Assembly: GCA_964450735.1 (NCBI GenBank)
Contig: CAYVDC010000008.1
Location: 647-64,646 of the forward strand
Direction of reading: 5' to 3'
From: an uncultured Candidatus Saccharibacteria bacterium
GTDB taxonomy: Bacteria; Patescibacteriota; Minisyncoccia; Phycocordibacterales; UBA9973
Length of the DNA stretch: 64,000 nt
Shown here: piece by piece, positions 1 to 64,000 of the stretch
How the letters are laid out: each line of letters opens with the position of its first letter
Numbering within the stretch: the first letter of the stretch is position 1
Position numbers and translations under genes: made by a program
Notes under the pieces: model-generated
Seen by the model: only the letters and a program-made list of their open reading frames with translations
Database searches by the model: none
What the model was told of the DNA's origin: nothing

Positions 1-1
1 T

Positions 2-1291
2 ATGGCTGCCGAGACCCATGTGTATGTTCCTGGCGACAGGAGGGCTAAAAATTTTGTTGCTTCATACTGTGGTCCACTTGGAAGCAAGGAGCCGTGCGAT
101 TCTACTTTACCATCATATAATCCTGCAACAGATATGACGGAATTCGTTTTTACATATCCGACCACAACTCGCCTGTATAGCGGTTTTGGCATGACGATTG
201 CTGTCGGCTTTGAAAAAGGAGTTCTTGCTTCGCCGACGAAATTGGACAGGGTGCTTGCATGGCTCAGTGATCATTGGTTTTATCCGGTTCCGCTCATTAT
301 TGTCGTGTTGTGGTTCAAAAAGCCCTTCAAGAGGTGGCTTCGCCGAAGAAAATTTTATAAAAACAATCCACTTGTTGTTGAATATGATGCAAATGGTTTT
401 AGCCCTCTTGAATCAGCAGGAACCCTTCATGGAGGAATTCTTCCTAAAGATCTTTCTGCGGAGATCATTTATCTCGCTACTCAAGGATATTTGAATATTA
501 GAAAAAACGATGATATATATTCTTTTGTAAGTACAGGGAAGAATACTGATGGATTGAAATATTACGACAGAGCGCTGCTCGATGGCATTGCAGGCAAAAA
601 CGAATCCGAACTGTCTGACGCTTTTTATGTCACTGCAGAAATAATCCGCACGAATGTTGGGGAAGAGTTAGAGCGAAATAATATTATTGAACCAAGAAAA
701 ATAAAAAAGGGTTTTAAGCCTGATAATAAGTGGGTGGTGCTCGGGGTTGCATTTTTCCTTGCGGTTAATCCTGGCATCTTTGTATGGCTTATTGCTGGGT
801 GGAAATTTGGATTTATCTTCTCTGTTTCGGCCGTACTGATTGGTATACTTTCGTTGTTCTTTGGTTTTTGTTCAGGTGTCCTGACTGACGCGGGATTTGA
901 GGCAGAACGCAAACTATTAGGTCTTAAGCATTATATCAAGATGGCTGAAGAGGAACGTATTAATTTTCATAATGCTCCGGAAAAGAATCCAGCAACGTTT
1001 GAAAAATTATTGCCATATGCCATGATTTTTGGCTTGGAAAAAAAGTGGGCTAAGGAATTTGAGGGAATATATACTGTGCCTCCGCAATGGTATTCAGATA
1101 CTTCAATGTCTAGCTTTTCAGCCATAACATTTGGTTCGTCACTGGGAAATTTCACAAACAGTTCTTCTTCGGCATTATTTTCTTCACCTTCCTCGAGCTC
1201 TTCAGGCTCTTCCGACGGGGGCTCTTCTGGTTCATCGGGCGGTGGTTCATCCGGCGGAGGGGGTGGAGGAGGTGGGGGAGGAAGTTGGTAA
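2..1291 (+). CDS. DUF2207-like integral membrane protein, 5'-partial (runs in from window edge)
   Basis: ORF open from window start; internal TM helices; C-terminal Ser/Gly tail ending GGGGGGGGGGSW typical of DUF2207 family proteins. Confidence 0.5.
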   Translation: MAAETHVYVPGDRRAKNFVASYCGPLGSKEPCDSTLPSYNPATDMTEFVFTYPTTTRLYSGFGMTIAVGFEKGVLASPTKLDRVLAWLSDHWFYPVPLIIVVLWFKKPFKRWLRRRKFYKNNPLVVEYDANGFSPLESAGTLHGGILPKDLSAEIIYLATQGYLNIRKNDDIYSFVSTGKNTDGLKYYDRALLDGIAGKNESELSDAFYVTAEIIRTNVGEELERNNIIEPRKIKKGFKPDNKWVVLGVAFFLAVNPGIFVWLIAGWKFGFIFSVSAVLIGILSLFFGFCSGVLTDAGFEAERKLLGLKHYIKMAEEERINFHNAPEKNPATFEKLLPYAMIFGLEKKWAKEFEGIYTVPPQWYSDTSMSSFSAITFGSSLGNFTNSSSSALFSSPSSSSSGSSDGGSSGSSGGGSSGGGGGGGGGGSW

Positions 1292-1298
1292 TAGACAA

Positions 1299-1329
1299 AA
1301 CAGCACAACCACTAGGTGTGCTGTTTTGC
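1299..1329 (+). terminator. rho-independent terminator (CAGCACA..TGTGCTG + TTTT)
   Basis: hairpin followed by T-run directly after stop of preceding ORF. Confidence 0.5.
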
Positions 1330-1530
1330 TGTAAATATATGCGTGTTTTGAGGCTCTGAATCTTCTGAAAGGAGCAGACACCACTTGCTGTCATTCATGA
1401 TGCTCCTGCGGAATTCACCAACAATACCAATAGAAAAGAGCTCTACATTAACCCTAAGGAAGACATGTATGGACCGCTTTTTAAGGCATTATCAGATAAT
1501 CAATTAGATTGATATACTATCGATATTCCA

Positions 1531-2541
1531 ATGAAACCAAAGAAAAAAGAATCACTCATCCTCGGACAGATGCTGCAGAAAATCGCTCCTCGAATCGGAG
1601 CGACGGTTATTTCAGAACCAGAATGGGGGATCGTAGGCCAGATCACTTTCAAGAGCGGCAGGCATTCTTACTATAGATATAATACGCTCGACCTCAATCC
1701 GTTGGGTGGTTCTGAAATTGCCACAGACAAAGACTATTCATTCTTCTTCATGAAAAAGATGGGATACCCCGTTGTCCCTGGATCCAAAACATTCTTCTCC
1801 GACGATTGGGCTCAAAAAATCGGTTCCAAAAGAACCATAGATGCAGCTTATCGCCATGCGCAAAAAATCGGTTTTCCTGTCATTGTAAAACCAAACAGCG
1901 GAAGCCAAGGATCGGGGGTTTCCCTTGTACATACCAAGCTTGAATTTTATAAAGCCCTTCGTTCTCTGTTCAAAAAAGTGCGAATCGTACTGGTGCAAAA
2001 ACCGGTTCGGGGTAAAGACTATCGTGTCGTCGTTCTCGACAAGAAAATAATTTCAGCGTATGAGCGTATTCCTCTCAATGTTGTCGGCAATGGCAAATCC
2101 ACAATCAAACAGTTGCTCAACATAAAACAAAAAGAATTTATTGCTTCGAGCCGCGACACGCAGATCAGGGCGGACGATCCTCGAATTTCACTCAAGCTGA
2201 AACATCAGGAATTGGATTTTACTTCTGTTCCTGAGAAAGGGCAACGAGTGTTTCTGCTTGATAATGCCAATCTTTCTACTGGCGGTGATTCATTGGATGT
2301 AACAGGCACTATTCACCCGGCGTTCAAAAAAATTGCCATTCAATTGACCCGCGACATGGGGCTTCGGCTTTGCGGCGTTGATCTGATGGTGGAAGGCGAT
2401 ATCAGCCAGAAACCAAATAAGTATTGGGTTCTTGAAATCAATGCAGCGCCAGGGCTCGATCACTACGTTAAGATCGGCAAAGCGCAAGAAAAGATTGTAG
2501 AAGATTTGTATCTCGAAGTACTCAAGCATATGGAAAAATAA
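1531..2541 (+). CDS. ATP-grasp domain protein (RimK/D-Ala-D-Ala ligase-like fold)
   Basis: IVKPNSGSQGSGVSLV nucleotide-binding motif and overall ATP-grasp layout. Confidence 0.5.
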   Translation: MKPKKKESLILGQMLQKIAPRIGATVISEPEWGIVGQITFKSGRHSYYRYNTLDLNPLGGSEIATDKDYSFFFMKKMGYPVVPGSKTFFSDDWAQKIGSKRTIDAAYRHAQKIGFPVIVKPNSGSQGSGVSLVHTKLEFYKALRSLFKKVRIVLVQKPVRGKDYRVVVLDKKIISAYERIPLNVVGNGKSTIKQLLNIKQKEFIASSRDTQIRADDPRISLKLKHQELDFTSVPEKGQRVFLLDNANLSTGGDSLDVTGTIHPAFKKIAIQLTRDMGLRLCGVDLMVEGDISQKPNKYWVLEINAAPGLDHYVKIGKAQEKIVEDLYLEVLKHMEK

Positions 2542-2544
2542 TCT

Positions 2545-2985
2545 ATGGAAACTCCGCTTCAAGAATTACAAAAAGTACTGTCTGATTGCCAAGGAGCAAT
2601 TTTGTATAAGCCGTTTGCAGGGGAGGTTGATTATTCAGACCCAACATTTCCTTTCAAGATACATTCAGAAATAATTGTATTGCCAAGCGACAAAGAAACC
2701 GATCCATTTGTATTGGCCGCTAAATGTGTAGAACAGTTTAAAAACAAAAATCCTTTTATTTTAATTCCTGGAACTCAATTTGATATGTTTGGCACTCGTC
2801 ATGGAAAAGGGGGAGGTTGGTATGATCGCTTTCTTTCTAAACTGCCAAAAACTTGGCCGAAAATTGGAATTGCTCATGAATCCAAGTTTTCATTTTCCCA
2901 AATCAAGAGAAAGTCATGGGACATTCCAATGGACTGGCTGATAGTTCTTGAAGGAAAAAAGTGGACAGTATACAAAACTCATTAG
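2545..2985 (+). CDS. 5-formyltetrahydrofolate cyclo-ligase family protein (short)
   Basis: IPGTQFDMFGTRHGKGGGWYDRFL matches the MTHFS family core motif (G.G.GYYDR). Confidence 0.6.
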   Translation: METPLQELQKVLSDCQGAILYKPFAGEVDYSDPTFPFKIHSEIIVLPSDKETDPFVLAAKCVEQFKNKNPFILIPGTQFDMFGTRHGKGGGWYDRFLSKLPKTWPKIGIAHESKFSFSQIKRKSWDIPMDWLIVLEGKKWTVYKTH

Positions 2986-3000
2986 AATTCGTTTTTCCGG

Positions 3001-3537
3001 ATGAATCGGGCTTTTACATTGGCCCTAAATGCGCTAGACTACCCCTATATGACAGATGTCCACAAGCGCCCGTCCTGGGATGAATACTTCATGGAAATAA
3101 TGGATGCTGTAGCAAAGCGTGCTACATGCGATAGAGGCCGTTCAGGCTGCGTTATTGCCCATGATAAGCGCATTGTAGCAACCGGTTACGTCGGCTCGGC
3201 TGCAGGCACCAAGCACTGCGACGAGGTTGGTCATGAGATGGCTACCGTTATCAATGATGACGGAACCGAGAGCAAGCATTGCATCCGTACCGCTCATGCA
3301 GAACAAAATGCCATTGTCCATGCTGCCCGCGTTGGAGCAGCATTAGAAGGCAGCACGCTCTACTGCAACATGACGCCATGTTACGCATGCGCAAAAATGA
3401 TCATCAACGCAGGCATTGTTCGCGTTGTCGCAAAGAAAGATTACCATGCAGGCGGACGATCGAAAGAAATTTTTAAGGAAGCAAATATCAAATTTGAACT
3501 TCTCAACGAAGTGATAGAAGTATACTCAAATCAGTAA
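3001..3537 (+). CDS. dCMP deaminase (cytidine/deoxycytidylate deaminase family, ComEB-like)
   Basis: HAEQNAI zinc-binding motif plus PCYACAKMIINAGI (PCxxC) motif. Confidence 0.75.
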   Translation: MNRAFTLALNALDYPYMTDVHKRPSWDEYFMEIMDAVAKRATCDRGRSGCVIAHDKRIVATGYVGSAAGTKHCDEVGHEMATVINDDGTESKHCIRTAHAEQNAIVHAARVGAALEGSTLYCNMTPCYACAKMIINAGIVRVVAKKDYHAGGRSKEIFKEANIKFELLNEVIEVYSNQ

Positions 3538-3538
3538 T

Positions 3539-4075
3539 ATGAAAAAAGTCATTATCGGTTCACAGAACCCAGTTAAAATCGAGGTGGTGCGCCAGGCGTT
3601 TGAACAAGTCTATCCCGAAGACCAGTTTGAATTCATTGGATGCAAAGCAAAGTCCGGCGTTTCCGACCAGCCAAAATCAGATGAAGAAACATTGTCTGGC
3701 GCATTCAACCGCGTGAACCACTGCAAGGAACAATATCCGGATGCAGATTTTTGGGTTGCTTCAGAAAGCGGCGTCATTGACGTTATTCAGCACATGTTTG
3801 AAACAAGCCACATCGTTATCGAATCCAAAGACGGAACGATCGGCCGCGCGAAAGCTGCTTCATTTGAAATTCCAAAACCAATCGCAGATGACATCCGCAG
3901 GAATGGCGTGGAGCTTGGAGTGGCGGCAGACAACCTCTTTGGCGTATCAAATTCAAAGCAGCAGGGAAGCATTATCGGTCTTCTGACCAACAATCTCGTC
4001 AACCGAACCTCAACGTATGTACAGAGCGCCATCTTTGCGCTTATCCGCCACAAGCACCCTGAGCTCTATAAATAG
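3539..4075 (+). CDS. inosine/xanthosine triphosphatase, YjjX-like (non-canonical NTP pyrophosphatase)
   Basis: N-terminus MKKVIIGSQNPVKIEVVRQAF closely parallels E. coli YjjX (VVCATTNPAKIQAILQAF); size about 175 aa. Confidence 0.6.
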   Translation: MKKVIIGSQNPVKIEVVRQAFEQVYPEDQFEFIGCKAKSGVSDQPKSDEETLSGAFNRVNHCKEQYPDADFWVASESGVIDVIQHMFETSHIVIESKDGTIGRAKAASFEIPKPIADDIRRNGVELGVAADNLFGVSNSKQQGSIIGLLTNNLVNRTSTYVQSAIFALIRHKHPELYK

Positions 4076-4122
4076 TTTGACTGATTCGCGAAGCATGGTA
4101 GAGTGAAGAAAAATGATAGAAT

Positions 4123-4683
4123 ATGATACCGAGCAAACACTTTACCGACCAAGACATTGAGGACATTGCGAATGCCTCATCATTTACTGAATTATTTAAA
4201 ATAGCTGAAAGGATACTTTCTAAAATGCCAGACGGTGTAGCGGGAATATGCGATCCAATTTCACAACACCGGGCAAAACATGAAAAGGAAACACTTTTTA
4301 CAAAAACAACCCAGGCTTTGATTGAAAAAGGATATGTAATTTTTGATGACCGTCCTTTTTTTAAGAAAATCAATGAACTGAAAGAGAATTGGTTTATTGC
4401 CCACAACCCTTCTAATGGAATTTGTACAGCGATTGTGGATGAATTTTTTATGCCGCTTCTTGCGACACGGAAAATCAAAACACTTTTAACCTTTCCAAAT
4501 TTCGACGTTTTCTATACCTCCTATTGGGAAGGCAGCCATGCAAAAGACTATGGCATAAAAGTACATGAGCTACCTTTTAACTGGCATGCAACATGCAGTG
4601 TTGAATCGCTTGCAGGTTTCGGCCTTGTGAAAGATACTTCAAATACAGGCCAAAACCCTGCTCCGCTTTCAGCAACTAATTAA
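4123..4683 (+). CDS. hypothetical protein
   Basis: 186-aa ORF in same orientation as the upstream nucleotide-metabolism genes; no recognisable motif. Confidence 0.4.
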   Translation: MIPSKHFTDQDIEDIANASSFTELFKIAERILSKMPDGVAGICDPISQHRAKHEKETLFTKTTQALIEKGYVIFDDRPFFKKINELKENWFIAHNPSNGICTAIVDEFFMPLLATRKIKTLLTFPNFDVFYTSYWEGSHAKDYGIKVHELPFNWHATCSVESLAGFGLVKDTSNTGQNPAPLSATN

Positions 4684-4707
4684 TTTACTCATCAAATCTG
4701 TTATCCT

Positions 4708-4745
4708 AAATAGCCGACCTAACCCGTTGGCTATTTTTTTATATA
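4708..4745. terminator. bidirectional hairpin terminator between convergent genes (overlaps folA stop)
   Basis: ATAGCCGAC..GTTGGCTAT stem followed by T7 on + strand and A-run on - strand. Confidence 0.4.
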
Positions 4746-5216
4746 TTCAGTAAAGACGAGACGGTACTGATTTTCATTATCAGCCTCCTGAATTTTTTCT
4801 GAACTTTTTTTCCAGCTGTCATCGATAGTGGGGAAGAATGTGTCCGCGTCGAAAGCCTGATCAACATGAGTGATATAAAGCTTGTCCGCATAGGGAAGGC
4901 TCATCTTGTACATTTCAGCTCCGCCGATGTCGAATACTTCCTCGTCGGTATTTTTGAAAAGTTCCAATGCTTCTTCCATCGAATGTGCTACTTCGATACC
5001 TTCAGCTGAATAATTCTGATCGCGAGTAATGACGATATTGCGGCGGTTTGGCAGGGCATGGGCAATTGATTCAAATGTCTTGCGTCCCATGATAACGGCA
5101 TGCCCGCGAGTGGTGTCTCGGAAATGCTTCATGTCGGCAGGAAGATGCCAGAGAAGCTGGTTGTCTTTGCCAAGTTCGTTATTTTTGCCGATAGCGGCGA
5201 TGAGGGAGAGGATCAT
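4731..5216 (-). CDS. folA: dihydrofolate reductase
   Basis: MILSLIAAIGKNNELGKDNQLLWHLPADMKHFRDTTRGHAVIMGRKTFESI is a classical DHFR N-terminus; start moved to internal Met (track ORF 4731..5285 would overlap upstream gene). Confidence 0.8.
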   Translation of the reverse strand: MILSLIAAIGKNNELGKDNQLLWHLPADMKHFRDTTRGHAVIMGRKTFESIAHALPNRRNIVITRDQNYSAEGIEVAHSMEEALELFKNTDEEVFDIGGAEMYKMSLPYADKLYITHVDQAFDADTFFPTIDDSWKKSSEKIQEADNENQYRLVFTEYIKK

Positions 5217-5251
5217 AAACGTATAGTAGCGTATTTCAAAGTTTTTTTCAT

Positions 5252-6949
5252 CTATGCCACTTCTTTTTGGTAGCACTCCACACAATAGATTCTTTTGTTC
5301 GTGTCTTCAGGAAACGCTGTCGTAATAGGCTTTTCACAATTCGCGCACGTGCTTTCACGAAGGATCGGCAGATTTAACTTCATAAAGCGTTCGCTCTCTC
5401 GGCACTTTGGGCAGCGAGTAGGAAGTGGGATGTTTAACTTTCTGAGAATCGAAAGCTCAAGGGGGGCGATGCGGTACTTTTTGTCGCAGGTCATGCAAGC
5501 AATGGCCTCATTGGTGATCGCGTCGGTGACTTCTGCAATCGTTTGAGGTAAACCATATCCATCAATGGTTGCTTCAACATTCTGCACTTCTTCATCGTTC
5601 CAGAAATAACCCTCGCTAAGAGCCTGTTCTTTTGTCTTCCAGAAATACTTCGATGCGTTCGCGCCATTGTAGGCGAATTTTGAAAATTCCGTTGGGAAGA
5701 ATTCACCGTAGAAATATTCTTTTCCTGTCTTATCGGTGTATGGTTGGACTTTCATATCGGCGATAATTTCCTCTCGCATTTTTTCATATGTTTCTTTGTC
5801 GTATTCTTTGTTGAGGATGGCGTACTTTTTGCGTTTGAGGTTAACGCAGCCAAGGTTGTACTTCGCGGCTACACACCACATAGAATACTCAGTTTCCATG
5901 ACATCAGGGAAGCAGTAGACGGAGAATTTTACCTTGCTGACATTGTCGCCAATGTTCGCTGATTCGTAGATAAGTTCTGCTCCATTGCCCCAGCCAGAAT
6001 AATCTTTGCAGTCTCGTGCAGGCGCGACAGTTATAAACTGGCAGTCACTGCAGTCTTCAGCACCGGTTGAGATAAACATGTTCTTGGAGTTCTTGGATTG
6101 GTACGTGTATTCCCCGGTTACATTAACGTTCATGGTATTGCCGCTGTATTCACGATACGGGTAATGATCCCAAAATTCCTGAATCTGCGCTTTGAGGTTC
6201 TCAATGCCTTCGCGAGTATCAAGTCGGAATTCTTTTACTTTTTCAAAATATTCTTCTTTTGAATATTTTTCGTTAAAGATGCAGTATGAAGCGCCGCGCA
6301 TATTCACGCAGCCGACGCAGTTGATGCAGCCGGAAAGATTTCTCGAGAACCAGACATCAGTACATGAATCGCACTCTTCAGAATAGAAAGTACGGTAACT
6401 TTTGTTTTGCCCGATCGATTCGTAGCACAACTCGGATTCCTGCATTCGCATGCAGTCGGAAATATCCTTACTATTGTTCAAGTATGAAGAGAAGCAGACA
6501 TTTTCACAGTAGTCGAGCCAAGTCGCAAGCAAGCAATTTTTGCCGTATGCGATTGCGTTGCAATAGTCGCAATCTTTGAGGGTGAGGTAGGTGGTTTCTA
6601 GTGCACAATATGGAGTCTTGTTTGAAAGTTCTTGTACCTGCTCCAAAAACGGCCGCGAAGGATCGTAATCCATTGCGTACTCGCTGCCGTCCCACTCATC
6701 TGCCCACCAGCATGGCTGGCAATAGACAGTAATGTCCTGCGTTGGGGGATACATTGAAAGGGTACGCTTCGCGCATTTGTCGCAGTTTCTCCAAAACAAA
6801 GACCAGCCGTTCACAAATGAAGTTCGTCGGATCAATCGGCAAAGGGAACACCATGTCGGAGGAGGCACACTTACCTTCGAGTAATAATCAAAATCTTCTG
6901 AAGAGATTGTGAAGTCATTTCTGCAGTTTTGGCAGGATTTAGTTTCCAT
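5252..6949 (-). CDS. cysteine-rich protein with N- and C-terminal tandem CxxC zinc-ribbon pairs; function unknown
   Basis: 565-aa ORF; four CxxC pairs in first 75 aa (CQNC, CSLC, CDKC, CQPC), four in last 85 aa (CMTC, CPKC, CANC, CVEC), many further Cys/Trp/Tyr between; translationally coupled to flanking genes. Confidence 0.6.
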   Translation of the reverse strand: METKSCQNCRNDFTISSEDFDYYSKVSVPPPTWCSLCRLIRRTSFVNGWSLFWRNCDKCAKRTLSMYPPTQDITVYCQPCWWADEWDGSEYAMDYDPSRPFLEQVQELSNKTPYCALETTYLTLKDCDYCNAIAYGKNCLLATWLDYCENVCFSSYLNNSKDISDCMRMQESELCYESIGQNKSYRTFYSEECDSCTDVWFSRNLSGCINCVGCVNMRGASYCIFNEKYSKEEYFEKVKEFRLDTREGIENLKAQIQEFWDHYPYREYSGNTMNVNVTGEYTYQSKNSKNMFISTGAEDCSDCQFITVAPARDCKDYSGWGNGAELIYESANIGDNVSKVKFSVYCFPDVMETEYSMWCVAAKYNLGCVNLKRKKYAILNKEYDKETYEKMREEIIADMKVQPYTDKTGKEYFYGEFFPTEFSKFAYNGANASKYFWKTKEQALSEGYFWNDEEVQNVEATIDGYGLPQTIAEVTDAITNEAIACMTCDKKYRIAPLELSILRKLNIPLPTRCPKCRESERFMKLNLPILRESTCANCEKPITTAFPEDTNKRIYCVECYQKEVA

Positions 6950-7793
6950 TTGTTTTATTTAAAACATCAGTTAATACATCAAGTCTGAAGATCATGAACC
7001 GTCGCAGTTCCTCTGTTCGTTCCGTCGGATCTTTTTCTTTTAAAAAATTAAAATCATCACTCATGATATTCAATTTAGATTTTTTAATTATTGCACTCCA
7101 GAACGCAGTATCTTCTAGCCCTTCTTTGAGAGCCTCAGATTTTTTTTGTAGCTCATCCTTCGCTTCAGGCATTTTAGGTTGAACTGGAAAGCCAAGAGCC
7201 GTTAATAAATTAATAACACTTCTCTTTAAACTCTCTTTTTCTCCATACGATGGAAGAACAGCTAACCTCCATTTTATATCTTTAATTAACTTGTCTTTTG
7301 GATAGTCGGGCGAATATGTGGCATCTGCCCAAGAACCATGGAATGCTTCTCCATAGTCATAGTGAGCAAATTTATTTTCCTCGGTCTTCGTTACATTATC
7401 TCCGAGAAATAATTTATCCCAATCGGAGAAAACATATTCTAACAAAAAGATTTCCGCTTCCAGTTCGCCTCTTCGTGCGGGGTCGGTATTTTCAAGATTC
7501 ATTTTCCTTGAATAATAAGTGCCGTCTTTTTCTATTATATCTGAAGAATGCAGAATACCCTTGGTTAGAAGAGATACAAAGTGTTCTACAGCTGGATTTT
7601 GCCGGTGGGGTGCTATATCTATTCTCTTCTCTATATATTCGTCTCCGCTGTCTACGTCTTCAAACTTACTGATGGGCACTTTGATTTTTTTATTGTTTTC
7701 GTCGAAAGAATAAAAAGTCTCCGAGGTTTCTTTTTTAACCAAGTTCAGTTTGTCGGATAGAGGGGAGGTATTGAAGGGGTTGAATTTTTCCAT
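6939..7793 (-). CDS. hypothetical protein (operon member between thyA and Cys-rich gene)
   Basis: about 285-aa ORF from MEKFNPF; stop overlaps start of downstream gene by 11 nt, start abuts thyA stop. Confidence 0.5.
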   Translation of the reverse strand: MEKFNPFNTSPLSDKLNLVKKETSETFYSFDENNKKIKVPISKFEDVDSGDEYIEKRIDIAPHRQNPAVEHFVSLLTKGILHSSDIIEKDGTYYSRKMNLENTDPARRGELEAEIFLLEYVFSDWDKLFLGDNVTKTEENKFAHYDYGEAFHGSWADATYSPDYPKDKLIKDIKWRLAVLPSYGEKESLKRSVINLLTALGFPVQPKMPEAKDELQKKSEALKEGLEDTAFWSAIIKKSKLNIMSDDFNFLKEKDPTERTEELRRFMIFRLDVLTDVLNKTNGN

Positions 7794-7797
7794 ATGG

Positions 7798-8757
7798 TTA
7801 CACCGCAATTGGTGCTTTAATTGCCGGATGTGGCTCGTAATTCTCAAGAGTGAAGTCTTCGTACTTGAAATCGAAAATATTTTTCACTTCAGGATTAAGT
7901 TTCATGGTCGGCTGTGGACGTGGTTCGCGAGAGAGCTGTTCTTTCGCTTGTTCGATGTGGTTGAGATAGAGGTGCGTGTCTCCGCCGGTCCAGATGAATT
8001 CACCGACTTCAAGTCCGGCAACCTGCGCCATCATCATAGTGAGAAGCGCATATGAAGCGATATTAAACGGAACGCCCAAGAAAAAGTCTCCGCTTCTTTG
8101 GTAGAGCTGGCACGACAGTTTCCCGTTAAGTACATGAAACTGGAAAAGGGAATGGCATGGCGGCGGCGCGTGATTGTGGTCATGGATGAGTTCGAAGATT
8201 TCTCCGACATTCCAGCCCGAAACCATGATGCGTCGTGAAGACGGATCGTTCTTCAACATATCTACAACATTTTGAATCTGGTCGATCTCATTTCCTTTGC
8301 GTGTTTCCCATCGGCGCCATTGCTTGCCGTAGATCGGTCCAAGTTCACCCCATTCGTTTGCGAATGCATCATCGGCTTTGATCTGCTCAACAAACCATAC
8401 AAGTTTTGCGTCCCATTCCGGAGAGTAACGAGGAAGGGTTTCGTTGAGTCCATTTTTTTCGAGGTATACCTGGAATGCCCATTCATTCCAAATCTTCACG
8501 TCGTTGCGAACCAAATATTTGATATTGGTATCACCAGTCAAAAACCAAAGAAGTTCGTGAATGATTCCGCGGATGAATACTTTTTTGGTTGTGAGAAGGG
8601 GAAAGCCTTTTGAAAGGTCGAATCGCATCTGGTGTCCAAAGACGCTCCGTGTACCCACACCTGTTCGCTCGGTACGGTCAGTTCCGTGGTCGAGAATATG
8701 CTGCATAAGCGACAAGTATTCCTTGTCTGCGTGTTCATGAGCTTCGTAGGATTTCAT
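7798..8757 (-). CDS. thyA: thymidylate synthase (ThyA, long form with about 50-aa insert as in L. casei-type TS)
   Basis: [41 protein letters not shown] (catalytic Cys) motifs. Confidence 0.9.
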
Positions 8758-8994
8758 ACATTGAGTGTAGCAAATTGAGGGGAGAGATTCTAATTTGACA
8801 ATTATATTGATACATGTTACGATAGCTCTATCATTCTCACTTTATCTTATCGGGAATGCGATTGTGGCATTGCCCTCTTCTAAATGTGTTGTCTTGACCC
8901 AGAACCTATTGGTCATGCGACACTCTGTCGCGCATTTCATTTTGCCTGACCAAAGGTAGAGCTATCGGGTTTTGACCATGACAACATAATAACC

Positions 8995-10428
8995 ATGCCT
9001 ATACAGCATTCAGGTTCGCCACGCAGTGGGGGACCAAAACGTTCCTTTTCAGGTTCGTTTCGCGCGGAACCATCACGTGGTCCCCGTAAATTCGGGAGCG
9101 CAGCAAGCAGCGGAACTTCTACAAGTTCGGCCAGCGGCAGCTTTCCACGAAAGACATTTAATAGCAGCTCACGACCAGCATATGGTGCAAAGCCATCATT
9201 CGGTTCAAAGCCATTTAACGCAGGACGCAAGTCGTTCGGCGGAAGCACTGGCGCACGAGGAGGATTCAAGTCTTCATTCGGCGGCGGAGGGGGAGGACGT
9301 GGCGGTCGCCGCGGAGGAAATCCAGAGCGCATCGATACTTCACGATTCATCCGAAAGGCTGAAGTCGTAGAACTGAAACCATATGTGTCAAAGCACACAT
9401 TTGCTGATTTCCCATTCGATGCAAAACTCCATGCGACAATCGCAAAGAAAGGCTTCGAACATCCGATGCCGATTCAGGACCAGGCAATTATGCCGGCTCT
9501 TGAAGGCCGAGACGTCCTTGGTCTTGCAAACACTGGAACTGGAAAGACGGCAGCATTTTTGCTTCCGCTCATCCAGAAAGTCATGTTGAGCAAGAAAGAA
9601 CAGGTTCTCGTCCTCGCTCCGACTCGCGAACTTGCGACTCAGATCGAACAGGAACTTATGGACTTCGTTCGACCGCTCGGAATCTTTTCAGTGACATGCG
9701 TCGGTGGAATGCCGATCACCAAACAGATCCGCGAACTCAAGCGAGGCGTACACTTTGTCATCGGAACACCGGGACGAATCCGCGACCTTATTGAACGCAA
9801 GTCTCTTATCCTTGCTCCATTCAAGAGCATCGTCCTCGACGAAGCTGACCGAATGTTGGACATGGGATTCCGAGATGATATGGAATACGTCATGAAATTG
9901 ATGTCGCCAGATCGTCAGACATTATTCTTCTCAGCGACACTTTCACCTGAAATTAAAAAACTCACAGAAAAATATCTTAAAAATCCAGTTTCAATTTCAG
10001 TTGTCGTTCGCGACACTTCACGAAACGTCGACCAGGACGTTATCCGAGTCCTCGACCGTTCGAAGAAAATCGAGCAGCTCCACGATGTGCTTATTCACGA
10101 AGGTTCAGACAAAGTCTTGATCTTCCGCGAAACAAAGCGCGATGTAGACGAACTCGAGCGAGATTTGCGAGCACGTGGCTTCAAAGTTGGCGCCATTCAC
10201 GGCGACAAGCGAAATCGAGAACGCGTTCGAACTCTTGAAGCATTCAAGACGAATAACATCAGCATCTTGATCGCAACCGACGTTGCAGCCCGCGGACTTG
10301 ATATCCCGGATGTGACTCACGTGATCAACTACGATGTTCCTCAGACTTACGATACATACGTACACCGCATCGGCCGAACCGGCCGCGCCAACAAAAAAGG
10401 CAAGGCGCTTACGTTCGTACGAGGATAA
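8995..10428 (+). CDS. DEAD-box ATP-dependent RNA helicase with N-terminal RGG/Ser-Gly-rich region
   Basis: Walker A GTGKTAAF, VLDEADRMLDMGF (DEAD), SAT, HRIGRTGRA motifs; N-terminal GGRGGRRGG repeats. Confidence 0.85.
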   Translation: MPIQHSGSPRSGGPKRSFSGSFRAEPSRGPRKFGSAASSGTSTSSASGSFPRKTFNSSSRPAYGAKPSFGSKPFNAGRKSFGGSTGARGGFKSSFGGGGGGRGGRRGGNPERIDTSRFIRKAEVVELKPYVSKHTFADFPFDAKLHATIAKKGFEHPMPIQDQAIMPALEGRDVLGLANTGTGKTAAFLLPLIQKVMLSKKEQVLVLAPTRELATQIEQELMDFVRPLGIFSVTCVGGMPITKQIRELKRGVHFVIGTPGRIRDLIERKSLILAPFKSIVLDEADRMLDMGFRDDMEYVMKLMSPDRQTLFFSATLSPEIKKLTEKYLKNPVSISVVVRDTSRNVDQDVIRVLDRSKKIEQLHDVLIHEGSDKVLIFRETKRDVDELERDLRARGFKVGAIHGDKRNRERVRTLEAFKTNNISILIATDVAARGLDIPDVTHVINYDVPQTYDTYVHRIGRTGRANKKGKALTFVRG

Positions 10429-10437
10429 ACTAAAAAA

Positions 10438-10478
10438 ATAAAAACACCCGCCTGATGCGGGTGTTTTTATTTTTTTAT
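10438..10478. terminator. bidirectional terminator (AAAAACACCCGC..GCGGGTGTTTTT) between convergent genes
   Basis: perfect 12-bp stem flanked by A-run and T-run. Confidence 0.65.
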
Positions 10479-11089
10479 TTCAATTTAAAACTATTAATTA
10501 TGCTTTGAATCGCTACGCTTGGTGTTCCTACATGGCTCAAAACATATTGATTACCAGTAGTAGAATCGGTATAACAGTAAGCAGTCGCATTTATCTTTCC
10601 TGAATTCATACCTTGATATGCACTACCAACTTCACCTTTTGTAAAATTAAGACCATTTATAGTTACATTAGAATAAGTTTGATTATCGTACCCCTTGCCG
10701 CATGCTTCTCTGCCAGCACTTGCTCCGTATGCAGAACTAGTTACATTAATTTCTAAGCGGTCAAAAGGGGATTGTTTATTACTGATAAGTAGAAATTTTC
10801 TACCAGATATACCTGATGAACCATACATATCCTCCACTGATAGATTCGATGGATATGTAAAACTAAATCCATACTGACTATCGCTATAACTTTTCACCGT
10901 AGGAGAATTTGCTGCTGTCTGGTTTGTGGTTGGTATATTTTGCTGATTTTGCGGCAAAGGTGTTGAGGACACTTGATCAAATGGTGGCGGAACGGGGAGA
11001 GGTTTTAATGCCCAGTTCCAAATTGCGAATCCTCCGATCAGAAGGACAATAATGGCGACTAAGCCGGCGATAACTGTGTCTTTATTCAT
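10475..11089 (-). CDS. hypothetical N-terminally membrane-anchored extracytoplasmic protein
   Basis: single N-terminal TM helix (VIAGLVAIIVLLIGGFAIWNW) followed by Pro/Gln/Thr-rich linker and beta-rich domain. Confidence 0.5.
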   Translation of the reverse strand: MNKDTVIAGLVAIIVLLIGGFAIWNWALKPLPVPPPFDQVSSTPLPQNQQNIPTTNQTAANSPTVKSYSDSQYGFSFTYPSNLSVEDMYGSSGISGRKFLLISNKQSPFDRLEINVTSSAYGASAGREACGKGYDNQTYSNVTINGLNFTKGEVGSAYQGMNSGKINATAYCYTDSTTGNQYVLSHVGTPSVAIQSIINSFKLK

Positions 11090-11222
11090 AAGATATGAAA
11101 ATCTTCTTAGTAATTAATAAACTTATATAACTATACCATTGCACCATCTATAGATATAGAGACGGACGGGGATAAGGGTTATTACAAGTGCTAAGACTTG
11201 GGACAGTCGTGTCATTTTATGC

Positions 11223-11873
11223 ATGGTAAGCAGCTTTGTTCTTTTTATATCCATTGAATTGTATTACAATACAAATATGCAAAACAATTCAAAGCTGGTC
11301 TATATTTTATTGGCGATTATTGTCATCTTATTATTGATCGGCGCGTACTTCTTGGGTGCTTCACGACAGCCTCAACATCAAGCTGTTGATTGGGATCAGT
11401 ATCCTACTCCAGTTCTTTCGAATACAAACACCACTGTTCCACAATCAACTGTGCCTGCAACAAATAATACGCAAAATACGCAGACTAATACTGCTACTGC
11501 GTCAGGCCAGGCAAGCTGGTATAAGCCTAACACTTCAGGTTGGGTAGAGAAAACGCTTACATGGAAAACGTATTCAACAGGAAATGCGTCTTTCAGTTAT
11601 CCTCCTTCGTACGTTGTTAAGACAAGTACTGTATCAACAAGACCTGGAGTTAGTATGCAACAAACTACTATTACCAATCCCAATAACCCAAACGGCATTA
11701 GAGATACCATATACTTGGACGTTCCATATACAGGAGCAAATGACCCGAGCACACAATTCAATATACGTGAAAATGTAAACGGATCTGGACTTTCTTTTTC
11801 TCTATCGTATGACGCTACAGAATATACTAAGTATATTTTTGAGAATTTAGTTGCTTCTGCAAAAAAGAACTAA
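11223..11873 (+). CDS. hypothetical N-terminally membrane-anchored protein (likely start at 11277, MQNNSKL)
   Basis: TM helix LVYILLAIIVILLLIGAYFLG then Thr/Asn/Gln-rich linker. Confidence 0.5.
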   Translation: MVSSFVLFISIELYYNTNMQNNSKLVYILLAIIVILLLIGAYFLGASRQPQHQAVDWDQYPTPVLSNTNTTVPQSTVPATNNTQNTQTNTATASGQASWYKPNTSGWVEKTLTWKTYSTGNASFSYPPSYVVKTSTVSTRPGVSMQQTTITNPNNPNGIRDTIYLDVPYTGANDPSTQFNIRENVNGSGLSFSLSYDATEYTKYIFENLVASAKKN

Positions 11874-11898
11874 TTGAGCTAAAAACCTTATGAATTCA

Positions 11899-11935
11899 AA
11901 CACAAAACCCCCGATTAATGGGGGTTTTGTGTTGT
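11899..11935 (+). terminator. rho-independent terminator (ACACAAAACCCCC..GGGGGTTTTGTGT)
   Basis: 13-bp perfect stem plus T-rich tail. Confidence 0.65.
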
Positions 11936-12043
11936 CCGAAAAAACGGGTATACTTGGGTAAGTTAAACAGATAACGGCTTATGATATAACACCTTCTCTT
12001 CTTCAATTATCCAAACTAATAACGGCCTAGCCGTGTATTCATC

Positions 12044-13246
12044 ATGAAAGACAAACAGATAGAAAAATTGATCAAAGCAGAAGACAAGCGACAAAAAAGC
12101 GTCATCAACCTCATCGCATCCGAGAACTATGTTTCAGATGACGTCTTAAAAGCGCTCGGTTCGAAACTAACTAATAAATACGCAGAAGGGTACCCAGGAC
12201 GACGATACTACGGCGGAAATGAAATCATCGACAAAGTAGAAACGCTTTGTATCGACCGCGCGCTCAAACTTTTTAAATTAAAGGCAGACAAGTGGCATGT
12301 GAATGCGCAGCTTCTTTCAGGTTCACCGGCAAACTTTGCATTGTACTCAGCATTGGTCACTCCAGAATTCGGCGCAGACGGAAAACCGCTCAAAAAAATC
12401 ATGGGTATGAAGCTGACATCTGGGGGACACCTAACTCACGGACACCCACTTTCAATGACAGGTAAACTGTGGAAGCCAATCCAGTTCGAGCTTGATGCGA
12501 CAACTGAACGCATTGACTACGACGCGCTCAAGAAAGTTGCCATAGCTGAAAAGCCTGACATCATCGTTGCCGGATTTACTGCATACCCACGTGTTGTTGA
12601 TTTCAAAAAGTTCCGAGAAATCGCTGACGCATGCGGCGCGTTGCTCCATGTGGACATGTCACACTTCGCAGGACTTGTTGCTGGTGGGGTATATCCATCT
12701 CCGTTTCCATATGCTGACACTGTGATGACGACAACTCACAAATCTCTACGTGGTCCTCGACAGGCGCTTCTCTTCGTCAAAAAAGACGAACGAGGTTTCG
12801 ACAAGAAACTCGACAAGATGGTTATTCCTGGACTCTTTGGCGGTCCGCATGAAAACAACATTGCGGGAGTAGCGATTGCACTCAAAGAAGCTGACTCACC
12901 AGCTTTCAAAAAATACGCAAAGCAGGTTGTTAAAAATGCGCAGACACTGGCAAAAGAATTGCAGAAGCTCGGCTGGAGAATAGTTTCTGGCGGCACTGAT
13001 TCACACCTTATTCTCATGGATACCTATATGAATGGCGTTGGCCCAACGGGAAGCGAAGCAAGCAAGCTTCTTGAAAAAGCTGGCATCATTGTGAACATGA
13101 ACACTGTTCCAGGCGATGTCCGATCAGTTATGGATCCATCTGGGGTACGATTGGGGACATGTGCGGAAACAACACGAGGAAAGAAAGAGAAGGATATGAT
13201 TGCGATTGCAAAGAAGATGGATAAGGCGTTGCGAGGGAAGAAATAA
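12044..13246 (+). CDS. glyA: serine hydroxymethyltransferase
   Basis: HLTHGHPLSMTGK and TTTHKSLRGPR (PLP-Lys) motifs; 400 aa. Confidence 0.9.
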   Translation: MKDKQIEKLIKAEDKRQKSVINLIASENYVSDDVLKALGSKLTNKYAEGYPGRRYYGGNEIIDKVETLCIDRALKLFKLKADKWHVNAQLLSGSPANFALYSALVTPEFGADGKPLKKIMGMKLTSGGHLTHGHPLSMTGKLWKPIQFELDATTERIDYDALKKVAIAEKPDIIVAGFTAYPRVVDFKKFREIADACGALLHVDMSHFAGLVAGGVYPSPFPYADTVMTTTHKSLRGPRQALLFVKKDERGFDKKLDKMVIPGLFGGPHENNIAGVAIALKEADSPAFKKYAKQVVKNAQTLAKELQKLGWRIVSGGTDSHLILMDTYMNGVGPTGSEASKLLEKAGIIVNMNTVPGDVRSVMDPSGVRLGTCAETTRGKKEKDMIAIAKKMDKALRGKK

Positions 13247-13247
13247 T

Positions 13248-13937
13248 ATGGAATTAAAAAATAAAATCGTTGTTATAACTGGAGGCACAAAGGGCTTAGG
13301 CAAAGCCTTGGCTTTGAGTTTTGCGCAGAAAGGAGCGCAAGTTATTTCAACGACTCATTCTGAAACTTCTAGAGAGGATTTTCCTGAGAGTGTTATATTC
13401 ATCAAGACTGATGTGCGAAGTGAAAAGGAAGTAAGCGATCTTGCAAAAAACGTAATTGAAAAATTCGGACGCATTGATATCTGGATTAATAATGCTGGAA
13501 TGCTGTACTCGTTCAATAAAGAAGACGAATATATTGATATGGATAAGGCCCATGAAATAATGGACGTGAATTTCTTTGGAACAGTTTTTGGGTGCCGTAC
13601 TGCGCTTAAATATATGAAAGAGCAAGGTGGATCAATTGTAACTATTCTTTCAACGGCTGCTCTTGATGCAACCAAATCAAAAGGCCTTAAGATTTATGCT
13701 GCAAGCAAATGGGCAGTGAACGGCTACCTCCAAGGGTTTAAGGCTGAGAATGAGGATTCAAATGTTTCTGTCATTTCCGTTTATCCTGGTGGAATGCAGA
13801 CAGAGTTGTGGAGAGAGTATAAACCGGAAAAGCTGCCTGAATATATGAGTCCAGAATTTGTTGCAGAGAAAATTATTCAAAATCTAGAACTAGAACAGCC
13901 TGAGGGTGACCTCGTCATTAAGCGTCCAGGAAAATAA
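13248..13937 (+). CDS. short-chain dehydrogenase/reductase (SDR) family oxidoreductase
   Basis: N-terminal VVITGGTKGLGKALA Rossmann motif; YAASK catalytic dyad region; start reset to MELKNK. Confidence 0.7.
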   Translation: MELKNKIVVITGGTKGLGKALALSFAQKGAQVISTTHSETSREDFPESVIFIKTDVRSEKEVSDLAKNVIEKFGRIDIWINNAGMLYSFNKEDEYIDMDKAHEIMDVNFFGTVFGCRTALKYMKEQGGSIVTILSTAALDATKSKGLKIYAASKWAVNGYLQGFKAENEDSNVSVISVYPGGMQTELWREYKPEKLPEYMSPEFVAEKIIQNLELEQPEGDLVIKRPGK

Positions 13938-14521
13938 TGCTTCCACAGTATATTGTTTTCATCTCAATCTTCACCTCATTCTTTGCAGGTTTTTTCTATA
14001 TTCGCGGAACGCTGCAAGGCAAGACAAAACCCAACCGCGTCAGCTGGCTGATTTGGTTTATTGCGCCCATCACTGCAGCAATCATCCAATTCCAACAAGG
14101 AGGAGGAATTTCTGCATTGCCAGTTTTCATGGCGGGCCTGATTCCATTCTTCGTACTGCTCGCTTCATTCAAAAACAAAAATGCATATTGGAAATTAGGA
14201 GTGCTTGACTACGTGTGTCTCGTTCTCTCGCTTCTCGCATTTGTTTTTTGGCTGATCTTTGACGAAGGCGTGCTGGCGACGCTATTTGCTATTCTTGCCG
14301 ACGGCATCGCATTCGTACCGACATATATAAAAACATGGAAAGCGCCGGAAACGGAAAGCTTGAGTTCGTATATGTCTGGTACGTTCAATTCAGCGCTCAG
14401 TCTTGTAACACTCCCAACAGTTTCATTTATTACCGCAGGATTCGCTGTGTATCTATTATTTGGAAACTTATCGGAAATTTTCCTGATAGTGTTGCGAAGA
14501 AAGAATATAAAAGAGATATAA
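13937..14521 (+). CDS. small polytopic membrane protein (possibly PnuC/SWEET-like transporter)
   Basis: 6-7 predicted TM helices, Trp-rich, 194 aa. Confidence 0.4.
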   Translation: MLPQYIVFISIFTSFFAGFFYIRGTLQGKTKPNRVSWLIWFIAPITAAIIQFQQGGGISALPVFMAGLIPFFVLLASFKNKNAYWKLGVLDYVCLVLSLLAFVFWLIFDEGVLATLFAILADGIAFVPTYIKTWKAPETESLSSYMSGTFNSALSLVTLPTVSFITAGFAVYLLFGNLSEIFLIVLRRKNIKEI

Positions 14522-14529
14522 TTAAACAT

Positions 14530-14949
14530 ATGGAAAATTATCCTAAAATCGGTATTGGTGCCATGATCTTCAAAGAAGGTAAAATATTGCTTGGCAAACG
14601 CAAAGGCTCGCATGCTGCGGGAACATATAGCGTTCCCGGTGGAACTCTTGAATATGGAGAAACTATGGAAGAAAGCATTCGAAGGGAAATACAGGAAGAA
14701 ACAGGACTTGAAATCACCAATATAAGATTCAATTATCTTTCTGATGAATTTGATCATATGCCCAAGCATTTCGTTAACATCGGATTTGTCGCCGATTGGA
14801 AAAGCGGGGAAGTCACAACTATGGAACCAGAAAAATGCGAAGGGTGGGATTGGTACGACATGGACACTTTGCCGGAACCGCTTTTTATAAAAACTAAGCA
14901 GATGGTTGATGCATACAAGACAGGTGTGAATTATTTGGGACAAAAATAA
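14530..14949 (+). CDS. NUDIX hydrolase
   Basis: Nudix box GGTLEYGETMEESIRREIQEETGL; start reset to MENYPKIG. Confidence 0.7.
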   Translation: MENYPKIGIGAMIFKEGKILLGKRKGSHAAGTYSVPGGTLEYGETMEESIRREIQEETGLEITNIRFNYLSDEFDHMPKHFVNIGFVADWKSGEVTTMEPEKCEGWDWYDMDTLPEPLFIKTKQMVDAYKTGVNYLGQK

Positions 14950-14997
14950 AAAAGGCCAAGCAATTGCTCGGCCTTCATGGTGTAATCGGTTTATTTT

Positions 14998-15522
14998 TTA
15001 GCGTGCTGGAGAGGGTTGTAACCCAAGAGAAATATCTAGTATTTGTATATAGTAGAATGATGTTTCGTCCGGCCTTCTGATCAACACGGTGTTCGAAACA
15101 GTTTTGCCAATACAGCGCAGTACTACGGGACTGGAATTGGTGAGAGGGATAGCGGTTTCAATTGTCTCGCCGGTTTTACCTTCTTCGGGTTTAAACCAAG
15201 CTCCACGAATATGGTACCACTTCACTGTATCCGCATCGCAGTTTTTAATCTGCACATATGCACCGACCGTAACATACTCAGCATTTCGAAGCACAGGCAT
15301 TATTTGTGGATTTATAGTTAATTTTTCCAAATCCCTAATTTTTCCTTGCTGTTGTTCAAAAAGCTCACTTATTGCGTTAGACATTGAGTCTCCATCCATA
15401 ACTGAGCTTTTGTTTAGAGCGGCCTGCATCTGCCCCCCTAATTTTTTTAAGTCGGCCCGCAGGGTTTCAAGATGCTTTTGTAATGCATTAAAATCTTCAA
15501 GTAAAAAATAATTTTTCTTCAT
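14998..15522 (-). CDS. GreA/GreB-family transcription elongation factor-like protein
   Basis: N-terminal coiled-coil; C-terminal region LTNSSPVVLRCIGK..VLIRRPDETSFYYIQILDI parallels GreA ISVNSPIARGLIGK..VVIKTPGGEVEFEVIKV. Confidence 0.5.
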   Translation of the reverse strand: MKKNYFLLEDFNALQKHLETLRADLKKLGGQMQAALNKSSVMDGDSMSNAISELFEQQQGKIRDLEKLTINPQIMPVLRNAEYVTVGAYVQIKNCDADTVKWYHIRGAWFKPEEGKTGETIETAIPLTNSSPVVLRCIGKTVSNTVLIRRPDETSFYYIQILDISLGLQPSPAR

Positions 15523-15614
15523 GGTAGGTATTTTTTTATACTGTAACACGATATTTTATATAAGTAAAATATACGTTTTTTGACTATGTCTTCATTACTC
15601 GCTACTATAGGAAC

Positions 15615-16259
15615 ATGACGTTTCTGAAGACATCTCAATATCGTCCGCTCATTGTTTTGACAGTGCTTGCCGTTGCTCTCAATATAGGACGCATCGGCTT
15701 GAGCGGGCGGGTGAGTGATCTCTATCTCAGCTGGAATATTTTCCTGGCTCTTTTACCGCTCGCTGTTAGCGGATTTTTGACTTGGTATATAACACGAGAA
15801 AAAGTGTATGCCCTCGTACTTATTTTTGGTGGTCTAGTATGGCTAGCGCTCTTTCCCAATGCTCCATATATCCTAACCGACTTTATACATCTGCGAGCAG
15901 GGGGAGCAAAGATGATCTGGTATGACATTTTTATGTTTTTCACCGCAGCTTGGGTGGGACTGCTTGCAGCTTTTTATTCTCTGAAACAAATGGAGGTATT
16001 GTTCCTTAAGCGATTTTCAGCCACGGTAACCTGGATAGCAATTTCACTCGTATTTCTCCTTTCAAGTTTCGGCATCTACATTGGCAGGGAATTGCGCTGG
16101 AACAGCTGGGACTTGTTTGTGAATCCTCGAGAGCTCGTTACAGATACTGTCGCGATCTTTACCAATTCTCCGCAGCACCAAGAGGCTCCGATGTTTATCG
16201 CACTGTTTTTTATATTCACTATAATCGCATATATCGCATGGCGACCAGTTAGATCATAA
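15615..16259 (+). CDS. integral membrane protein (DUF1361-like)
   Basis: 6 predicted TM helices, 214 aa. Confidence 0.35.
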   Translation: MTFLKTSQYRPLIVLTVLAVALNIGRIGLSGRVSDLYLSWNIFLALLPLAVSGFLTWYITREKVYALVLIFGGLVWLALFPNAPYILTDFIHLRAGGAKMIWYDIFMFFTAAWVGLLAAFYSLKQMEVLFLKRFSATVTWIAISLVFLLSSFGIYIGRELRWNSWDLFVNPRELVTDTVAIFTNSPQHQEAPMFIALFFIFTIIAYIAWRPVRS

Positions 16260-16261
16260 AT

Positions 16262-16957
16262 ATGAAAAAGAAAGGAACATTCATCGTCATCGACGGTACC
16301 GACGGATCAGGTAAGGCGACGCAAGTCGAACTTCTTTCGAAGCGCCTCACAAAAGAAGGCAGGACGGTAAAAGTTGTTGATTTCCCAGAATACTACAAAA
16401 ATTTTTTTGGAAAATTCATCGGGCACTGCCTCACCGAGCAGTATTATAATTTCATTCATATTCATCCCAAGATCGCATCAGTTCTATATGCGGCGGATCG
16501 ATGGGAATCATCCAAAGAAATTCGCACCTGGCTCGAGAAAGGATATGTGGTTATCGCGAATAGATACGTCTCTGCCAACCAAATTCACCAGGCGGGAAAG
16601 ATAAAGAATACTGCCAAACGCAGAGATTTTTTGAAATGGCTCGACGAAATGGAATACGATGTTTTTGGAATTCCGCGGCCCGATACCGTCATCTACCTTT
16701 CAGTGCCTCTCAAAGTTTCGCAGGCTCTCATAAAGAAAAGAAATAAAGAGGTGAGCAGAAGCTATAAAGGGAAGAAAAAAGACGCCACTGAAACTGATAT
16801 CAATTATATGGAGTCTTCAAGAAAGAGCGCACTTAAGCTTATAAAAGAACTGAATAATTTCAACAAAATCGACTGCGCTCCTAAGGGGGAGCTGCTTTCT
16901 CGCGAAACAATTCACGAACAAGTATACAAAGAGGCTCGAAAGCTGATCAAGAAATAA
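16262..16957 (+). CDS. tmk: thymidylate kinase
   Basis: FIVIDGTDGSGKATQ P-loop; DRYVSANQIHQ DR(Y/H) motif. Confidence 0.8.
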   Translation: MKKKGTFIVIDGTDGSGKATQVELLSKRLTKEGRTVKVVDFPEYYKNFFGKFIGHCLTEQYYNFIHIHPKIASVLYAADRWESSKEIRTWLEKGYVVIANRYVSANQIHQAGKIKNTAKRRDFLKWLDEMEYDVFGIPRPDTVIYLSVPLKVSQALIKKRNKEVSRSYKGKKKDATETDINYMESSRKSALKLIKELNNFNKIDCAPKGELLSRETIHEQVYKEARKLIKK

Positions 16958-16976
16958 AAGCCTCGCCGAAGGGTGC

Positions 16977-17975
16977 TTGTTTGACGATTTGCTGATACAT
17001 GGTATGGTTGGGAAAAATACCACCATGACAAATAATGACAATACCTCTCAGCGATCAATTTTTATCGGACTGATTGATGGAGCATACAATTGTACTGCTC
17101 TCACCGAATCTCAAAAAGAGTTCGTGTCGAAAGCGGTTCCAATAATACTCTCAGTTGCCTCACTGTATAATTTCACGCTCGAACAAGTTGTTGAGCCAAG
17201 CCGCAAAGGCAACCTCGCAGCCGTTAGACAGGTAATATTATACCGTTTGCAAAACGAATTAGGGCCGCCCCAGCGCTGGATCAGCATGCTTTTTAAAGGA
17301 GAAACAAAAGCCCAAGACACGAGCGGTATCGCGTACGGCATAACAAATCCTATGGTTTCAAACGCTGTATATGTTTGTGAAAGTAACTTGAAAAGAAAAT
17401 CTTCGCAGGAGGTTCTTGGTCCAAAGGCTTTGGCTATGGTTGAACTGATCAATCGTAGTAAAACCCCGCATTACGAGGTGAAAGACGCACTTCCAAATTT
17501 GGATACCCTTGAAAAACCAAAAGCGGAAGGCGGACGCAGGAACAGCAGAACAAAGCTGAACTACAAAACGCCGCTGCAGGGTTTGGAGCTTTTAAAGGAC
17601 CATTCGTTCTACGACAAAATCAATATCTTTTGCGAAGTTACCAAAACGACGTACGGAAAACTATTGGTTCGTTTGGATGAAACTAAATTTTCTGAAGAGG
17701 AAAATAAAGCGCTGAAGCTCCGGCACCAAATGTTGATTGGCCTTATCCGCGAATATTCTCCTCGCGGATTCAAAGCTGAAGAATTTCCATACTTGTTTGT
17801 GCCGGAGAACGATAGGATTGGTTTTTATTCAATAGATGAAACTGATGCCATGCTCAAACAACATGCGTATATGATGGAAGTATTTCTCATCGATGATAAG
17901 TTTACGCCAGATGAAAAAAAATCCTATCAAACGTATAGAGACACATTTGGAGCAATAAAGAAAAAAATCGGATAG
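16977..17975 (+). CDS. hypothetical protein with DnaA-C-terminal-like HTH region
   Basis: EPSRKGNLAAVRQVILYRLQNELGPPQRWISMLF resembles DnaA domain IV (R..IA.PRQIAMYL.R.LT..S). Confidence 0.35.
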   Translation: MFDDLLIHGMVGKNTTMTNNDNTSQRSIFIGLIDGAYNCTALTESQKEFVSKAVPIILSVASLYNFTLEQVVEPSRKGNLAAVRQVILYRLQNELGPPQRWISMLFKGETKAQDTSGIAYGITNPMVSNAVYVCESNLKRKSSQEVLGPKALAMVELINRSKTPHYEVKDALPNLDTLEKPKAEGGRRNSRTKLNYKTPLQGLELLKDHSFYDKINIFCEVTKTTYGKLLVRLDETKFSEEENKALKLRHQMLIGLIREYSPRGFKAEEFPYLFVPENDRIGFYSIDETDAMLKQHAYMMEVFLIDDKFTPDEKKSYQTYRDTFGAIKKKIG

Positions 17976-18059
17976 TAGCTACAATGCTGCAAAATAGTAA
18001 CTCCCCAGAAGACCGGGGAGTTTTTTTATTGCCAATTTTTATGTACAATACGAGGACTT

Positions 18060-18482
18060 ATGAATATCAAGGTCAAACGACTCAAGCCTGAGGCAATACT
18101 TCCCAAATACGCGCATCCCGGAGATGTCGGTTTGGACATGTATGCTCTGGAAAGCATCACCATACCTCCGGGTGGACACTACCGTCTCTGGCACGGCTTT
18201 GCCTTGGAATTTCCTATTGGCTATGCGGCTACAGTGAAGGATAAATCAAGCATTTCTAAAGCAGGACTTCATACTATGGGCGGCGTTTTTGATGCCGGCT
18301 ATCGAGGCGAATACAACACACACCTCGTAAATCTTGGCAGCGAGCCGTATACCATTGAAGTAGGTGACAAAGTCTCCCAGCTCGTCATTTTCCCAGTTAT
18401 CATTGCAGAAATCGAGGAAACTGATACATTAAGTGAATCAAGCCGGGGCGAAGGAGCTTTTGGTTCGACGGGAAAGAAATAA
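18060..18482 (+). CDS. dut: dUTP pyrophosphatase
   Basis: AHPGDVGLD, GGVFDAGYRGE motifs; 140 aa. Confidence 0.85.
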   Translation: MNIKVKRLKPEAILPKYAHPGDVGLDMYALESITIPPGGHYRLWHGFALEFPIGYAATVKDKSSISKAGLHTMGGVFDAGYRGEYNTHLVNLGSEPYTIEVGDKVSQLVIFPVIIAEIEETDTLSESSRGEGAFGSTGKK

Positions 18483-20194
18483 TGCAACAACGATTAGAAC
18501 AACATATAAAAGAAGCACTAAAGACTCTCGGTATTGCCGAGGGCTCATTTTCTGTTGAGCATCCTGCAGATATCAAGAACGGCGACTACTCAACCAATGC
18601 TGCACTGGCTGTTTCAAAACAGGCGGGAAAAAATCCTCGCGAAGTTGCAGAAGCTTTGGTCGCCGAACTTTTAAATAAGAAAATTGAGCATGTAGAAGCG
18701 ATTGAGATGGCGGGTCCAGGATTCATTAACTTCCGACTATCTAAAGAATTTTTCGCTGATTCAATTTCTGAAATAAAAAATTCTCCTGAAACTTGGGGAA
18801 ACAATAATGCTGCAAATGGGAAAAAGATCATGGTTGAATATACTGATCCGAATCCGTTCAAGCCATTTCATATTGGTCACCTCATGACGAACGCAATCGG
18901 CGAATCCGTCGCGCGCATTTTCAATGCTTCAGGTGCCAATGTTGTCCGCGCAAACTATCAGGGAGATGTTGGCCTCCATGTAGCAAAAGCTATTTGGATG
19001 ATGCTCAAAAAAGGGAAAGGCGACACTGCTGCTCCGGCTGGCATACAGGCACAATACATTGGCGCTTGTTATTCAGAGGCTTCAAACGCATATGATGAGA
19101 ACCCAGAAGCAAAAGCTGAAATCGATGCAATTAACAAAAAAATCTACGAACGAAGCGATGCTGAAATCAATGATATTTATGATTGGGGACGAAAGGTAAC
19201 ACTTGAAGCATTTGAAGAAATTTACACTACGCTTGGAACAAAATTCAATCACTATTTCTTTGAGAGTGAAATGGCTCCGATCGGCGCGCAAATCGTTCGC
19301 GACAATGTCGGCACGGTTTTTTCAGAATCTGACGGCGCAATTGTTTTTCATGCCGAAGAGCATGATCCAAAACTCCACACTCGTGTTTTCATAACCAAGC
19401 AGGGCTTGCCGACTTATGAGACCAAGGAGATCGGTCTTACTACTAAGAAATTCGAAAAAGAGTCAGACCTCGATCTTTCAATTGTCGTAACTGCAATTGA
19501 ACAAGGGGAATATATGAAAGTGGTTCAGAAAGCCATTTCATTGCTGCACCCTGAACTTGAATCCCGCATGAAGCACATCACTCACGGTATGATGCGTTTT
19601 GCTTCTGGAAAAATGAGCTCACGAAAAGGAAATGTGGTTACGGGAGAATCCCTCATGAATGATGCCCGCGATGTTGTCTACGAAAAAATGGCTGATCGTG
19701 AATTTACCGGCGAGGAAAAAGAAACTATTGCTTCTCAGGTTGGTGTTGCGGCGCTTAAATATTCAATTCTCAAACAAGCACTTGGCGGGGATATTATCTA
19801 TGATTTTGAAAAATCAATTTCATTTGATGGTGATTCTGGCCCGTACCTCCAGTACACAACAGTTCGCGCAAGCGCGGTTTTGGAAAAAGGGAAGCGTGAA
19901 GGATTAGCGCCAAACGCACAGCTTCCAGAAAAGTGGGAAACAACAAACCTCGAAAAACATCTGTACCGTTTTCCAGAAATTGTTTTGCGCTCATACGAAC
20001 AGCTTGAGCCGCATCATATTGCAACGTATCTCACAGAACTTGGTTCACTATTTAACTCATTCTACGCAGATCATCAGATTGTAAACACTGAAGATGCCGC
20101 TTCTCCATACAAATTGGCTGTCACTGAAGCTTACTGTCAAACCATGAAAAATGGCTTGTATTTGTTGGGTATTTCAGTACCGGCAAAGATGTAG
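18482..20194 (+). CDS. argS: arginyl-tRNA synthetase
   Basis: PNPFKPFHIGH (HIGH) and KMSSRKGNVV (KMSK) class-I signatures; 570 aa. Confidence 0.9.
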   Translation: MQQRLEQHIKEALKTLGIAEGSFSVEHPADIKNGDYSTNAALAVSKQAGKNPREVAEALVAELLNKKIEHVEAIEMAGPGFINFRLSKEFFADSISEIKNSPETWGNNNAANGKKIMVEYTDPNPFKPFHIGHLMTNAIGESVARIFNASGANVVRANYQGDVGLHVAKAIWMMLKKGKGDTAAPAGIQAQYIGACYSEASNAYDENPEAKAEIDAINKKIYERSDAEINDIYDWGRKVTLEAFEEIYTTLGTKFNHYFFESEMAPIGAQIVRDNVGTVFSESDGAIVFHAEEHDPKLHTRVFITKQGLPTYETKEIGLTTKKFEKESDLDLSIVVTAIEQGEYMKVVQKAISLLHPELESRMKHITHGMMRFASGKMSSRKGNVVTGESLMNDARDVVYEKMADREFTGEEKETIASQVGVAALKYSILKQALGGDIIYDFEKSISFDGDSGPYLQYTTVRASAVLEKGKREGLAPNAQLPEKWETTNLEKHLYRFPEIVLRSYEQLEPHHIATYLTELGSLFNSFYADHQIVNTEDAASPYKLAVTEAYCQTMKNGLYLLGISVPAKM

Positions 20195-20222
20195 TTGACA
20201 CAGTGTTAGTTTCTAGTATAAT
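20195..20222 (+). promoter_or_regulatory. sigma70-like promoter TTGACA-N16-TATAAT immediately after argS stop
   Basis: consensus -35 at 20195-20200 and -10 at 20217-20222. Confidence 0.45.
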
Positions 20223-20309
20223 ACTCACAACAACCGCATCTCCTGATTTTAGGAACGAGGCAACGTTGTTTTTAAATACAATATTTCAATTTTTTTAACT
20301 TAAAAAACT

Positions 20310-20570
20310 TTGTTACGTATGAGAACGAATCAACTGCCAACTTTCCCGAACGGTGCTTCAGTAAATTATTCAGGTTGCGACATTTTTTCTTGCGGTGATT
20401 ATATCGATCCGCATGTTGCTAATGGACTTTGCAGTGCAGCTCGCAATCTTCCGATTAATGCTATGACTTTGGTTAAAACCGAGTACATTGACAAGGAAGG
20501 TTGTAAACAAGTTGTATTACAGCCCGTACCTGTTTCCGCTCTACCTAATTTTCGTGCACACGCTGCATAG
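20310..20570 (+). CDS. small hypothetical protein (86 aa), or non-coding transcript
   Basis: only ORF in a promoter-to-terminator unit between argS and ileS; no homology recognisable. Confidence 0.25.
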   Translation: MLRMRTNQLPTFPNGASVNYSGCDIFSCGDYIDPHVANGLCSAARNLPINAMTLVKTEYIDKEGCKQVVLQPVPVSALPNFRAHAA

Positions 20571-20619
20571 TTTGTAACTTTCTTTTTTGTGGTTTAGTTG
20601 TTGTTTGCTTTTTACTTTC

Positions 20620-20660
20620 ATGGGCCGGTCTATCGTATAGACCGGCCCTATTTTTTTTGT
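20620..20660 (+). terminator. rho-independent terminator (GGGCCGGTCTAT..ATAGACCGGCCC + T10)
   Basis: 12-bp perfect stem and T-run. Confidence 0.7.
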
Positions 20661-20699
20661 ATAAAACTTTACAAACCACGAGATATTAGCTACTATCTC

Positions 20700-20893
20700 A
20701 AAAGCAGCACTGACGAGACCAATCATCTCTGAGCTCCGGCAAGAACGCTCGATCTGAGCAAGTAGACGCCGGCGGGCAGCCCGTTACAGCATTTAATAAG
20801 GTTCGGTTTTCCGGACAAAGTAAGGTGGTACCACGAGAGAAGCTCGTCCTTATCCAGTAAAGTAATTTATTGTATAAGGACGAGTTTTTATTT
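20700..20893 (+). promoter_or_regulatory. T-box leader (tRNA-sensing riboswitch) of ileS, with candidate promoter TTTACA-N17-TACTAT at 20668-20696
   Basis: AAGTAAGGTGGTACCACGAG at 20817-20836 matches the T-box consensus (AGGGTGGNACCGCG); terminator hairpin CTCGTCCTTA..TAAGGACGAG + TTTTT at 20844-20889 directly before the ileS start; ATC triplets in upstream stem region. Confidence 0.55.
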
Positions 20894-20895
20894 TT

Positions 20896-23800
20896 ATGGA
20901 AGAAAAAAATATGCAACAAGAAAAAAGCGAAGCAGCTCTCAAGGAAGAGCGCATTTTGGCGTTTTGGAGAGAGAACAATACTTTCCAAAAATCCCTTACT
21001 AAAGAGTCTCCAAAAGGAAACTACGTTTTTTATGATGGTCCTCCGTTTGCGACAGGACAGATGCACTACGGACATATTCTTGGAAGCACGGCCAAGGACT
21101 CGATCGGCCGTTATCAAACTATGCGCGGGTATCATGTACCTCGACGATGGGGTTGGGACTGTCACGGTTTGCCAATCGAAAACATTGTTGAAAAAGAATT
21201 GGGCATTGCCGGACACAAAGAGATCGAAGCATACGGCGTAGAAAAATTCGTCGAGTATGCTCGAAGCAAGGTTTTGCAATACGACAAAGACTGGGAACGG
21301 GGAGTAGAGCGCATCGGACGATGGGTGGATTTTAAAGGCGGCTACAAGACAATGGACAACACGTTTATTGAAAGTGTCTGGTGGGCACTCGGACAATTGC
21401 AGACGAAAGGATTGATTTACGAAGGCGTCCGCGTCCTCGCATATTGTTCACGCTGCGAAACTCCAATTGCGAATTCCGAAATCGCGATGGATAACAGCTA
21501 CAAAGACATCACTGATATTTCAGTGTATGCAAAGTTTGAGCTTGTTGACGAGCCGGGTACCTACTTTATTGCGTGGACGACAACACCATGGACGCTTCCG
21601 GGAAACTTCGCACTTGCAGCAAGTCCAGAATTCAACTATGTCAAAATAAAAATCGGCGATGCTTTTTACATACTCTCCAAAGAGCGGCTTTCAGTCATCA
21701 AGGATGCCTATGAAATCGTTTCGGAAGGTGTGGATATTTTTGGTAAGGCGTATAAGCCCCTGTTTGATTATTTTACAGATAAGGAAATTGAAAATAAGGA
21801 AAAAGCATGGAAGGTCTACGCAGCTGGGTATGTTACCAACGACGCAGGAACTGGAATCGTGCACATCGCACCTGGATACGGTGAAGAAGACATGGAACTG
21901 GCAAAGCGAGAAAATATTCCATTCATGCATCACGTGTTGAACGATGGAACATTCGCCGAAGTCGTTCGCGATTTCATAGGTCTTTCAGTAAAGCCAAAGT
22001 CCGACGAAAAAGACGGACACCAGAAAACTGATATCGAAATCATCAAGCATTTGGCGCACCAAGGATATTTATTTGGCAAAGAAAAGATTGTTCACTCGTA
22101 CCCTCACTGCATGCGCTGCGACACGCCGATCATTTACTACGCACTTCCATCATGGTTCGTAAACATTCAGAAAGTAAAACCGGAAATCATAGAGAATGCA
22201 AAAGAGATGAATTGGATTCCGTCACACTTGAAAGACGGGCGATTCAAGAATAACCTCGAAGGAGCTCCAGACTGGACGATTTCTCGAAATCGCTACTGGG
22301 CCACACCGCTTCCGTTTTGGAAATCTCCTGAAGGCAAACTCATGACAATTTCATCGCTTGATGATTTGAAATCGAAAGCCAAGAAATCTGGCAACAAGTA
22401 TTTTGCTATGCGTCACGGTTATGGTCAGCACATGGATGCTGGCGTTGTTTCCGGACTTGATCATGATTCATACCATCTGACAGAAGAAGGCCGAAAGGGA
22501 ATTCTCGCTCAGGCTGAAAATCTCAAGAAAGATGGTATTACGATGATCATCGCTTCGCCGCTTATTCGAACGCAAGAAACGGCAAAAATGGCTGCTGAAA
22601 TTCTCGGCGTATCTGCGGATTCGATTATTACCGACAAGCGCCTCCGCGAATATGATTTCGGCGAATGGGATGGCAAGCCATGGCAGGAGTATGTGAACTA
22701 CCGTAAGGATCACATTGCTTCATACGACGAACCACTCGGCGGGTCTTCGCTCCTCGAAACGAAAAAGCGCTTCGGTGAATTTATGTATGAGCTTGAAGAA
22801 AAATATCAGAACGAACGCATACTGATTGTAACGCACGGCATTTTCTTTGAAACCGTTGCAGCTGTTGTTGTAGGCGCTGATAATGCGAAGTCGCTCGATA
22901 TTCTCTTTACGCAATTCACTGGCAATCGAATCCAGCCTGCGGAAATCCGAGAAATCCCATTTGTTCCGCTTCCTCATAATCACAACTATGAACTTGATCT
23001 GCATCGTCCATACATCGACGCTATTAAATTGGTTGATGAAAAGGGCACGATTTATGAGCGTATCCCAGAAGTGATCGACTGCTGGTTTGAATCAGGTTCA
23101 ATGCCGTTCGCGCAAGACCACTATCCATTCGAGCGTCCACACTGGAAGGAAGAAAATTTCCCTGCGGGATTTGTGGCTGAATACATCGCTCAAACTCGAA
23201 CATGGTTCTACTACACGCATGCTGTTTCAACCATGCTTTTTGGAGCTGCACCGTTCAAAAATGTCGTAACGACAGGAACACTTCGCGCAGAAGATGGTCA
23301 GAAAATTTCCAAGTCAAAAAAGAATTATCCTGATCCATGGATCTTTATCGACAAATATGGCGTAGATCCACTTCGCATGTACCTTATGTCAGGTCCGCTC
23401 ATGAAAGGGGAAGATGCAAACTTTTCTGAAAAAACTGTTGCCGAAATTGCCAATAAGATAATTGGCCGTCTTGGAAACGTGCTTTCGTTCTACGAACTCT
23501 ACCGAGATACTTCACTTGAACAGAAAGCATTTTCAAATCCAACTAATGTGCTCGATATTTGGGTACTTTCACGGTTGAATCAATTAGTTTCTGGAGTCAC
23601 TGAAGGAATGGAAGCGTACGACATGGCGGAAGCAACTCGACCGTTTGATTTATTTGTTGATGATCTTTCGACTTGGTATCTTCGCCGATCACGTGATCGT
23701 GTGAAAGAAGGGGAAGCTGAAGCAAAACAAACTCTTTATACCGTTTTGAAAACTGTGGCAACAGTGCTTGCTCCGTTCGCGCCGTTTACTGCCGAAGATA

Positions 23801-24312
23801 TGTGGCTCCGACTCAAAAATGAGTCTGATGTTGAAAGCGTGCATCTGGCAAATTGGCCGTCTGAACTCGGTGCTACTTCGACTGAAGTTCTCGAAGCAAT
23901 GAAGATAACCCGTGACATTTGCGCTGCTGGACATATGCTTCGTCAAAAAGCGAACATCGTTGTTCGTCAACCACTCGCAGCATTGTTTGTACCAGAAATT
24001 CCAGGCAAAGAATATGTGGAAATTTTGAAGGACGAACTTAACGTGAAAGAAATTCAACAAGGTGAAATAGTCTCATTAAATGAGACTATTTCACCGGAGC
24101 TCAAACTCGAAGGTGAATACCGCGATCTCGTCCGCTCGATTCAAGAACTTCGCAAGCAGACTGGTTTGCAGCCAAGCGATCGAATAACGATTACACTTAC
24201 AACTGAAGCTGAAAAATTGGTCGCTCTATTCATGGATGAATTCAAAAAGACAGTTCAGGCAGATCAGGTTTCCTTCGAAGCGATTGAAGCGCCTAAACTT
24301 GCTAAAATATAA
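20896..24312 (+). CDS. ileS: isoleucyl-tRNA synthetase (type 2) with inserted histidine-phosphatase (PGAM-like) domain
   Basis: PPFATGQMHYGHIL (HIGH), KISKSKKN (KMSKS), CWFESGSMPFAQ, editing-domain motifs; insert with RHG..SPLIRTQETA..EYDFGEWDG..VTHG at about nt 22380-22990. Confidence 0.9.
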   Translation: MEEKNMQQEKSEAALKEERILAFWRENNTFQKSLTKESPKGNYVFYDGPPFATGQMHYGHILGSTAKDSIGRYQTMRGYHVPRRWGWDCHGLPIENIVEKELGIAGHKEIEAYGVEKFVEYARSKVLQYDKDWERGVERIGRWVDFKGGYKTMDNTFIESVWWALGQLQTKGLIYEGVRVLAYCSRCETPIANSEIAMDNSYKDITDISVYAKFELVDEPGTYFIAWTTTPWTLPGNFALAASPEFNYVKIKIGDAFYILSKERLSVIKDAYEIVSEGVDIFGKAYKPLFDYFTDKEIENKEKAWKVYAAGYVTNDAGTGIVHIAPGYGEEDMELAKRENIPFMHHVLNDGTFAEVVRDFIGLSVKPKSDEKDGHQKTDIEIIKHLAHQGYLFGKEKIVHSYPHCMRCDTPIIYYALPSWFVNIQKVKPEIIENAKEMNWIPSHLKDGRFKNNLEGAPDWTISRNRYWATPLPFWKSPEGKLMTISSLDDLKSKAKKSGNKYFAMRHGYGQHMDAGVVSGLDHDSYHLTEEGRKGILAQAENLKKDGITMIIASPLIRTQETAKMAAEILGVSADSIITDKRLREYDFGEWDGKPWQEYVNYRKDHIASYDEPLGGSSLLETKKRFGEFMYELEEKYQNERILIVTHGIFFETVAAVVVGADNAKSLDILFTQFTGNRIQPAEIREIPFVPLPHNHNYELDLHRPYIDAIKLVDEKGTIYERIPEVIDCWFESGSMPFAQDHYPFERPHWKEENFPAGFVAEYIAQTRTWFYYTHAVSTMLFGAAPFKNVVTTGTLRAEDGQKISKSKKNYPDPWIFIDKYGVDPLRMYLMSGPLMKGEDANFSEKTVAEIANKIIGRLGNVLSFYELYRDTSLEQKAFSNPTNVLDIWVLSRLNQLVSGVTEGMEAYDMAEATRPFDLFVDDLSTWYLRRSRDRVKEGEAEAKQTLYTVLKTVATVLAPFAPFTAEDMWLRLKNESDVESVHLANWPSELGATSTEVLEAMKITRDICAAGHMLRQKANIVVRQPLAALFVPEIPGKEYVEILKDELNVKEIQQGEIVSLNETISPELKLEGEYRDLVRSIQELRKQTGLQPSDRITITLTTEAEKLVALFMDEFKKTVQADQVSFEAIEAPKLAKI

Positions 24313-24314
24313 GT

Positions 24315-24896
24315 ATGAAAAAAGTATTCATTATTCACGGCTTTGGAGGAATTCCTAATGGCGGGTGGCTGCCATGGCTTATGGTTGAGCTTGGCAAAAA
24401 AGGGATCTATGCGTGCGCCCTTGCAATGCCAGATACTGATAATCCTAATCTTCAAAAATGGATGGCGGAAATCGATCACGCGATCGGTGGTGATTATGAA
24501 CATACCTATTTCGTTGCACATAGTTTAGGTGGCGCCGCCTTGCTTCGCTACCTTGAAGCCCTAGAGGGTGGTAAAAAAATCGGCGGAGCGCTTCTCGTGT
24601 CCTCTGTAATCGATCCGCTTGATACAGAAAATCCAGAAAGCAGATTTCGTATGATCGATTCTTTTCTTCTGCCTGAAATTGACTTCACACAAGTAAAAGG
24701 GAAAGCAGATCGCTTAATTGTAATGCATGGTACCGCTGATGTAACAGTTCCTTTTGTCCAAGCAGAAAAACTTGCTGCAGGTTTGGAATGTGAATTGATT
24801 TCAGTTGAAGGAGGGACACATTTTAGTCAACGAACTCCACCAATCTATTACGAATTACCTGAAGCACTAGAAGCGATAACAACTATGCTTAAATAA
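24315..24896 (+). CDS. alpha/beta-hydrolase, RBBP9/YdeN (COG3545) family serine hydrolase
   Basis: IIHGFGG N-terminus, VAHSLGG nucleophile elbow, about 190 aa. Confidence 0.6.
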   Translation: MKKVFIIHGFGGIPNGGWLPWLMVELGKKGIYACALAMPDTDNPNLQKWMAEIDHAIGGDYEHTYFVAHSLGGAALLRYLEALEGGKKIGGALLVSSVIDPLDTENPESRFRMIDSFLLPEIDFTQVKGKADRLIVMHGTADVTVPFVQAEKLAAGLECELISVEGGTHFSQRTPPIYYELPEALEAITTMLK

Positions 24897-24897
24897 C

Positions 24898-25794
24898 ATG
24901 TGGCTCTTCCTCTCACTCCTAGGCCCAATCCTTTGGGCCGGCATAAACCACGTCGATAAGCATCTGATGGCGAGCTACTTCGACGAAGTTCCTGCTCCGG
25001 TGCCGATCATGTTTACATCTGCGGCAGCCGGCCTCTTTGCGCTGTTCTTTGGAATCTTTTTCAAAGTTACTGATATTACGCCGATGCAGGCATTTATCGT
25101 GGCGCTCTCCGGTGCTGGGCTTGTCTGTGCATATATCCCGTATATGTCCGCACTTCGAAATGAAGAAGCTTCAACCGTCGCGCCGCTTTGGCAGCTCATC
25201 ACTGTTTGTACGTATTTTCTCGGACTTATTTTCTTGGGGGAATCTCTCACGCTGCACCAGCTTCTAGCGGCAATTCTCATGATCGGCGCTGCTGTCTTAT
25301 TTACGCTTGATCCCAAAAAATACATTTTCAAGGCAAAAACATTTTTCCTTATGTTGCTTGGATCGTTTTTGATCTCGTGCAATATTGTCGCGTTCAAGTT
25401 CATTGCCGTTCAAACTTCCTTCACTGTTTCCGCATTCTGGGAATACATTGGTGCGGTCGCAGTGCTCCTAATACTTTTCTGTGTTCCAACATATCGAAAG
25501 GGATTTATCATGGTGATCAAAAAATACCGTGGTCCGCTTTTGGGTTGGAATTTCTCTACCGAAGCACTCAATCTTTTTGCGCGACTTACGGTGAACTACG
25601 CTGGACTGTTGGTTCCTGTGGTGTTCGTGAATTTGGTAAATAGTACGCAGCCAATCTTCATTCTACTGTATGGAGTGATAATGGCTCTTGTCTTTGGGTA
25701 CAAGAAAGACCTTGTGATTTCAAAGCGCGATCTGATCCAAAAGACCGTTGCCGCGCTCCTCATTGTCCTTGGTGCCTACCTGCTATTCTTTTAG
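24898..25794 (+). CDS. DMT/EamA-family permease
   Basis: 10 TM helices in two 5-TM halves. Confidence 0.55.
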   Translation: MWLFLSLLGPILWAGINHVDKHLMASYFDEVPAPVPIMFTSAAAGLFALFFGIFFKVTDITPMQAFIVALSGAGLVCAYIPYMSALRNEEASTVAPLWQLITVCTYFLGLIFLGESLTLHQLLAAILMIGAAVLFTLDPKKYIFKAKTFFLMLLGSFLISCNIVAFKFIAVQTSFTVSAFWEYIGAVAVLLILFCVPTYRKGFIMVIKKYRGPLLGWNFSTEALNLFARLTVNYAGLLVPVVFVNLVNSTQPIFILLYGVIMALVFGYKKDLVISKRDLIQKTVAALLIVLGAYLLFF

Positions 25795-25808
25795 TATACT
25801 AGTGATCG

Positions 25809-26396
25809 ATGCACCACATCCATCACACCAATGCTCTTATTCTTGGCAGCCGCAATCGCGGGGAAGCCAATAGGGTTTTTACAATACTTACTCGAGAAAT
25901 GGGATTGATACATGCGGTTGCGCAGGGTGTTCGCCTCAACAAATCCAAGCTCCGCTATGCGCTTACAGACTACTCATATGCAAAGATCGATCTTGTGCGC
26001 GGAAAAGAAGTCTGGAGAATTACGTCTGCTACACCAATAAACTCCTTTCCGGGAATTAGAAGCAATCTCAAGGGTGTCCAACTTCTTGCTAGCGTTTCAA
26101 AATTGATCCGACGACTTATCCAGGGAGAGGCGGAATTTCATGAATCTATTTTTGACGATACGCTCTCGGCTTATACGTTTCTTGAAAACAGCGATCACGC
26201 CGTTCATACGTACGAAGTCGTTGAGCTCTCGCTCGTACTTCGCTTGCTGAAAATGCTTGGATATATTGGATCAAGCGCATTTGCAGATCAGCATACTGAT
26301 GCGCCGTTTGATCCCAATGCTATCGACATGGCTCGGTTCGAAAAAAAGACCATTATTTTTGAGATCAATCGGGCATTGCGAGAGAGTCATTTGTGA
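25809..26396 (+). CDS. recO: DNA repair protein RecO (short form)
   Basis: N-terminal OB-fold segment NALILGSRNRGEANRVFTILTREMGLIHAVAQGVR is RecO-like. Confidence 0.55.
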   Translation: MHHIHHTNALILGSRNRGEANRVFTILTREMGLIHAVAQGVRLNKSKLRYALTDYSYAKIDLVRGKEVWRITSATPINSFPGIRSNLKGVQLLASVSKLIRRLIQGEAEFHESIFDDTLSAYTFLENSDHAVHTYEVVELSLVLRLLKMLGYIGSSAFADQHTDAPFDPNAIDMARFEKKTIIFEINRALRESHL

Positions 26397-26408
26397 TATA
26401 CTTTCTCT

Positions 26409-28340
26409 ATGCAACCAGGAGAAAACGAAAAGCCTCATCGACTTGATGATATTCAACAAAAATTATACAGCCCAAATCCAAATGCTCTTCCAAAACGGCG
26501 CACTGGAGTTCTTCACCAGGTGAACCACGCGGTTTCGTCGGCGTGGAACAGCAAACCCGTAACTGCGGTTTCCGACTCAGTCAAAAACGTCGGCATGCAG
26601 ACATCATTTTTCAAAAAATTCTTTATCGGCACTGTTATCTTTTTTATAATTGCGGTCTTGATCGGCCTCTTCTTGTTTTTTGGAGGATCGGGTGGAGTTT
26701 CAAATGACAATGTCGCGGTAAACGTCTTGGGTAATGCGTATACTCCGGGAGGCGAAGCACTGCCCCTTACTGTTGAAATCGCAAACGCGAATCCTGTTGA
26801 TCTTGAGCTTGTCGATCTTATTGTTCAGTACGGGCGAAACAAGCCAGATGTTGTCGATCCAACAGACATAACGACCAATCGTATTTCTATCGGTACTGTT
26901 CCTGCGGGGAAATCAATCAACCAAAAAGTTGACCTTACTCTTTACGGCGTAGAAGGGACGAGCAAGCAAGTGAAATTTACCCTCGAGTATCACACTGCTG
27001 GGTCAAACGCAGTGTTCCAAAAGGAAAAGCTCTTTTCTGTTGTCATCAATACTGCACCAGTTACGATACTTGTTGATGCTGATACTTCAATTACCGTTGG
27101 GCAACCATATACATTTAATGTATCGGTTACCTCAAACGTCAAACGAGTCATTCCAAATTTAACGGTCAAGATGGATTATCCAATCGGTTTTGCCTTTTCT
27201 AATGCCGAGCCAGCACCGTCATATCTTTCAAATGTATGGAGCTTTGGTGATCTTGCTCCAGGCGAAACCAAGAAGATCAAAGTCGTTGGAGCGATCACTG
27301 CTGAAAACGGAGAGGAGCGCTCATTCCGCGCGTATGCAGGAACAGCGAGCGATGGAGACAAAAATGTTATCGGCACAACTTTTACTTCGATCATACACAC
27401 AGTAGATATTGTGAAACCATTCTTGTTTGCTTCACTTACGGTGAACGGCAAAAAAGGACCAGAGGTTTCAGTCCAATCGCGCTCTACAATCAATGGGCTT
27501 GTTCGCTGGAGCAATAATTTGCCGGTACGTATCTTGAACGCAAAAATTACCGTTAAATTAACTGGCTCGCTCATTGATCAAACGACAGTTATCCCTGATG
27601 GAGGATTCTATAATTCTACTGACAATACTATTGTATGGGATAGAAATACTTCGCCGCAGCTTGCGAGCCTTGAGCCTGGCGCTGAAGGTTCGTTCGGATT
27701 TACTTTTTCAACGCTCTCACTTTTCCAAAATGGTGGAGTCGCAAGCGATCCGAAAGTAGCACTTGATGTTTCTATTGCAGGACAACAGCCGCAAGAGGGA
27801 ACCAATAGTCAAGAAGTAAACAATATCGAACATACTGTCGTGCGCCTCGGTACTGATTTTCAAATGAATGCTGCAGCTTCATATACAGGACAGCCATTCA
27901 TTAACAACGGCCCGCTTCCTCCAGCGGTGAATCAAAAAACTACCTATACGATCAAATGGGCGCTCACCAGCTCCGCAAACAATGTGAACAATGTTCGAGT
28001 CAGTGCTTCGATGCCGACATATGTGCATTTCCTCAACAATGTGTATCCAGCCAATTCCGATGTCAAAATTGATCCAGTATCGGGCAACATTGTATGGAAT
28101 GCAGGAACTGTTACCAAAGGTTCTGGATTTACCACTGATCCTAAATTTGTTTTCTTCCAAGTTGAACTGAGCCCTTCATTGTCACAGCTCGGCAAAGTTC
28201 CGGTATTGATCAATGCTGCAACTGCGTCTGGAACGGATGCGTATACAAATGCCGCCCTCACCGCAAGCTGGAGAGAGATAACCACCCAGCTGTATAATGA
28301 CCCAGTCTTTCAGCCTGGGGACGACAAGGTGGTCCAATAG
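26409..28340 (+). CDS. large N-terminally membrane-anchored beta-rich extracytoplasmic protein, function unknown
   Basis: single TM helix (FFIGTVIFFIIAVLIGLFLFF) then about 560 aa Thr/Val/Asn/Ser-rich region. Confidence 0.5.
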   Translation: MQPGENEKPHRLDDIQQKLYSPNPNALPKRRTGVLHQVNHAVSSAWNSKPVTAVSDSVKNVGMQTSFFKKFFIGTVIFFIIAVLIGLFLFFGGSGGVSNDNVAVNVLGNAYTPGGEALPLTVEIANANPVDLELVDLIVQYGRNKPDVVDPTDITTNRISIGTVPAGKSINQKVDLTLYGVEGTSKQVKFTLEYHTAGSNAVFQKEKLFSVVINTAPVTILVDADTSITVGQPYTFNVSVTSNVKRVIPNLTVKMDYPIGFAFSNAEPAPSYLSNVWSFGDLAPGETKKIKVVGAITAENGEERSFRAYAGTASDGDKNVIGTTFTSIIHTVDIVKPFLFASLTVNGKKGPEVSVQSRSTINGLVRWSNNLPVRILNAKITVKLTGSLIDQTTVIPDGGFYNSTDNTIVWDRNTSPQLASLEPGAEGSFGFTFSTLSLFQNGGVASDPKVALDVSIAGQQPQEGTNSQEVNNIEHTVVRLGTDFQMNAAASYTGQPFINNGPLPPAVNQKTTYTIKWALTSSANNVNNVRVSASMPTYVHFLNNVYPANSDVKIDPVSGNIVWNAGTVTKGSGFTTDPKFVFFQVELSPSLSQLGKVPVLINAATASGTDAYTNAALTASWREITTQLYNDPVFQPGDDKVVQ

Positions 28341-28402
28341 CTCCATAACTGCCAATCTCAAGGCGTTTTGAATGTATCAGGAAGTATAGTAGAGTATCGT
28401 AT

Positions 28403-29734
28403 ATGGCAGAAAAAGAACAATCATTGATGGACAAGATCGAATCGCTCTGTAAGCGACGCGGCTTTATTTTTCAAGGCTCTGAACTCTATGGGGGACTTGC
28501 CGGTACCTGGGACTACGGTCCGTTGGGCGTGGCTCTCAAGAAAAACATAGAGCGTCTTTGGTGGAATCGATTCGTCGAATCCCGCGAGGATATGTTCGGC
28601 CTCGAATCCGCAATCCTCATGAACCCACGCGTGTGGGAAGCTTCCGGACACGTAGGCGGATTTTCTGACCCTCTCGTAGAATGTACAAAATGCCAGCATC
28701 GTTTCCGCGCAGACCAGCTTTCCGACAAAACGAAATGTCCAGATTGCGGGGGAGCGCTTGGTGCTGAACGACAATTCAATATGATGTTCGCAACTCAGAT
28801 CGGTGCTGTTGAGGATTCATCAGCAAAGGTTTATCTTCGCCCAGAAAATGCTCAAGGCATGTTCGTAAACTACAAAAATATTTTGGACTCCCTTCATCCA
28901 AAGCTTCCGTTTGGTATTGCACAGATCGGAAAGGCTTTCCGTAATGAAATCACACCGCGAGACTTTACGTTCCGAACTCGCGAATTCAATCTCATGGAAT
29001 TCGAATATTTCGTAAAGCCAGCAGATTGGGAAAAGCATTTTGAGTACTGGAAATATCAGATGATCGAATGGATTGAACAAATCGGCATTGATCCGTTCAA
29101 AGTTCATCAGCTCGAAGTCGCTCCCGAAGACCGCGCGCATTATTCAAAACGAACGACAGACTTTGAATTTGATTTTCCATTTGGACGAAAAGAATTATAT
29201 GGTCTCGCATGCCGTGGAGATTTTGACCTCAAGCAACACCAGGAACACTCAAGCGTAAATCTTGAATACTTGGATGAAGAAGCGGCAACTGATGCACCAG
29301 ATCGTAAATTCTTGCCATACTGCGTTGAGCCATCCTTTGGATTGGATCGCACTATTCTTGCAGTTCTTACCTCTGCATACAAGGAAGACCTTTCAAAGCC
29401 TGACGAAGTTCGTTCATACCTCGCTCTCAAGCCAGCAGTTGCACCAGTTATCTGCGCAGTCTCTCCGCTTCTCAAAAACAAGCCTGAACTCGTTGCTATG
29501 GCTCGCCGCGTCTACGATATTCTCAAGACTGAATTTGGCCGCGTAATGTGGGACGACAACGGTAATATCGGCAAACGCTATCGACGACAGGATGAAATCG
29601 GTACACCGTGGTGTATTGTTATCGACTTTGATTCTTTGACCAATGATGATGTAACTGTTCGCGATCGCGACAACGGATCTCAGGAACGAGTGATGATCGG
29701 GGATTTGGTGGCCAAGATTAAGGAACAACTCTAA
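28403..29734 (+). CDS. glyQS: glycyl-tRNA synthetase (dimeric class II, GlyQS type)
   Basis: N-terminus KRRGFIFQGSELYGGLAGTWDYGPLG, class II motifs. Confidence 0.85.
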   Translation: MAEKEQSLMDKIESLCKRRGFIFQGSELYGGLAGTWDYGPLGVALKKNIERLWWNRFVESREDMFGLESAILMNPRVWEASGHVGGFSDPLVECTKCQHRFRADQLSDKTKCPDCGGALGAERQFNMMFATQIGAVEDSSAKVYLRPENAQGMFVNYKNILDSLHPKLPFGIAQIGKAFRNEITPRDFTFRTREFNLMEFEYFVKPADWEKHFEYWKYQMIEWIEQIGIDPFKVHQLEVAPEDRAHYSKRTTDFEFDFPFGRKELYGLACRGDFDLKQHQEHSSVNLEYLDEEAATDAPDRKFLPYCVEPSFGLDRTILAVLTSAYKEDLSKPDEVRSYLALKPAVAPVICAVSPLLKNKPELVAMARRVYDILKTEFGRVMWDDNGNIGKRYRRQDEIGTPWCIVIDFDSLTNDDVTVRDRDNGSQERVMIGDLVAKIKEQL

Positions 29735-30277
29735 ATGAAAGAAATAGAAGTTAAAGCTTATCTTAAAGATAGAGAAGCTGTGACTAAAAAGCTACGGGAA
29801 TTAGGCTGCGTTTTGTCTGAACCAATCCGACAAATTGATAGTGTCTATTCAAAAACTTCGAGCACAACGAGCGACTACAATTCCGCTAACGAACACTTTC
29901 TGCGAATCCGCAAATCAAGCAACGGTAAAGTATTGTTTACCGTCAAAGAAAAGATGAAGCAGCATATGGCAAGCAAGGAATTCGAAACGGAAGTTAGAGA
30001 TGGGGAAGCGCTTGAGCAGGCTGTACTCTTAATGGGATACAGCGTTGCGAACGGCTTGGATAAAACTCGCACAACGGCGCATTACAAAGAGTATGAAATC
30101 TGTTTGGATGATGTCCAAGAACTCGGTTCGTTTATTGAAATTGAAAAGTTTTCAGAAGAAGATCCCGATTTGGTGGTGGAAGAATTATTCCAATTCCTTC
30201 TTACTCTTGGCGTTCAAAAAGAAGATCAGGTATTCAAAAAATACGACACACTTATTATGGAAAAAATGGGGAAGTAG
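29735..30277 (+). CDS. CYTH-domain protein (triphosphate tunnel metalloenzyme / class IV adenylyl cyclase-like)
   Basis: N-terminal EIEVKA (ExExK) motif; 180 aa; start adjacent to glyQS stop. Confidence 0.6.
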   Translation: MKEIEVKAYLKDREAVTKKLRELGCVLSEPIRQIDSVYSKTSSTTSDYNSANEHFLRIRKSSNGKVLFTVKEKMKQHMASKEFETEVRDGEALEQAVLLMGYSVANGLDKTRTTAHYKEYEICLDDVQELGSFIEIEKFSEEDPDLVVEELFQFLLTLGVQKEDQVFKKYDTLIMEKMGK

Positions 30278-30304
30278 TCCTCGTGATATAATGTAAATCA
30301 GTAT

Positions 30305-32089
30305 ATGAGTAGAGCAAATATAAGCAGTAAAGCAATTTCGCAGGTCTTGAAAGATTATGCTGAACAATATCGAATGTATCCGTGGATGACCATGGGCGGT
30401 ATTTTGCTGCCCGGAATCGGTTCAATCTTCGTGTTCTTCGTTCCTCCACTCATCATAGGCAAGATTGTAAACATGATCAGTGCCGGTTCGGATATATCAT
30501 TCTCAAAAGTAGGTATTTTGATAGCACTTTTTGGAATTTTGTGGTTTTTTGGTGAAGCTTGTTGGCGTGCAGGAATGTATTATCTCACCAAGCTAGAATC
30601 TCTTGCCCTGGTCAACCTTGCAAGGACTGCCTTCAGTCGTCTGATGGAACGTGACTATGATTTTTACGCCAATAATTTTGTGGGAACATTGACTAAGAGG
30701 GCGATCGCGTACTCAAAAAACTTTGAAGGTTTCACCGACACATTTAGCTTCAACGTTACGCCGAACATCCTGCCGATGATCTTTGCCCTTGTTATCCTCG
30801 CTCGGTATTCGATTTGGATTTCCGTGTTGCTGTTAGCTGCACTTATTTTTGTTGTTTTAGTGACTGTTCCGCTCATCAAGCGCCGTGCTCGACTGGTGGT
30901 AGAACGCCACAATGCTTCAAGTGCTTTGACAGGAAGGCTCTCCGATACGATTTCAAATATCCTTGCGGTCAAGTCTTTTGCTCGTGAAGAAGACGAAGGA
31001 AGAGAATATGACAAGCATGCTCTTCATTTTTCTAATACGTTTAAGGCAGCGGCTTACTTTCATATCTTTCGCATCGACCTAACACTTTCGCCTCTGTATG
31101 TACTAACCAACCTCGCCGGTCTAATGGTGGGAATTTACTTTACCATCACCTACAAGCTCGAGCCTGGCGCACTCGTAGTTATTTTCTCGTATTTTGGAAA
31201 AGTAACTCAGTCATTCTGGCAGATCAACAGTATTTACCGCAACATGGAAAATACAATTACAGAAGCGGCAGAATTCACGGAACTTACTATAGACCCTCCG
31301 ACAGTAAAAGATGTTCGCGGTGCAAAAATTCTCAAGGCAACAACAGGAGAGATTCAATTCAATGCAGTTGATTTTTCTTACATCGAGCAGGGTGCTCCGT
31401 TCTTCAATGACTTCAATTTGGTAATACCGGCAGGGCAGCGTGTGGGACTTGTTGGTCCCTCGGGCGGCGGCAAAACTACTATTACAAAACTCTTGATGCG
31501 ATTCTTGAATATCCAACAAGGCTCAATCATGATCGATGACCAAGATATTTCCAGAATGAAACAGACTTCGGTTCGAAACGCTATCTCGTATGTTCCGCAA
31601 GAACCATTACTTTTGCATCGCAGCCTGCTCGAAAATATTTCGTACGGCAATCCAAAAGCTAGCATGGACGAGGTGATCGAAGCTGCCAAGAAAGCTCACG
31701 CTCATGAATTCATTGAAACCTTGCCGCAAGGATATGATACTTTGGTGGGCGAGCGCGGCGTTAAACTCTCAGGCGGTCAGCGACAGCGGGTCGCCATCGC
31801 GCGAGCCATGCTCAAAAACGCCCCGATTCTCGTGCTTGATGAGGCAACTTCGGCGCTCGACTCTGAATCAGAAAAGTATATCCAGGAGAGCTTGTGGAAA
31901 CTGATGGAAGACAAAACTGCGCTGGTGATCGCGCACCGACTTTCAACTATTAAACATCTTGATAGGATTATTGTCTTGGATAATGGAAAGATCGTTCAGG
32001 ATGGAACGCATGATGAATTGATCCACGATGTGAATGGAATGTATGCAAGATTATGGAGCCATCAGTCGGGAGGGTTTATTGAAGAATAA
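30305..32089 (+). CDS. ABC exporter, fused TMD-NBD (MsbA-like)
   Basis: 6 N-terminal TM helices; Walker A GPSGGGKTT, LSGGQRQRVAIARA signature, Walker B ILVLDEATSALD. Confidence 0.85.
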   Translation: MSRANISSKAISQVLKDYAEQYRMYPWMTMGGILLPGIGSIFVFFVPPLIIGKIVNMISAGSDISFSKVGILIALFGILWFFGEACWRAGMYYLTKLESLALVNLARTAFSRLMERDYDFYANNFVGTLTKRAIAYSKNFEGFTDTFSFNVTPNILPMIFALVILARYSIWISVLLLAALIFVVLVTVPLIKRRARLVVERHNASSALTGRLSDTISNILAVKSFAREEDEGREYDKHALHFSNTFKAAAYFHIFRIDLTLSPLYVLTNLAGLMVGIYFTITYKLEPGALVVIFSYFGKVTQSFWQINSIYRNMENTITEAAEFTELTIDPPTVKDVRGAKILKATTGEIQFNAVDFSYIEQGAPFFNDFNLVIPAGQRVGLVGPSGGGKTTITKLLMRFLNIQQGSIMIDDQDISRMKQTSVRNAISYVPQEPLLLHRSLLENISYGNPKASMDEVIEAAKKAHAHEFIETLPQGYDTLVGERGVKLSGGQRQRVAIARAMLKNAPILVLDEATSALDSESEKYIQESLWKLMEDKTALVIAHRLSTIKHLDRIIVLDNGKIVQDGTHDELIHDVNGMYARLWSHQSGGFIEE

Positions 32090-32104
32090 TGTATAATTAG
32101 CACT

Positions 32105-35100
32105 ATGGAAGGCCTACCTAAAAACAGCTCAGGAACATCGAATGAGAGGAAGTCAGATACCCAATCGTTTTCAGACAAATTAAAAGAAAAATCAAAATCG
32201 GTTTTTTCTTCAATAGGTAAAGCGGGGCGCAGGACATTCCTGGCTGGGGCACTTGCTACGACTGCGCTAACTACTGTCGCTCAGGTAAAAGTTGCGCCTA
32301 AAGAAAATCCTACTGAACAGATGAGTCTTGCAGAACTCAAGGAATTGGCACAAACAGATCCTTTCACTGTTCTGAAAGCCGTAGAAACATTAGATTCGCT
32401 TGAACAAAAAGAAGTCCTTCCAATCATGGAAGAAGCACTCCTCGTGAATGAACCAAGCGCTCTTTTGTATTTCTTTTCAGAGAACAAAAATTATCCTGAT
32501 ATATATGATGCAGACATGGTCAACCGAGCATTTGAAGCATCGGTAGCCAAAATACAAAAGGGTGACAAGGATGAAGAATGCGTAAGAATTTTAGTTAATG
32601 CGGGCTTGCTGGCAGACAACCCTAATGGAGATGACATCTTCAAGGCTGCCCTGAAAAACGTATCGCCAGCAGTAATCATAGATGAAGAATATCGTTCAGC
32701 GTATTTGAAATACCCGCATGCAGCAGAATTGGTGAAACCATATGTAAAGAAAGCCATTGAAGGACTTGTACAGAAGGGACATTGGGACGCTATCGGTCCA
32801 TCTCTAAAAAGTTTTATAGATGAACCGTGGGCAGAGCCAATACTCAAAGAATGGAATAAAAACAATATGGGCGTCACTTCTTTTTATGGCGATGTGCTTA
32901 TGTCAAAACCGTTTGGGCAGGAAATAGTAGTCGATGCACTCAAAAAAGATCCAATTTCTGTTCAAAGTTTGAGTATATCGCAAGACAAGATGTCGCCGGC
33001 CCTCGAGAGTCAGGTCATTGAGGCACTTCAGTATTCGTTAGAAGACGAGAACTTTGAAAAACTAAATTCCTATGCCTTTATTGACCAAGGTCGTGTTTTT
33101 CGTGCTGTTCCTGGAGGAGATACTTTGTATAAAAAGTTGGCATCAAAGCTTGCGACATACCTACCATCGCTTGTTTTGGATAATATTGTTGATTCAAAAT
33201 TTGACTGGCTTGGAGAAGAAACAAAAAAAGAACTGTTACAGATGGCAGCTGAATCTGCTGATGCAAGGTATGTTTTCAAACATGCGCAGTTGTTCTCAGC
33301 TGAGCCGTATGGAAGAAAAGTCATTGAAAAAGCGGCACAGGAAACTCCAGGCGAGGTTATTAATCATGCTACTCAGCTTATACCAAGGGAGGCATACGTC
33401 GACATAATCCGCGATGCGGTAAATCTCGTAGTAGTAAGTGATCCTGATCGAATTTTATATAACCCGATTGTGATTGACCTTATTGCTGTAGATAGAAAAG
33501 AGCACGATGTATTGCTAGAAAAAGTTGTCAGAGCAACAGCTGAGCATTCAGGTGGGGAGCATACTATTGTGTCGCAATATAAGGAATTCGCAGAAAAACC
33601 ATACGCAAAAGAAATCCTCGAGTCGGCTCTCTTGCAAATGCCGCAGGCAGTTGTCAGCGCAACAGGGAAAGTAAAAGGGGAAATGGAATCTAGCCAAAAC
33701 CCTTACATACAAAAACTCTTTTCTCTTTCAAACGATCCTTATATCGCTGAAGAGTCGGAATACTTTACCAGAAATGCTATTTATTCAGCGCTGCAATACA
33801 TTACTGAAAAAGATGTTACGGTAGACGCGTCTTTTGCAGAACCAGCCAACCTGTTCCGCGCGTATATGTATACAAAGAAATCATCCAACCCGATCGGGTT
33901 GAATGGCGTGGAAAAGAACCTGCGTTTGACTTCAAATTCCTTGATTCAAAAAATTAACCGCATGCATGACGAACCTGATTCAGTTCGATTTGCATCAGTG
34001 TCCGAGTATGACCCAGAAATATTGTACACGCTGGCAACATACGGAGAGCAAGAAGCTTTTACTTCCACATTCAACGGGCTTTTCAACAGAACGATCGACG
34101 GCCTGAAGAAAGAACAAAAAAACGGATATACATTTCTCGAAGAGATGTCGTTTATGCAAGCCCGCACTTTTATACGGGAATGTGCTTCATATAATCGTCT
34201 TGATGAATTCCTGAACACAATGGCTAAAGAGGACCAGAGAAAACTCCTCGAATGGTTTATTTCCGGAATCAATAGCGACAAAGAAGTTCTTACCGAGGGT
34301 GTGGTAATTGCAGACGTTATTTCTTCAGTCGAGGACAAGAGTATTCTCGATGTTTTTGGAGCTACCATACAAAAGAAATATGCAGAGGGAGTCGCTTCAA
34401 AAAACCGCTCAATCGAAGTGGCATATGGATTGCTTGGCACATTGTATGCGCAGCAAACAGGGAATACTGACGCACAATTTGGAACCGAAGGACATATATA
34501 CCATATTGAACAGCTCGGAGAACTTTCCAAGGATTCCTTGTTTGGCCCCAACAAGACAAGTATTCATCGATACTATTTTTACAATGACTCAGACGGTCAA
34601 GGATCGTTCCAAAGTTTTACAAGCCAGTACGCGCACGATCCAAGCTGGAATTTTGAAGACAAAGGTGAGTATGTGGTAGTGTCTTCGGTAGCAGGAGAAA
34701 AAATAAAAATTTTTGCCAATAAGCCATTTGCTGAGAATGGAAATGAGATCGACTCGATTCTGGGCTCAAAGAATACGCCGATCAATGTCATTGTGCATCG
34801 AGGACACAGCTTCCACGCTGAGAAAACAGTTGCTGAAATACCAAGCACCGCAGCTCTCGTTTCTCTCGGTTCTTGCGGCGGATATCGTTTGCTCGACGGA
34901 GTGCTCAATCACTCGCCGAGTGCGCATGTAATTTCAACCAAAGGAACCGGAACAATGAAAGTGAATGACCCGATCCTGAAAGCAATCAATGAAGAAATTC
35001 GCGCAGGACATTCGATTAAATGGGCTGAGCTATGGACGAAATTTGAAGCGACACTAGGGGATAATCCTAACTTCAAAAATTACGTTCCCCCTAATAAAAA

Positions 35101-35155
35101 TTTAGGTTTGATGTTCATGAGTGCGTACAGAAATTTGATTAAAGAGAAAAATTAA
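32105..35155 (+). CDS. large (1016 aa) hypothetical protein with twin-arginine-like signal peptide and alpha-helical repeat body
   Basis: GRRTFLAGALATTALTTVAQV resembles Tat signal (RRxFL + h-region); recurring ..PY..E(I/V)(L/I).. helical repeats; distinct C-terminal about 170-aa domain (HRGHSFH..GSCGGYRLLDG). Confidence 0.5.
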   Translation: MEGLPKNSSGTSNERKSDTQSFSDKLKEKSKSVFSSIGKAGRRTFLAGALATTALTTVAQVKVAPKENPTEQMSLAELKELAQTDPFTVLKAVETLDSLEQKEVLPIMEEALLVNEPSALLYFFSENKNYPDIYDADMVNRAFEASVAKIQKGDKDEECVRILVNAGLLADNPNGDDIFKAALKNVSPAVIIDEEYRSAYLKYPHAAELVKPYVKKAIEGLVQKGHWDAIGPSLKSFIDEPWAEPILKEWNKNNMGVTSFYGDVLMSKPFGQEIVVDALKKDPISVQSLSISQDKMSPALESQVIEALQYSLEDENFEKLNSYAFIDQGRVFRAVPGGDTLYKKLASKLATYLPSLVLDNIVDSKFDWLGEETKKELLQMAAESADARYVFKHAQLFSAEPYGRKVIEKAAQETPGEVINHATQLIPREAYVDIIRDAVNLVVVSDPDRILYNPIVIDLIAVDRKEHDVLLEKVVRATAEHSGGEHTIVSQYKEFAEKPYAKEILESALLQMPQAVVSATGKVKGEMESSQNPYIQKLFSLSNDPYIAEESEYFTRNAIYSALQYITEKDVTVDASFAEPANLFRAYMYTKKSSNPIGLNGVEKNLRLTSNSLIQKINRMHDEPDSVRFASVSEYDPEILYTLATYGEQEAFTSTFNGLFNRTIDGLKKEQKNGYTFLEEMSFMQARTFIRECASYNRLDEFLNTMAKEDQRKLLEWFISGINSDKEVLTEGVVIADVISSVEDKSILDVFGATIQKKYAEGVASKNRSIEVAYGLLGTLYAQQTGNTDAQFGTEGHIYHIEQLGELSKDSLFGPNKTSIHRYYFYNDSDGQGSFQSFTSQYAHDPSWNFEDKGEYVVVSSVAGEKIKIFANKPFAENGNEIDSILGSKNTPINVIVHRGHSFHAEKTVAEIPSTAALVSLGSCGGYRLLDGVLNHSPSAHVISTKGTGTMKVNDPILKAINEEIRAGHSIKWAELWTKFEATLGDNPNFKNYVPPNKNLGLMFMSAYRNLIKEKN

Positions 35156-35157
35156 GT

Positions 35158-35190
35158 CACAAAACCCGCCTGAGGCGGGTTTTGTGCTAT
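35158..35190 (+). terminator. rho-independent terminator (AAAACCCGCC..GGCGGGTTTT)
   Basis: 10-bp perfect stem after stop of large ORF. Confidence 0.6.
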
Positions 35191-35202
35191 ACTTTTTCCC
35201 AT

Positions 35203-36471
35203 ATGAATTACACCCGAACCAAGCTTAAAAACGGCCTTCGTGTCATTACCGTTCCTATGAAGGACAACCCCACCGTTACCGTCCTGGTGCTCGTAGAAAC
35301 AGGCTCAAAATACGAAAATAAGAAGAATAACGGCTTATCTCATTTCCTTGAGCATATGTGCTTTAAAGGCACCACAAAGCGTTTAAACGCCCATGCAATC
35401 TCTGCTGAGCTGGATGGATTGGGAAGCCAATATAACGCGTTTACAGCCCAGGAATACACTGGCTATTACGCAAAAAGCGACGCAAAGCACTTCAAACAGA
35501 TTTTTGACGTTGTTTCAGATATTTATCTCAATTCAACATTCCCAGAAGCAGAAATGGAAAAGGAAAAGGGCGTAATCGTGGAAGAGATCAACATGTACGA
35601 AGACATGCCGCACCGACATGTGCAGGATTTGTTCATGTCACTTCTCTACGGAGATCAGCCAGCTGGATGGAATATTGCGGGAACTCGTGAAAATGTCCGC
35701 GCCATGACTCGCAAAGATTTTGTGAATTATAAAGCAGAACACTATGTGCCAAAAGCAACGGTGGTTGTTGTTGCTGGAAAAGTAAAGGAAGCAGAAGTAG
35801 AAAAAGAAATTGCCCGAGTATTTGGAACGCTCAAGAATGACAAGAAGAATACAAAACTGAAAGTCATTGAAAAACAGACAAAGCCACAGGCGTTGGTTCA
35901 ATACAAAAAAACTGACCAGACGCACTTTGTTCTTGGTGTTCGCACATTCGACATGTACAACAAGACTAACCCTGTCCTTACTGTCCTCTCAACTATTCTC
36001 GCAGGAGGAATGAGCTCACGATTGTTTATCAAGCTTCGCGAAGAAATGGGTGTGGCATATTATGTCCGTTCATACAACGAACCATTTACTGACCATGGTT
36101 TCTTGGAAATTTCAGCAGGAGTTTCGAACAACCGCGTCAAAGAAGTAATGACGGAAATTCTCAAGGAATGCAAAAAACTCACGACTGAATTGGTTACTGA
36201 TGTTGAACTTTCGAAAGTGAAAGAATATCTTGCCGGAAATCAGAAATTGGAACTTGAATCATCTGATGCATGGGCTTCATACTACGGCGGACAAGAAGTT
36301 ATGCGAAAGAAAATCAAGAGCCCGGAAGAGGGGGAGGCTGGTATCCGCAAAGTAACTGCAAAACAGGTCCGCGACATGGCTCAGAAAATATTTGTCGACA
36401 AGCATCTTAACTTTGCCGCCATCGGTCCATTTGAGGACAAGAAGGAATTTGAAGCAATTTTAAAATTTTAA
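35203..36471 (+). CDS. M16-family zinc peptidase (insulinase/pitrilysin-like)
   Basis: inverted zincin motif GLSHFLEHMCFKGT (HxxEH); about 420 aa. Confidence 0.75.
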   Translation: MNYTRTKLKNGLRVITVPMKDNPTVTVLVLVETGSKYENKKNNGLSHFLEHMCFKGTTKRLNAHAISAELDGLGSQYNAFTAQEYTGYYAKSDAKHFKQIFDVVSDIYLNSTFPEAEMEKEKGVIVEEINMYEDMPHRHVQDLFMSLLYGDQPAGWNIAGTRENVRAMTRKDFVNYKAEHYVPKATVVVVAGKVKEAEVEKEIARVFGTLKNDKKNTKLKVIEKQTKPQALVQYKKTDQTHFVLGVRTFDMYNKTNPVLTVLSTILAGGMSSRLFIKLREEMGVAYYVRSYNEPFTDHGFLEISAGVSNNRVKEVMTEILKECKKLTTELVTDVELSKVKEYLAGNQKLELESSDAWASYYGGQEVMRKKIKSPEEGEAGIRKVTAKQVRDMAQKIFVDKHLNFAAIGPFEDKKEFEAILKF

Positions 36472-36505
36472 ATTTCTCTTATACTAGGGTATACTCAAAA
36501 TAGTC

Positions 36506-37576
36506 ATGCCCGAAGAAACCAAGCAATACATAGTTAAAATAGAGACTCGAACGATTCTGAACATTGTTTTGATAGGGCTTCTTTTGCTTGGGTTGTATTA
36601 CCTGCATGATATTGTGCTCGTAATCCTCACCTCTATAGTGCTTGCATCATTTAATGAGTCTGTCGTTCGTAAGCTTGCTCGCTACCGTATTCCGCGAACT
36701 CTATCGGTTGTGATCGTATATATTGTTTCATTTGCAGCAATCTTTGGGCTCTTTTATATCTTTGCCCCAATCCTTCTTGCAGAAATTTCTTCGATTGTTA
36801 CGTCGCTTGCTGATTACATTCCACAATCAAGTGCTCTTCAAGTTTTTCAGCCAGCGAGCATCAGCGGAACTCAACAGGTCATCACAACCGTATCAGGATC
36901 GACTTCATCGCTTGCTGATGTTGTGCGAAGCGTCCAATCATTGGTAAGTGGTTCATCGGGAGGATTCGTCCAAGGAATCACGCTTCTTTTTGGCGGAGTA
37001 TTGAACGTTATTCTTATTGCTGTAATTACATTTTATCTTTCTGTTCAAGACCATGGTATCGAGTCATTTTTGCGCATTGTCACTCCGCTCAAACATGAAG
37101 AGTACATCGTTGGTCTCTGGAAGCGCTCAGAACGCAAGATCGGACTTTGGATGCAAGGACAGCTCCTTCTTGGGGTTATCGTTGGCGTCATTATCTATCT
37201 TGGCCTAGCACTTCTTGGTGTAAAATACGCACTCGTTATTTCTCTCTTAACCGCGACTCTGGAACTTATCCCGTTTGGAATCATTCTTGCCGGCATGATC
37301 GGTTGTCTCTTCGCGTATAGTTCCGGCGGTATCGGTATGTCAGTAAAAGTATTTTTCCTTTACACTATCGTGCAGCAATTTGAAAACTATTTGATTGCTC
37401 CGCTTATCGTAAACAAAGTGATAGGCATTTCGCCGCTCGTCGTCATCCTGTCGCTTTTGATTGGTGCACAGTTGGCTGGCCTCTGGGGATTGCTCCTCGG
37501 TATACCAGTTGCCGTTTGTCTGCTAGAATACTTTTCTGACATCGAAAAAGGTAAAAGTCTTACAACATCATCATGA
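36506..37576 (+). CDS. AI-2E (PerM/UPF0118) family membrane transporter
   Basis: characteristic 8-TM layout, 356 aa. Confidence 0.55.
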   Translation: MPEETKQYIVKIETRTILNIVLIGLLLLGLYYLHDIVLVILTSIVLASFNESVVRKLARYRIPRTLSVVIVYIVSFAAIFGLFYIFAPILLAEISSIVTSLADYIPQSSALQVFQPASISGTQQVITTVSGSTSSLADVVRSVQSLVSGSSGGFVQGITLLFGGVLNVILIAVITFYLSVQDHGIESFLRIVTPLKHEEYIVGLWKRSERKIGLWMQGQLLLGVIVGVIIYLGLALLGVKYALVISLLTATLELIPFGIILAGMIGCLFAYSSGGIGMSVKVFFLYTIVQQFENYLIAPLIVNKVIGISPLVVILSLLIGAQLAGLWGLLLGIPVAVCLLEYFSDIEKGKSLTTSS

Positions 37577-39009
37577 AACCATTTTATATAACAACAACAT
37601 TGCCATACGTTAACGCTGACCCGCACGTTGGGTTCGCTATGGAACTTATCCGTGCAGATGTGATTGCTCGGGCAAAAAAACTCGAAGGCTACGAGGTATT
37701 TTTCAATACCGGTACTGATGAGCACGGTTCAAAATTATACAAAGCTGCAGAAAAGGAGGGGATTTCAACCAAAGACTATGTAGATGGCTACGCATCAAGG
37801 TTCCGCGGATTGGCGGAGCTTCTAGGAATTAGCTCTGATGTTCACTTCATCCGAACAACTGACGCACACCATGAGTCAGCTGCACAGGAATTCTGGAAGC
37901 GATGCGAACAAAACGGCTATATCTACAAAAAAACATACCAGATCAAATACTGTATCGGCTGTGAGCTTGAAAAAACAGATTCAGAATTAGTGGATGGAAA
38001 GTGTCCGATTCATCCAACCTATGAAATCGAACTGATCGATGAAGAAAATTACTTCTTCAAATTTTCAGCATTTCAGCAACCACTCTTGGATTTTTATTCT
38101 AAGAATCCTACGTTTGTCATTCCAGATTTTCGCTTCAATGAAATCCGCGCGTTTGTCGAGCGAGGGCTCGAAGACTTTTCAATCTCACGATTGAAGTCAA
38201 AGATGCCATGGGGGATTGCAGTACCTGGAGATGACTCACAGGTTATGTACGTTTGGTTTGATGCGCTTGTGAACTATATCTCAACGCTTGGCTGGCCAGA
38301 AAATGAAGAGCAGTTCAATACATTCTGGAAAGACGGCATGCCAACACAGTACTGCGGCAAGGACAATCTCCGCCAGCAGTCAGCAATGTGGCAGGCAATG
38401 CTGATGGCTGCAAAAGTCCCAAATTCAAAGCAGATTGTAATCAATGGATTCTTTACCGGAGAAGGTGGTATGAAGATGTCCAAGTCTATTGGCAATGTCA
38501 TTGATCCATATACTGTCGTTGAGCAGTTCGGTTTAGACGCACTTCGATACTACGTCGTTGCAGAGGTCTCGATGTTCGAAGACAGTCCAGTATCGATGGA
38601 TCTCATAAAGGCTTCATACAACGCAAAGCTTGCAAATGGCCTCGGCAACCTGACATCTCGCATAATGAAGATGGCGACGACGAACCTTGAGAGCGCTCCC
38701 GATCTGCAAGAAAAACAAATTCCAGCAGAATACTTCAATCACTTGAATAATTTTGAAATTAATAAAGCAGTACAGATGATTTGGACTGAAATCACTGCCC
38801 TTGATACATTGATTCAGGAAACTCAGCCGTTTAAATTGGTAAAGACTGACGCCGAAGCAGGGAAGAAGATATTCCGAGAATTGGTAACTCGATTGTATGG
38901 CATCGCAGTAATGCTCGAGCCAATACTTCCAGAAACAGCAAAAACCATCCAGGCTTTGGTAAAAGAAAACAAAATGCCCGACGCTCCGCTCTATATGAGA
39001 AAGGATTAA
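37573..39009 (+). CDS. metG: methionyl-tRNA synthetase (core form without C-terminal tRNA-binding domain)
   Basis: LPYVNADPHVGF (HIGH-type), KMSKSIGNVIDP; Cys knuckles CIGC..CPIH. Confidence 0.85.
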   Translation: MKPFYITTTLPYVNADPHVGFAMELIRADVIARAKKLEGYEVFFNTGTDEHGSKLYKAAEKEGISTKDYVDGYASRFRGLAELLGISSDVHFIRTTDAHHESAAQEFWKRCEQNGYIYKKTYQIKYCIGCELEKTDSELVDGKCPIHPTYEIELIDEENYFFKFSAFQQPLLDFYSKNPTFVIPDFRFNEIRAFVERGLEDFSISRLKSKMPWGIAVPGDDSQVMYVWFDALVNYISTLGWPENEEQFNTFWKDGMPTQYCGKDNLRQQSAMWQAMLMAAKVPNSKQIVINGFFTGEGGMKMSKSIGNVIDPYTVVEQFGLDALRYYVVAEVSMFEDSPVSMDLIKASYNAKLANGLGNLTSRIMKMATTNLESAPDLQEKQIPAEYFNHLNNFEINKAVQMIWTEITALDTLIQETQPFKLVKTDAEAGKKIFRELVTRLYGIAVMLEPILPETAKTIQALVKENKMPDAPLYMRKD

Positions 39010-39012
39010 GCA

Positions 39013-39052
39013 AGAAAAAATCCCGTCCTTGGTAAGGGGCGGGATTTTGTAT
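39013..39052. terminator. bidirectional hairpin terminator between metG and convergent kinase-CYTH gene
   Basis: AAAATCCCG..CGGGATTTT with A-run upstream and T-run downstream. Confidence 0.55.
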
Positions 39053-39072
39053 TTACAATAATCTTGTTGTGT

Positions 39073-40197
39073 TTATTTCTGGCAGGCTATCATGTAGTCT
39101 GTCAGTTCTTTTGGTTCGAGTTCTCTTGAAATGTATAAATTGAAAAAGTTAAGAATACTTACCTTTTTTTGCTGCTGAGTGGGTGTTATTTTTAATTTTC
39201 CAACACCACGTAATCCATCAGAGAGGTAAATCGGATTTTCAAAAATATCTATCTCGTACAGCAGGCCTTCGTAATCAAAGGAATAGCGGGTTTTATAGAT
39301 AACTTTCAAGTCGTGATTTAATTCTTTACGAAGACGTTCATATTCTTCATGAGTAATTATTTTTTCGACTTGTGTATAGTCATCAACGCCGGTTTGGCGT
39401 TCTCTGGTATAGAAGAATGTTTCAGTACCATTATGCACTTTGCGGCGAATCCTGCGCGGTTTGTGAGCTGAGGCAACGGTATCTAAATAGATCTGTTCAA
39501 CATGAACTGCCGAGTAGCTAATGTTTAACTGCTCAAGCATGCGTATGTCGAATGATTTAAGATAGAACCGCTTTGCAAGGTTGTCCGATAAAGGCACCGG
39601 TAGTTGAAACGAAAGACAAAAGTTTTGATAGCCGCTGAACAACTTTTGTGAAAACGTTCCCCCATTGTTTGAGGTAACTTTTACATTCGGATGGGGTTGA
39701 TACGCCGCAAAGGTACGGTCGCAGGTGGCGATTGCACCAGGCAAGTCCTCATAACGCACAGCGTTATTTTGTTTGCCATAAAATCCAGGCGCTCCTTTAG
39801 CTGCAGTTTCCAAATACAGAATTGCATCGTACCGAGCACATAGATCCTCTATGGTCATGCCAAACTCAGCAATAAGCTGTAAAAATTCCTCAGTCGTTAT
39901 ATATCCACCACCATCAAACAGAGTCCTGTCGAAGATAATGAATATCGGGCCATCATAGCTGTCTGCTTCTGCTTGTTCGAGTGCATGCCGCTCAAGTTCA
40001 AGTATTTTTTTGAATACAAGAATTTGGAATGCCACTGAACCCGGGGTTGCACCTCCTGCTATGAGGATGCTTGCCGCTTCAGGGACAAAGTACGCTCTAT
40101 AGCCTGCATCTGTCAGTTGATTTACCAAATAACCGCCTAAAATACTTTTTCCTGCTCCAGGACCTCCGCCAATGCCAGCTGTGTATATTATTTTCAT
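39073..40197 (-). CDS. P-loop NTPase/kinase-like (AAA_28, NadR-RNK-like) domain fused to C-terminal CYTH-like domain
   Basis: N-terminus IIYTAGIGGGPGAGKS Walker A; C-terminal RRIRRKVHNGTETFFYTRER..VIYKTRYSFDYEGLLYEIDIFENP follows CYTH beta-barrel pattern. Confidence 0.55.
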   Translation of the reverse strand: MKIIYTAGIGGGPGAGKSILGGYLVNQLTDAGYRAYFVPEAASILIAGGATPGSVAFQILVFKKILELERHALEQAEADSYDGPIFIIFDRTLFDGGGYITTEEFLQLIAEFGMTIEDLCARYDAILYLETAAKGAPGFYGKQNNAVRYEDLPGAIATCDRTFAAYQPHPNVKVTSNNGGTFSQKLFSGYQNFCLSFQLPVPLSDNLAKRFYLKSFDIRMLEQLNISYSAVHVEQIYLDTVASAHKPRRIRRKVHNGTETFFYTRERQTGVDDYTQVEKIITHEEYERLRKELNHDLKVIYKTRYSFDYEGLLYEIDIFENPIYLSDGLRGVGKLKITPTQQQKKVSILNFFNLYISRELEPKELTDYMIACQK

Positions 40198-40287
40198 AGT
40201 TAAAGGGATTTTGCTTTAGGTAATAAAACACTATTTTGGAAGGTAAGTCAAGAATGCCAGTTTCGAAAAACGTATATACTTAAAGCT

Positions 40288-41067
40288 ATGAAATACGACT
40301 ACATCGATATCCACTCACATATGAATATTTCGCCGCTCGCTGATGACCACGAGCATGCCATGGCGCATCTCCGAGAGCATCGAGTCGGTACAATTACTGT
40401 CGGCGTAGATTACGAAACTTCAAAGTCGGCCATACACCTTGCCGAAGCAGAGGAGCTTTGGGCTACTGTCGGGCTTCATCCGACTGATAATGACAAAGAA
40501 GTCTTTAATTTTGATGCATACAAAGCACTCGCGCAGCATCCAGAAGTGGTCGCAATCGGCGAATGCGGATTGGATTATTTCCGAAACCAGGATCCTGAAA
40601 TGAAAGTAAAACAGGAAGCGCTCTTTCGCCAGCACATCAAACTTGCTCAAGAAGTAGGGAAGCCGCTCATGATTCACGCTCGTCCGAGCAAAGGAACCAT
40701 GGACGCATATGAAGATGTTCTGAATATTTTAGAAAATATTTCTGAAGCCCCCAAAGCAAACTTCCATTTCTTTGTCGGCAATGTAGAGATTGCAAAACGA
40801 ATCCTCGCAATCGGCGGCACAATGTCATTCGACGGACCAATAACATTTACCACTGAGTACGACGAAGTACTCGCGTTCGTGCCGCTCGAATCCATGCACG
40901 CAGAAACAGATGCGCCGTTTGCAGCACCCGCACCATATCGAGGCAAAACATGTGAGCCTTGGATGGTTGTCGAAGTAATAAAAAAAATAGCTTTGATAAA
41001 AGGATTGCCATTAGAAAAAGTTGCTGCGCAATTGCGCGCAAATGCCACTGCGTTTTTCGGCATCTAA
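40288..41067 (+). CDS. TatD-family metal-dependent hydrolase/DNase
   Basis: IDIHSHM N-terminus, GECGLDY, TDAP motifs. Confidence 0.8.
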   Translation: MKYDYIDIHSHMNISPLADDHEHAMAHLREHRVGTITVGVDYETSKSAIHLAEAEELWATVGLHPTDNDKEVFNFDAYKALAQHPEVVAIGECGLDYFRNQDPEMKVKQEALFRQHIKLAQEVGKPLMIHARPSKGTMDAYEDVLNILENISEAPKANFHFFVGNVEIAKRILAIGGTMSFDGPITFTTEYDEVLAFVPLESMHAETDAPFAAPAPYRGKTCEPWMVVEVIKKIALIKGLPLEKVAAQLRANATAFFGI

Positions 41068-41389
41068 TTTACTGGCATACCAATAAGTCATTTGCCACAT
41101 ATGGCACTAAACAGGATAGGCGCGAAGCAGTAGTTCTCCTGGCGCAGTTTACAAGCCAGGAAACTACTGCGGCAGCGCTCTCCCAGGAAATTATTCCATC
41201 CTTTACAAATAAGGTTTTATCTGCTATATTCTTCATATCTCTCGTTTGTCCCGGCAATTGCGCATGGGGCACATCAGTCCACAACGAGCAGACCTGAAGC
41301 TTTAGCCTCAGGCAATCTAATATTACTTTTGTAATGTAGATCAGGCGGGACTGCCTGGTTTTTTTATTAACATAGTAACAATACTATAT

Positions 41390-41866
41390 ATGGCAGAAAC
41401 ACAAGAAAAAGACGGACGCATATACGAACTTGCGTACCTCTACGTTCCACTTCTTACAGAAGAAACAGTTGCGGCTTCATACGGAAACCTCAAGGCACTT
41501 CTCGAAAAGCACGGAGCGCAGTTCATCGGTGAAGAAACACCAAAGATGATCGAGCTCGCATACCAGATGAGCCGAATCATTGAGAACAAGAAAACATGGT
41601 TCGACAACGCTTACTTCGGATGGGTAAAATTCGAAATCGAGCCAACCGAGATTGCTCTCATCGAAGAAGTCTTGAAGCGAGATGAGCAGATCATCCGATA
41701 CATGACTTTGAAGACAGTTCGCGAAAGCACTATGGCTTCAAAGAAGCCAATGCGTGAATACCGAAAGCGCACTGGAGACAAAGTTGAAGGAGGCGAAGAA
41801 GCTCCAGCAGCTCCAATGAACAAGGAAGAAGTAGACAAGCAGATTGACGCTCTCGTCACCGAATAG
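41390..41866 (+). CDS. rpsF: 30S ribosomal protein S6 (with acidic C-terminal extension)
   Basis: YELAYLYVPLLTEE N-terminus; conserved rpsF-ssb-rpsR gene order. Confidence 0.85.
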   Translation: MAETQEKDGRIYELAYLYVPLLTEETVAASYGNLKALLEKHGAQFIGEETPKMIELAYQMSRIIENKKTWFDNAYFGWVKFEIEPTEIALIEEVLKRDEQIIRYMTLKTVRESTMASKKPMREYRKRTGDKVEGGEEAPAAPMNKEEVDKQIDALVTE

Positions 41867-41917
41867 GTATACTGGGAGGGTACTCATAGCTATATCAATT
41901 AAGTAATCAAACAACGT

Positions 41918-42406
41918 ATGTACATCAACAAAGTCACTATTTTAGGAAACCTCACTCGCGATCCAGAAATCCGAGCGCTCCCATCAGGGATCAAGGTAGC
42001 AAGCTTCTCTCTCGCAACGAACCGAACCTGGAAGGACCAGAGCGGCAAGAAGCAGGACGCAACCGAATACCACAACGTGGTTTCATTCGGAAAGCTCGCA
42101 GAATTGATAGCTCAGTATTCAAAGAAAGGAAGCTCACTCTATGTAGAAGGACGCCTTCAGACACGAAGCTGGGATGACAAGGTTAGTGGCGAAAAGAAAT
42201 ACCGAACAGAAATCGTCGTCGAGACATTTCAGTTCGGTCCACGTCCAGCTGCTCCAGGCAGCACAGACGGTTCAGGAACTCGCGTATGGCGCAAGGAAGA
42301 TGATGCAAAGAAACCCGCAGGTGGCGCTCCATCAGAGGAATCTGACGGAATGGACACTATCGAATATCCAAGCGAAGACATCAACGCCGAAGACATACCG
42401 TTTTAA
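41918..42406 (+). CDS. ssb: single-stranded DNA-binding protein
   Basis: OB-fold MYINKVTILGNLTRDPEIR; acidic C-terminal tip ending DIPF. Confidence 0.85.
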   Translation: MYINKVTILGNLTRDPEIRALPSGIKVASFSLATNRTWKDQSGKKQDATEYHNVVSFGKLAELIAQYSKKGSSLYVEGRLQTRSWDDKVSGEKKYRTEIVVETFQFGPRPAAPGSTDGSGTRVWRKEDDAKKPAGGAPSEESDGMDTIEYPSEDINAEDIPF

Positions 42407-42430
42407 TTTATCAGTTCATAGAACGCATCA

Positions 42431-42631
42431 ATGAAACAAGATTATTTCAGCTCAAACAACGTCAAGTATATCGACTACAAAGACACCGATATCTTGAAAA
42501 AGTTCATCAATCCTAACGGCCGTATTTTCTCACGAAAAAAGACAGGCGTTACAATGAAGAACCAGCGCAAGCTCGCGCTCGCAATCAAGCGCTCACGATT
42601 TATGGGACTCCTCCCATTCGTCGCGAAGTAA
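42431..42631 (+). CDS. rpsR: 30S ribosomal protein S18
   Basis: YIDYKDTDILKKFINPNGRI..RKLALAIKRSRFMGLLPF. Confidence 0.85.
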   Translation: MKQDYFSSNNVKYIDYKDTDILKKFINPNGRIFSRKKTGVTMKNQRKLALAIKRSRFMGLLPFVAK

Positions 42632-42649
42632 GACGATAGCAAGATCGCA

Positions 42650-42682
42650 ATAAAAAACCCTCTCATGTGAGAGGGTTTTTTA
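42650..42682 (+). terminator. rho-independent terminator (AAAAACCCTCTCA..TGAGAGGGTTTTT)
   Basis: 13-bp perfect stem after rpsR. Confidence 0.7.
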
Positions 42683-42756
42683 TTTATCAAGAAATCATAT
42701 ATACTTTATATATAAACATAATTGCTTATGTGTATTTACTAGTAATTTTTTATTAT

Positions 42757-43401
42757 ATGGACCCACTTGATACCCAGCCGCAGCCACCTATTACTACAGT
42801 TCCTGTTGAACCGAGTAATGCAAAATGGATCGTTCTCGGAGTCATTGTTATTATTATAGGCATAAGTGGGATTATTTTTGCCCAAAGAAAAAATATGGTA
42901 CATCAAAATTCAGAAAATATTAAAGCCGAAGAGGTTGTTGCCGGTAATCCCGAAAAAGAAGAGTGGGTCGAATATACTCCTGGGGCTGAAGCAATACAGG
43001 AGATACGAAGCGCAGTACACAAGCGAATGGCGGCTTTCCAAAGCAATGACCCTGAGCAGTTTAAAGCTTTCATGAGGGAGGTGATCCTCGCTCATCCACG
43101 CATTCCCCAAGAGGAAAAAGACAAGATTCTTTCCGAACAGGCGGTGGTCTCCAAAGAGGAGGCGGAGTCTCAGGCAAAATTTTGGTCAGCAGGATTGGGT
43201 TCGGCTGAGAAATTAAAAACGCTTCCAGAAAATTTTCTGCTGTCGGAAAAGGAAAAGGTGCTCTATTACAAGAAGAGGGACACACTCAGTCTCGTCCTGT
43301 CTTTTGAAGATGACGACTCTGTTTTGGCTAAACAAGTTTTTATGGAATATGTGAAAACTGGTGATGGAAAGATCGTGATTCTTGATATAAAAACTAACTA
43401 A
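42757..43401 (+). CDS. hypothetical N-terminally membrane-anchored protein
   Basis: start reset to MDPLDTQPQ; TM helix WIVLGVIVIIIGISGIIFA. Confidence 0.45.
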   Translation: MDPLDTQPQPPITTVPVEPSNAKWIVLGVIVIIIGISGIIFAQRKNMVHQNSENIKAEEVVAGNPEKEEWVEYTPGAEAIQEIRSAVHKRMAAFQSNDPEQFKAFMREVILAHPRIPQEEKDKILSEQAVVSKEEAESQAKFWSAGLGSAEKLKTLPENFLLSEKEKVLYYKKRDTLSLVLSFEDDDSVLAKQVFMEYVKTGDGKIVILDIKTN

Positions 43402-43420
43402 ATTAATAGACCCTCACATT

Positions 43421-43891
43421 ATGATTGAAATAACTTTGCCAAGAATCGGTGAAAATGTAACAAGTCAAATAAGAGAGAGTTTTGAGAAGTCAAAAAACGG
43501 GCTAATTGTTGTTTCTAGTAATGACCGAAATTGGAATGACTATATGGTCAATGTGGTTATTTCTGAATTGCGTAACGGAATATCTTCGCTTGAAGATTGG
43601 CATGAGAAAATTGTTTTAGTAAATGAAGACGAAAAGGAAATGTTCCCATGGCTAAAACTGACTGATTTTGCGGATGCTGAATCAGCAGATATAGTATATG
43701 TAGGCAATATTCGCAGCCCAGAATTGACCAAAGATACTTTCGAACTTGCTAAAAAGACTAAAGTAATAGGGTACGCGCTCACATACACGGCCGCTGATTT
43801 TATCAGCCGGGCTCAAGAATTTGGAGCAACAAAAGAAGACATCGATACAAATCTCATTGCTGTAATCCAGCAAGAACGTGACATTGCATGA
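43421..43891 (+). CDS. hypothetical protein
   Basis: 156-aa ORF; stop overlaps next start (ATGA). Confidence 0.4.
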   Translation: MIEITLPRIGENVTSQIRESFEKSKNGLIVVSSNDRNWNDYMVNVVISELRNGISSLEDWHEKIVLVNEDEKEMFPWLKLTDFADAESADIVYVGNIRSPELTKDTFELAKKTKVIGYALTYTAADFISRAQEFGATKEDIDTNLIAVIQQERDIA

Positions 43892-44400
43892 AAAATCTCA
43901 AAAAACATTTTAAATTGATTATTAGACTTTGTTTGCTTCTTATTGCTGTTGTAGCCGTCGCTTTTTTCCGCGGGGATATATTGATGAGAAATAACAGTCC
44001 AGTTGTTTCATCTGATTGGGAAGGAACTTGGATAATGGATCGAGTTTATGATGATTTTAAGTTGCATAATGTGCTTACCATTTCACAAGTAGGTGCAAAT
44101 AGTTTTGAATTTGATCTTGAATATCAGGAAGTGAGTGGCGGATATGAAGGACATCCTTCAGAGGTTGTAACTGGGCACGAGAGCTCTGAGTATTTCCACG
44201 GAGATTTGGAAGTATCTGCCCAAGAGGTGACGATGACCTATCGATTTAATACGGGTGAGAAAAATGTCGTAAGCACGTTTGTGCTTTCAAATGACAAAAA
44301 GTCCATTGTTTTTGATATGGATACTTGTCCAGAAATGCCGAGTTTTACTCCTGATGGATGCAAAGTATTGCAATATACAGGTAGATATATTCGGCAATAA
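43888..44400 (+). CDS. hypothetical secreted/anchored protein
   Basis: N-terminal hydrophobic segment LIIRLCLLLIAVVAVAFF. Confidence 0.4.
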   Translation: MKNLKKHFKLIIRLCLLLIAVVAVAFFRGDILMRNNSPVVSSDWEGTWIMDRVYDDFKLHNVLTISQVGANSFEFDLEYQEVSGGYEGHPSEVVTGHESSEYFHGDLEVSAQEVTMTYRFNTGEKNVVSTFVLSNDKKSIVFDMDTCPEMPSFTPDGCKVLQYTGRYIRQ

Positions 44401-44409
44401 ATAATGAAT

Positions 44410-44446
44410 AAAAAGAGCGGCGCCCGAAGGGCGCCGCTCTTTTGTA
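44410..44446. terminator. bidirectional terminator (AAAAGAGCGGCGCCC..GGGCGCCGCTCTTTT)
   Basis: GC-rich 15-bp stem flanked by A/T runs between convergent genes. Confidence 0.7.
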
Positions 44447-44456
44447 TTGTCTATAA

Positions 44457-45035
44457 TTACACTCGCTCGTAATATTCTCCCGTCTCGGTATTTACTCGGA
44501 TCGTTTCTCCTGCTTCGATAAAGAGGGGAACGTTCACGACTGCGCCGTTTTCGAGCGTTACAGGCTTGTTGCCGCCGCTTGCGGTGTTGCCTTTGATCGC
44601 TGGAGGAGCGTCTTTGATAAGGAAGTCCATTTTGATCGGAAGCTTGATGCCGATAGTCTGTTCTTCTCCGTCGTTATCAAAAATGAGGGCGGTGACAACA
44701 GTGTTGTCTTTGAGGAATTTTACTGAAGTGCCAATAACTTTTTCATCAATCTTGAATCGGTTCTTTGGGTCTTCGATATCGCAGAACCAGAATTCGCCGC
44801 GGTTTGAGTAAAGGAATTTGATCTCGCGCTTTTCGATGTCTGCTTCTTCTACGGTGTCTGAACCCTGGAATGTTTCATTATAAGTTCGTCCGCCAACCAA
44901 GCTCTTGAGTTTGGTCTGGTTCTGCGGCTTGCGCTGCTGAGTGCGGGCTACGTGAGCTTCAAGCACTTCGCATGGTTCGCCGTTATAGACAATGATCTTG
45001 CCTTGTTTAATTTCGTTGTATTCAAGTAATGCCAT
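44457..45035 (-). CDS. efp: elongation factor P
   Basis: N-terminal KOW-like KIIVYNGEPCEVLEAHVARTQQRKP..KLKSL; 192 aa. Confidence 0.85.
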   Translation of the reverse strand: MALLEYNEIKQGKIIVYNGEPCEVLEAHVARTQQRKPQNQTKLKSLVGGRTYNETFQGSDTVEEADIEKREIKFLYSNRGEFWFCDIEDPKNRFKIDEKVIGTSVKFLKDNTVVTALIFDNDGEEQTIGIKLPIKMDFLIKDAPPAIKGNTASGGNKPVTLENGAVVNVPLFIEAGETIRVNTETGEYYERV

Positions 45036-45115
45036 ACTGTATCTCCTGATTATTCCTTGCTAATGCCTTGCATTCTAGCCGAAAAAGGATAAAAAGTCCA
45101 TAAAAAATCCCACTT

Positions 45116-45997
45116 CTACGTAGAAGTGGGTAATTTTGGTAATGATGGATGTTGAGAAGACAGATGGTTAATATCAGGCGCGGCCGAAGCTATCGGTCGA
45201 ATTTCTGTTGCTCGATATATGCATGCTGTAAAGGGAGGAGTGGAACCAATTCGCTCAAGGCTTTTATATGCCAGCTTCTGTTCTGGCCATCCTGTACGGA
45301 ATGTATCCCCGCAGAGGTTTTCCCAGTGAACGAGTGCATGGCCATGTTCTGTGAGCATAATACCGCAGCCGTAAGCTTCGTTCCAAGTTACAATTACGCC
45401 GGTGTTTGCTTCGTGGTTTCGTGGAGTTTTTTCCTGTGGATGCGGAAGTAAAGATGCTTTGATGTCGTTGAGGAAATCTTTTGCCAAAAGGTGCTTTCCG
45501 ATATTTTGATACCAAGATAAGCCTTTTACTACAAATTCTGCTTCCGAATTGATATAAATGTTCCCTGAAGCAATTTTTTGAGTCCGCAAATATAAGATTC
45601 CATGTTGAATTACGACGGACGTTTGCCATACTTCAACTGCTCCTGAGCGCCAATCTATGGCTGACATGCAGATATGGTTGGCTTCATTTTTCGTACAGAG
45701 GGATTTTGTGGTCCCTCCGATAATTTGTATGGATCTCTCAAAGTAGATATGATCCTCGGTCCTGTGTGATTCTTCCAGGGTTCCTATCTTTTGAGCATTG
45801 CCGTTAGTTTCAAAAAAATACGAATATATCTTTTCTGTATGTATCGGAAGTCGTACGATGGGTACCTCAAGCTGTATTTTGATATTCTTCATATCTGTCA
45901 GCATAAGTGGATATTGGCCATCGTTCGGTCCTGCGATTGTTAGTGGTCCTTGCAACATAAAGCTGTGAAATGGCGTCGATATGCGTCTTGATCCCAT
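45116..45997 (-). CDS. hypothetical protein
   Basis: 293-aa ORF followed (minus strand) by perfect 22-nt palindrome CCCACTTCTACGTAGAAGTGGG + T-run terminator at about 45095-45125. Confidence 0.4.
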   Translation of the reverse strand: MGSRRISTPFHSFMLQGPLTIAGPNDGQYPLMLTDMKNIKIQLEVPIVRLPIHTEKIYSYFFETNGNAQKIGTLEESHRTEDHIYFERSIQIIGGTTKSLCTKNEANHICMSAIDWRSGAVEVWQTSVVIQHGILYLRTQKIASGNIYINSEAEFVVKGLSWYQNIGKHLLAKDFLNDIKASLLPHPQEKTPRNHEANTGVIVTWNEAYGCGIMLTEHGHALVHWENLCGDTFRTGWPEQKLAYKSLERIGSTPPFTACIYRATEIRPIASAAPDINHLSSQHPSLPKLPTST

Positions 45998-46099
45998 GAT
46001 TGTAGTATTTATGTCAAAAAATAGGTCTCAAGCGAATAGTACAGAGAGCAGAGGGGAGAGTCAAGCAGTTACTTGACATAGCATGCACATATCATGTAA

Positions 46100-46741
46100 T
46101 TGGAAAAATTTAAAACTATGCAATATTCAGCCTATCGTATTCAAGAGGAATTTTCAGGATTATTTTTATTTTTTAAGAACATAGACCTTGTTTTGAAAAA
46201 ACCCAACTCGGTTAGCGAAGGGCTCGGTTCTATGAATCTGCTTTATGTGTGGCTTATGGTGCTTGATACCAGCGAGTATCCCGTATTGTTTGAAAAGGCA
46301 TTTACGCTTGCATCGTCACGTAGTATTGCACCAAATCAGGCAGATGTTGCTTGCTTTAGAAAAATATGTAAAGACCTTGGATATTTCCTTATAACGGAAC
46401 GTCAACTCACGTTGCAGATAGTTACCTCCACTTTAAATTTAAAGAATAGGTATGATTTGAATGCAAGAGCTATGGAACATTCTCAGGATGGACTTACTTC
46501 GGTGTTCAATGATTTTGATCCAAAGGGTTTGAATTATTTGCAGCAATGGAAAGAACTGCCGATTGTAAAAATGACGCCACTAGAGGTGAGCATATATGCG
46601 AAGTATGTTGCAATTACACGCGATAGAATTCTTCCTCAAATGCTACTTTTTTGGGGAAAGCTTGAGCCGTACTTTAGCAACACAGCATTTTACGAATCGT
46701 TTTTGTTTGAAATAAAAACGATTCCTTTTGAGCAAAATTAG
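46100..46741 (+). CDS. hypothetical protein
   Basis: 213-aa ORF, no recognisable motif. Confidence 0.35.
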   Translation: MEKFKTMQYSAYRIQEEFSGLFLFFKNIDLVLKKPNSVSEGLGSMNLLYVWLMVLDTSEYPVLFEKAFTLASSRSIAPNQADVACFRKICKDLGYFLITERQLTLQIVTSTLNLKNRYDLNARAMEHSQDGLTSVFNDFDPKGLNYLQQWKELPIVKMTPLEVSIYAKYVAITRDRILPQMLLFWGKLEPYFSNTAFYESFLFEIKTIPFEQN

Positions 46742-46774
46742 TTTCAAAAAACAAACAGATGGAATATACAAAAA

Positions 46775-46812
46775 CGCCCGAAGGTCAACTTCGAGCGTTT
46801 TTTTCTTGGTTA
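46775..46812. terminator. bidirectional hairpin terminator between convergent hypothetical gene and recA
   Basis: ACGCCCGAAGG..CTTCGAGCGT stem with T-run on + and A-run on -. Confidence 0.5.
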
Positions 46813-47856
46813 TTCTCCAGCGCTTGCAACCTGGATTTCTCCGAATCGCGCGCGGATTTCTTTTTCGAATTCTTTGACGACTTTAGGATTTTCTTTGAGC
46901 CAAGTACGAGTTGCGTCGTAGCCGCGACCCATAGGGATCTTTTCGCCTTCTTTGTTTTTGTATGAGTATGATGAGCCGGATTTCTCAACGATGCCGAGCT
47001 TTTCTCCGAGAGCCATCATTTCGCCTTCACGTGAGATACCTTCGCCATAGATGATGTCGAACTCAGTCTGTTTGAATGGGGCAGCCACTTTGTTTTTGAC
47101 TACTTTGACTCGAGTTCGTCCTCCAACTACTTCTTCGCCTTTTTTGATCTGGGCGATGCGACGGATGTCGAGACGGACTGAACAGTAGAATTTGAGAGCT
47201 TTTCCTCCTGGTGTTGTCTCAGGGTTGCCGAACATGACACCGATCTGCATGCGGATCTGGTTGATGAAGATAACAGTTGTCTTGGAACGAGCAACGATAG
47301 CTGTAAGTTTACGGAGAGCTTGTGACATGAGACGAGCTTGTTTGCCCATGTGCTGCTGGCCCATATCGCCTTCGATTTCGTCTTTTGGAGTGAGGGCTGC
47401 TACAGAGTCGATAACAATAACATCGATCTTGCCTGAGCGGACTAATGATTCGCAGATCTCAAGACCTTGTTCTCCTGTGTCTGGCTGAGCAATGAGGAGT
47501 TCGTTGATGTTTACACCAAGGTTGCCTGCGTATACAGGGTCCATTGCGTGTTCTGCGTCGATATATGCGCAAACACCGCCCGTCTTTTGAGCTTCAGCGA
47601 CAATATGAAGAGCAAGAGTTGTCTTACCTGAAGATTCTGGTCCAAAGATTTCAATAATTCGTCCTCGTGGAACTCCGCCTACACCAAGTGCCATATCGAG
47701 TCCGAGGGAACCAGTAGGGATGACGTTGATGTCCACTTTTGGAGCATCACCAAGTTTCATGATCGCGCCTTCGCCGAACTTGGTTTGAATTGACTTGATA
47801 GTCGCTTCGATTTCTCCGCCCATCTGTTTCTTTTCTTTTTCTTTCTTTTTAATCAT
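46810..47856 (-). CDS. recA: recombinase RecA
   Basis: [18 protein letters not shown] Walker A, overall RecA layout; 348 aa. Confidence 0.9.
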
Positions 47857-47874
47857 AGCGGTTTAAAAAATATT

Positions 47875-48285
47875 CTAGTTGATAATTGAGGTAAGTTCAG
47901 AAGATTCCGGTGGTGGAGGCAGGTTTACCGCAGTGCGTGATGTTGCAGTGTGGTATGTATACAATGTTTCGCTTTTTGTTTTTCCAAATGAGTTGGTTGA
48001 GGAAACAGTGATGACATTCAGGCCGGGGAGAAGTGCAATTGATTCTGAGAAGGATCCTGATGCATCCATGAGAGCCGTTCGTCCGTTGATGGTAACTTCT
48101 TTGGCATGTTCTCCGACACCGGAGAGATTGAGAATAGGAGATGCCGTGCTGTGTTCAATCGGACTTACAGTTAAATGAGACCCGAAAATGAGATTGCGTC
48201 CTTGATATAAACCAAAGGAAACAAGCACTATCAGAAATGCTAATCCACCTCCGATTGTAAGTATTTTTTTTAAATCTTCTCGCAT
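47875..48285 (-). CDS. hypothetical N-terminally membrane-anchored protein
   Basis: TM helix ILTIGGGLAFLIVLVSFGLY. Confidence 0.4.
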   Translation of the reverse strand: MREDLKKILTIGGGLAFLIVLVSFGLYQGRNLIFGSHLTVSPIEHSTASPILNLSGVGEHAKEVTINGRTALMDASGSFSESIALLPGLNVITVSSTNSFGKTKSETLYTYHTATSRTAVNLPPPPESSELTSIIN

Positions 48286-48398
48286 ATTCTCATGTTTCGC
48301 CTCCTAAGAGACATGTCTATTATCTCACTTTTTTAACTACAAAGCCACTTGTGGATATCTTAAAATCTGTCCTTTTGGGAGCCTGTATGGAGGCTAGA

Positions 48399-50591
48399 TT
48401 ATCCTATATTATCCACTGGTTTTTCAAGGACTTCTCGTGGTTTTGCTCCGTTGCCAGCACTGACAATTCCGTGTTCTTCGAGCATATCTATAAGACGGGC
48501 GGCGCGGGCGTATCCAATACCGAGTTTTCGCTGGAGGAAGGAAGTGGAAGCTTTCTGGGTTTCAATGACGATCTGGCGTGCTTCCTCGTACATATCATCG
48601 TCTGGCTCATCGCCGACTGAATCAATTGAAGCTTCAAAGATCGATTTGTCTGCAGAAATATTGCTGCCAGTGAGATTGAGTTCGTTCTGGATCTCATCAG
48701 CGTAATTATCAGCAAGGAATTTAACTACCTTCTTCACTTCGTCTTCAGAGATAAAGGCTGACTGGAGACGTTCTGGGGAAGACATTTCACCGCTTGAGTA
48801 CAGCATGTCTCCGGCACCAAGGAGTTTTTCAGCTCCTGGAGTATCGAGAATAGTTCGTGAGTCGATTTGTGAAGCTACTTGGAGGGCTACGCGGGCAGGG
48901 ATGTTTGCCTTGATCAAGCCGGTAACAACGTTAACTGACGGGCGCTGTGTTGAGAGAATAAGGTGAATACCGACAGCTCGGGACATCTGAGCGAGGCGGA
49001 CAATACCTGATTCCAATTCTCGAGGGTAGGTCTGCATGATATCCGCCAATTCATCAATGATGATGACAATATACGGAAGCTTTTCGAGGCCGCCTTCTTT
49101 CTGGTCTGCGTCCTTGCCGCGTTTCTTGTTATAAGACTCAATGTCACGCACCGCTTCCTGTTCGAGGAGGTTGTAGCGTCGGTCCATTTCCTTTGCTGAC
49201 CATTTGAGTGCGAGAATTGCTTTCTTTGGGTCGGTGATAACAGGAGTAAGGAGATGAGGAATCTTATTATAGAGAGTAAGTTCCACTCGCTTTGGATCCA
49301 CGAAGATGAATCGGAGGTCTTCCGGGCCGTTCTTGTAGAGGAGCGAGGTGATGATTGCGTGAATGGTTACTGACTTACCGGAACCGGTTGCACCCGCGAT
49401 CAAGGCGTGTGGCATCTTTGCAAGGTTAGCAACGATAGACATGCCGGCCACGTTTCGGCCAAGGGCGACCATGAGCGGCTTTTCTGCATGGCTGAATTTC
49501 TCATCAGCGAGCAGAGAAGCAAGTCCAACCATTGATTTCTCCTTGTTCGGAATTTCAATACCCACCAGTGACTTACCAGGGATTGGAGCTTCGATACGAA
49601 TTGTCTTTGCAGAAAGGGCGAGTGCGAGGTCGCTTGAGAGACCGGTGATTCGTGAGAGTTTAACACCTTGCGCAGGCTTCAATGCATAACGAGTAATAGA
49701 CGGTCCAACAGTGATCTCATCCATTTCAACTTCAATGCCGAAGTTCTGCAGTGTTCGCTTGATGATGTTTGAGTTTGCTTTGATGTCGCCAGTTCCGGGT
49801 TTGCCTTTGTCTGTTGCAAGCAATGAAAGTGGAGGGGGAGTGTATGCATGCGAAACGTATGGTTTGAGTTTCTTTTTATCAGAAATGAAATCTTCTTCTT
49901 TTGTTTCTGCGGCAACTGCTGGTGTTGGCGTCGGTGTTGGTGTAGGTTCTTCTTCCTCTTCTACTTCTTCAATCTCTTCTTCGACTTCCTCCACCTCTTC
50001 ATCTTCTTCGTCATCAGCTGGTTGTTCGAGTGCGCGCTCTTTTGAGAAGAACATGCGGATGCGCGCAGCCATTCCTTCCCAATCCGGACGATCATTGAAG
50101 AGCACGAAAATAGAAATGATCAGAAGTCCTCCAACAAAAATAATTCCGGCATAGATGCCGAACAATTTCATGAAAGGCCAGAACACTGCCTGTCCGACAA
50201 TTCCTCCGTAGTGGACATCAATTGATGCTGCATCAACGAGCGCAAGACCTGATGCGAGAAAGAGGAGTGAGCCAATAGTGTGCGTTACTGCAATTTCCGG
50301 ACGCTCTTCTTTGAGCAATGAGATGCCGAGAAGCAAGGCAAGAATTGGAACCAAATAATAGCCAACTCCAAATAAAGAATCGAAAGCGCGGAACAGAACA
50401 TCGCCGGCTGGTCCGGCGATTCCGAATGGTGCAAGGACGAACAGCAAAACGACTACGAAACAGGCAATTGCAAAGATGCTGTTTCGCGCTTCCATGGACA
50501 AATATGAGTCGCCGTCATCGCTCCGAGAGCGTTCTTTTTTGATTGGTTTTTTTTCTTTCGGTTTGGTTTTTTTTGATGTTTCTTTTGCCAT
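48399..50591 (-). CDS. ftsK: DNA translocase FtsK/SpoIIIE
   Basis: N-terminal 4-TM domain; acidic E-rich and PTPTPTPTP linker; motor GATGSGKSV Walker A and FtsK gamma-like C-terminus. Confidence 0.85.
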   Translation of the reverse strand: MAKETSKKTKPKEKKPIKKERSRSDDGDSYLSMEARNSIFAIACFVVVLLFVLAPFGIAGPAGDVLFRAFDSLFGVGYYLVPILALLLGISLLKEERPEIAVTHTIGSLLFLASGLALVDAASIDVHYGGIVGQAVFWPFMKLFGIYAGIIFVGGLLIISIFVLFNDRPDWEGMAARIRMFFSKERALEQPADDEEDEEVEEVEEEIEEVEEEEEPTPTPTPTPAVAAETKEEDFISDKKKLKPYVSHAYTPPPLSLLATDKGKPGTGDIKANSNIIKRTLQNFGIEVEMDEITVGPSITRYALKPAQGVKLSRITGLSSDLALALSAKTIRIEAPIPGKSLVGIEIPNKEKSMVGLASLLADEKFSHAEKPLMVALGRNVAGMSIVANLAKMPHALIAGATGSGKSVTIHAIITSLLYKNGPEDLRFIFVDPKRVELTLYNKIPHLLTPVITDPKKAILALKWSAKEMDRRYNLLEQEAVRDIESYNKKRGKDADQKEGGLEKLPYIVIIIDELADIMQTYPRELESGIVRLAQMSRAVGIHLILSTQRPSVNVVTGLIKANIPARVALQVASQIDSRTILDTPGAEKLLGAGDMLYSSGEMSSPERLQSAFISEDEVKKVVKFLADNYADEIQNELNLTGSNISADKSIFEASIDSVGDEPDDDMYEEARQIVIETQKASTSFLQRKLGIGYARAARLIDMLEEHGIVSAGNGAKPREVLEKPVDNIG

Positions 50592-50849
50592 GAAAATGAT
50601 AGATAAGTAGGTAAGATATGCAACTAGAAATAGCGGAAATTCTCGGAATGTTTGCTACGCTATTTTACCATATCTGCCTGTGGAAAAGTATGAGGTTTTG
50701 CATCAGAAAATACAAAAAGAAAAAGTCACCTTTTCCGGTTTGCCTTTTCGGGGGCTGTCAGCTATACTCGCTCTATCAAAGACATTGGCAATGAAAGCCG
50801 GGTCGCGAAAGGAGTATAAAAGACAGCTATAAATTAAACTCAAACTATA

Positions 50850-51674
50850 ATGGACACAAACGGACAACAGCAAAATAACATAGAAAAATATAGGGTAGAT
50901 GGCATGTCCTTGAAAAACAAGATGGACAAGATTGCCGCAGCTATCCATATGGTAACGGACTGCATTGAGGACAACGAACCGATCCGATTCAAGCTCCGTT
51001 CTTTGGCTGTTGAGCTTGCCAGCGAGTCTCATGAATTTATCTACACTCCTTCCCGAGACCGAGGTTTTATCTTTGCCGACATCGAACTTGTGGCAACAGA
51101 AATCATGTCATTCATCAGCATCGCTCGCTCGATCCGTATCATCTCAGAGATGAATGCTGACATCCTTTTGCGAGAGCTTTCTGCTAATACTGAACGCATG
51201 CGAGCTTGGACTGAAACAGGGTTCTATGAAGTTGAAAATGGCGATCTTTCACAGCCTCGAACACCGGTCGCTTTTACGCTCAACGACTCTCATTTCAAAG
51301 CTGAACAAACACGACTTCCAGCATCTGAATCTATCAACCGAATACCGCAGACCAGCTTCGATCAAAAAACAGAAAAAAGTGTTCCAACTGAGAACCAGTC
51401 TAAAGGACAAAAAACAAACACTATGCCGGCTGCGATTAAAGTGAAGCATGAAGCAGAGGACAGCAAGAAGTTTGAAATGGCTGTGAAACTGAACCGACGT
51501 AATACTATTCTTAAGATTATAAAGGACAAAAAAGAGGTTACCATAAAGGACATCACCACATTGATTGCCGATGTCAGCGAAAAAACAATACAGCGTGAAC
51601 TCATTACACTTGTCTCTGAAGGTGTCCTTAAAAAAGTGGGGGAGAAGCGCTGGAGCAAATACATGCTCGCGTAG
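50850..51674 (+). CDS. hypothetical protein with C-terminal winged-HTH (DeoR-like) domain
   Basis: C-terminus ILKIIKDKKEVTIKDITTLIADVSEKTIQRELITLVSEGVLKKVGEKRWSKYML. Confidence 0.45.
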   Translation: MDTNGQQQNNIEKYRVDGMSLKNKMDKIAAAIHMVTDCIEDNEPIRFKLRSLAVELASESHEFIYTPSRDRGFIFADIELVATEIMSFISIARSIRIISEMNADILLRELSANTERMRAWTETGFYEVENGDLSQPRTPVAFTLNDSHFKAEQTRLPASESINRIPQTSFDQKTEKSVPTENQSKGQKTNTMPAAIKVKHEAEDSKKFEMAVKLNRRNTILKIIKDKKEVTIKDITTLIADVSEKTIQRELITLVSEGVLKKVGEKRWSKYMLA

Positions 51675-51893
51675 TCTATTTTTGTAATAACTTAAGGTAT
51701 CATCCGTCACCATATCTGTAATCCGATCTCATTCCTAAGTCTATATATTTATTGCTTTTTGGGGTGAGATATGAGATTATAAGGGTCTGATAGCTTCTAG
51801 CCCTTCAACGGGTTTTGAGGCTATCCGCGTTGGGAAATTTTTACGTTCGGACTTTGATAGGAACGAACAAAAAAATATTCTGACGTGATGGAC

Positions 51894-51928
51894 GTGAATT
51901 ATTCATAATTCTCTCATGAATAATTCAC
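51894..51928. repeat. perfect 13-bp inverted repeat GTGAATTATTCAT-N9-ATGAATAATTCAC (candidate operator)
   Basis: read directly from sequence; lies in 810-nt non-coding region. Confidence 0.6.
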
Positions 51929-52520
51929 ACAGGCGTGTCACGTTTTCGGAGATAGGAACCGGGAACATCGATACTGGCGCGCCTCGGATCGATCATTGAA
52001 AATTGCATATTGATATATTCTCCGTATCTTGGAGAAAAAAGATTTTACAGTTTTCTCTGTGTCATCCTCGGCATAGACGATGATGTTTGTTTCAAAAACT
52101 TTTATTATTTTTTGAAACGATAGGCGTCATTGGTGATTGGTCCGATAGCATCGCGTATGTCTTGCAGCGTATGTGATGCACGCTTTCGTTCTATACATAT
52201 ATATGTATGAGATGGAAGTATATCGGCCCTGTCGACAAGGCAGATATCTTTTTGGATCGATTCGTCGAAACAAAAAGGTTCAGCGGGTTTGATTTTTCCC
52301 GCTATCAAAAAACATCCGGAGCAAATACATGGTTGTGTCTTCTCTAATTAAGAAACCATTTCCATGTTTTGCATATGCTTGCCCGAGGCAAGCATAATGC
52401 ACACTTTTACGTTGTCGAACGTAATACATTAAGTGCATATCACACAAATAGATTGATGTCAGAGATACTCTGATTTTATTATCCGTGTTCTCGCATCCTT
52501 TCTATAGTTTTCAAATTATT

Positions 52521-55500
52521 ATGACTACATTCATCAAATCAAGCGCTGCTAAGGCAGTCGTAGGTTTGTTGGCTCTTGCGGTTCTCGCGATTGCATCTTC
52601 AGCATCAGCTGCATATACATTCACACAGAACCTCACAGTCGGTTCAAACTCAGCTGAAGTTAAACAGCTTCAGATGTTCTTGAACACCAACGGATTTACA
52701 GTTTCTACAACTGGTGCAGGTTCACCAGGAATGGAAAGCAACTACTTCGGAACAAAGACTCGAACAGCTCTCGCAGCTTTCCAGGCAGCTAAGGGTATCT
52801 CACCTGCAGCTGGTTACTTTGGTCCTTTGACTCGAACTACAATCAACGCTTGGGCAGGTTCAACAACTCTCCCAGCTGGTTGTACAACAGCTTCAGGATA
52901 CAGCTCAACAACAGGTCAGCCATGTTCAACAGGCTCAACACTTGTTCCTGGCTGTACTTCAACAACAGGCTACAGCTCAACAACAGGTCTCTCATGCGCA
53001 GGTGGTTCAACACCAGCTCAGACAGGTCCTGTAACAGCTTCACTCTCAACAACTAACCCTGCTTCAGGCGTTATTGTTACAGGTCAGGCTAATGCTAAGC
53101 TTGTAGATGTCGTGTTCGCAGGTGCAGGAACAGTTAACTCTGTTACTCTCAAGCGATCAGGTATCTCAACTCAGAGCACACTTCAGAACGTATACCTCTA
53201 CGATGGCGTTAATCGCTTGACAGACGGTTACTCATTCAACAACAACGGTGACTTGACTATGAACAACCTTAACTTGGCTGTTAATGGATCACGAACAATC
53301 TCAGTTGTTGCTGATGTATCTACAGTTTTAGGAGGTGCTTTGTCAGGTCAGACAATTGCTGTTGCTCTCACATCATTTACATCTGGAACAACTGTTTCAT
53401 CTGTAAACGTTCAGGGTAATACAATGTCAGTTGCTGATGGTACTAACACTCTTGCTTCAGTCTCATTTACAAGCGCTCAGTCATTTGGCGGTGCTACTGT
53501 AAATGCTGGAACATCTTCATACACAGTTTACCGACAGGCTATTCAGGTTAATACTCGAACTGTCTGGCTTAAGGCTGCTAACTTCCGAATCGTCGGCTCA
53601 GCTCCAACAGGTGCTGTAGCTAACGCTGGATTGTTTGTTGATGGTGTCAAGGTTGGAAACAATGCTTCAATGACAATGGCAAATGGTACTAACTACTTGT
53701 CATTTGATCTTTCATCAATGCCTTTCGCTCTTACAACTGGTGGTCACACTGTTGAAGTTCGAGCTGATATCGTTGGTGGTGCTAACTACAACTTTACAGT
53801 ATCACTCCAGCAGGCTTCAGATCTTATGATCTTGGATCCTCAGGTTGGAGTAAATATCGCTATTTCTCCATTCACTAGCTACGCTGGTGGACAGGTAAAC
53901 ATTGGTGCAGGTTCAGCTACATTTACAGTTGACCCAGCATTTAGCGCAATGACAAATGTAACTGGCGGTGCTTCAAATGCAGCTATCGCTAAGTTCAAGA
54001 TTCGTGGTTACGGTGAAGATGTGAAAGTTACACAGCTTACAGTAACTCCAGTCTTGTCAAGCACAACACCTACACAGTCATGCCCAACAGCTTGCGGACT
54101 CCAGAATGTAACACTTTACTTCAACGGTTCACAGGTTGGTTCACAGCAGAACTGGACAACAGGTGCTTTGACATTTAACCTTGGTTCACAGCTCATCATT
54201 CCTGCTAACACAGATAGCGTTCTTGAAGTTCGTGCTGATCTCCGCACAACTGCTGGCGCTAACTACACTGCTGGAACTGTTTCTGCAAACCTCGGTTCAG
54301 GAACAGCTGAAGGATTTACTTCACACACTTCAGTTCCAACTCCTGCTGTTACTGGTACATCATTGACAATCCAGACTGGACTCCTTGCTGTTTCTGCAAA
54401 CGCAGGCTACACAAGCCAGAACATCAGCCCTAATACTGCTGGTGCTAAGATTGGATCATTTGTTTTCCAGAACCAGAGCTCATCTGAATCAGTTCGTGTA
54501 ACTTCAGTTCAGGTTGCTCTCGCTTTCACAGGTGCACAGAGCTTGACAAACTTCTCAGGTCTTCGAACTTCAGAAGCTTCTGGTTCAGGCTCAACTCCAG
54601 TTCAGCCACAGGCATCAAACACATTCTCAGTAGACTTCACTCTTGCTCCAGGTGCTACAAAGGTGCTTGATATCTTTGCTGATGCTGGTTCTGTGACAAC
54701 TGGTACTATTGCAACAACTATCACTACTACTTCAATTGGTTCATCAAGCAACGTCTCACAGACAATCACAAGTGTTGCTGGTCAGACAATCACAATTGTT
54801 AGCGGTACTGTTGCTACTCCAACAGTTCTCTCACAGTCTTCAACTCAGTCACAGTACATCGCAGCTGGTACAACAGTTGGTACTACTAATGGTTCAAAAG
54901 CATCATTCAACTTTGTTGGAAGCAACGGTGCTTCAACAATCAGCGAACTTAAAGTTACTGTAACTTCTGGTACAGCTAACCAGACTCCAGTATCTTCAGT
55001 TACTGTTGGTGGTGTCACTGCTCCTGTAGTTGCAACTTCAACTACAACAGGTGATGCTTACTTGACTAACCTCAACATCGCAGTTCCTAACGGTGCAGGT
55101 GGTGCTAACGTTGACGTGTTCTTGAATTACACTGCAGTTGGTTCAACTGGTGTAACTTCAGGTACAACTGCTACTGCAGCTATCACATATGTTCGTTCAA
55201 CTTCTGGTGGAACAACATCAACAACTACTCCAAACGTTTCAGCTCCAACTATGACTGTAGTAGCTTCAAAGCCACTCGTCTCTGTTAATTCAACACAGCA
55301 GACAGGTCTTATCCTCGGTGCTGAAAACAAGATTGGTGAAGTAACAATTTCTGCTGATGCAGCAGGTAACATTGGTCTCAAGACCCTTGTATTCAATGTT
55401 GGTGCTTCAGGTCTTAGCGCTGCTGTTGATATCAACGATACTACTCCTGTTCTTCGATCAGGTGGAGTACCGGTTACTGGTGTTACTTGTGCTGCTGGTT

Positions 55501-55751
55501 CTGCTACAGGACCAATCACATGTACTTTCACTGGTACAACAGGTGCTACAATCACACCTGGAACTCCTGTTACATACAGCTTGTTTGCTACTGTTAACAA
55601 CTCAGCAGCTTCTGGTTCTACAGCTTCTATTTCAACTCAGGTTGATCAGAGCGGATTCCAGTGGGCTGATGTTGCTGGTAACAGCACAACACTCCGATCA
55701 GGAGCTCTTGTATACAACTTCCCAACAAATAGCTACTCAATCCGTCAATAA
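52521..55751 (+). CDS. giant cell-surface protein: signal/anchor, peptidoglycan-binding (PG_binding_1-like) domain, Cys-containing short repeats, long Thr/Ser/Gly/Val-rich beta region
   Basis: EVKQLQMFLNTNGF..YFGTKTRTALAAFQ..YFGPLT matches PG-binding domain pattern; tandem CT(T/S)xxGYSSTTG motifs; start reset to MTTFIKS. Confidence 0.6.
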   Translation: MTTFIKSSAAKAVVGLLALAVLAIASSASAAYTFTQNLTVGSNSAEVKQLQMFLNTNGFTVSTTGAGSPGMESNYFGTKTRTALAAFQAAKGISPAAGYFGPLTRTTINAWAGSTTLPAGCTTASGYSSTTGQPCSTGSTLVPGCTSTTGYSSTTGLSCAGGSTPAQTGPVTASLSTTNPASGVIVTGQANAKLVDVVFAGAGTVNSVTLKRSGISTQSTLQNVYLYDGVNRLTDGYSFNNNGDLTMNNLNLAVNGSRTISVVADVSTVLGGALSGQTIAVALTSFTSGTTVSSVNVQGNTMSVADGTNTLASVSFTSAQSFGGATVNAGTSSYTVYRQAIQVNTRTVWLKAANFRIVGSAPTGAVANAGLFVDGVKVGNNASMTMANGTNYLSFDLSSMPFALTTGGHTVEVRADIVGGANYNFTVSLQQASDLMILDPQVGVNIAISPFTSYAGGQVNIGAGSATFTVDPAFSAMTNVTGGASNAAIAKFKIRGYGEDVKVTQLTVTPVLSSTTPTQSCPTACGLQNVTLYFNGSQVGSQQNWTTGALTFNLGSQLIIPANTDSVLEVRADLRTTAGANYTAGTVSANLGSGTAEGFTSHTSVPTPAVTGTSLTIQTGLLAVSANAGYTSQNISPNTAGAKIGSFVFQNQSSSESVRVTSVQVALAFTGAQSLTNFSGLRTSEASGSGSTPVQPQASNTFSVDFTLAPGATKVLDIFADAGSVTTGTIATTITTTSIGSSSNVSQTITSVAGQTITIVSGTVATPTVLSQSSTQSQYIAAGTTVGTTNGSKASFNFVGSNGASTISELKVTVTSGTANQTPVSSVTVGGVTAPVVATSTTTGDAYLTNLNIAVPNGAGGANVDVFLNYTAVGSTGVTSGTTATAAITYVRSTSGGTTSTTTPNVSAPTMTVVASKPLVSVNSTQQTGLILGAENKIGEVTISADAAGNIGLKTLVFNVGASGLSAAVDINDTTPVLRSGGVPVTGVTCAAGSATGPITCTFTGTTGATITPGTPVTYSLFATVNNSAASGSTASISTQVDQSGFQWADVAGNSTTLRSGALVYNFPTNSYSIRQ

Positions 55752-55821
55752 TCTTCGGATTATCTAAGATTGATGGTTCCTTGTAGGAATTGTCAGATAG
55801 TCTGGCTGACTTAAATCGCCA

Positions 55822-55853
55822 CAAAAAACCACTCCGAAAGGGGTGGTTTTTTG
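55822..55853 (+). terminator. rho-independent terminator after surface-protein gene
   Basis: AAAAAACCACTCC GAAA GGGGTGGTTTTTT. Confidence 0.6.
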
Positions 55854-55944
55854 TTGTTAGGGGAGGTGTGGATAATGTGGGTTGCTAATTTCTGAGTTAG
55901 GGGTATACTTAAAAATATTAATAATAATTTAATGTTTTAAATAT

Positions 55945-56433
55945 ATGGAAAATAAAAATCAGACATTGTGGATTATTCTCGGAATCTTGGTTGTAGCGAT
56001 TATCGTTGTGTTTGCGGTAAAGGGCATGCGCAAGGATGTTCCTGCAGACGGCAACTCAAATCAGAATCAGACAGAAACAACAGCAGGTCCAGAATCAACA
56101 CAGGATACTTCTGGTTATGCTGCGACAACAGGAGGAACAGCGGTAACTATTGCGTATCAGGATGCTCTCGTAAAATACGCTGACCGCCGAATTCAGTTCA
56201 ATGACATGTGTCAGGCAACTCCAAACAAAGTTACTTACAAGGACAACTCAGGAATCATGCTTGATAACCGATCAGCGACTACTCGATCAATCAAGATCGG
56301 TGCGAATACTTACTCAGTGAAAGGCTATGGTTTCCGAATCGTAACTCTTCCTGATACATACCGAGATGCGAGCCAGTATCTCGTAGACTGTGGAACTTCA
56401 CAGAACGTTGCGACTATCTTGGTGCAGGAATAA
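55945..56433 (+). CDS. small secreted/anchored protein, paralog A
   Basis: N-terminal TM helix; C-terminal RIQF..C.ATP..IMLDNRS..YSV.G..L..DCG..NVAT..VQ shared with ORF 58089..58592. Confidence 0.55.
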   Translation: MENKNQTLWIILGILVVAIIVVFAVKGMRKDVPADGNSNQNQTETTAGPESTQDTSGYAATTGGTAVTIAYQDALVKYADRRIQFNDMCQATPNKVTYKDNSGIMLDNRSATTRSIKIGANTYSVKGYGFRIVTLPDTYRDASQYLVDCGTSQNVATILVQE

Positions 56434-56440
56434 TATTCCG

Positions 56441-56490
56441 TCCGCACAAAATAAAAAACACCCTGGCGGGTGTTTTTTATTTTGTGCGGA
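56441..56490. terminator. 23-bp perfect inverted repeat hairpin (bidirectional terminator-like)
   Basis: TCCGCACAAAATAAAAAACACCC tggc GGGTGTTTTTTATTTTGTGCGGA. Confidence 0.55.
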
Positions 56491-56565
56491 GAATGGCTTC
56501 ATTTTTGCTTTAGATGTTTTTTGTAAAGTTGCTGTAAATATATTCACAACTTAAAAACAATTCGT

Positions 56566-57960
56566 ATGAAAAAAATCTGTATTCTAATTTTTGTTATTGC
56601 TGGTGCAAGCCAGGCGCGTTCTCAGGCTGGTGTTGTTGATTTTGGAAACAGTACTGGAATAGTGAAATGCAATCTGCCATACACGGGCGTAGTGAAATAT
56701 TGCTCAGATGGGGGAAGCGTGTCATGTCAAAGTTCTGCGGTGGCAAGCCTCATATCTTCAAATTGGTATAAGAGCGCATGGTACGCAAATATTTGTCAGT
56801 TTAATTTGGCAAACCCCGGTGACACAGCCATAGGTACGGGTTCGGAGCTGCAGTTTTTGGCGGATGATTTTGCCGATCTGCGATTTCAAGTTTCAGATTT
56901 TAATTGCTCAAGTACCTTCAAGCTGTCATTCAAAATTAAGATTAATCGACCGTCGTCTCAGCATTACTCATATCCAAGCATCATGCTGTATTTTGGCGAT
57001 AGAGCTTCTGCATATCTGGATAAGAATAAAACTCCGAATTTTTATAACAGTCCGTACCCAGAAGATACTGCTATATTCGGATCAATTAATTTCCGTTCAG
57101 ACGGTTCGCTCCCGGGTGGCTGTAACGGTGCGGATGTTATGTGTGCACAGAGTACACATGGAGTTGGGATATATCCAGCCATGGCTACCTATGCTATGAG
57201 TCAGGGAGAAGTGCATACGGTGCAGGTATTTGCCAATACAGGTTCAAGCGACGAACCCTATGTCTCGCCAGGCGGAAGCTTCAAGGTCCTGCCGTCAAAA
57301 CACTACGATTTGTATATTGATACTGTAATGGTATATGGGGTTTCTTTTCCTAATTACTATTACAAAGGTGGTTCGATTTCTGGCTTTTCTTGGTATATGA
57401 ATCAGCCGAATTATTTTTCGCCAATCATTATTGATGATATAGAATGGTCGTCTGAGTTTTTCCCAGTGCTTTTGCCAGTGGAACTTTCACGATTTGATGT
57501 GGCAGATTGCAGCAATAACTTGCCATCCGCGTGTCTGAAGTGGGAAACAGAAACAGAATTAAATAACGAAGAGTTTGTGATTGAGCGGAGTACAGACGCA
57601 ATTATGTTTGACACAGTAGGCTCAGTGCTGGGTTATGGAACCAGTACCGTGCATCGCACCTACCAGTACGAAGATATGGTTTCCGAGGGCACGTACTATT
57701 ACCGGCTCAAGCAGATTGATTATGATGGCCACTTTGAATATTCGGATATACGCTTTGTGCGCATCCGGGAAAAACCACAGGAATGCAACATGAAAAATAT
57801 TTTTCAGCAGAAAGATATTGCTTATCGGCTGTATGATATGAATGGCAGGGAAATGAAAGTGCTTTTTGACGATAGAGCTTTCATTGAAAAAGGAATGTAT
57901 ATTGTTACGATCTTGGATGGCAGTGAAGTGCGATGTCGGGGGAAAGTATGGATAGAATGA
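56566..57960 (+). CDS. secreted protein with Bacteroidetes-style C-terminal sorting-domain-like tail (T9SS CTD-like)
   Basis: signal peptide MKKICILIFVIAGASQA; C-terminus YYYRLKQIDYDGHFEYSDIRFV..IAYRLYDMNGREMKV..GMYIVTILDGSEVRCRGKVWIE follows the pattern of T9SS C-terminal domains; codon usage visibly richer in CTG/GCG/GTG/CGG than neighbours. Confidence 0.5.
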   Translation: MKKICILIFVIAGASQARSQAGVVDFGNSTGIVKCNLPYTGVVKYCSDGGSVSCQSSAVASLISSNWYKSAWYANICQFNLANPGDTAIGTGSELQFLADDFADLRFQVSDFNCSSTFKLSFKIKINRPSSQHYSYPSIMLYFGDRASAYLDKNKTPNFYNSPYPEDTAIFGSINFRSDGSLPGGCNGADVMCAQSTHGVGIYPAMATYAMSQGEVHTVQVFANTGSSDEPYVSPGGSFKVLPSKHYDLYIDTVMVYGVSFPNYYYKGGSISGFSWYMNQPNYFSPIIIDDIEWSSEFFPVLLPVELSRFDVADCSNNLPSACLKWETETELNNEEFVIERSTDAIMFDTVGSVLGYGTSTVHRTYQYEDMVSEGTYYYRLKQIDYDGHFEYSDIRFVRIREKPQECNMKNIFQQKDIAYRLYDMNGREMKVLFDDRAFIEKGMYIVTILDGSEVRCRGKVWIE

Positions 57961-57973
57961 ATGGAAGAAATTT

Positions 57974-58015
57974 TTGCGCGGATTTTGCCGAAGGCAAAAT
58001 CCGCGCTTTTTATTG
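57974..58015 (+). terminator. rho-independent terminator (GCGCGGATTTTGCC gaag GGCAAAATCCGCGC + T5)
   Basis: 14-bp perfect stem. Confidence 0.7.
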
Positions 58016-58027
58016 GCTGTGTCCAAG

Positions 58028-58056
58028 TTGACCGAAAGGGCAGATTCCGCTAGTAT
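58028..58056 (+). promoter_or_regulatory. candidate promoter TTGACC-N17-TAGTAT
   Basis: near-consensus hexamers about 30 nt upstream of next ORF. Confidence 0.35.
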
Positions 58057-58088
58057 GCTCCTATAGCAATAATAATAAAAACAAGCAT

Positions 58089-58592
58089 ATGGATAAGGTT
58101 AATGCATGGTTCAGAAATAACAAGAATGTTGGATGGCTGATCGCCGGTATCTCAGTAGTATTGATTGTCGTAATTATTCTCATCGTGGCGCGCCCAGCAA
58201 AGAAGGCGAGCGAAGTCACTATTGAAACTCCAGACGAAACAGCGTTGGTTGCTCCAAGCAAAGCTCCGACATACACTGCTGCTCCTGTAGCAACAGCAAC
58301 TGCTCCGAAATTGAGCTACGACGACGCAGTAAAAATGTACGGCACTCACCGCATTCAGTTCGGCGAAACTTGTCTCGCAACTCCTGCAACATCAGTGTTC
58401 AAGAAGGGAAGCGAAATCATGTTGGACAATCGTTCATGGGAAGCAAAAACTTTCACCGTAAACGGAAAAGCATATTCAGTCGCTGGCCAGGATTATGCAA
58501 TTGTACCCCTCACTGTCCTTCCTGCATCAATGGAAGTGATGATTGATTGTGGAGCAATGAAGAACGTGGCTACTGTCACTGTGCAGCAATAA
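58089..58592 (+). CDS. small secreted/anchored protein, paralog B
   Basis: same architecture and conserved C-terminal motif as 55945..56433. Confidence 0.55.
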   Translation: MDKVNAWFRNNKNVGWLIAGISVVLIVVIILIVARPAKKASEVTIETPDETALVAPSKAPTYTAAPVATATAPKLSYDDAVKMYGTHRIQFGETCLATPATSVFKKGSEIMLDNRSWEAKTFTVNGKAYSVAGQDYAIVPLTVLPASMEVMIDCGAMKNVATVTVQQ

Positions 58593-58603
58593 GCAAAAAA
58601 ACG

Positions 58604-58640
58604 ATAAAAGCCTGGCGCCGTAGGCGCCAGGCTTTTATGC
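58604..58640 (+). terminator. rho-independent terminator (AAAAGCCTGGCGC cgtag GCGCCAGGCTTTT)
   Basis: 13-bp stem. Confidence 0.65.
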
Positions 58641-58652
58641 TATACTGTATAT

Positions 58653-58811
58653 ATGTTCTCCCGACACCTCATCAAAATGCTCCTCGGCCTCGTCGGAATG
58701 GGACTCTTCGGCATTATTAGCCTGATCCTGATTAACCTCTATTACAAGGAGACAACGACGGACGTTAATGCTTCGGTAGAGCCTATGGCAAGCCAAGCTC
58801 GTGAGCGATAG
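58653..58811 (+). CDS. possible small membrane protein (52 aa), not in ORF track
   Basis: ATG..TAG ORF MFSRHLIKMLLGLVGMGLFGIISLILINLYYKE.. with one TM helix, after a TATACT -10-like element. Confidence 0.2.
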   Translation: MFSRHLIKMLLGLVGMGLFGIISLILINLYYKETTTDVNASVEPMASQARER

Positions 58812-58986
58812 TCGCTAACTTTACAGAATTAGCCTGCTGTGCTATATTGCCTTTGCCGTAGACAACAGGTGGGCATACCCATAAATCCTGTTTAGGTCGA
58901 TAACGTAATTCTTCGGAAGCGTTGTCACGGAATTTTATGCGGCCTCTATGGGCCGTTTTGTGTTTTTAACTGAAATCTCAAATATT

Positions 58987-59478
58987 ATGGCTATTACCAA
59001 ATCAAAGAAAGTTGAACTGCTTGCAGGATTCGAAGAGAACTTGAAAGGCGTACAGTCAATCGTATTCGTACGATTCACTAAATTGCCAGTTAAGGAAACT
59101 ATCGAATTGCGACGAGCACTTCGTGCAGAAGGCGTCGGTTACAAGGTCATCAAGAAAACATTGATGAAGCGCGTACTCGGAACCAAAGGCATCACAGGCG
59201 ACATGCCTGACATCGCCGGAGAAGTCGCTGTTGCATTCGGTGTAGATCCAATTGCTCCTGCTCGATTAGTGTATGAATTCTCAAAGACTCACAAGGGTCA
59301 GGTTGAGATCATCGGAGGAGTGTTTGAAGGACGATATATGTCAGCAAGCGAAATGCTTTCTGTCGCAACTATCCCTCCACTCAATGTCCTCTACGGTCAG
59401 TTCGTCGGTTTGCTTGCATCACCTATGCGTTCATTTGTTGTCGCTCTCGACCAGATCGCAAAGAAGCAGCAGGCTTAA
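58987..59478 (+). CDS. rplJ: 50S ribosomal protein L10
   Basis: MAITKSKKVELLAGFEENLKGVQSIVFVRF; followed by rplL. Confidence 0.85.
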   Translation: MAITKSKKVELLAGFEENLKGVQSIVFVRFTKLPVKETIELRRALRAEGVGYKVIKKTLMKRVLGTKGITGDMPDIAGEVAVAFGVDPIAPARLVYEFSKTHKGQVEIIGGVFEGRYMSASEMLSVATIPPLNVLYGQFVGLLASPMRSFVVALDQIAKKQQA

Positions 59479-59507
59479 GCATTATTTATTAAATTAGATT
59501 ACTTATT

Positions 59508-59900
59508 ATGGAAGAAACAAAAGTAGAAGTACCAGCAAAATTTGCTGACCTCGTATCAAAGATCGAAGGTTTGTCAGTTCTCGAATTGAACGAACTCGTT
59601 AAGGTTCTCGAAGCAAAATTCGGCGTATCAGCATCAGCTATGATGTCAGCAGCTCCAGCAGCTGGTGCAGCAGGTGCAGCTGAAGAAAAGGATGCATTCA
59701 CTGTTGTCCTCGCGTCAGCAGGTGAACAGAAGATTGCTGTTATGAAAGTAGTTAAGGAAGTTCTCGCACTCGGTCTTAAGGAAGCTAAGGACCTCGTAGA
59801 TGGCGCTCCAGCTACTCTCAAGGAAGGCATGAAGAAAGAAGAAGCTAACGAACTCAAGAAGAAAATTGAGGAAGCTGGCGGTAAGGTTGAACTTAAGTAA
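59508..59900 (+). CDS. rplL: 50S ribosomal protein L7/L12
   Basis: Ala-rich hinge and C-terminal [31 protein letters not shown]. Confidence 0.9.
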
Positions 59901-59921
59901 ATCCTTACTTTCTAAGCAAAT

Positions 59922-59958
59922 TAAAAAGCCGGGCGCCGAAAGCACCCGGCTTTTTTGC
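59922..59958 (+). terminator. rho-independent terminator after rplL
   Basis: AAAAAGCCGGG..CCCGGCTTTTTT. Confidence 0.65.
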
Positions 59959-60069
59959 TACCCCAAACCACCTTGGACAATCATCTTCATCCATGGTAGA
60001 AATAGGGCAATTAAATCCTATTACATCACGTGCCGCGCCTATAAGCAGAGCACATAAAACAAAAATTGT

Positions 60070-60648
60070 ATGAATGAAAAGTATGCATTAATTTCCGTTT
60101 TCAATAAGGACGGAATCGTTGAGTATGCCCAAGAGCTTATCAAGCTGGGATACACTATTGTTTCATCAGGAGGTACTGCAACGCATTTAGCTAAGCACGG
60201 TATTGAAGTTATTGACGTTCAGGTATTTACTAAAATGCCGGCAATACTTGGACACCGTGTAGTTACACTGCATCCTGCGGTTCATGCTGGTTTGCTTGCA
60301 AAAGATACTGCTGAGCACAGGGCTGAACTGGAAAAATTAGGCTTCCCGTATTTTGATGTTGTGGTAATTGATTTCTATCCGTTAAAAGACGAGATAGAAA
60401 AAGATGGTGCTACTACGGAAAGTATAATTGAAAAAATTGATATTGGCGGACCAACCATGGTAAAGGCTGCAGCAAAAGGCGGACGTGTTGTAGTTTGCAA
60501 TACCGAAGACAGACAGGCAGTTTTAGAGTGGCTGAAAGCAGACCAACCAAAGCGCGAGAAATTTATTCAAAATCTTGCAGCTACTGCATTCTCTACTGTT
60601 GTAAAGTATTATACTGACGCAGCATTATTCTATGCCGGTTTGAATTAA
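60070..60648 (+). CDS. stand-alone IMP cyclohydrolase domain (PurH N-terminal MGS-like domain) without AICAR transformylase half
   Basis: ALISVFNKDGIVEYAQEL..SSGGTA..GHRVVTLHPAVHAGLLA..IDIGGPTMVKAAAKG aligns with PurH residues 1-190. Confidence 0.65.
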   Translation: MNEKYALISVFNKDGIVEYAQELIKLGYTIVSSGGTATHLAKHGIEVIDVQVFTKMPAILGHRVVTLHPAVHAGLLAKDTAEHRAELEKLGFPYFDVVVIDFYPLKDEIEKDGATTESIIEKIDIGGPTMVKAAAKGGRVVVCNTEDRQAVLEWLKADQPKREKFIQNLAATAFSTVVKYYTDAALFYAGLN

Positions 60649-60674
60649 ATAGACATAAGAAGATATAGTCAAAT

Positions 60675-60710
60675 ACCAGGCCAACCTTTATGCGGTTGGC
60701 CTGTTTTTAT
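60675..60710 (+). terminator. rho-independent terminator (CAGGCCAACC..GGTTGGCCTG + T5)
   Basis: 10-bp perfect stem. Confidence 0.65.
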
Positions 60711-60769
60711 ATGTTTTTTAGAACATTTTCACCTTTTGCAAAATCCCTCCAAGAGAGTATACTCACACT

Positions 60770-61414
60770 ATGGAAAACCTCGGAAAACTATTCGGCAGTG
60801 CCGCAAAGGTCAAGATAATGCGATTATTTCTGCTTAACCAAGAACACGGTTTTGACGCAGGGGATGTGGCTGAACGAAGCCGCGTAACACCGGCAGCAGC
60901 CCGCCAAGAATTGAACTCTCTCACTGCGGCAGGATTCCTCAAAAAGAAGTCCTTCAGCAAAGAATGGACCGTCAAGCGCGGCAAGAAAGAAATCCTCAAA
61001 AAGAAGCGCGTACAAGGATGGTTCTTCAGAGCAGATTTTAAATACAAAGACGCGCTCCGCGACCTCGTTCTCGATACCGAGTTCGTCGACCTCCAGGCCC
61101 TCGGCAAGAAATTAAAAACGCTCGGCAAGATGAAGCTTGTCATCGCATCTGGCGTCTTTATCAAAGACCCAGAAAGCCGCCTCGATCTTTTGATAGTAGG
61201 GGATGAACTCCGCCGCCAGCCAATCGACACTACTGTCCGACTCCTTGAAGCAGAAATTGGCAAAGAACTCTCATACGCAGTTTTCGACACCGCAGACTTT
61301 CTCTACCGCGCAAACATGTACGACAAGCTCGTCCGCGATGTCATCGACCTCCCGCACGAAAAGATTCTCGATGTCGGCATCATGAACCAGATCCCAAAAG
61401 TTTCAAATAACTAA
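60770..61414 (+). CDS. hypothetical protein with N-terminal winged-helix segment
   Basis: AKVKIMRLFLLNQEHGFDAGDVAERSRVTPAAARQELNSLTAAGFL; GC-richer codons than neighbours. Confidence 0.4.
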   Translation: MENLGKLFGSAAKVKIMRLFLLNQEHGFDAGDVAERSRVTPAAARQELNSLTAAGFLKKKSFSKEWTVKRGKKEILKKKRVQGWFFRADFKYKDALRDLVLDTEFVDLQALGKKLKTLGKMKLVIASGVFIKDPESRLDLLIVGDELRRQPIDTTVRLLEAEIGKELSYAVFDTADFLYRANMYDKLVRDVIDLPHEKILDVGIMNQIPKVSNN

Positions 61415-61423
61415 CTAACCACA

Positions 61424-61458
61424 AAAAAGCCCGGAACACCAAATCCGGCTTTTTGTTT
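61424..61458 (+). terminator. rho-independent terminator
   Basis: AAAAAGCCCGGA..TCCGGCTTTTTGTTTT. Confidence 0.55.
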
Positions 61459-61587
61459 TCCACAACTATCTTTTAAATACCTACCAGGGCACTCGTTACT
61501 TGGTATAATTATATCAGTACTTTAAAGCGTCGAATCTTTAAAGCCATTAATTACGAGTAACCGCGCGGCCACGCGCAAAAAACAGTT

Positions 61588-62271
61588 ATGTTATTACAAT
61601 GGGCACAAGTGCTTACGCTCTCACTCCAGAATCTCTGGACAAGTTTCATCATGTTTATCCCAAGCTTCTTGGGAGCAGTCATCATTTTTATAATCGGATG
61701 GGTAATCGCTGACATCATCGGCAAGGCAATCAAGCAGGTCTTCGACGCCCTCAAAGTTGATCGTCTCTTTGCAAGCGCAGGAGCAGAAGAAGTCGTGCAC
61801 CGCGCAGGCTTCAAGTTTTCAGTAGGAGGATTTATTGGATGGGTTGTAAAGTGGTTCATCATTATCGTGTTCTTGATGGCATCACTCGAAATACTTGGAC
61901 TCACACAAGTTAACTTCTTCTTGCGAGACGTAGTTCTTACATATCTTCCAAACGTTATTATCTCAGCATTCATTTTGCTCGCGGCTTCAGTCCTCTCTGA
62001 TTTCGCAGCTCGCATCGTTTCAGGAACAGCAAAGGCTGCAAACGTACGATCAGCAGCAATGCTCGGAACAATCGTAAAATATGCGATCTGGTTCTTCGCA
62101 ATTGTCATGGCGCTCGCACAGTTGGGAATTGCGTCAGATTTCATGTATACGCTTTTCACAGCTCTTGTCGGCGCACTCGCACTCGCGTTCGGACTTTCAT
62201 TTGGTCTCGGCGGCCGCGATGCAGCAGCACGAGCTATCGAGCACTTCCGTTCAGAAACACACTCAGAGTAA
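61588..62271 (+). CDS. small membrane protein with repeated conserved-TM-helix segments (MscS-associated TM_helix-like)
   Basis: 4-5 TM helices with repeated ..IIG.A.. segments; 227 aa. Confidence 0.4.
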   Translation: MLLQWAQVLTLSLQNLWTSFIMFIPSFLGAVIIFIIGWVIADIIGKAIKQVFDALKVDRLFASAGAEEVVHRAGFKFSVGGFIGWVVKWFIIIVFLMASLEILGLTQVNFFLRDVVLTYLPNVIISAFILLAASVLSDFAARIVSGTAKAANVRSAAMLGTIVKYAIWFFAIVMALAQLGIASDFMYTLFTALVGALALAFGLSFGLGGRDAAARAIEHFRSETHSE

Positions 62272-62287
62272 CTACACACTCAGTGTC

Positions 62288-62331
62288 AGAAAGGGGGCGC
62301 AGGCTTTGCCTGCGCCCCCTTTCCTTTTTCT
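62288..62331 (+). terminator. rho-independent terminator (AAAGGGGGCGCAGG cttt GCCTGCGCCCCCTTT + T-run)
   Basis: 15-bp stem. Confidence 0.7.
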
Positions 62332-62357
62332 CATATCTTGTGTTATAATTTACCCAT

Positions 62358-64000
62358 ATGAAAAAAAGCATTCTCCTGGGTTCCGTATTGTCCCTCGCGG
62401 CAGGTATTTTTATCGCATCACATTTTACAGATATCACGGTGAATGCCAGACTACTTACCGCTCAAGTTATCGGAGCATTTACGAAAACTGATCTTCCGTA
62501 CAGCATTGTGCAATCAAAGATAGACCCAGAAGTTTTTACTTTTAAATATCCTATATTTGCAGGAGTGAGCCTCGAAAAAGGGCAGAAGTACTTTGATATC
62601 GCCATCCTTCCATTCGACGAACAGGCAGTGCAGAAAGCAGCTATAAAAAACAACATACAGATGAATTTCGGTAGCTTGCGTGATGCCTGGGGTTATCCAG
62701 TACATGAAAATGCGTATATGAAATTAGGCGCTTCCGGCATTAAAACTGAAATACCGACCAAAACCACGACACAGAAGACTAGTTTGGGAAATAAAATCCA
62801 GAATTTCTTTGTTCCCGTTGCTTTTGCCGCCGACGCAAATCCAAGTGTTCCAGGATTGGTAAACTGCCGGGCGAACACCGGAGTCACTGGATATTTCGAA
62901 GCATACTTTGAAGATGTTGCAGTGCATAACAATAAGGGATACGATCATCCAACCTTTGGAGCTGCTCGCCGCAATGCTGCTTGCCAAGCCCTCCAGGATT
63001 TGTCGGTTTTGATAAAACTTGATACTACTACTATTACTCCCGATATTTTGTTCCAAGTGGATCCAGGAAATATTCCAAACAACGCGCTTGCTGCAGCGTC
63101 TACTTATTATGGAAATTATTCCAATGGTACTGACGATGGTTTGTTGCATAAGCATATTATTTCACGCATAGACCCTACGCCGGTACTTGGCAGATTCGAT
63201 GCCTTTATCATCACGAACTTCGGTCCAAGCATACAATGGGATACTGATTCAAGTTTGAATGCAAATACCTACAGCCTTTCGACTGTTATTACTCACGAAG
63301 CAATGCATGCACTCGGTTTTGTCTCGCTTCTTCCTGCGGTCATTCCTGTAACAAACAGTATCCATCCGTACAGTACTTTTGATTCTGGACTTTCTAATAA
63401 CGCCGTTGTTCCACGCACATCTTTTTTTAATGCAGTCACTCGTGTCCTTCAAGTGCCAGTCGGTGCTCCATCTCCATGGTTTACTACCAATGCTGCCCTC
63501 TATCAAGGACAAAGAAATATCATAAGTTCAGGGCCTGGGCCGGTAGATCCTGTGTATAGTCCTGCATCATGGCAGCAAGGCTCATCGCTTTCACACTTCG
63601 ACATGGCTCGTTCGAGCGGACAGAGTTATGTTATGAATCCGACGACTCCTCCTAACACAGTGCAGGTACTTCATGCTGATGAGAAAGAAGTGCTTTGTCA
63701 GCAAGGATATGCCGTACAAGGACTAGCAGGGTGCGATGTCCCTACGCCAATTGCAAATGATGACTTTGGTTATCTTGGTAGTGGGGGAACGCTAAATCCC
63801 GCTTGTATTGATGTATTAGCAAACGACACATCGTTTACGACAGGTACATTGACCATGTATTCTTTGCAGGTTAGTACAGTGCAAGCTGGCGATACCATAC
63901 AATATTTTAGTGACAGCAATTGTACTGGGTCAGTACTGTCTGTAGCCAATGGAAACGGCGCAAAATCCTTGCGCTTTACTCCAGGTGCCAACCAATCATC
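62358..64000 (+). CDS. secreted HExxH zinc-metallopeptidase-like protein, 3'-partial (runs off window end)
   Basis: ATG at 62358 after in-frame TAA and extended -10 (TGtTATAAT); signal peptide MKKSILLGSVLSLAAGIFIA; TVITHEAMHALGF zincin motif at 63291; no stop in frame before 64000, and the supplied track lists no + strand ORF of 60 aa or more in any frame over this span, hence missing from the track. Confidence 0.55.
   Translation, partial: MKKSILLGSVLSLAAGIFIASHFTDITVNARLLTAQVIGAFTKTDLPYSIVQSKIDPEVFTFKYPIFAGVSLEKGQKYFDIAILPFDEQAVQKAAIKNNIQMNFGSLRDAWGYPVHENAYMKLGASGIKTEIPTKTTTQKTSLGNKIQNFFVPVAFAADANPSVPGLVNCRANTGVTGYFEAYFEDVAVHNNKGYDHPTFGAARRNAACQALQDLSVLIKLDTTTITPDILFQVDPGNIPNNALAAASTYYGNYSNGTDDGLLHKHIISRIDPTPVLGRFDAFIITNFGPSIQWDTDSSLNANTYSLSTVITHEAMHALGFVSLLPAVIPVTNSIHPYSTFDSGLSNNAVVPRTSFFNAVTRVLQVPVGAPSPWFTTNAALYQGQRNIISSGPGPVDPVYSPASWQQGSSLSHFDMARSSGQSYVMNPTTPPNTVQVLHADEKEVLCQQGYAVQGLAGCDVPTPIANDDFGYLGSGGTLNPACIDVLANDTSFTTGTLTMYSLQVSTVQAGDTIQYFSDSNCTGSVLSVANGNGAKSLRFTPGANQS

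Follow-up and report, generated by a model that had tools for sequence, protein, structure and literature searches.

A proposed composite thyA-folA gene array with a putative kinase-like gene in the Paceibacteria

Layout of the locus

The window, the whole 64,000-nucleotide stretch of DNA analysed here, carries four genes head to tail on the minus strand in the order thyA, gene B, gene C and folA, as seen in the ORF list and the sequence. The features of the locus are the following:

1531..4683, plus strand, convergent cluster of five genes, based on Pfam and NCBIfam matches
1531-2541, plus strand, ATP-grasp ligase of this cluster
2545-2985, plus strand, short 5-formyl-THF cyclo-ligase-like protein of this cluster
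3001-3537, plus strand, dCMP deaminase of this cluster
3539-4075, plus strand, NTPase_I-T of this cluster
4123-4683, plus strand, 186-aa protein without assigned family, of this cluster
4708..4736, palindromic hairpin with an 11-bp stem between the convergent 186-aa gene (plus) and folA (minus), terminator-like on the plus strand
4731..5216, minus strand, folA, dihydrofolate reductase, 161 aa, last gene of the array (PF00186)
5252..6949, minus strand, gene C, 565 aa, member of a Paceibacteria-specific multi-copy family, with a putative double zinc ribbon, two Cys-rich predicted beta-solenoid repeats and a second double zinc ribbon
5273..5497, minus strand, C-terminal zinc-ribbon module of C, C485xxC488-x24-C513xxC516 and C535xxC538-x17-C556xxC559, with sub-threshold profile matches
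5735..6652, minus strand, central Cys-rich repeat region of C, about residues 100-405, two related halves, predicted beta-solenoid
6710..6934, minus strand, N-terminal zinc-ribbon module of C, C6xxC9-x24-C34xxC37 and C56xxC59-x17-C77xxC80, 8 Cys
6939..7793, minus strand, gene B, 284 aa, predicted atypical kinase-like phosphotransferase of an undescribed family whose members adjoin thyA/folA in other Paceibacteria as well
7356..7424, minus strand, catalytic-loop-like segment of B, D124-W-D126-K127 ... N133 ... D146 (HYDYG), from the alignment, with codon positions from the sequence
7798..8757, minus strand, thyA, thymidylate synthase, 319 aa, first gene of the array (PF00303, TIGR03284)
8758..8994, divergent intergenic region between thyA (minus) and a DEAD-box helicase gene (plus), the sole non-coding stretch upstream of the array

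A 4-nt gap separates the thyA stop codon (TAA, 7800-7798) from the ATG of gene B (7793), genes B (TAA, 6941-6939) and C (ATG, 6949) overlap by 11 nt, and 35 nt lie between the stop codon of gene C (TAG, 5254-5252) and the ATG of folA (5216). All four ORFs of the preliminary description were found where it had placed them, and its naming of thyA and folA was upheld by profile matches; its coordinates for gene B were also right, whereas the length is 284 aa and not 285. Longer TTG-initiated ORFs for gene B (7847) and folA (5285) were considered and are unsupported, because the homologues begin at the ATGs chosen in that description.

A scan of the minus strand within the array for terminator-like sites found none, and promoter-like matches were at chance level (9 seen, 8.0 ± 3.0 expected). 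Co-transcription and translational coupling of the four genes are therefore plausible, judged solely by their spacing, and the four probably form a compact, co-transcribed, composite array. Its promoter region is presumed to be 8758..8994, where the promoter-like matches lie on the plus strand only. The hairpin at 4708..4736 is possibly a bidirectional terminator; read on the minus strand, it takes in part of the folA stop codon and has a weak T-run.

thyA, folA and their neighbourhood

The thyA product matched PF00303 over its full length (profile positions 1-266 of 266, E = 1.6e-118, 395 bits, cutoff 24.3) as well as TIGR03284 (454.9 bits, cutoff 108), and is a full-length ThyA by both curated models. 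Likewise, the folA product matched PF00186 over nearly its entire length (positions 2-158 of 159, E = 2.9e-60, 203 bits, cutoff 25), while every score against the trimethoprim-resistance subfamily models was under the cutoff of the model. At the amino acid level the thyA of the window is 97.5% identical to that of relative L087 and only 61% to those of L086/L004; folA shares 88% identity with folA of L004.

Together with the convergent cluster, thyA and folA make up a dTMP/folate neighbourhood which is syntenic in relatives, and genes of the same kinds flank thyA/folA in L086, L087, L092 and L098. In the lineage this neighbourhood holds SHMT, a dCMP or dCTP deaminase, a MazG-like pyrophosphatase, an ATP-grasp ligase and a CofE-like ligase. 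thyA and folA represent an ordinary thymidylate-cycle pair in a dTMP/folate neighbourhood common to this Paceibacteria lineage.

The slot between the two genes differs among the three nearest relatives, L004, L086 and L087, all of which lack gene B; the gene following thyA has 428 or 274 aa and is unrelated to B. In L004/L086 the interval contains a 48-aa ORF, the 428-aa unknown, a gene C and a sigma-70-like gene, and in L087 the 274-aa unknown, TrmB on the opposite strand, a 124-aa ORF, a gene C and a 226-aa gene on the opposite strand. Gene B is missing where thyA and folA persist, so it is dispensable or replaceable in these genomes.

Gene B, a putative kinase-like family

Profile searches gave no curated family for either middle gene, and both are uncharacterised as had been supposed; gene B was without a family match in Pfam, NCBIfam, PHROG and PADLOC. 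An origin of the two genes as phage remnants, named beforehand as the finding that would speak against a metabolic role, was not borne out: neither gene B nor gene C has relatives in IMG/VR or GenBank phage records, and gene C also had no PADLOC match and one weak PHROG match (E = 2.2e-5), to a PHROG of unknown function. An exhaustive profile search for relatives of gene B recovered 134 clusters with E ≤ 1e-3, of which 30 reach E ≤ 1e-30.

In the alignment of 46 members, N133 and D146, which lie 13 residues apart, are the sole invariant residues, and D126 is near-invariant. K56 and D124 (both near-invariant) and E70 (invariant) stand out only within the 16 closer relatives; K56 and E70, each less than 90% conserved among the 46 sequences, are candidates for the ATP-anchoring Lys of an N-lobe strand and its partner Glu in the next helix, and their positions fit a predicted strand (52-55) and helix (67-81). 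The sole match of the family profile to a PDB sequence was to the catalytic and activation loops of PI3K-alpha (DRHNSN...HIDFG), a weak one (E = 0.26) that placed N133/D146 on N920/D933 and thus opposite the catalytic-loop Asn and the DFG Asp. As aligned, the family appears to have a catalytic-loop Asn and a metal-binding DFG-type Asp at the spacing of about 13 residues expected of a kinase-like fold. The proteins listed by Foldseek were mostly kinase-fold proteins, with weak fold matches to atypical kinases, and the gene B family is probably kinase-like.

Compared with the PI3K/PI4K-like kinases, MavQ, PI4K type II, HipA/CtkA, actin-fragmin kinase and CotH, gene B differs in several respects. 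Sequence and profile searches gave no significant match to any kinase family. Gene B has no Asp at the canonical position of the catalytic base (DxxxxN or DRHxxN), five residues ahead of the Asn; its D124-x-D126-(H/K) motif lies upstream, separated from the Asn by a variable insertion of 5-30 residues. The protein is also small (about 285 aa) and helical in its C-terminal half.

Genomic contexts of gene B

The neighbourhood of gene B was readable in 12 lineages, and in four of these (the window, L098-100, L092 and L093/94) it adjoins thyA and/or folA. The B proteins of these four lineages share only 31-39% identity, and the thyA genes at the linked loci are of three different types. In L098/99/100 the operon is a clean thyA-B-folA; its junctions are a 1-nt gap and a 4-nt overlap, and genes of the dCMP deaminase, MazG-like and ATP-grasp kinds lie at its flanks. 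The order in L093/94 is folA-B, and in L092 it is thyA, gene B fused to a P-loop domain, folA and dcd. The fused domain had its top match in the dTMP kinase model TIGR00041 (E = 1.3e-7, model positions 1-98 of 196), at 31.5 bits below the cutoff of 83.25; PF02224 was matched as well, and so was PF02223, at 23 bits below the cutoff of 27. By these matches the domain is classed as P-loop NMP-kinase-like and nearest to Tmk, not as a certified Tmk. The four linked loci have wider synteny in common and may therefore stem from one ancestral arrangement and not from independent events.

In at least four lineages (L083, L088, L090 and L001) gene B has no nucleotide-metabolism neighbour. In three it lies inside or beside C-family genes, namely the window, L084/85 (C-B-C) and L096/97 (C-B-C-C-C-C), and the overlapping junction of B stop and C start is the same in the window and L084 (two of the three B-C lineages). 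The position of B within arrays of C and the shared overlapping junction suggest a relationship between B and C, instead of or besides one with thymidylate.

The proposal that both middle genes are components of thymidylate or folate metabolism, or of its regulation, is thus partly supported for gene B, by the four of 12 lineages. Its adjacency to thyA/folA recurs in divergent genomes; it is not universal, being absent in the nearest relatives. For gene C the same proposal does not hold, as described below.

Gene C, a multi-copy family with putative zinc ribbons

More than 1000 Paceibacteria proteins belong to the gene C family, and the genes are often found in tandem arrays of up to 8 paralogs. 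GTDB species representatives provided 80 C loci, each viewed with ±6 kb, and thyA/folA was near C in one only, that of the near-identical relative L004 (C 94% identical to that of the window). Exact-protein look-ups for the closest homologues added L086 (95%) and L087 (80%), from the same genus-level clade and nothing wider, and the linkage did not extend to divergent genomes. In this clade C keeps its place between thyA and folA while the genes next to it change. At other loci C forms part of an RluA-C-L19 block (24 and 21 of 80 loci) or of a tandem array of paralogs. None of the 80 loci contained a B-family gene, and most C genes are therefore without a B partner. Gene C is one member of a large family that is present in multiple copies and is not tied to thymidylate.

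The Cys residues of both terminal modules are invariant among 35 homologues (8 of 8 in the N-terminal module), and the modules are homologous to each other (E = 6e-11). The curated family search returned nothing but sub-threshold CxxC-x17-CxxC/treble-clef matches in the C-terminal part, PF23477 at 22.5 bits (cutoff 27) and TIGR04272 at 22.3 bits (cutoff 36); some homologues have a precomputed PF23477 match. Two Cys sets, C56/C59/C77/C80 and C535/C538/C556/C559, have the exact spacing of the CxxC-x17-CxxC domain (TIGR04272/PF23477 zf_Tbcl_2), as units at residues 56-80 and 535-559. In small proteins of Methanosarcina mazei this domain binds zinc, as measured by ICP-MS (PMC12704099). Unlike these, C is a 565-aa multidomain protein in which every x17 unit has a CxxC-x24-CxxC ribbon as its partner, and a Cys-rich repeat core of about 400 aa lies between the two ribbon pairs. 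The short, regular, Cys/Ser/Asn-rich repeats of the core resemble beta-solenoids such as curli CsgA, insect and plant antifreeze/ice-binding proteins and left-handed beta-helix acyltransferases, and the model of the central region superposes on beta-solenoids only. C is probably a zinc-binding cytoplasmic protein.

Origin of the array

With slightly more than even confidence, we regard the array as composite, with gene B as an older, thymidylate-linked kinase-like partner and gene C as a later insertion. Gene B would represent an undescribed family that keeps a kinase-type Mg/ATP site, formed by the DxD(H/K) motif, the invariant Asn and the invariant Asp 13 residues later, and would act as a phosphotransferase around dTMP in the metabolism of pyrimidine deoxynucleotides. 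It might phosphorylate thymidine or deoxyuridine, dTMP, or dTDP; alternatively, gene B may control that phosphorylation step. Gene C would have been inserted later, and specifically in this lineage, into a thyA-B-folA operon. The role given here to gene B is an inference, since the gene is missing from the nearest relatives and is found within arrays of C as well.

A less likely account is that both middle genes are passengers in an interval that tolerates accessory genes, there by historical accident and co-transcribed only through the compactness of the slot. The different cargo in the same interval of the closest genomes (L004/L086 and L087) fits this account, as do the swapping of thyA itself between lineages, the occurrence of C elsewhere in 79 of 80 loci and the unrelated contexts of B in at least four lineages. 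It accords poorly with the presence of B beside thyA/folA in four lineages at such low identity, with the clean thyA-B-folA operon with its overlapping stop and start codons and with the fusion to a dTMP-kinase-like domain; with about 1000 genes in the genome, we estimate that a gene would lie by chance next to one or the other of two given genes with a probability of <1% per lineage.

That B and C are a functional pair, inserted as a unit and independent of thymidylate metabolism, for example with the kinase B modifying or regulating C-family proteins, is improbable. The absence of B from the sampled C loci argues against it, together with the occurrence of B without C in L098, L092, L093, L083, L090 and L001, and the many C genes in these genomes make adjacency by chance likelier. 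It would account for B inside C arrays in L084/85 and L096/97 and directly upstream of C in the window, and for the common B-stop/C-start overlap. Very improbable is a HipA/CtkA-like protein-kinase toxin or other conflict-system component moving between variable slots, since the contexts examined have no conserved small antitoxin-like or HTH neighbour, PADLOC and the phage and viral-contig searches gave no relatives, and B forms part of housekeeping operons in which stop and start codons overlap.

In the most far-reaching interpretation, gene B would found a new kinase-fold enzyme family that catalyses one of the phosphorylations in the dTTP synthesis or salvage of Paceibacteria, perhaps as a non-orthologous thymidine/deoxyuridine kinase, dTMP kinase or dTDP kinase; we hold this to be possible but less likely than not. 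It would explain both the thyA-B-folA order and the dTMP-kinase-like fusion in one lineage. Few parts of metabolism have been mapped as well as thymidylate synthesis, which also belongs to the small number of nucleotide pathways kept by the reduced Patescibacteria. If true, a conserved kinase-signature gene in thyA-folA operons would be a sign that the dTTP supply of a huge uncultivated radiation involves a missing or alternative enzyme, or a regulator. The C family, being very large, highly conserved and multi-copy in Paceibacteria, merits study of its own.

Comparison with known thyA-folA operons

We know of no described thyA/folA operon that includes a gene such as B, and a literature search for thyA/folA operons with a B-like gene found none. 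The synteny and co-occurrence of thyA and folA are established, as cited in PMC11974145. Like the thyA-folA operons (thyA-dfrA; T4 frd-td) and the bifunctional DHFR-TS, the array encodes ThyA and DHFR together and on one strand, in keeping with the coupling of the two enzymes in the thymidylate cycle. It differs from these operons in that two extra genes separate the enzymes, and in related lineages the undescribed third gene, B, is a regular member of the operon, in the order thyA-B-folA.

The thyA-folA array

The preliminary description placed four minus-strand ORFs in a tight array, and all four were confirmed at their coordinates, although the second (gene B) encodes 284 aa and not the 285 first given. 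These ORFs and their neighbours are as follows.

Genes of the array and its immediate surroundings
8995-10428, plus strand: DEAD-box helicase gene, divergent from thyA
7798-8757, minus strand: thyA (PF00303, E 1.6e-118; TIGR03284, 455 bits)
6939-7793, minus strand: gene B
5252-6949, minus strand: gene C, encoding a Cys-rich protein
4731-5216, minus strand: folA (PF00186, E 2.9e-60)
4123-4683, plus strand: 186-aa protein gene convergent to folA, without a Pfam, NCBIfam, PHROG or PADLOC family
1531-4075, plus strand: tight gene set converging on folA, gaps between genes 1-15 nt

As read from the sequence, 4 nt separate the thyA stop from the ATG of B, B overlaps the ATG of C by 11 nt, and 35 nt lie between the C stop and the folA ATG. 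No minus-strand terminator-like sites were found within the array and promoter-like matches were no more numerous than expected by chance. With this spacing, co-transcription of thyA, B, C and folA is plausible.

Both middle genes had been described as uncharacterised. In profile-HMM searches of Pfam, NCBIfam, PHROGs and PADLOC, B matched no curated family and C gave zinc-finger matches only, of CxxC-x17-CxxC and treble-clef models to its C-terminus, all below threshold. Literature searches found no paper describing either family. The possibility that the two genes are phage-derived was rejected, as PHROGs gave no family and relatives were absent from IMG/VR and from GenBank phages; judged by these searches, neither qualifies as a phage remnant or as a known defence gene.

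The set at 1531-4075 encodes an ATP-grasp ligase with cyanophycin-synthetase/GshAB-type and RimK ligases as its nearest matches, a 146-aa protein similar to 5-formyl-THF cyclo-ligase over the C-terminal third of that enzyme alone, a dCMP deaminase, and an NTPase of the NTPase_I-T (DUF84) type. The thyA/folA neighbourhoods of two related loci from other genomes, L092 and L098, also contain the ATP-grasp gene, a possible sign of folate (poly)glutamylation. A gene resembling F420-0:gamma-glutamyl ligase (CofE-like) accompanies a Vut_1 transporter gene near thyA/folA in L087 (12537-13887) and L092 (9871-11261). If, as we assume, these organisms do not make F420, a different glutamylated cofactor, for example folate, deserves consideration. 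The 186-aa protein is kept at the same position, with 33-47% identity, in the three nearest relatives of the window locus (L004 9065-9481, L086 11064-11645 and L087 11049-11663).

On the other side, the DEAD-box helicase carries a Gly/Ser/Arg-rich N-terminal extension of about 115 aa ahead of its core (DNA 8995-9340), conserved in L004. The low-complexity DNA of this extension gives rise to a long antisense ORF (8937-9398), which is probably spurious. A ribosomal protein L10 leader (58838-58970, plus strand; 46.8 bits, gathering score 44), about 50 kb from the cluster, was the sole Rfam match within the window; in relatives, L11/NusG genes directly adjoin the thyA/folA cluster. No tRNA genes were found within the 64-kb window.

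Gene C belongs to a large multi-copy family

More than 1089 homologues of C, about 565 aa long and all unnamed, were found in metagenome-assembled genomes of Patescibacteria/Paceibacteria, with about 60% identity across the class, and GTDB species representatives contain at least 553 relatives. The family is very large and strongly conserved in Paceibacteria. Among 80 C loci inspected with 6 kb flanks on either side, thyA and folA were near C in a single one, L004, whose C is 94% identical to that of the window. Look-ups of the closest proteins revealed the thyA...C...folA frame also in L086 (C 95%) and L087 (C 80%). As only these three loci share the frame with the window, the arrangement is restricted to one genus-level clade.

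Elsewhere, C recurs in a RuvX-PilM-...-RluA-C-L19 block, with RluA in 24 and L19 in 21 of the 80 loci, and the copy closest to the C of the window usually lies within the conserved block RuvX-PilM-PilM-...-RluA-C-L19. Tandem arrays of two to eight diverged paralogs on one strand were present in 37 of the 80 (drawn from L003-L082; examples are L069 1-13764, L054, L062, L075, L077 and L080). A Paceibacteria-type PilM-RluA-C-C-L19 block was also seen in L038 (JAMPXW010000001.1), labelled Burkholderiales, which is probably a mis-binned or mislabelled genome. The proposal, by guilt-by-association, that C is a thymidylate or folate component falls on its linkage to thyA/folA in 1 of 80 loci and the close relatives L086 and L087 only; on genomic context, a tie of C to thymidylate is not supported. 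As a single member of a multi-copy family, C was probably inserted between thyA and folA within the clade of the window.

The N-terminal module of C consists of a CxxC-x24-CxxC ribbon and a CxxC-x17-CxxC ribbon and is repeated at the C-terminus (E 6e-11, all eight Cys aligned); between the modules lie two Cys-rich repeat regions related to each other at E 2e-6. The x17 domain binds zinc in small proteins of Methanosarcina (PMC12704099), and with its two paired ribbon modules C is probably a zinc-binding cytoplasmic protein. Comparison with PDB sequences gave no significant match.

Gene B recurs beside thyA and folA

A word-indexed search detected only 4-5 relatives of B, whereas an exhaustive HMMER profile search detected 134 clusters at E ≤ 1e-3 and 30 at E ≤ 1e-30, which overturned B as a near-orphan. 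Gene context was readable in 12 lineages out of these 134 or more clusters, and B adjoins thyA and/or folA in four of them.

Lineages with B linked to thyA and/or folA, other than the window
L098/99/100: dCMP deaminase (opposite strand), thyA-B-folA (1-nt gap, 4-nt overlap), MazG-like, ATP-grasp, L11, NusG
L092: thyA, 618-aa protein, folA, dCTP-deaminase-like gene
L093/94: folA-B, beside MazG-like and L11 genes

The B proteins of these four lineages are only 31-39% identical to one another, and the thyA genes of the lineages fall into three types. In L092, the 618-aa protein between thyA and folA (5866-7722) is a B-family domain fused with a P-loop NMP-kinase-like domain, best matched by dTMP kinase TIGR00041 (E 1.3e-7) and also by PF02223 and PF02224, all below curated cutoffs; representative P0137 corresponds to this fusion in truncated form. 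In one further lineage, L089/L101, a separate P-loop kinase gene lies directly upstream of B.

Guilt-by-association thus fared better for B: the linkage in 4 of 12 lineages at 31-39% identity speaks for it, contexts unrelated to nucleotide genes in another four (L083, L088, L090 and L001) speak against it, and on gene neighbourhood it is supported with caveats. We lean towards B being an enzyme or regulator of kinase-like type, linked to the metabolism of pyrimidine deoxynucleotides, and towards C being an unrelated insertion. This would give a thyA-folA operon with a previously undescribed third member. The B-family gene of L088 (398-1291) is broken into two neighbouring ORFs of 109 and 186 aa, by either a pseudogenising frameshift or a sequencing error.

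That B and C are both passengers in a permissive thyA-folA slot seems rather doubtful. The unrelated contexts would fit it, and B was first read as a passenger from its few relatives and from L001, which has neither thyA nor folA nearby; this was revised after the exhaustive search. Still less probable is a functional pair of B and C independent of thymidylate. B does lie inside C-family arrays in three lineages, namely in the window, in L084/85 (C-B-C, where B stop and C start overlap as they do in the window) and in L096/97 (C-B-C-C-C-C), but a B gene was present in none of the 80 sampled C loci.

Proposed history of the thyA-folA neighbourhood

Synteny of the wider neighbourhood extends across the window, L086, L087, L092 and L098 and covers SHMT, thyA, folA, a dCMP or dCTP deaminase, MazG-like, ATP-grasp ligase, CofE-like ligase and L11 genes. 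In the simplest reading, the ancestral operon would have been thyA-B-folA; the ancestor of the clade of the window would have gained C downstream of B, and unrelated genes would later have taken the place of B, both in L004/L086 (428 aa, with a sigma-70-like gene following C) and in L087 (274 aa, TrmB, 124 aa and 226 aa). The 274-aa (L087) and 428-aa (L086) genes after thyA were rejected as divergent B homologues (hhalign probability about 0.1; no BLASTP match).

The cargo of the thyA-C and C-folA intervals differs among these relatives (L004 4629-5924 and 7748-8437; L086 6638-7924 and 9749-10435; L087 5805-7931 and 9744-10424), being a 428/431-aa unknown, the sigma-70-like gene, the 274-aa unknown, TrmB on the opposite strand and the 124-aa and 226-aa ORFs. 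By gene content, the thyA...folA interval of the nearest relatives is a turnover hotspot.

ThyA of the window (7798-8757) and of L087 (4842-5801) are 97.5% identical in amino acids and 87.6% in nucleotides, whereas the L087 genes flanking thyA are only 73-83% (about 75-80% in nucleotides) identical to those of the window. Conversely, ThyA is only 61% identical to that of L086 (5553-6491) and L004 (3576-4535), whose flanking genes are 87-98% identical. These identities indicate an in-place exchange of thyA among closely related genomes. The GC3 of B is 0.34 against about 0.51 in neighbouring genes; B is also AT-richer than thyA/folA in L092 and L093/94, so the skew is a family trait and was rejected as a mark of recent horizontal transfer.

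Predicted fold of B

A kinase-like phosphotransferase fold is likely for B, though not proven. Structure searches gave weak kinase-fold matches for B and only weak beta-solenoid matches for C. The AF2 model of B was poor (pLDDT 60), with a five-strand sheet, helix, hairpin, helix, conserved loop and helical bundle in order, and kinase-fold proteins dominated its Foldseek list, in which no match was significant. No Pfam kinase model matched any B member, and no Pfam family recurred in 46 of them even at E ≤ 10. That B is a HipA-like toxin is very improbable, as it stands without a partner gene and without a match to defence models.

Across the 46 family members, N133 and D146 are the sole invariant residues and D126 is near-invariant; K56, D124 and an invariant E70 are conserved among 16 closer relatives only. 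N133 and D146 are 13 residues apart, the spacing from the catalytic-loop Asn to the DFG Asp in kinases. The sole match of the B family profile among PDB sequences, at E 0.26, was to the catalytic and activation loops of PI3K-alpha (DRHNSN...HIDFG), with N920 aligned to N133 of B and D933 to D146.

Follow-up and report, generated by a model that had tools for sequence, protein, structure and literature searches.

A Patescibacteria protein family with four predicted zinc sites and a predicted beta-solenoid core, with a genomic link to orphan VirD4-type ATPases and DnaK/DnaJ

Introduction

Domains with the spacing CxxC-x17-CxxC bind zinc, as indicated by ICP-MS on homologous domains of M. mazei (PMC12704099). 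Known examples of the corresponding family, zf_Tbcl_2, are free-standing, about 40–60 aa long and without assigned function, and the Pfam family zf_Tbcl (PF13451, ‘probable treble clef domain’) itself has no assigned function. A narrow solenoid built of 12-residue coils is found in the Tenebrio molitor antifreeze protein (AFP, 1EZG). VirD4-like coupling proteins (T4CP) are represented by about 2 homologues per Patescibacteria genome, which are rarely encoded near virB4 and have possibly been exapted (PMC12102498).

Patescibacteria (CPR) account for a large share of bacterial diversity, and their tiny genomes contain many conserved genes annotated without a function. Genomes in this group are typically around 1 Mb. 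We describe here a 565-aa protein, X, encoded in a stretch of 64,000 nucleotides (the window) from an uncultured Candidatus Saccharibacteria bacterium, in which fingers related to these zinc domains enclose a predicted solenoid.

Results

The gene under study is as follows.

5252..6949, minus strand: X, complete ORF with an ATG start, 565-aa protein plus stop

X contains 36 Cys (6.4%), whereas Cys makes up 0.82% of the remaining 58 proteins predicted in the window. Twelve CxxC motifs were counted, or 13 when overlaps are allowed, against 2.2 ± 1.4 in 20,000 shuffles of its own sequence, none of which reached 13. The CxxC pairs lie at residues 6, 34, 56 and 77 within the first 80 residues and at 485, 513, 535 and 556 within the last 81, in agreement with the original prediction of a cysteine-rich protein with CxxC pairs at both ends; judged by the window proteins for Cys and by the shuffles for CxxC, both are far above chance. 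The 20 central Cys include CDYC(127), CDSC(193), CINCVGC(208–214) and CSDC(300). X has a single His, which is not conserved among relatives. Full-length matches to X fall into over 1,000 clusters when grouped at 90% identity, and comparison with a 94%-identical orthologue gives a dN of 0.037 for a dS of about 1.97 (dN/dS about 0.02); the ORF is, on these grounds, a real gene under strong purifying selection.

At 50% identity the family comprises more than 4,300 clusters. All named matches are from Patescibacteria (Paceibacteria-type), identity within the family is at least 55% across the class, and tandem arrays hold up to 8 copies (about 14 kb). Judged from sequence, this is a multi-paralogue, uncharacterised family restricted to Patescibacteria, which we refer to as the ‘four-zinc beta-solenoid’ family and to which X is assigned as a member of orthogroup OG0. 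That X belongs to no characterised family, as had been supposed, agrees with searches of Pfam, NCBIfam and PDB (sequence and profile) and with Foldseek against PDB. The X sequence and a 92-sequence profile gave no PDB match or marginal LIM matches only, and the model of X had no Foldseek match in PDB. No useful match for whole X or for pieces of its core was found in Pfam, NCBIfam, PADLOC or PHROGs, no relative covering the core in Pfam, NCBIfam or PDB, no recurrent central match when 84 relatives were scanned one by one against Pfam, and no description of the family in the literature. As also anticipated, X is neither a radical SAM protein (CxxxCxxC and a Radical_SAM Pfam match are both absent) nor NrdD-like (no glycyl-radical match in Pfam or NCBIfam). 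None of the PADLOC anti-phage defence families matches X. A phage origin was rejected, since tblastn gave no homologue in 50,697 phage records and IMG/VR only one marginal fragment match; the single weak match in PHROGs (E 2e-5) is to a function-less PHROG.

The 16 terminal Cys are distributed between two modules.

6665..6949, minus strand: N-terminal double zinc module, residues 1–95 (homology to the C-terminal module, pLDDT 88–94)
6839..6934, minus strand: Zn site 1, C6, C9, C34 and C37, a finger resembling zf_Tbcl, with the basic helix CRxxRR after it
6710..6784, minus strand: Zn site 2, C56, C59, C77 and C80, a CxxC-x17-CxxC finger
5255..5509, minus strand: C-terminal double zinc module, residues 481–565 (Cys spacing, hhalign homology, profile match)
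5402..5497, minus strand: Zn site 3, C485, C488, C513 and C516 (joint loss of ligands)
5273..5347, minus strand: Zn site 4, C535, C538, C556 and C559, a CxxC-x17-CxxC finger

Both modules have the identical Cys spacing CxxC-x24-CxxC-x18-CxxC-x17-CxxC and are clearly homologous to each other (hhalign probability 99.7%, E 3e-26); the C-terminal one is mildly basic (pI 8.7). Among 384 relatives, the ligands of Zn site 1 are 95–98% conserved, being invariant in A1, A2 and A3, and those of Zn site 4 are 97–99% conserved. At Zn site 2, C59, C77 and C80 are jointly present in 224 of these relatives and jointly absent in about 157 (phi 0.98–0.99); the site is retained in 87/87 OG0 members and lost in OG1, OG4, OG5, OG8 and OG9. 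Likewise, C488, C513 and C516 of Zn site 3 are lost jointly (phi 0.77–0.95), OG5 and OG9 being without this site. Because ligand sets are kept or lost together, the terminal Cys are predicted to be zinc ligands and to form four structural Cys4 sites in two homologous modules, each made of a zf_Tbcl and a CxxC-x17-CxxC finger. This all-or-none loss, together with the ICP-MS data on the homologous M. mazei domains, suggests by analogy one Zn per finger.

Profile comparisons point in the same direction. The CxxC-x17-CxxC spacing occurs twice in X (C56xxC59-x17-C77xxC80 and C535xxC538-x17-C556xxC559). Residues 532–563 match zf_Tbcl_2 and TIGR04272 with E about 1e-4, the scores being below the curated cut-offs (22.5 vs 27 bits for PF23477 zf_Tbcl_2, 22.3 vs 36 for TIGR04272), and residues 55–81 give a weak zf_Tbcl_2 match. 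The zf_Tbcl_2 HMM matches 62/84 family members at E<0.1 (best 1.6e-7), and several X orthologues carry a precomputed PF23477 match. Residues 4–42 match zf_Tbcl with E 0.043 (14.2 bits vs a cut-off of 24), and its HMM matches 48/84 family members (best 4e-6). The paired zinc modules proposed for both termini are thus retained, on the basis of joint Cys loss and of matches to zf_Tbcl and zf_Tbcl_2 that are weak to moderate in strength.

Between the modules lie two repeats.

6227..6577, minus strand: solenoid repeat A, residues 125–241 (hhalign, position pattern, hydrophobicity autocorrelation)
5765..6121, minus strand: solenoid repeat B, residues 277–395, a second copy of repeat A that has small insertions and a helix cap at 385–401

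Repeat A would consist of about 8–9 coils of 12 residues (127–234) with a helix cap (231–241), and aligns with repeat B with an hhalign probability of 99.5% (E 7e-23). Coil positions 1, 4, 7 and 10, which hold all the Cys, are occupied by small or aliphatic residues in 100, 100, 97 and 82% of 84 members, respectively, and N, D or G is found at positions 6, 9 and 12. In the autocorrelation of hydrophobicity, peaks occur at multiples of 3, the highest being at 12. The solenoid regions of the structure model are of moderate confidence only (pLDDT 57–75). A hexapeptide acyltransferase or gamma-carbonic anhydrase-like left-handed beta-helix was rejected, the period being 12 and the His missing.

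Across the family, the central Cys are exchanged one by one with Ser, Val or Leu, and no co-variation was seen in 384 relatives. C208xxC211xxC214 occupies positions 10, 1 and 4 of successive coils, and C214 is replaced by Ser in 24% of 142 relatives. Owing to this individual exchange, the lack of co-variation and the inward-facing coil positions, the central Cys are not considered metal or redox sites; all 20 are predicted to line the narrow interior of the solenoid rather than to act as ligands, and the central CxxC motifs are accounted for by its predicted 3-residue periodicity. Some 20 central Cys in CxxC-like pairs are thus present as originally described, but a reading of them as metal or redox sites is not supported. 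An Fe-S cluster or extra central metal sites were rejected for the same single variation without co-variation, and the ferredoxin-type 4Fe-4S motif CxxCxxCxxxCP is not found in X, the fourth Cys-Pro being absent.

The second solenoid is followed by a conserved domain.

5522..5743, minus strand: acidic aromatic-rich connector domain, residues 403–476 (conserved columns, pLDDT 84–96)

Its family consensus is YGEFFP..SPFAYN...GYRW.D., and its mean net charge across the family is -6.8. The order of elements in X is thus double finger, two units of solenoid plus helix, acidic aromatic connector and double finger. As to the nucleic-acid binding suggested at the outset, which X may or may not have, the protein is acidic overall (pI 4.9), the C-terminal module alone being basic. 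Neither a signal peptide nor a transmembrane segment was found in X (maximum 19-residue Kyte-Doolittle average 1.0), which argues for a soluble, cytoplasmic protein. X is tentatively taken to be non-enzymatic, by argument from negative findings: no His is conserved, enzyme families gave no match, and those polar residues that are invariant in the family occupy equivalent positions in both repeats and look structural.

In the window, X is the third gene of an operon thyA-orf302-X-folA.

7798..8757, minus strand: thyA, first gene of the operon (Pfam Thymidylat_synt, E 1.6e-118)
6939..7847, minus strand: orf302, no assigned function, stop overlapping the X start by 11 nt
4731..5285, minus strand: folA (DHFR), likely start near 5216, about 36 nt past the X stop

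A terminator-like hairpin follows folA (4708–4736), and the operon has as neighbours a dCMP deaminase, an NTPase, a 5-FTHF cyclo-ligase-like gene and glyA. X lies between thyA and folA also in a 94%-identical relative (L010), the sole other case among 88 family loci; thyA and folA are absent near the family member in the other 86, and the filler genes differ between the two genomes that share this setting. orf302 was rejected as a conserved partner of X, as it is missing in the 94% relative. Neither a VirD4-like ATPase nor dnaK or dnaJ is present within the window. The thyA/folA neighbourhood is most likely a lineage-specific accident of gene order, and the link to nucleotide metabolism implied at the outset is not borne out, since this gene context is not conserved.

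A different neighbourhood was observed for paralogues. When loci were anchored on the shorter of two VirD4-like ATPases, 67/80 held family members; among loci of at least 12 kb this was the case for 41/44, with direct adjacency in 34/44. The usual order in paralogue blocks is dnaK, long ATPase, zero to four family members, sometimes rsmE, short ATPase and dnaJ, and the genes of the dnaK-ATPase-dnaJ block stay together despite shuffled internal order. Eight ATPase pairs have no intervening family member. The ATPase loci also contain unlabelled ORFs of about 590 aa; these encode Cys-poor ABC-like membrane proteins and were rejected as divergent paralogues.

The ATPases match TrwB_AAD_bind, T4SS-DNA_transf and TraG-D_C; they are soluble, and their scores are far below the NCBIfam cut-offs. 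The short ATPase shows 76–87% identity to the reference sequence (13 aligned), and short conserved motifs form the tails of both ATPases (EVPEDVLRKILE and EAEPMI). A CxxC-x17-CxxC finger is present in 49/49 long ATPases and shows homology to Zn sites 2 and 4 of X (hhalign probability 85–91%, E about 1e-6, for Zn site 4).

The locus counts, the retained block, the finger of the long ATPase and the published orphan T4CP homologues together indicate that the family is linked, at the level of genomes, to orphan VirD4-type ATPases and DnaK/DnaJ, and not to nucleotide metabolism. Part of this association may reflect inherited synteny, as all loci come from one bacterial class. Members of OG0, the orthogroup of X, are found within 4 genes of an ATPase in 18/87 cases and more commonly beside an RluD-like gene (31/87) or rplS (27/87), a distribution that runs counter to the adaptor role discussed below.

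Discussion

We tentatively propose that X is a non-enzymatic zinc-finger/solenoid adaptor for an ATPase-chaperone module, a reading that we consider possible but short of probable. The rigid solenoid pair would display a repetitive Tyr/Phe/Asn/Asp surface, and the two zinc modules would serve as docking elements. The family would work with the two soluble orphan VirD4/TraD-like hexameric ATPases, encoded in one operon with DnaK and DnaJ, and its paralogues may be interchangeable adaptors or clients of an ATP-driven remodelling or translocation module.

A broader idea, which we hold with more reserve, is that the family, the two ATPases and DnaK/DnaJ form an unrecognised cytoplasmic machine, so far seen in Paceibacteria-type genomes only, and that the 12-residue-coil solenoid with its Cys/Ser-lined core is a new class of cytoplasmic fold. 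Hexameric translocase-type ATPases exapted from conjugation would then act on or through four-zinc beta-solenoid adaptors, perhaps in protein or nucleoprotein remodelling, in the assembly of ribosomes or other complexes, or in the handling of imported DNA.

The genomic link described above provides a concrete and testable set of partners, two orphan VirD4-like ATPases within a dnaK-dnaJ operon, for one of the larger conserved unknowns in CPR, with thousands of clusters and up to 8 tandem copies. It may also explain why Patescibacteria retain about 2 T4CP homologues per genome away from the T4SS, a question left open in PMC12102498.

Among the alternatives, a ribosome- or rRNA-associated factor seems rather unlikely. 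The zinc modules would bind rRNA, as in zinc-ribbon ribosomal proteins, and X would take part in large-subunit assembly or function with the RluD-like synthase and L19, possibly offsetting biogenesis factors lost by Paceibacteria, which are without der, rplA and mostly era (PMC12641178). The dominant context of close orthologues is indeed RluA-family synthase-X-rplS: the synthase gene (best equivalog match RluD) occupies position -1 in 23 loci, 15 of which show a gap of 4 nt, and the L19 gene is at +1 in 26. The very strong purifying selection suits a housekeeping role, and rsmE, dnaK and dnaJ of the paralogue block are also linked to ribosome biogenesis, although rsmE may be a bystander, dnaK-dnaJ-rsmE being an old operon. 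However, the RluD-X-rplS context is broken in the window, in L003/L009, in L005 and in others, X is acidic with one basic module only, ribosomal factors do not typically form tandem arrays of up to 8 paralogues, and no sequence or fold match to ribosomal proteins was obtained in PDB searches or with Foldseek.

The Cys content and the four Cys4 sites, as well as the operon that paralogues share with dnaK and dnaJ, would also suit a metal buffer, or a holdase that senses redox state or metals, of a heat-shock operon, in which oxidation of Zn-Cys4 centres or of the Cys ladder would switch activity by analogy with the zinc centres of Hsp33 or DnaJ. We regard this as improbable, given that the central Cys are singly replaceable by Ser, Val or Leu without co-variation, that entire orthogroups can do without Zn sites 2 and 3, and that similarity to Hsp33 or DnaJ is absent in Pfam and PDB searches.

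The chances appear slimmer still for a cargo or effector exported by a type IV secretion or pilus route and recognised by VirD4-like coupling proteins. Adjacency to T4CP homologues, expansion of paralogues as tandem arrays and the pilM/N/O genes upstream of many X orthologues would fit export, but the ATPases are soluble and encoded away from virB4, the identity of at least 55% and the dN/dS of about 0.02 are unlike those of fast-evolving effectors, and X ends in an invariant, folded zinc finger rather than a disordered export signal.

About as improbable is a beta-helix enzyme, acyltransferase-like or modifying polymers or nucleic acids, with catalysis on the solenoid surface: the 84 members have neither a Hexapep match (0 found) nor another enzyme match, the coil has 12 residues and not 18, no catalytic or metal-binding conserved His is present, and the polar residues that are conserved recur at equivalent places in both repeats. 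That X serves thymidylate, folate or nucleotide metabolism as a zinc or redox protein is very unlikely, its tight operon in the window being matched in one relative only and nucleotide-enzyme family matches being absent from Pfam and NCBIfam, so that context largely refutes it.

The adaptor proposed here can be compared with known systems element by element. M. mazei A00184 and A01980 (zf_Tbcl_2) have the same spacing as Zn sites 2 and 4 of X, where such a finger supplies only a quarter of the zinc sites in a chain of 565 aa instead of being a free-standing domain. The zf_Tbcl pattern, CxxC..F.I....FY.K...P..CxxCR..R, is found at Zn sites 1 and 3. LIM domains likewise have two consecutive Cys-rich fingers and show marginal profile similarity to residues 505–563, below the level of membership (E 0.03, 15 bits vs 22.9; PDB LIM chains at E of 0.027 or above); their fingers are contiguous with His/Asp ligands, whereas the modules of X consist of independent Cys4 fingers 18 residues apart. 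As to the partner genes, the neighbouring ATPases correspond to the reported orphan T4CP homologues of Patescibacteria and differ from VirD4/TraD coupling proteins in being soluble and encoded in a dnaK-dnaJ operon instead of with virB4.

The predicted solenoids resemble those of the Tenebrio molitor AFP and the other narrow antifreeze-type solenoids compared, spruce budworm AFP (1M8N) and ryegrass IRI (3ULT), and also curli CsgA, with no sequence relationship to X and no implication of ice binding. AFPs are secreted and disulfide-braced, whereas X is predicted to be cytoplasmic, with Cys interchangeable with Ser or Val, and each of its solenoids carries a helix cap and is enclosed by the zinc modules. 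There appears to be no precedent for a cytoplasmic 12-residue solenoid of antifreeze type that has a Cys-lined core and is flanked by duplicated double zinc fingers.

Gene X and its family

The product of the Cys-rich gene X is cytoplasmic and combines four Cys4 sites of the zinc type with a narrow, duplicated solenoid; its family is conserved and expanded in Paceibacteria-type genomes.

5252-6949, (-) strand: X, ORF with an ATG start, 565 aa

The gene is genuine, as originally predicted: the ATG ORF is complete, more than 1,000 full-length relatives were recovered at the 90%-cluster level, and comparison with the orthologue from the 94%-identical relative L010 gave a dN of 0.037 for a dS of ~1.97, indicating very strong purifying selection. 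The protein is acidic (pI 4.9), rich in aromatic residues (14%) and basic only in its C-terminal module; neither a signal peptide nor a transmembrane segment was found in it. It contains 36 Cys and a single His, a Cys content of 6.4% versus 0.82% for the window's remaining predicted proteins, and 13 CxxC motifs versus 2.2 ± 1.4 after shuffling (0/20,000 shuffles reached 13). The predicted CxxC pairs were recovered at both termini, four in residues 6-80 and four in residues 485-559, with 20 more Cys between them.

All of these relatives are annotated as hypothetical, and those with a named source are all Patescibacteria (Paceibacterota, Nomurabacteria, Parcubacteria, Minisyncoccia). When 1.84 billion representatives were searched with a profile, 4,333 family clusters (50% identity) were obtained, 1,708 of them with E<=1e-30; the 150 matches listed were mostly full length (530-620 aa). 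At least 8,000 candidates were obtained with one paralogue as query and at least 539 family loci lie in species-representative genomes; the viral collections searched contained essentially none. Clustering of 243 full-length copies produced at least 10 orthogroups, the largest of which, OG0, includes X. Two or more same-strand copies were present in 35 of 88 loci, in arrays of up to 8 genes that overlap or lie 1-3 nt apart. In five loci (L022, L043, L068, L076, L087), copies were split into two adjacent ORFs (e.g. 357 + 167 aa), which are either frameshifts/assembly errors or pseudogenised paralogues.

Zinc-type modules at both ends

The N-terminal module (residues 2-84, sites 1 and 2) is homologous to the C-terminal one (481-563, sites 3 and 4; hhalign probability 99.7%, E 3e-26), and both share the spacing CxxC-x24-CxxC-x18-CxxC-x17-CxxC. 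Finger 1 of each module resembles Pfam zf_Tbcl and finger 2 zf_Tbcl_2/TIGR04272; X itself falls under the cut-offs of these models, which are matched by 48/84 and 62/84 relatives, respectively. Zinc binding has been demonstrated for the CxxC-x17-CxxC domain (PMC12704099). Among 384 relatives, each set of ligand Cys behaved as a unit, being either retained or lost. In site 2, C59, C77 and C80 co-occur with a phi of 0.98-0.99 (all three in 224 relatives, none in ~157), C488, C513 and C516 of site 3 with a phi of 0.77-0.95, and sites 1 and 4 are almost universal. Each orthogroup has a fixed set: OG0 retains all four sites (86-87/87 members), OG1 is devoid of site 2, and OG5 and OG9 of sites 2 and 3. 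Such unit-wise loss is what would be expected from four sequentially paired Cys4 metal sites and supports the paired zinc-type modules of the original prediction.

A narrow solenoid between the modules

The core contains a duplication: residues 125-241 (repeat A) align with 277-395 (repeat B) in hhalign at a probability of 99.5% (E 7e-23). With 12 residues per row, repeat A can be written in 8-9 rows. Small or aliphatic residues stand at position 1 in 100%, at position 4 in 100%, at position 7 in 97% and at position 10 in 82% of 84 relatives; every Cys of the rows occupies one of these positions, and Asn, Asp or Gly is present at positions 6, 9 and 12 in 51-64%. In X, 13 of the 14 Cys at 115-223 are in the same phase modulo 3 (P=1.8e-5), and the hydrophobicity autocorrelation has peaks at multiples of 3, the highest of them at 12. 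In relatives, Ser, Val, Leu or Thr takes the place of individual central Cys, and no covariation between these Cys was found. Since the central Cys are individually replaceable and keep an inward 3-residue phase, the central CxxC are not metal knuckles but mark residues i and i+3 that point into a very narrow solenoid.

Genes around X

X belongs to a tight thyA-orf302-X-folA operon, in which its start overlaps the orf302 stop by 11 nt and folA starts ~36 nt past X.

1531-5285, 7798-8757 and 12044-13246: dense thymidylate/folate cluster
4123-4683, (+) strand: 186-aa ORF, with a 49%-identical homologue in L010
4708-4736: terminator-like hairpin
6939-7847, (-) strand: orf302, 302 aa, translationally coupled to X

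The cluster comprises an ATP-grasp ligase, a short 5-FTHF cyclo-ligase-like protein, a dCMP deaminase, NTPase_I-T (DUF84), folA, thyA and glyA (SHMT), a density noteworthy in a small Patescibacteria genome. Neither orf302 nor the 186-aa ORF matched Pfam, NCBIfam or PHROGs; orf302 had a weak PADLOC match (PDC-S59, E 0.019) and is absent from L010.

Other genes of the window include a DEAD-box helicase (8995-10428, (+) strand), divergent from the thyA operon, with an RGG-like N-terminal Gly/Ser/Arg-rich low-complexity extension of ~110 aa, and a 429-aa membrane-type protein (2-1291, (+) strand) ending in a long Ser/Gly tail (...GGGGGGGGGGSW), of which a "poly-Pro" ORF (967-1308, (-) strand) is an antisense mirror artefact. 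A 194-aa multi-pass membrane protein (13937-14521, (+) strand) is 42% identical to "c16tm", encoded after dnaJ or an X-family copy in the ATPase blocks of numerous other genomes; the gene in the window, ~7 kb from X, may be left over from this gene order.

Neighbourhoods of X relatives

Inspection of homologous loci, as proposed with the original prediction, revealed RluD-like/rplS and ATPase/dnaK/dnaJ contexts. Close orthologues are flanked on one side by the gene of a pseudouridine synthase of the RluA family (RluD-like) and on the other by rplS. The former occupies position -1 in 23 loci, 15 of which show a gap of 4 nt; the latter, encoding L19, occupies position +1 in 26. One contig labelled "Burkholderiales bacterium" (L056, JAMPXW010000001.1) shows the gene order usual for Paceibacteria, pilM/N/O - rluA - two family copies - rplS, and is probably mis-binned or mislabelled.

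Paralogues of X, and some OG0 members, occur together with DnaK, DnaJ and soluble VirD4/TraD-like ATPases, one long (ATPaseL) and one short (ATPaseS), usually in the order dnaK - ATPaseL - family copies (0-4) - (rsmE) - ATPaseS - dnaJ.

L007, L020, L091-L169 (e.g. L007:3867-5999 and L007:11133-12584): ATPase pair in the dnaK-dnaJ operon
L123:9356-9998, L139:9349-9997, L161:7542-8173, L169:7859-8509: conserved small-gene pair (~116 aa + ~96 aa) between the ATPases

Reciprocally, when metagenome contigs were anchored on ATPaseS, X-family members were found in 67 of 80 loci and in 41 of the 44 of at least 12 kb (directly adjacent in 34); these figures, like the family's other context associations, are inflated because all loci come from one class with inherited synteny. 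The small-gene pair, which had no NCBIfam match, replaces the Cys-rich paralogues in some loci and adjoins them in others. Both ATPases terminate in conserved short motifs: E(A/G)EP(M/L)I in ATPaseS (76-87% identity to the reference sequence, 13 aligned) and EVPEDVL(R/K)KILE in ATPaseL, which also has conserved islands within a long disordered tail and matches the phage family phrog_5156 (E 4e-65). A CxxC-x15-19-CxxC finger of the zf_Tbcl_2 type, homologous to X-family sites 2 and 4, was present in 49/49 long ATPases and, in the example from L007, exceeded the Pfam cut-off. The pair fits the VirD4-like T4CP homologues of a 2025 survey, which counted 5,713 in 2,918 Patescibacteria genomes, just 148 of them near virB4, and raised exaptation as a possibility (PMC12102498).

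Possible function of the X protein

X is inferred to be non-enzymatic because no conserved His was found among its relatives, its conserved polar residues are equivalent between the repeats, and no enzyme-family match was obtained. We tentatively favor an adaptor or scaffold of the orphan ATPase / DnaK-DnaJ module, in which the zinc fingers would serve as docking elements. A ribosome or rRNA factor, to which the RluD-X-L19 context points, is unlikely. A redox or metal holdase appears improbable. There is a slim chance that X is a cargo or effector of the T4CP-like ATPases, and a slightly slimmer one that it is a beta-helix enzyme. A thymidylate or folate role is very improbable: X looked nucleotide-linked because of the surrounding cluster, and this link was not sustained, the thyA...X...folA order being common to the window and L010 only, with different filler genes in the latter.

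The original prediction could assign X to no family, and its core, architecture and gene neighbourhood are indeed without a characterised match. Only the finger motifs fall in described domain families, zf_Tbcl and zf_Tbcl_2/TIGR04272, themselves uncharacterised.

Follow-up and report, generated by a model that had tools for sequence, protein, structure and literature searches.

The ileS locus

The 64-kb window (the whole stretch of DNA that was analysed), from an ultra-small bacterium of the Patescibacteria, carries an ileS gene encoding a type-2 isoleucyl-tRNA synthetase (IleRS) within which a histidine phosphatase domain is nested. The gene, its flanking elements and the landmarks of its synthetase part are as follows.

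18482–20194, + strand: argS, the upstream context (Pfam)
20701–20854, + strand: short T-box leader upstream of ileS (Rfam RF00230)
20896–24312, + strand: ileS, type-2 IleRS with nested phosphatase; continuous ORF, 1138 aa
21064–21075, + strand: HIGH-type signature HYGH, aa 57–60 (read from the sequence)
21574–21891, + strand: CP1 motifs WTTTPWTLPGN (aa 227–237) and GTGIVHIAPGYGEED (aa 318–332) (read from the sequence)
22297–22320, + strand: WATPLPFW strand, aa 468–475, the final core element ahead of the insertion
22996–23019, + strand: DLHRPYID, aa 701–708, where the IleRS core restarts
23302–23316, + strand: KMSKS-type loop KISKS, aa 803–807 (read from the sequence)
23554–24282, + strand: Anticodon_1 (aa 887–1027) and C-terminal DUF5915 (aa 1059–1129) (Pfam)
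24315–24896, + strand: YdeN-like serine hydrolase (PF06821), starting 2 nt past the ileS stop (Pfam)

The product of ileS scores 800.1 bits against the IleRS equivalog TIGR00392 (cut-off 621.4) and, as an earlier note on this DNA had stated, a single reading frame carries the IleRS motifs on either side of the insert. Both class I signatures are in place, with H57, Y58, G59 and H60 of HYGH, and K803, S805, K806 and S807 of KISKS, invariant across 116 homologues. The same homologues are invariant at W227–P235, G318–G320, H323 and D332, columns that belong to WTTTPWTLPGN and GTGIVHIAPGYGEED (in short, WTTTPWT and GTGIVH..D), which we take to be the editing-site motifs of CP1; judged by these motifs, the CP1 editing domain is intact. 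An enzyme was regarded as type 2 if it was nearest to the IleRS2/eukaryote-like enzymes, carried the type-2 C-terminus and was devoid of the C-terminal zinc-binding domain of IleRS1. Here, the IleRS2 structure 8C8U matches with 673 bits, against 258–281 bits for IleRS1 structures, and the DUF5915 C-terminus forms part of the assignment. The best solved relative is the IleRS2 of Priestia megaterium (PDB codes: 8C8U and 8C8V; phmmer E-value 7e-201, Foldseek E-value 5e-73), which likewise possesses HIGH, KMSKS, the CP1 editing motifs, Anticodon_1 and the DUF5915 C-terminus.

The T-box leader scores 61 bits (E-value 1e-12), below the RF00230 gathering score of 93; it keeps the conserved GGUGGUACC T-box sequence, and most of stem I is missing. 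The same element precedes ileS in four related loci (L002, L004, L007 and L008). Synteny of argS and ileS extends to 63 of 80 related loci, and the YdeN-like hydrolase lies downstream of ileS in only seven of the 80. The latter resembles PDB entry 1uxo (E-value 2.7e-22), its matches in the PDB being limited to YdeN/RBBP9, and its link to the nested phosphatase system is uncertain. The 64-kb window holds neither a second His_Phos gene nor further class Ia synthetases that could be compared for inserts. In the insert-less close relatives P0127 and P0169, the ileS neighbours are FtsW, L21, SecE, NusG and RNase H, with no free-standing His_Phos gene beside ileS, and a functional link between the two activities is thus without gene-neighbourhood support.

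Architecture of the insertion

WATPLPFW and DLHRPYID are separated by 225 residues in the ileS product, as against 26–53 residues in insert-less relatives; this bears out the earlier proposal of some 190 extra residues between the two motifs. In comparison with these relatives, the net insertion amounts to ∼200 aa and falls at the 'SG' turn of the zinc-knuckle hairpin. The interval first suggested, 22380–22990, lies within a few codons of that occupied by the structural domain and its linkers (22381–22995). The features of the inserted segment are listed below.

22321–22395, + strand: N-side of the host hairpin and linker, aa 476–500 (by comparison with insert-less IleRS)
22396–22965, + strand: histidine phosphatase (His_Phos_1) domain, aa 501–690
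22411–22419, + strand: RHG, aa 506–508, with R506 and the nucleophile H507
22432–22434, + strand: M513, at the phosphate-pocket Asn position of RHGExExN
22567–22569, + strand: R558, second phosphate-pocket Arg (SPLIR)
22648–22650, + strand: E585, presumed proton donor
22834–22836, + strand: H647, second catalytic His (IVTHG)
22966–22995, + strand: C-side linker PLPHNHNYEL, aa 691–700, leading back to the hairpin

The conserved 'SG' turn that took up the insert forms the tip of a surface hairpin, which belongs to the second Rossmann half. On the N-terminal side, the native helix SLDDLKSKA is followed by a near-invariant KKSGN, in which K497, S498, G499 and N500 each reach a conservation of 90% or more; on the C-terminal side, the same holds for P693, H694 and N695. 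Both linkers, KKSGN and PLPHN, are near-invariant and predicted with pLDDT values of at least 88 (92–93 for aa 476–500 and 92 for aa 691–700), and the N-side linker is basic. In insert-less relatives this hairpin is a Cys4 knuckle (in P0176, the short turn reads ...ELSGVDVKDLHRP...). The Cys pair of the relatives' hairpin is gone from the ileS product: 8C8U has cysteines on both sides (WEC... and TCPVC), whereas the ileS product has none, and residues 459–465 of 8C8U span the place of the ∼200-aa phosphatase (residues 478–677 of the ileS product being unmatched). Loss of the knuckle is not confined to this protein, since it is absent from 66 of 116 insert-bearing proteins; knuckle and insert are both kept in the other 50.

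The inserted domain is a branch-1 histidine phosphatase

The tRNA-synt_1 match of the ileS product is interrupted by a Pfam match to His_Phos_1 (PF00300, histidine phosphatase superfamily branch 1) covering aa 505–667 (E-value 1.4e-26; 93.8 bits against a gathering score of 21.7). The domain has the expected alpha/beta fold with a cap sub-domain, and all the motifs on which the earlier note had relied were located: RHG, SPLIRTQET (aa 554–562), EYDFGEWDG (aa 585–593) and IVTHG (aa 644–648), together with HYGH and KISKS in the surrounding synthetase. Its description as PGAM-like stands as regards the branch-1 histidine phosphatases, being backed by the profile, the fold and the residues, but fails as regards phosphoglycerate mutase. 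The NCBIfam equivalogs for the latter (dPGM) are all missed (68.3 bits against 225, 32.8 against 316 and 19.7 against 320), and at ∼190 aa the domain has the size of the phosphatases rather than that of the ∼250-aa mutases with their C-terminal tail. We conclude that it is a phosphatase-type member resembling PspA, PhoE and CobC. None of the specific phosphatase assignments could be adopted either: the scores are 51.9 bits for PspA phosphoserine phosphatase (cut-off 350), 67.9 bits for CobC alpha-ribazole phosphatase (cut-off 162.9) and 28.9 bits for SixA (cut-off 74.5). Since the equivalog cut-offs are all missed, the substrate is not readable from homology.

The catalytic core of PF00300 is fully represented by R506, H507, R558, E585 and H647. 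R506 and H507 are invariant in all 121 close homologues and are kept in 102–103 of 106 divergent copies of the domain; R558 is invariant in the close homologues; E585 is invariant in the 121 homologues and is matched in the divergent copies by Glu (98) or Asp (4); and H647 is invariant in the close homologues and present in 104 of the 106. The exact pentad occurs in 96 of the 106 divergent copies, and degenerate copies were seen in P0162, P0203, P0204 and P0150. With a mean pairwise identity of 40% in the insert, as against 75–80% in the core, the only invariant insert columns are the five catalytic residues, G532 and S554. The dN/dS ratios are 0.03–0.06 for the insert and 0.06–0.13 for the core, values that are rough because dS is saturated. 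The nested phosphatase domain is complete and, judged by this conservation, apparently active, and we infer that IleRS may have gained a new catalytic activity, as had been suggested at the outset. One element of the signature deviates: the phosphate-pocket Asn of RHGExxxN is replaced by M513 in the ileS product. At this position, Asn is found in 101 and Met in 14 of 116 sequences, Met marking the sub-clade of the ileS product, which also has GGSS where others have GGES. Together, these two substitutions could mean that catalysis is altered or reduced.

Distribution of the nested domain

The insertion is genuine and lineage-wide. The nearest 120 homologues all contain PF00300, the junction motif is matched by at least 575 GTDB species genomes, and the domain is present in 100 of the best 150 representatives at 50% identity, down to ∼36% identity. 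A chimeric assembly, a concern raised at the outset, is rejected because the same architecture recurs in hundreds of independent assemblies (NCBI, ENA, JGI and Logan); moreover, the GC profile runs smoothly over the insert region with no break. An intein or mobile insertion is likewise rejected, because the insert holds His_Phos_1 alone: this is the sole Pfam match in aa 476–700, Hint, intein and transposase domains being absent. Its retention in place across hundreds of species also counts against mobility.

His_Phos domains were found in at least two classes of Patescibacteria and at three different IleRS sites, namely site 1 after aa 475, site 2 at aa 745–756 and site 3 at aa 870–885. One site-3 clade (Abawacabacteria/Gracilibacteria) is independent, its nearest relatives being without the domain. 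In the data seen, the host of the inserted domain is always IleRS, and this includes the independent event in another class. In relatives, the domain also occurs in tandem, and GNAT or serine-hydrolase modules have been inserted along with it: P0227 and P0244 combine GNAT with His_Phos in one IleRS, and in P0211 a serine hydrolase of the YdeN family (PF06821) is nested within the synthetase. HD modules were also seen in sister IleRSs. Against the PDB, the GNAT of P0227 matched generic acetyltransferases alone, with no specific similarity to MccE/RimL or to tRNA-acetylating toxins.

Comparison with known systems

The closest folds to the nested domain are the small branch-1 histidine phosphatases PspA (PDB code: 4IJ5), PhoE (1H2E), CobC (6E4B), glucosyl-3-phosphoglycerate phosphatase (6S2Q) and a histidine phosphatase of the riboflavin pathway (HFP; 9MMH). 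These five are merely 20–24% identical to it and, in contrast to the nested domain, are free-standing; M513 occupies the pocket Asn position here. Fusions involving His_Phos_1 are known, but they are end-to-end rather than nested and join the domain to other partners. They include the mycobacterial RNase H/acid phosphatase (PRK07238, against which the ileS product scores far under the cut-off of 326), the MutT1 Nudix-phosphatase (3FJY and 9CXX), PFK-2/FBPase-2 and TFIIIC tau55 (2YN0). A curated precedent for an IleRS with an additional enzymatic domain is NF040702 ('ileS_w_GNAT'); the ileS product reaches 305 bits against its cut-off of 1999 and has no GNAT Pfam match, and P0227 and P0244 are likewise under the cut-off despite their GNAT.

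Globular domains in the loops of aminoacyl-tRNA synthetase (aaRS) catalytic domains include the CP1 editing domain, the leucine-specific domain of LeuRS and the INS domain of ProRS, all of which act on the aminoacyl ester or the tRNA. To our knowledge, none of the three has a histidine-phosphatase fold, the domains nested in aaRS catalytic cores have so far been editing or tRNA-binding modules, and a phosphomonoesterase has no obvious part in aaRS editing chemistry. The earlier note knew of no aaRS with such a phosphatase domain, and our full-text literature searches also found no description of an IleRS with a nested histidine phosphatase; it is not described in a 2026 survey of 96,219 IleRS sequences, and an azaindane review contained nothing relevant to it.

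Possible function

We consider it probable that the ileS product is a bifunctional polypeptide, in which a complete type-2 IleRS houses a branch-1 phosphatase whose activity is functionally tied to the synthetase. The synthetase part would charge tRNA-Ile as usual, whereas the phosphatase part would hydrolyse a phosphomonoester or a terminal phosphoanhydride by the mechanism of its family: H507 would be transiently phosphorylated, R506, R558 and H647 would grip the phosphate, and E585 would give the proton. Given the cap sub-domain typical of small-substrate phosphatases and the acidity of the domain (pI 5.65), a small molecule is the likeliest substrate, ahead of a protein or RNA body. The use of three sites in at least two classes suggests that the activity belongs functionally with IleRS, rather than having been carried along at random; our leading guess, a tentative one, is a nucleotide-type substrate or product at the synthetase. 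As ileS stands behind the short T-box leader in this sub-clade, phosphatase dosage would be expected to rise when tRNA-Ile is uncharged. Conversely, with three ports in use, an equally good reading is that any permissive loop serves; in that case, mere tethering would be more plausible than precise coupling.

Several other explanations deserve consideration. The domain might be a guard or repair module acting in cis on the synthetase's own ligands, as the GNAT, serine-hydrolase and HD modules of sister IleRSs would do; this is rather unlikely, and the same applies to either of its conceivable targets, namely a tRNA-Ile whose 3′ end is phosphorylated (nucleases or toxins would have left a 2′/3′-phosphate or pyrophosphate there) or a mimic of isoleucyl-adenylate that bears a phosphate and is aimed at IleRS. 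MccE-type GNATs and HIT phosphoramidases detoxify aminoacyl-adenylate mimics, and HD hydrolases strip pyrophosphate off tRNA CCA ends. That hydrolase or transferase modules recur at three ports of the catalytic body of IleRS would fit such a role, as would the basic N-side linker, the rigidity and conservation of both linkers, and the precedent of inserts in aaRS cores (CP1 and ProRS INS) that act on the ligands of their own enzyme. However, the domain surface is acidic overall, the enzymes nearest to it in fold are phosphatases of metabolites whose cap is closed, the GNAT module bears no specific likeness in the PDB to MccE/RimL or to tRNA-acetylating toxins, and there is no reason why IleRS alone should need tRNA-end repair. 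Those same metabolic, free-standing neighbours would suit a housekeeping phosphatase (a phosphoserine, sugar-phosphate, nucleotide or pyrophosphate hydrolase, for example) that simply rides on an essential, constitutive gene of a streamlined genome, with no mechanistic link to aminoacylation. Patescibacteria genomes are small, the window has no other His_Phos gene, and the use of three permissive loops suggests that exact placement is uncritical. Nevertheless, we regard such a rider as a poor prospect: in the data seen, IleRS is the sole host, even in the other class, nesting is a far harder route than end-to-end fusion if mere co-expression is at stake, and the linkers are conserved.

The exchange of the pocket Asn for Met, the degenerate copies in four relatives and the frequent loss of the Cys4 knuckle raise the further idea of a pseudo-phosphatase: a domain without catalysis that stands in for the zinc knuckle, senses a ligand or plays a structural part, and tunes IleRS allosterically. 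Pseudo-enzymes normally lose their catalytic residues, though, whereas here the pentad is invariant among close homologues and mostly exact in distant ones, and knuckle and insert coexist in many proteins; we therefore hold this to be improbable. As for an assembly chimera or frameshift, or a dPGM supplying glycolysis, the metagenome-type origin of the sequence and the mention of PGAM in the Pfam family name are what would speak for them, and both are refuted, the former by the independent assemblies and the continuous ORF, and the latter by the missed equivalog cut-offs and the domain size.

Beyond the bifunctional enzyme that we favour, a wider conjecture, to which we give little credence at present, is that the IleRS of Patescibacteria serves as a docking platform, with three ports in and around the catalytic body that would repeatedly have gained small enzymes. 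These would add up to a layer of quality control or protection that acts in cis and has so far gone unrecognised. The modules would comprise histidine phosphatase, GNAT acetyltransferase, YdeN-type serine hydrolase and HD hydrolase, with the nested phosphatase as the commonest, and they would, for instance, destroy adenylate-mimic toxins directed at IleRS or restore phosphorylated tRNA-Ile ends.

The aaRSs are among the most studied enzymes, and here an unrelated phosphomonoesterase that, by its residues, is apparently active has become fixed inside an essential one in at least 575 species-level genomes belonging to a major uncultured lineage. Its repeated acquisition at other positions and in another class points to selection for a connection between the charging of isoleucine and a substrate that is a phosphate ester. 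Current models of translation and of the physiology of Patescibacteria do not predict such a connection, and an aaRS could turn out to have a new role, either moonlighting or protective. In annotation, such proteins are often tagged just 'class I tRNA ligase family protein', and metabolic reconstructions of reduced genomes would overlook a phosphatase hidden within ileS.

An isoleucyl-tRNA synthetase with a nested phosphatase domain

The ileS open reading frame (ORF) runs uninterrupted from 20896 to 24312 on the forward strand of the window and encodes a protein of 1138 aa, bearing out the single continuous ORF described in the earlier note; the GC profile of the window shows no discontinuity across the insert region. 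The synthetase and its phosphatase insert are one polypeptide. This protein scores 800 bits against the NCBIfam isoleucyl-tRNA synthetase model TIGR00392 (cut-off 621), and its best solved relatives are type-2 IleRSs, Priestia megaterium IleRS2 being first among them (8C8U; 673 bits and a Foldseek E of 5e-73). The IleRS motifs are intact, including the editing site, and all the motifs that the note had quoted lie where it placed them.

Motifs of the window protein, read from the sequence (forward strand)
aa 57–60 (nt 21064–21075): HYGH
aa 468–475: WATPLPFW
aa 506–508: RHG
aa 554–562: SPLIRTQET
aa 585–593: EYDFGEWDG
aa 644–648: IVTHG
aa 701–708: DLHRPYID
aa 803–807 (nt 23302–23316): KISKS

The insert, which at ~190 aa is phosphatase-sized, matches Pfam His_Phos_1 at aa 505–667 (E 1.4e-26; 93.8 bits against a gathering score of 21.7), and this match divides that of tRNA-synt_1 in two. 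The profile search thus upholds the claim of a histidine phosphatase inside IleS, which sequence searches also back; the insert is a real, folded phosphatase domain, and the fold is complete. None of the curated NCBIfam equivalog cut-offs, including those for dPGM, PspA, CobC and SixA, is reached, and, therefore, we assign the insert to the superfamily, its substrate not being readable from homology, and exclude a dPGM identity. Its best NCBIfam match is a mycobacterial bifunctional RNase H/acid phosphatase. An RNase H gene also lies immediately 5' of ileS for the insert-less IleRS P0169 (L083 2168–2626), which is probably a coincidence.

Insert-less relatives carry a Cys4 knuckle hairpin, W-x-C-x-x-C...(I/V)GS(I/L)xEL...SG-xxxx-DLHRPYID...C-x-x-C, where the window protein has WKSPEGKLMTISSLDDLKSKAKKSGN-(phosphatase)-PLPHNHNYEL-DLHRPYID. 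It follows from this comparison that the domain is inserted at the end of the knuckle hairpin, in its conserved SG turn; query residues 478–677 stand in for about five residues of 8C8U. Both Cys pairs are kept in 50 of the 116 insert-bearing proteins and lost in the window protein and 65 others. In the window protein, the knuckle flanking the insertion site, presumed to bind zinc, is wholly gone (22321–22350 and 23017–23067). Conservation is 90% or higher in both linkers (KKSGN and PLPHN), which are also modelled with confidence, suggesting that the domain would be held in a fixed orientation rather than on a floppy tether.

Distribution and further insertion sites

PF00300 is found in all 120 of the best homologues of the window protein in a collection of 5.8 billion proteins (58–87% identity, 1130–1200 aa; assemblies from NCBI, ENA, JGI and Logan), those with names being Nomurabacteria, Pacebacteria or Patescibacteria. 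Scanning one genome per GTDB species for the junction peptide SGNxY[FL][VA]MRH gave 575 confirmed loci, the titles of which include Paceibacterota, Nomura-, Kaiser-, Zambryski- and Campbellbacteria, Parcubacteria and Minisyncoccia. The comparison with related IleS proteins proposed in the earlier note thus finds the insertion to be lineage-wide; an assembly artefact is excluded by the recurrence of the same architecture in all four sources and at the GTDB species loci. Among 1.84 billion 50%-identity representatives, the domain is present in 100 of the 150 best IleRS relatives, down to ~36% overall identity, and the remaining 50 have 26–53 residues between the two flanking motifs.

Divergent representatives have a domain of this kind at two sites besides that of the window protein (site 1, after aa 475), the permutations being explicit from the order of the BLAST segments.

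Insertion sites (query numbering) and domain arrangements in related IleRSs
Site 2, aa 745–756: between the DxWFxSG motif and KMSKS (P0182, P0240, P0228, P0227)
Site 3, aa 870–885: beyond KMSKS, where the anticodon-binding domain begins (P0206, P0185, P0256, P0211)
P0153: phosphatase copies at sites 1 and 3
P0240 and P0228: phosphatase copies at sites 2 and 3
P0171: tandem phosphatase pair at site 1
P0211: PF06821 serine hydrolase at site 2, phosphatase at site 3
P0227: GNAT and phosphatase at site 2
P0244 (1859 aa): GNAT at site 1, phosphatase at site 2; ~200 unassigned residues after GNAT
P0052 and P0076: C-terminal HD domain added

In the P0206 family, which bears the names Candidatus Abawacabacteria or Gracilibacteria, the insertion arose independently, in a second class of Patescibacteria: its eight closest clusters (68–88% identity) carry the domain, the next relatives ('Gracilibacteria', 62–63% identity) are without it, and site 1 of P0206 itself is a normal Cys4 hairpin. 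The genome neighbours of P0211 encode PurH, DHFR, NadE and an aldolase. The phylogenetic footprint of phosphatase-bearing IleRSs is large, and acquisition is recurrent.

The window protein belongs to a known kind, the aminoacyl-tRNA synthetase (aaRS) with a nested accessory domain; what is new is the histidine-phosphatase type, which is without precedent in the literature searched. The earlier note was aware of no such aaRS, and our full-text search likewise found no description of one; nor does a 2026 survey of 96,219 IleRS sequences with annotated domain architectures mention a phosphatase. Curators have nevertheless recorded a decorated IleRS, since NCBIfam includes a model for IleRS with a GNAT domain (NF040702).

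Conservation and selection

In alignments of 116–121 homologues, the sole invariant columns within the insert are R506, H507, G532, S554, R558, E585 and H647, of which two are structural and the rest make up the catalytic set (Arg-His, Arg, Glu and His), in a domain with a mean pairwise identity of 40%, against 75–80% for the Rossmann halves. Of 106 domain copies drawn from the divergent representatives, 96 have precisely the R-H-R-E-H pentad and a further four have Asp for Glu, only a handful being degenerate. This conservation of the catalytic residues points to selection for catalysis. Against the closest genomes, dN/dS is 0.03–0.06 for the insert and 0.06–0.13 for the core, rough values given that dS is saturated.

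One caveat applies to the window protein in particular: its sub-clade (14 of 116) has RHGYGQHM in place of RHGExExN, and, therefore, Met (M513; 22432–22434) stands at the otherwise conserved phosphate-pocket Asn; additionally, GGES becomes GGSS, with Ser replacing Glu (S617; 22744–22746). Together, these substitutions may reflect a shift in specificity. Even so, no other part of the protein is as well conserved within this sub-clade as the insert (86% identity to the L002 locus, against 69–74%).

Possible function

The phosphatase would use the mechanism of its family, H507 being the residue phosphorylated in the intermediate and E585 the acid; that it is instead a pseudo-enzyme is very improbable, the pentad being invariant. 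Its substrate is presumably a small molecule, because the cap sub-domain of metabolite phosphatases is retained, the insert is acidic (pI 5.65, net charge about −6) and the open SixA-type protein phosphatases are far smaller.

A passenger housekeeping phosphatase would be in keeping with the metabolic phosphatases that are its nearest structural neighbours and with the multiple insertion ports, but would leave the host specificity unexplained, and we consider it rather unlikely. Slightly better placed, albeit still doubtful, is a cis-acting guard or repair module, for which there is aaRS precedent and with which the GNAT, hydrolase and HD modules of related IleRSs are consistent, although the GNAT module is a generic one. 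Overall, given that IleRS is the recurrent host, with three sites and two classes, we consider a functional tie between phosphatase and synthetase more likely than a random ride; possible links are a nucleotide product (AMP or PPi, for instance), a tRNA end that bears a phosphate, an inhibitor, and co-regulation.

Genomic context

The argS–ileS gene order is shared by 63 of 80 related loci (most of the Paceibacteria loci examined); in the window, argS (18482–20194) is separated from ileS by a low-GC spacer of ~700 nt (0.36–0.42) that holds a T-box leader.

T-box leaders (RF00230) upstream of ileS, and the downstream gene
Window 20701–20854, forward strand: short T-box leader, 61 bits, E 1e-12, below the gathering score of 93
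L002 2344–2513, L004 2358–2501, L007 2311–2470 and L008 2317–2468: T-box leaders of close relatives
Window 24315–24896, forward strand: YdeN-like serine hydrolase gene (PF06821; PDB 1uxo, E 2.7e-22), starting 2 nt past the ileS stop

All five leaders score below the gathering score, at 44–70 bits (E down to 4e-13), and none was detected upstream of ileS in four more distant Paceibacteria loci. The leader has a GGUGGUACC core, with 74 model positions of stem I replaced by 5 nt; a patescibacterial T-box as compact as this may merit attention for its own sake. Because the leader lies ahead of ileS, uncharged tRNA-Ile would, in the window sub-clade, induce the phosphatase along with IleRS.

The YdeN-like gene follows ileS in only seven of the 80 related loci, these being the closest relatives; the same family is nested within the IleRS catalytic domain of P0211. 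Elsewhere on the forward strand of the window are two large ORFs, at 32105–35155 (1016 aa; no Pfam match) and 52485–55751 (1088 aa; an N-terminal peptidoglycan-binding domain as its sole Pfam domain), which may encode cell-surface proteins typical of episymbiotic Patescibacteria.
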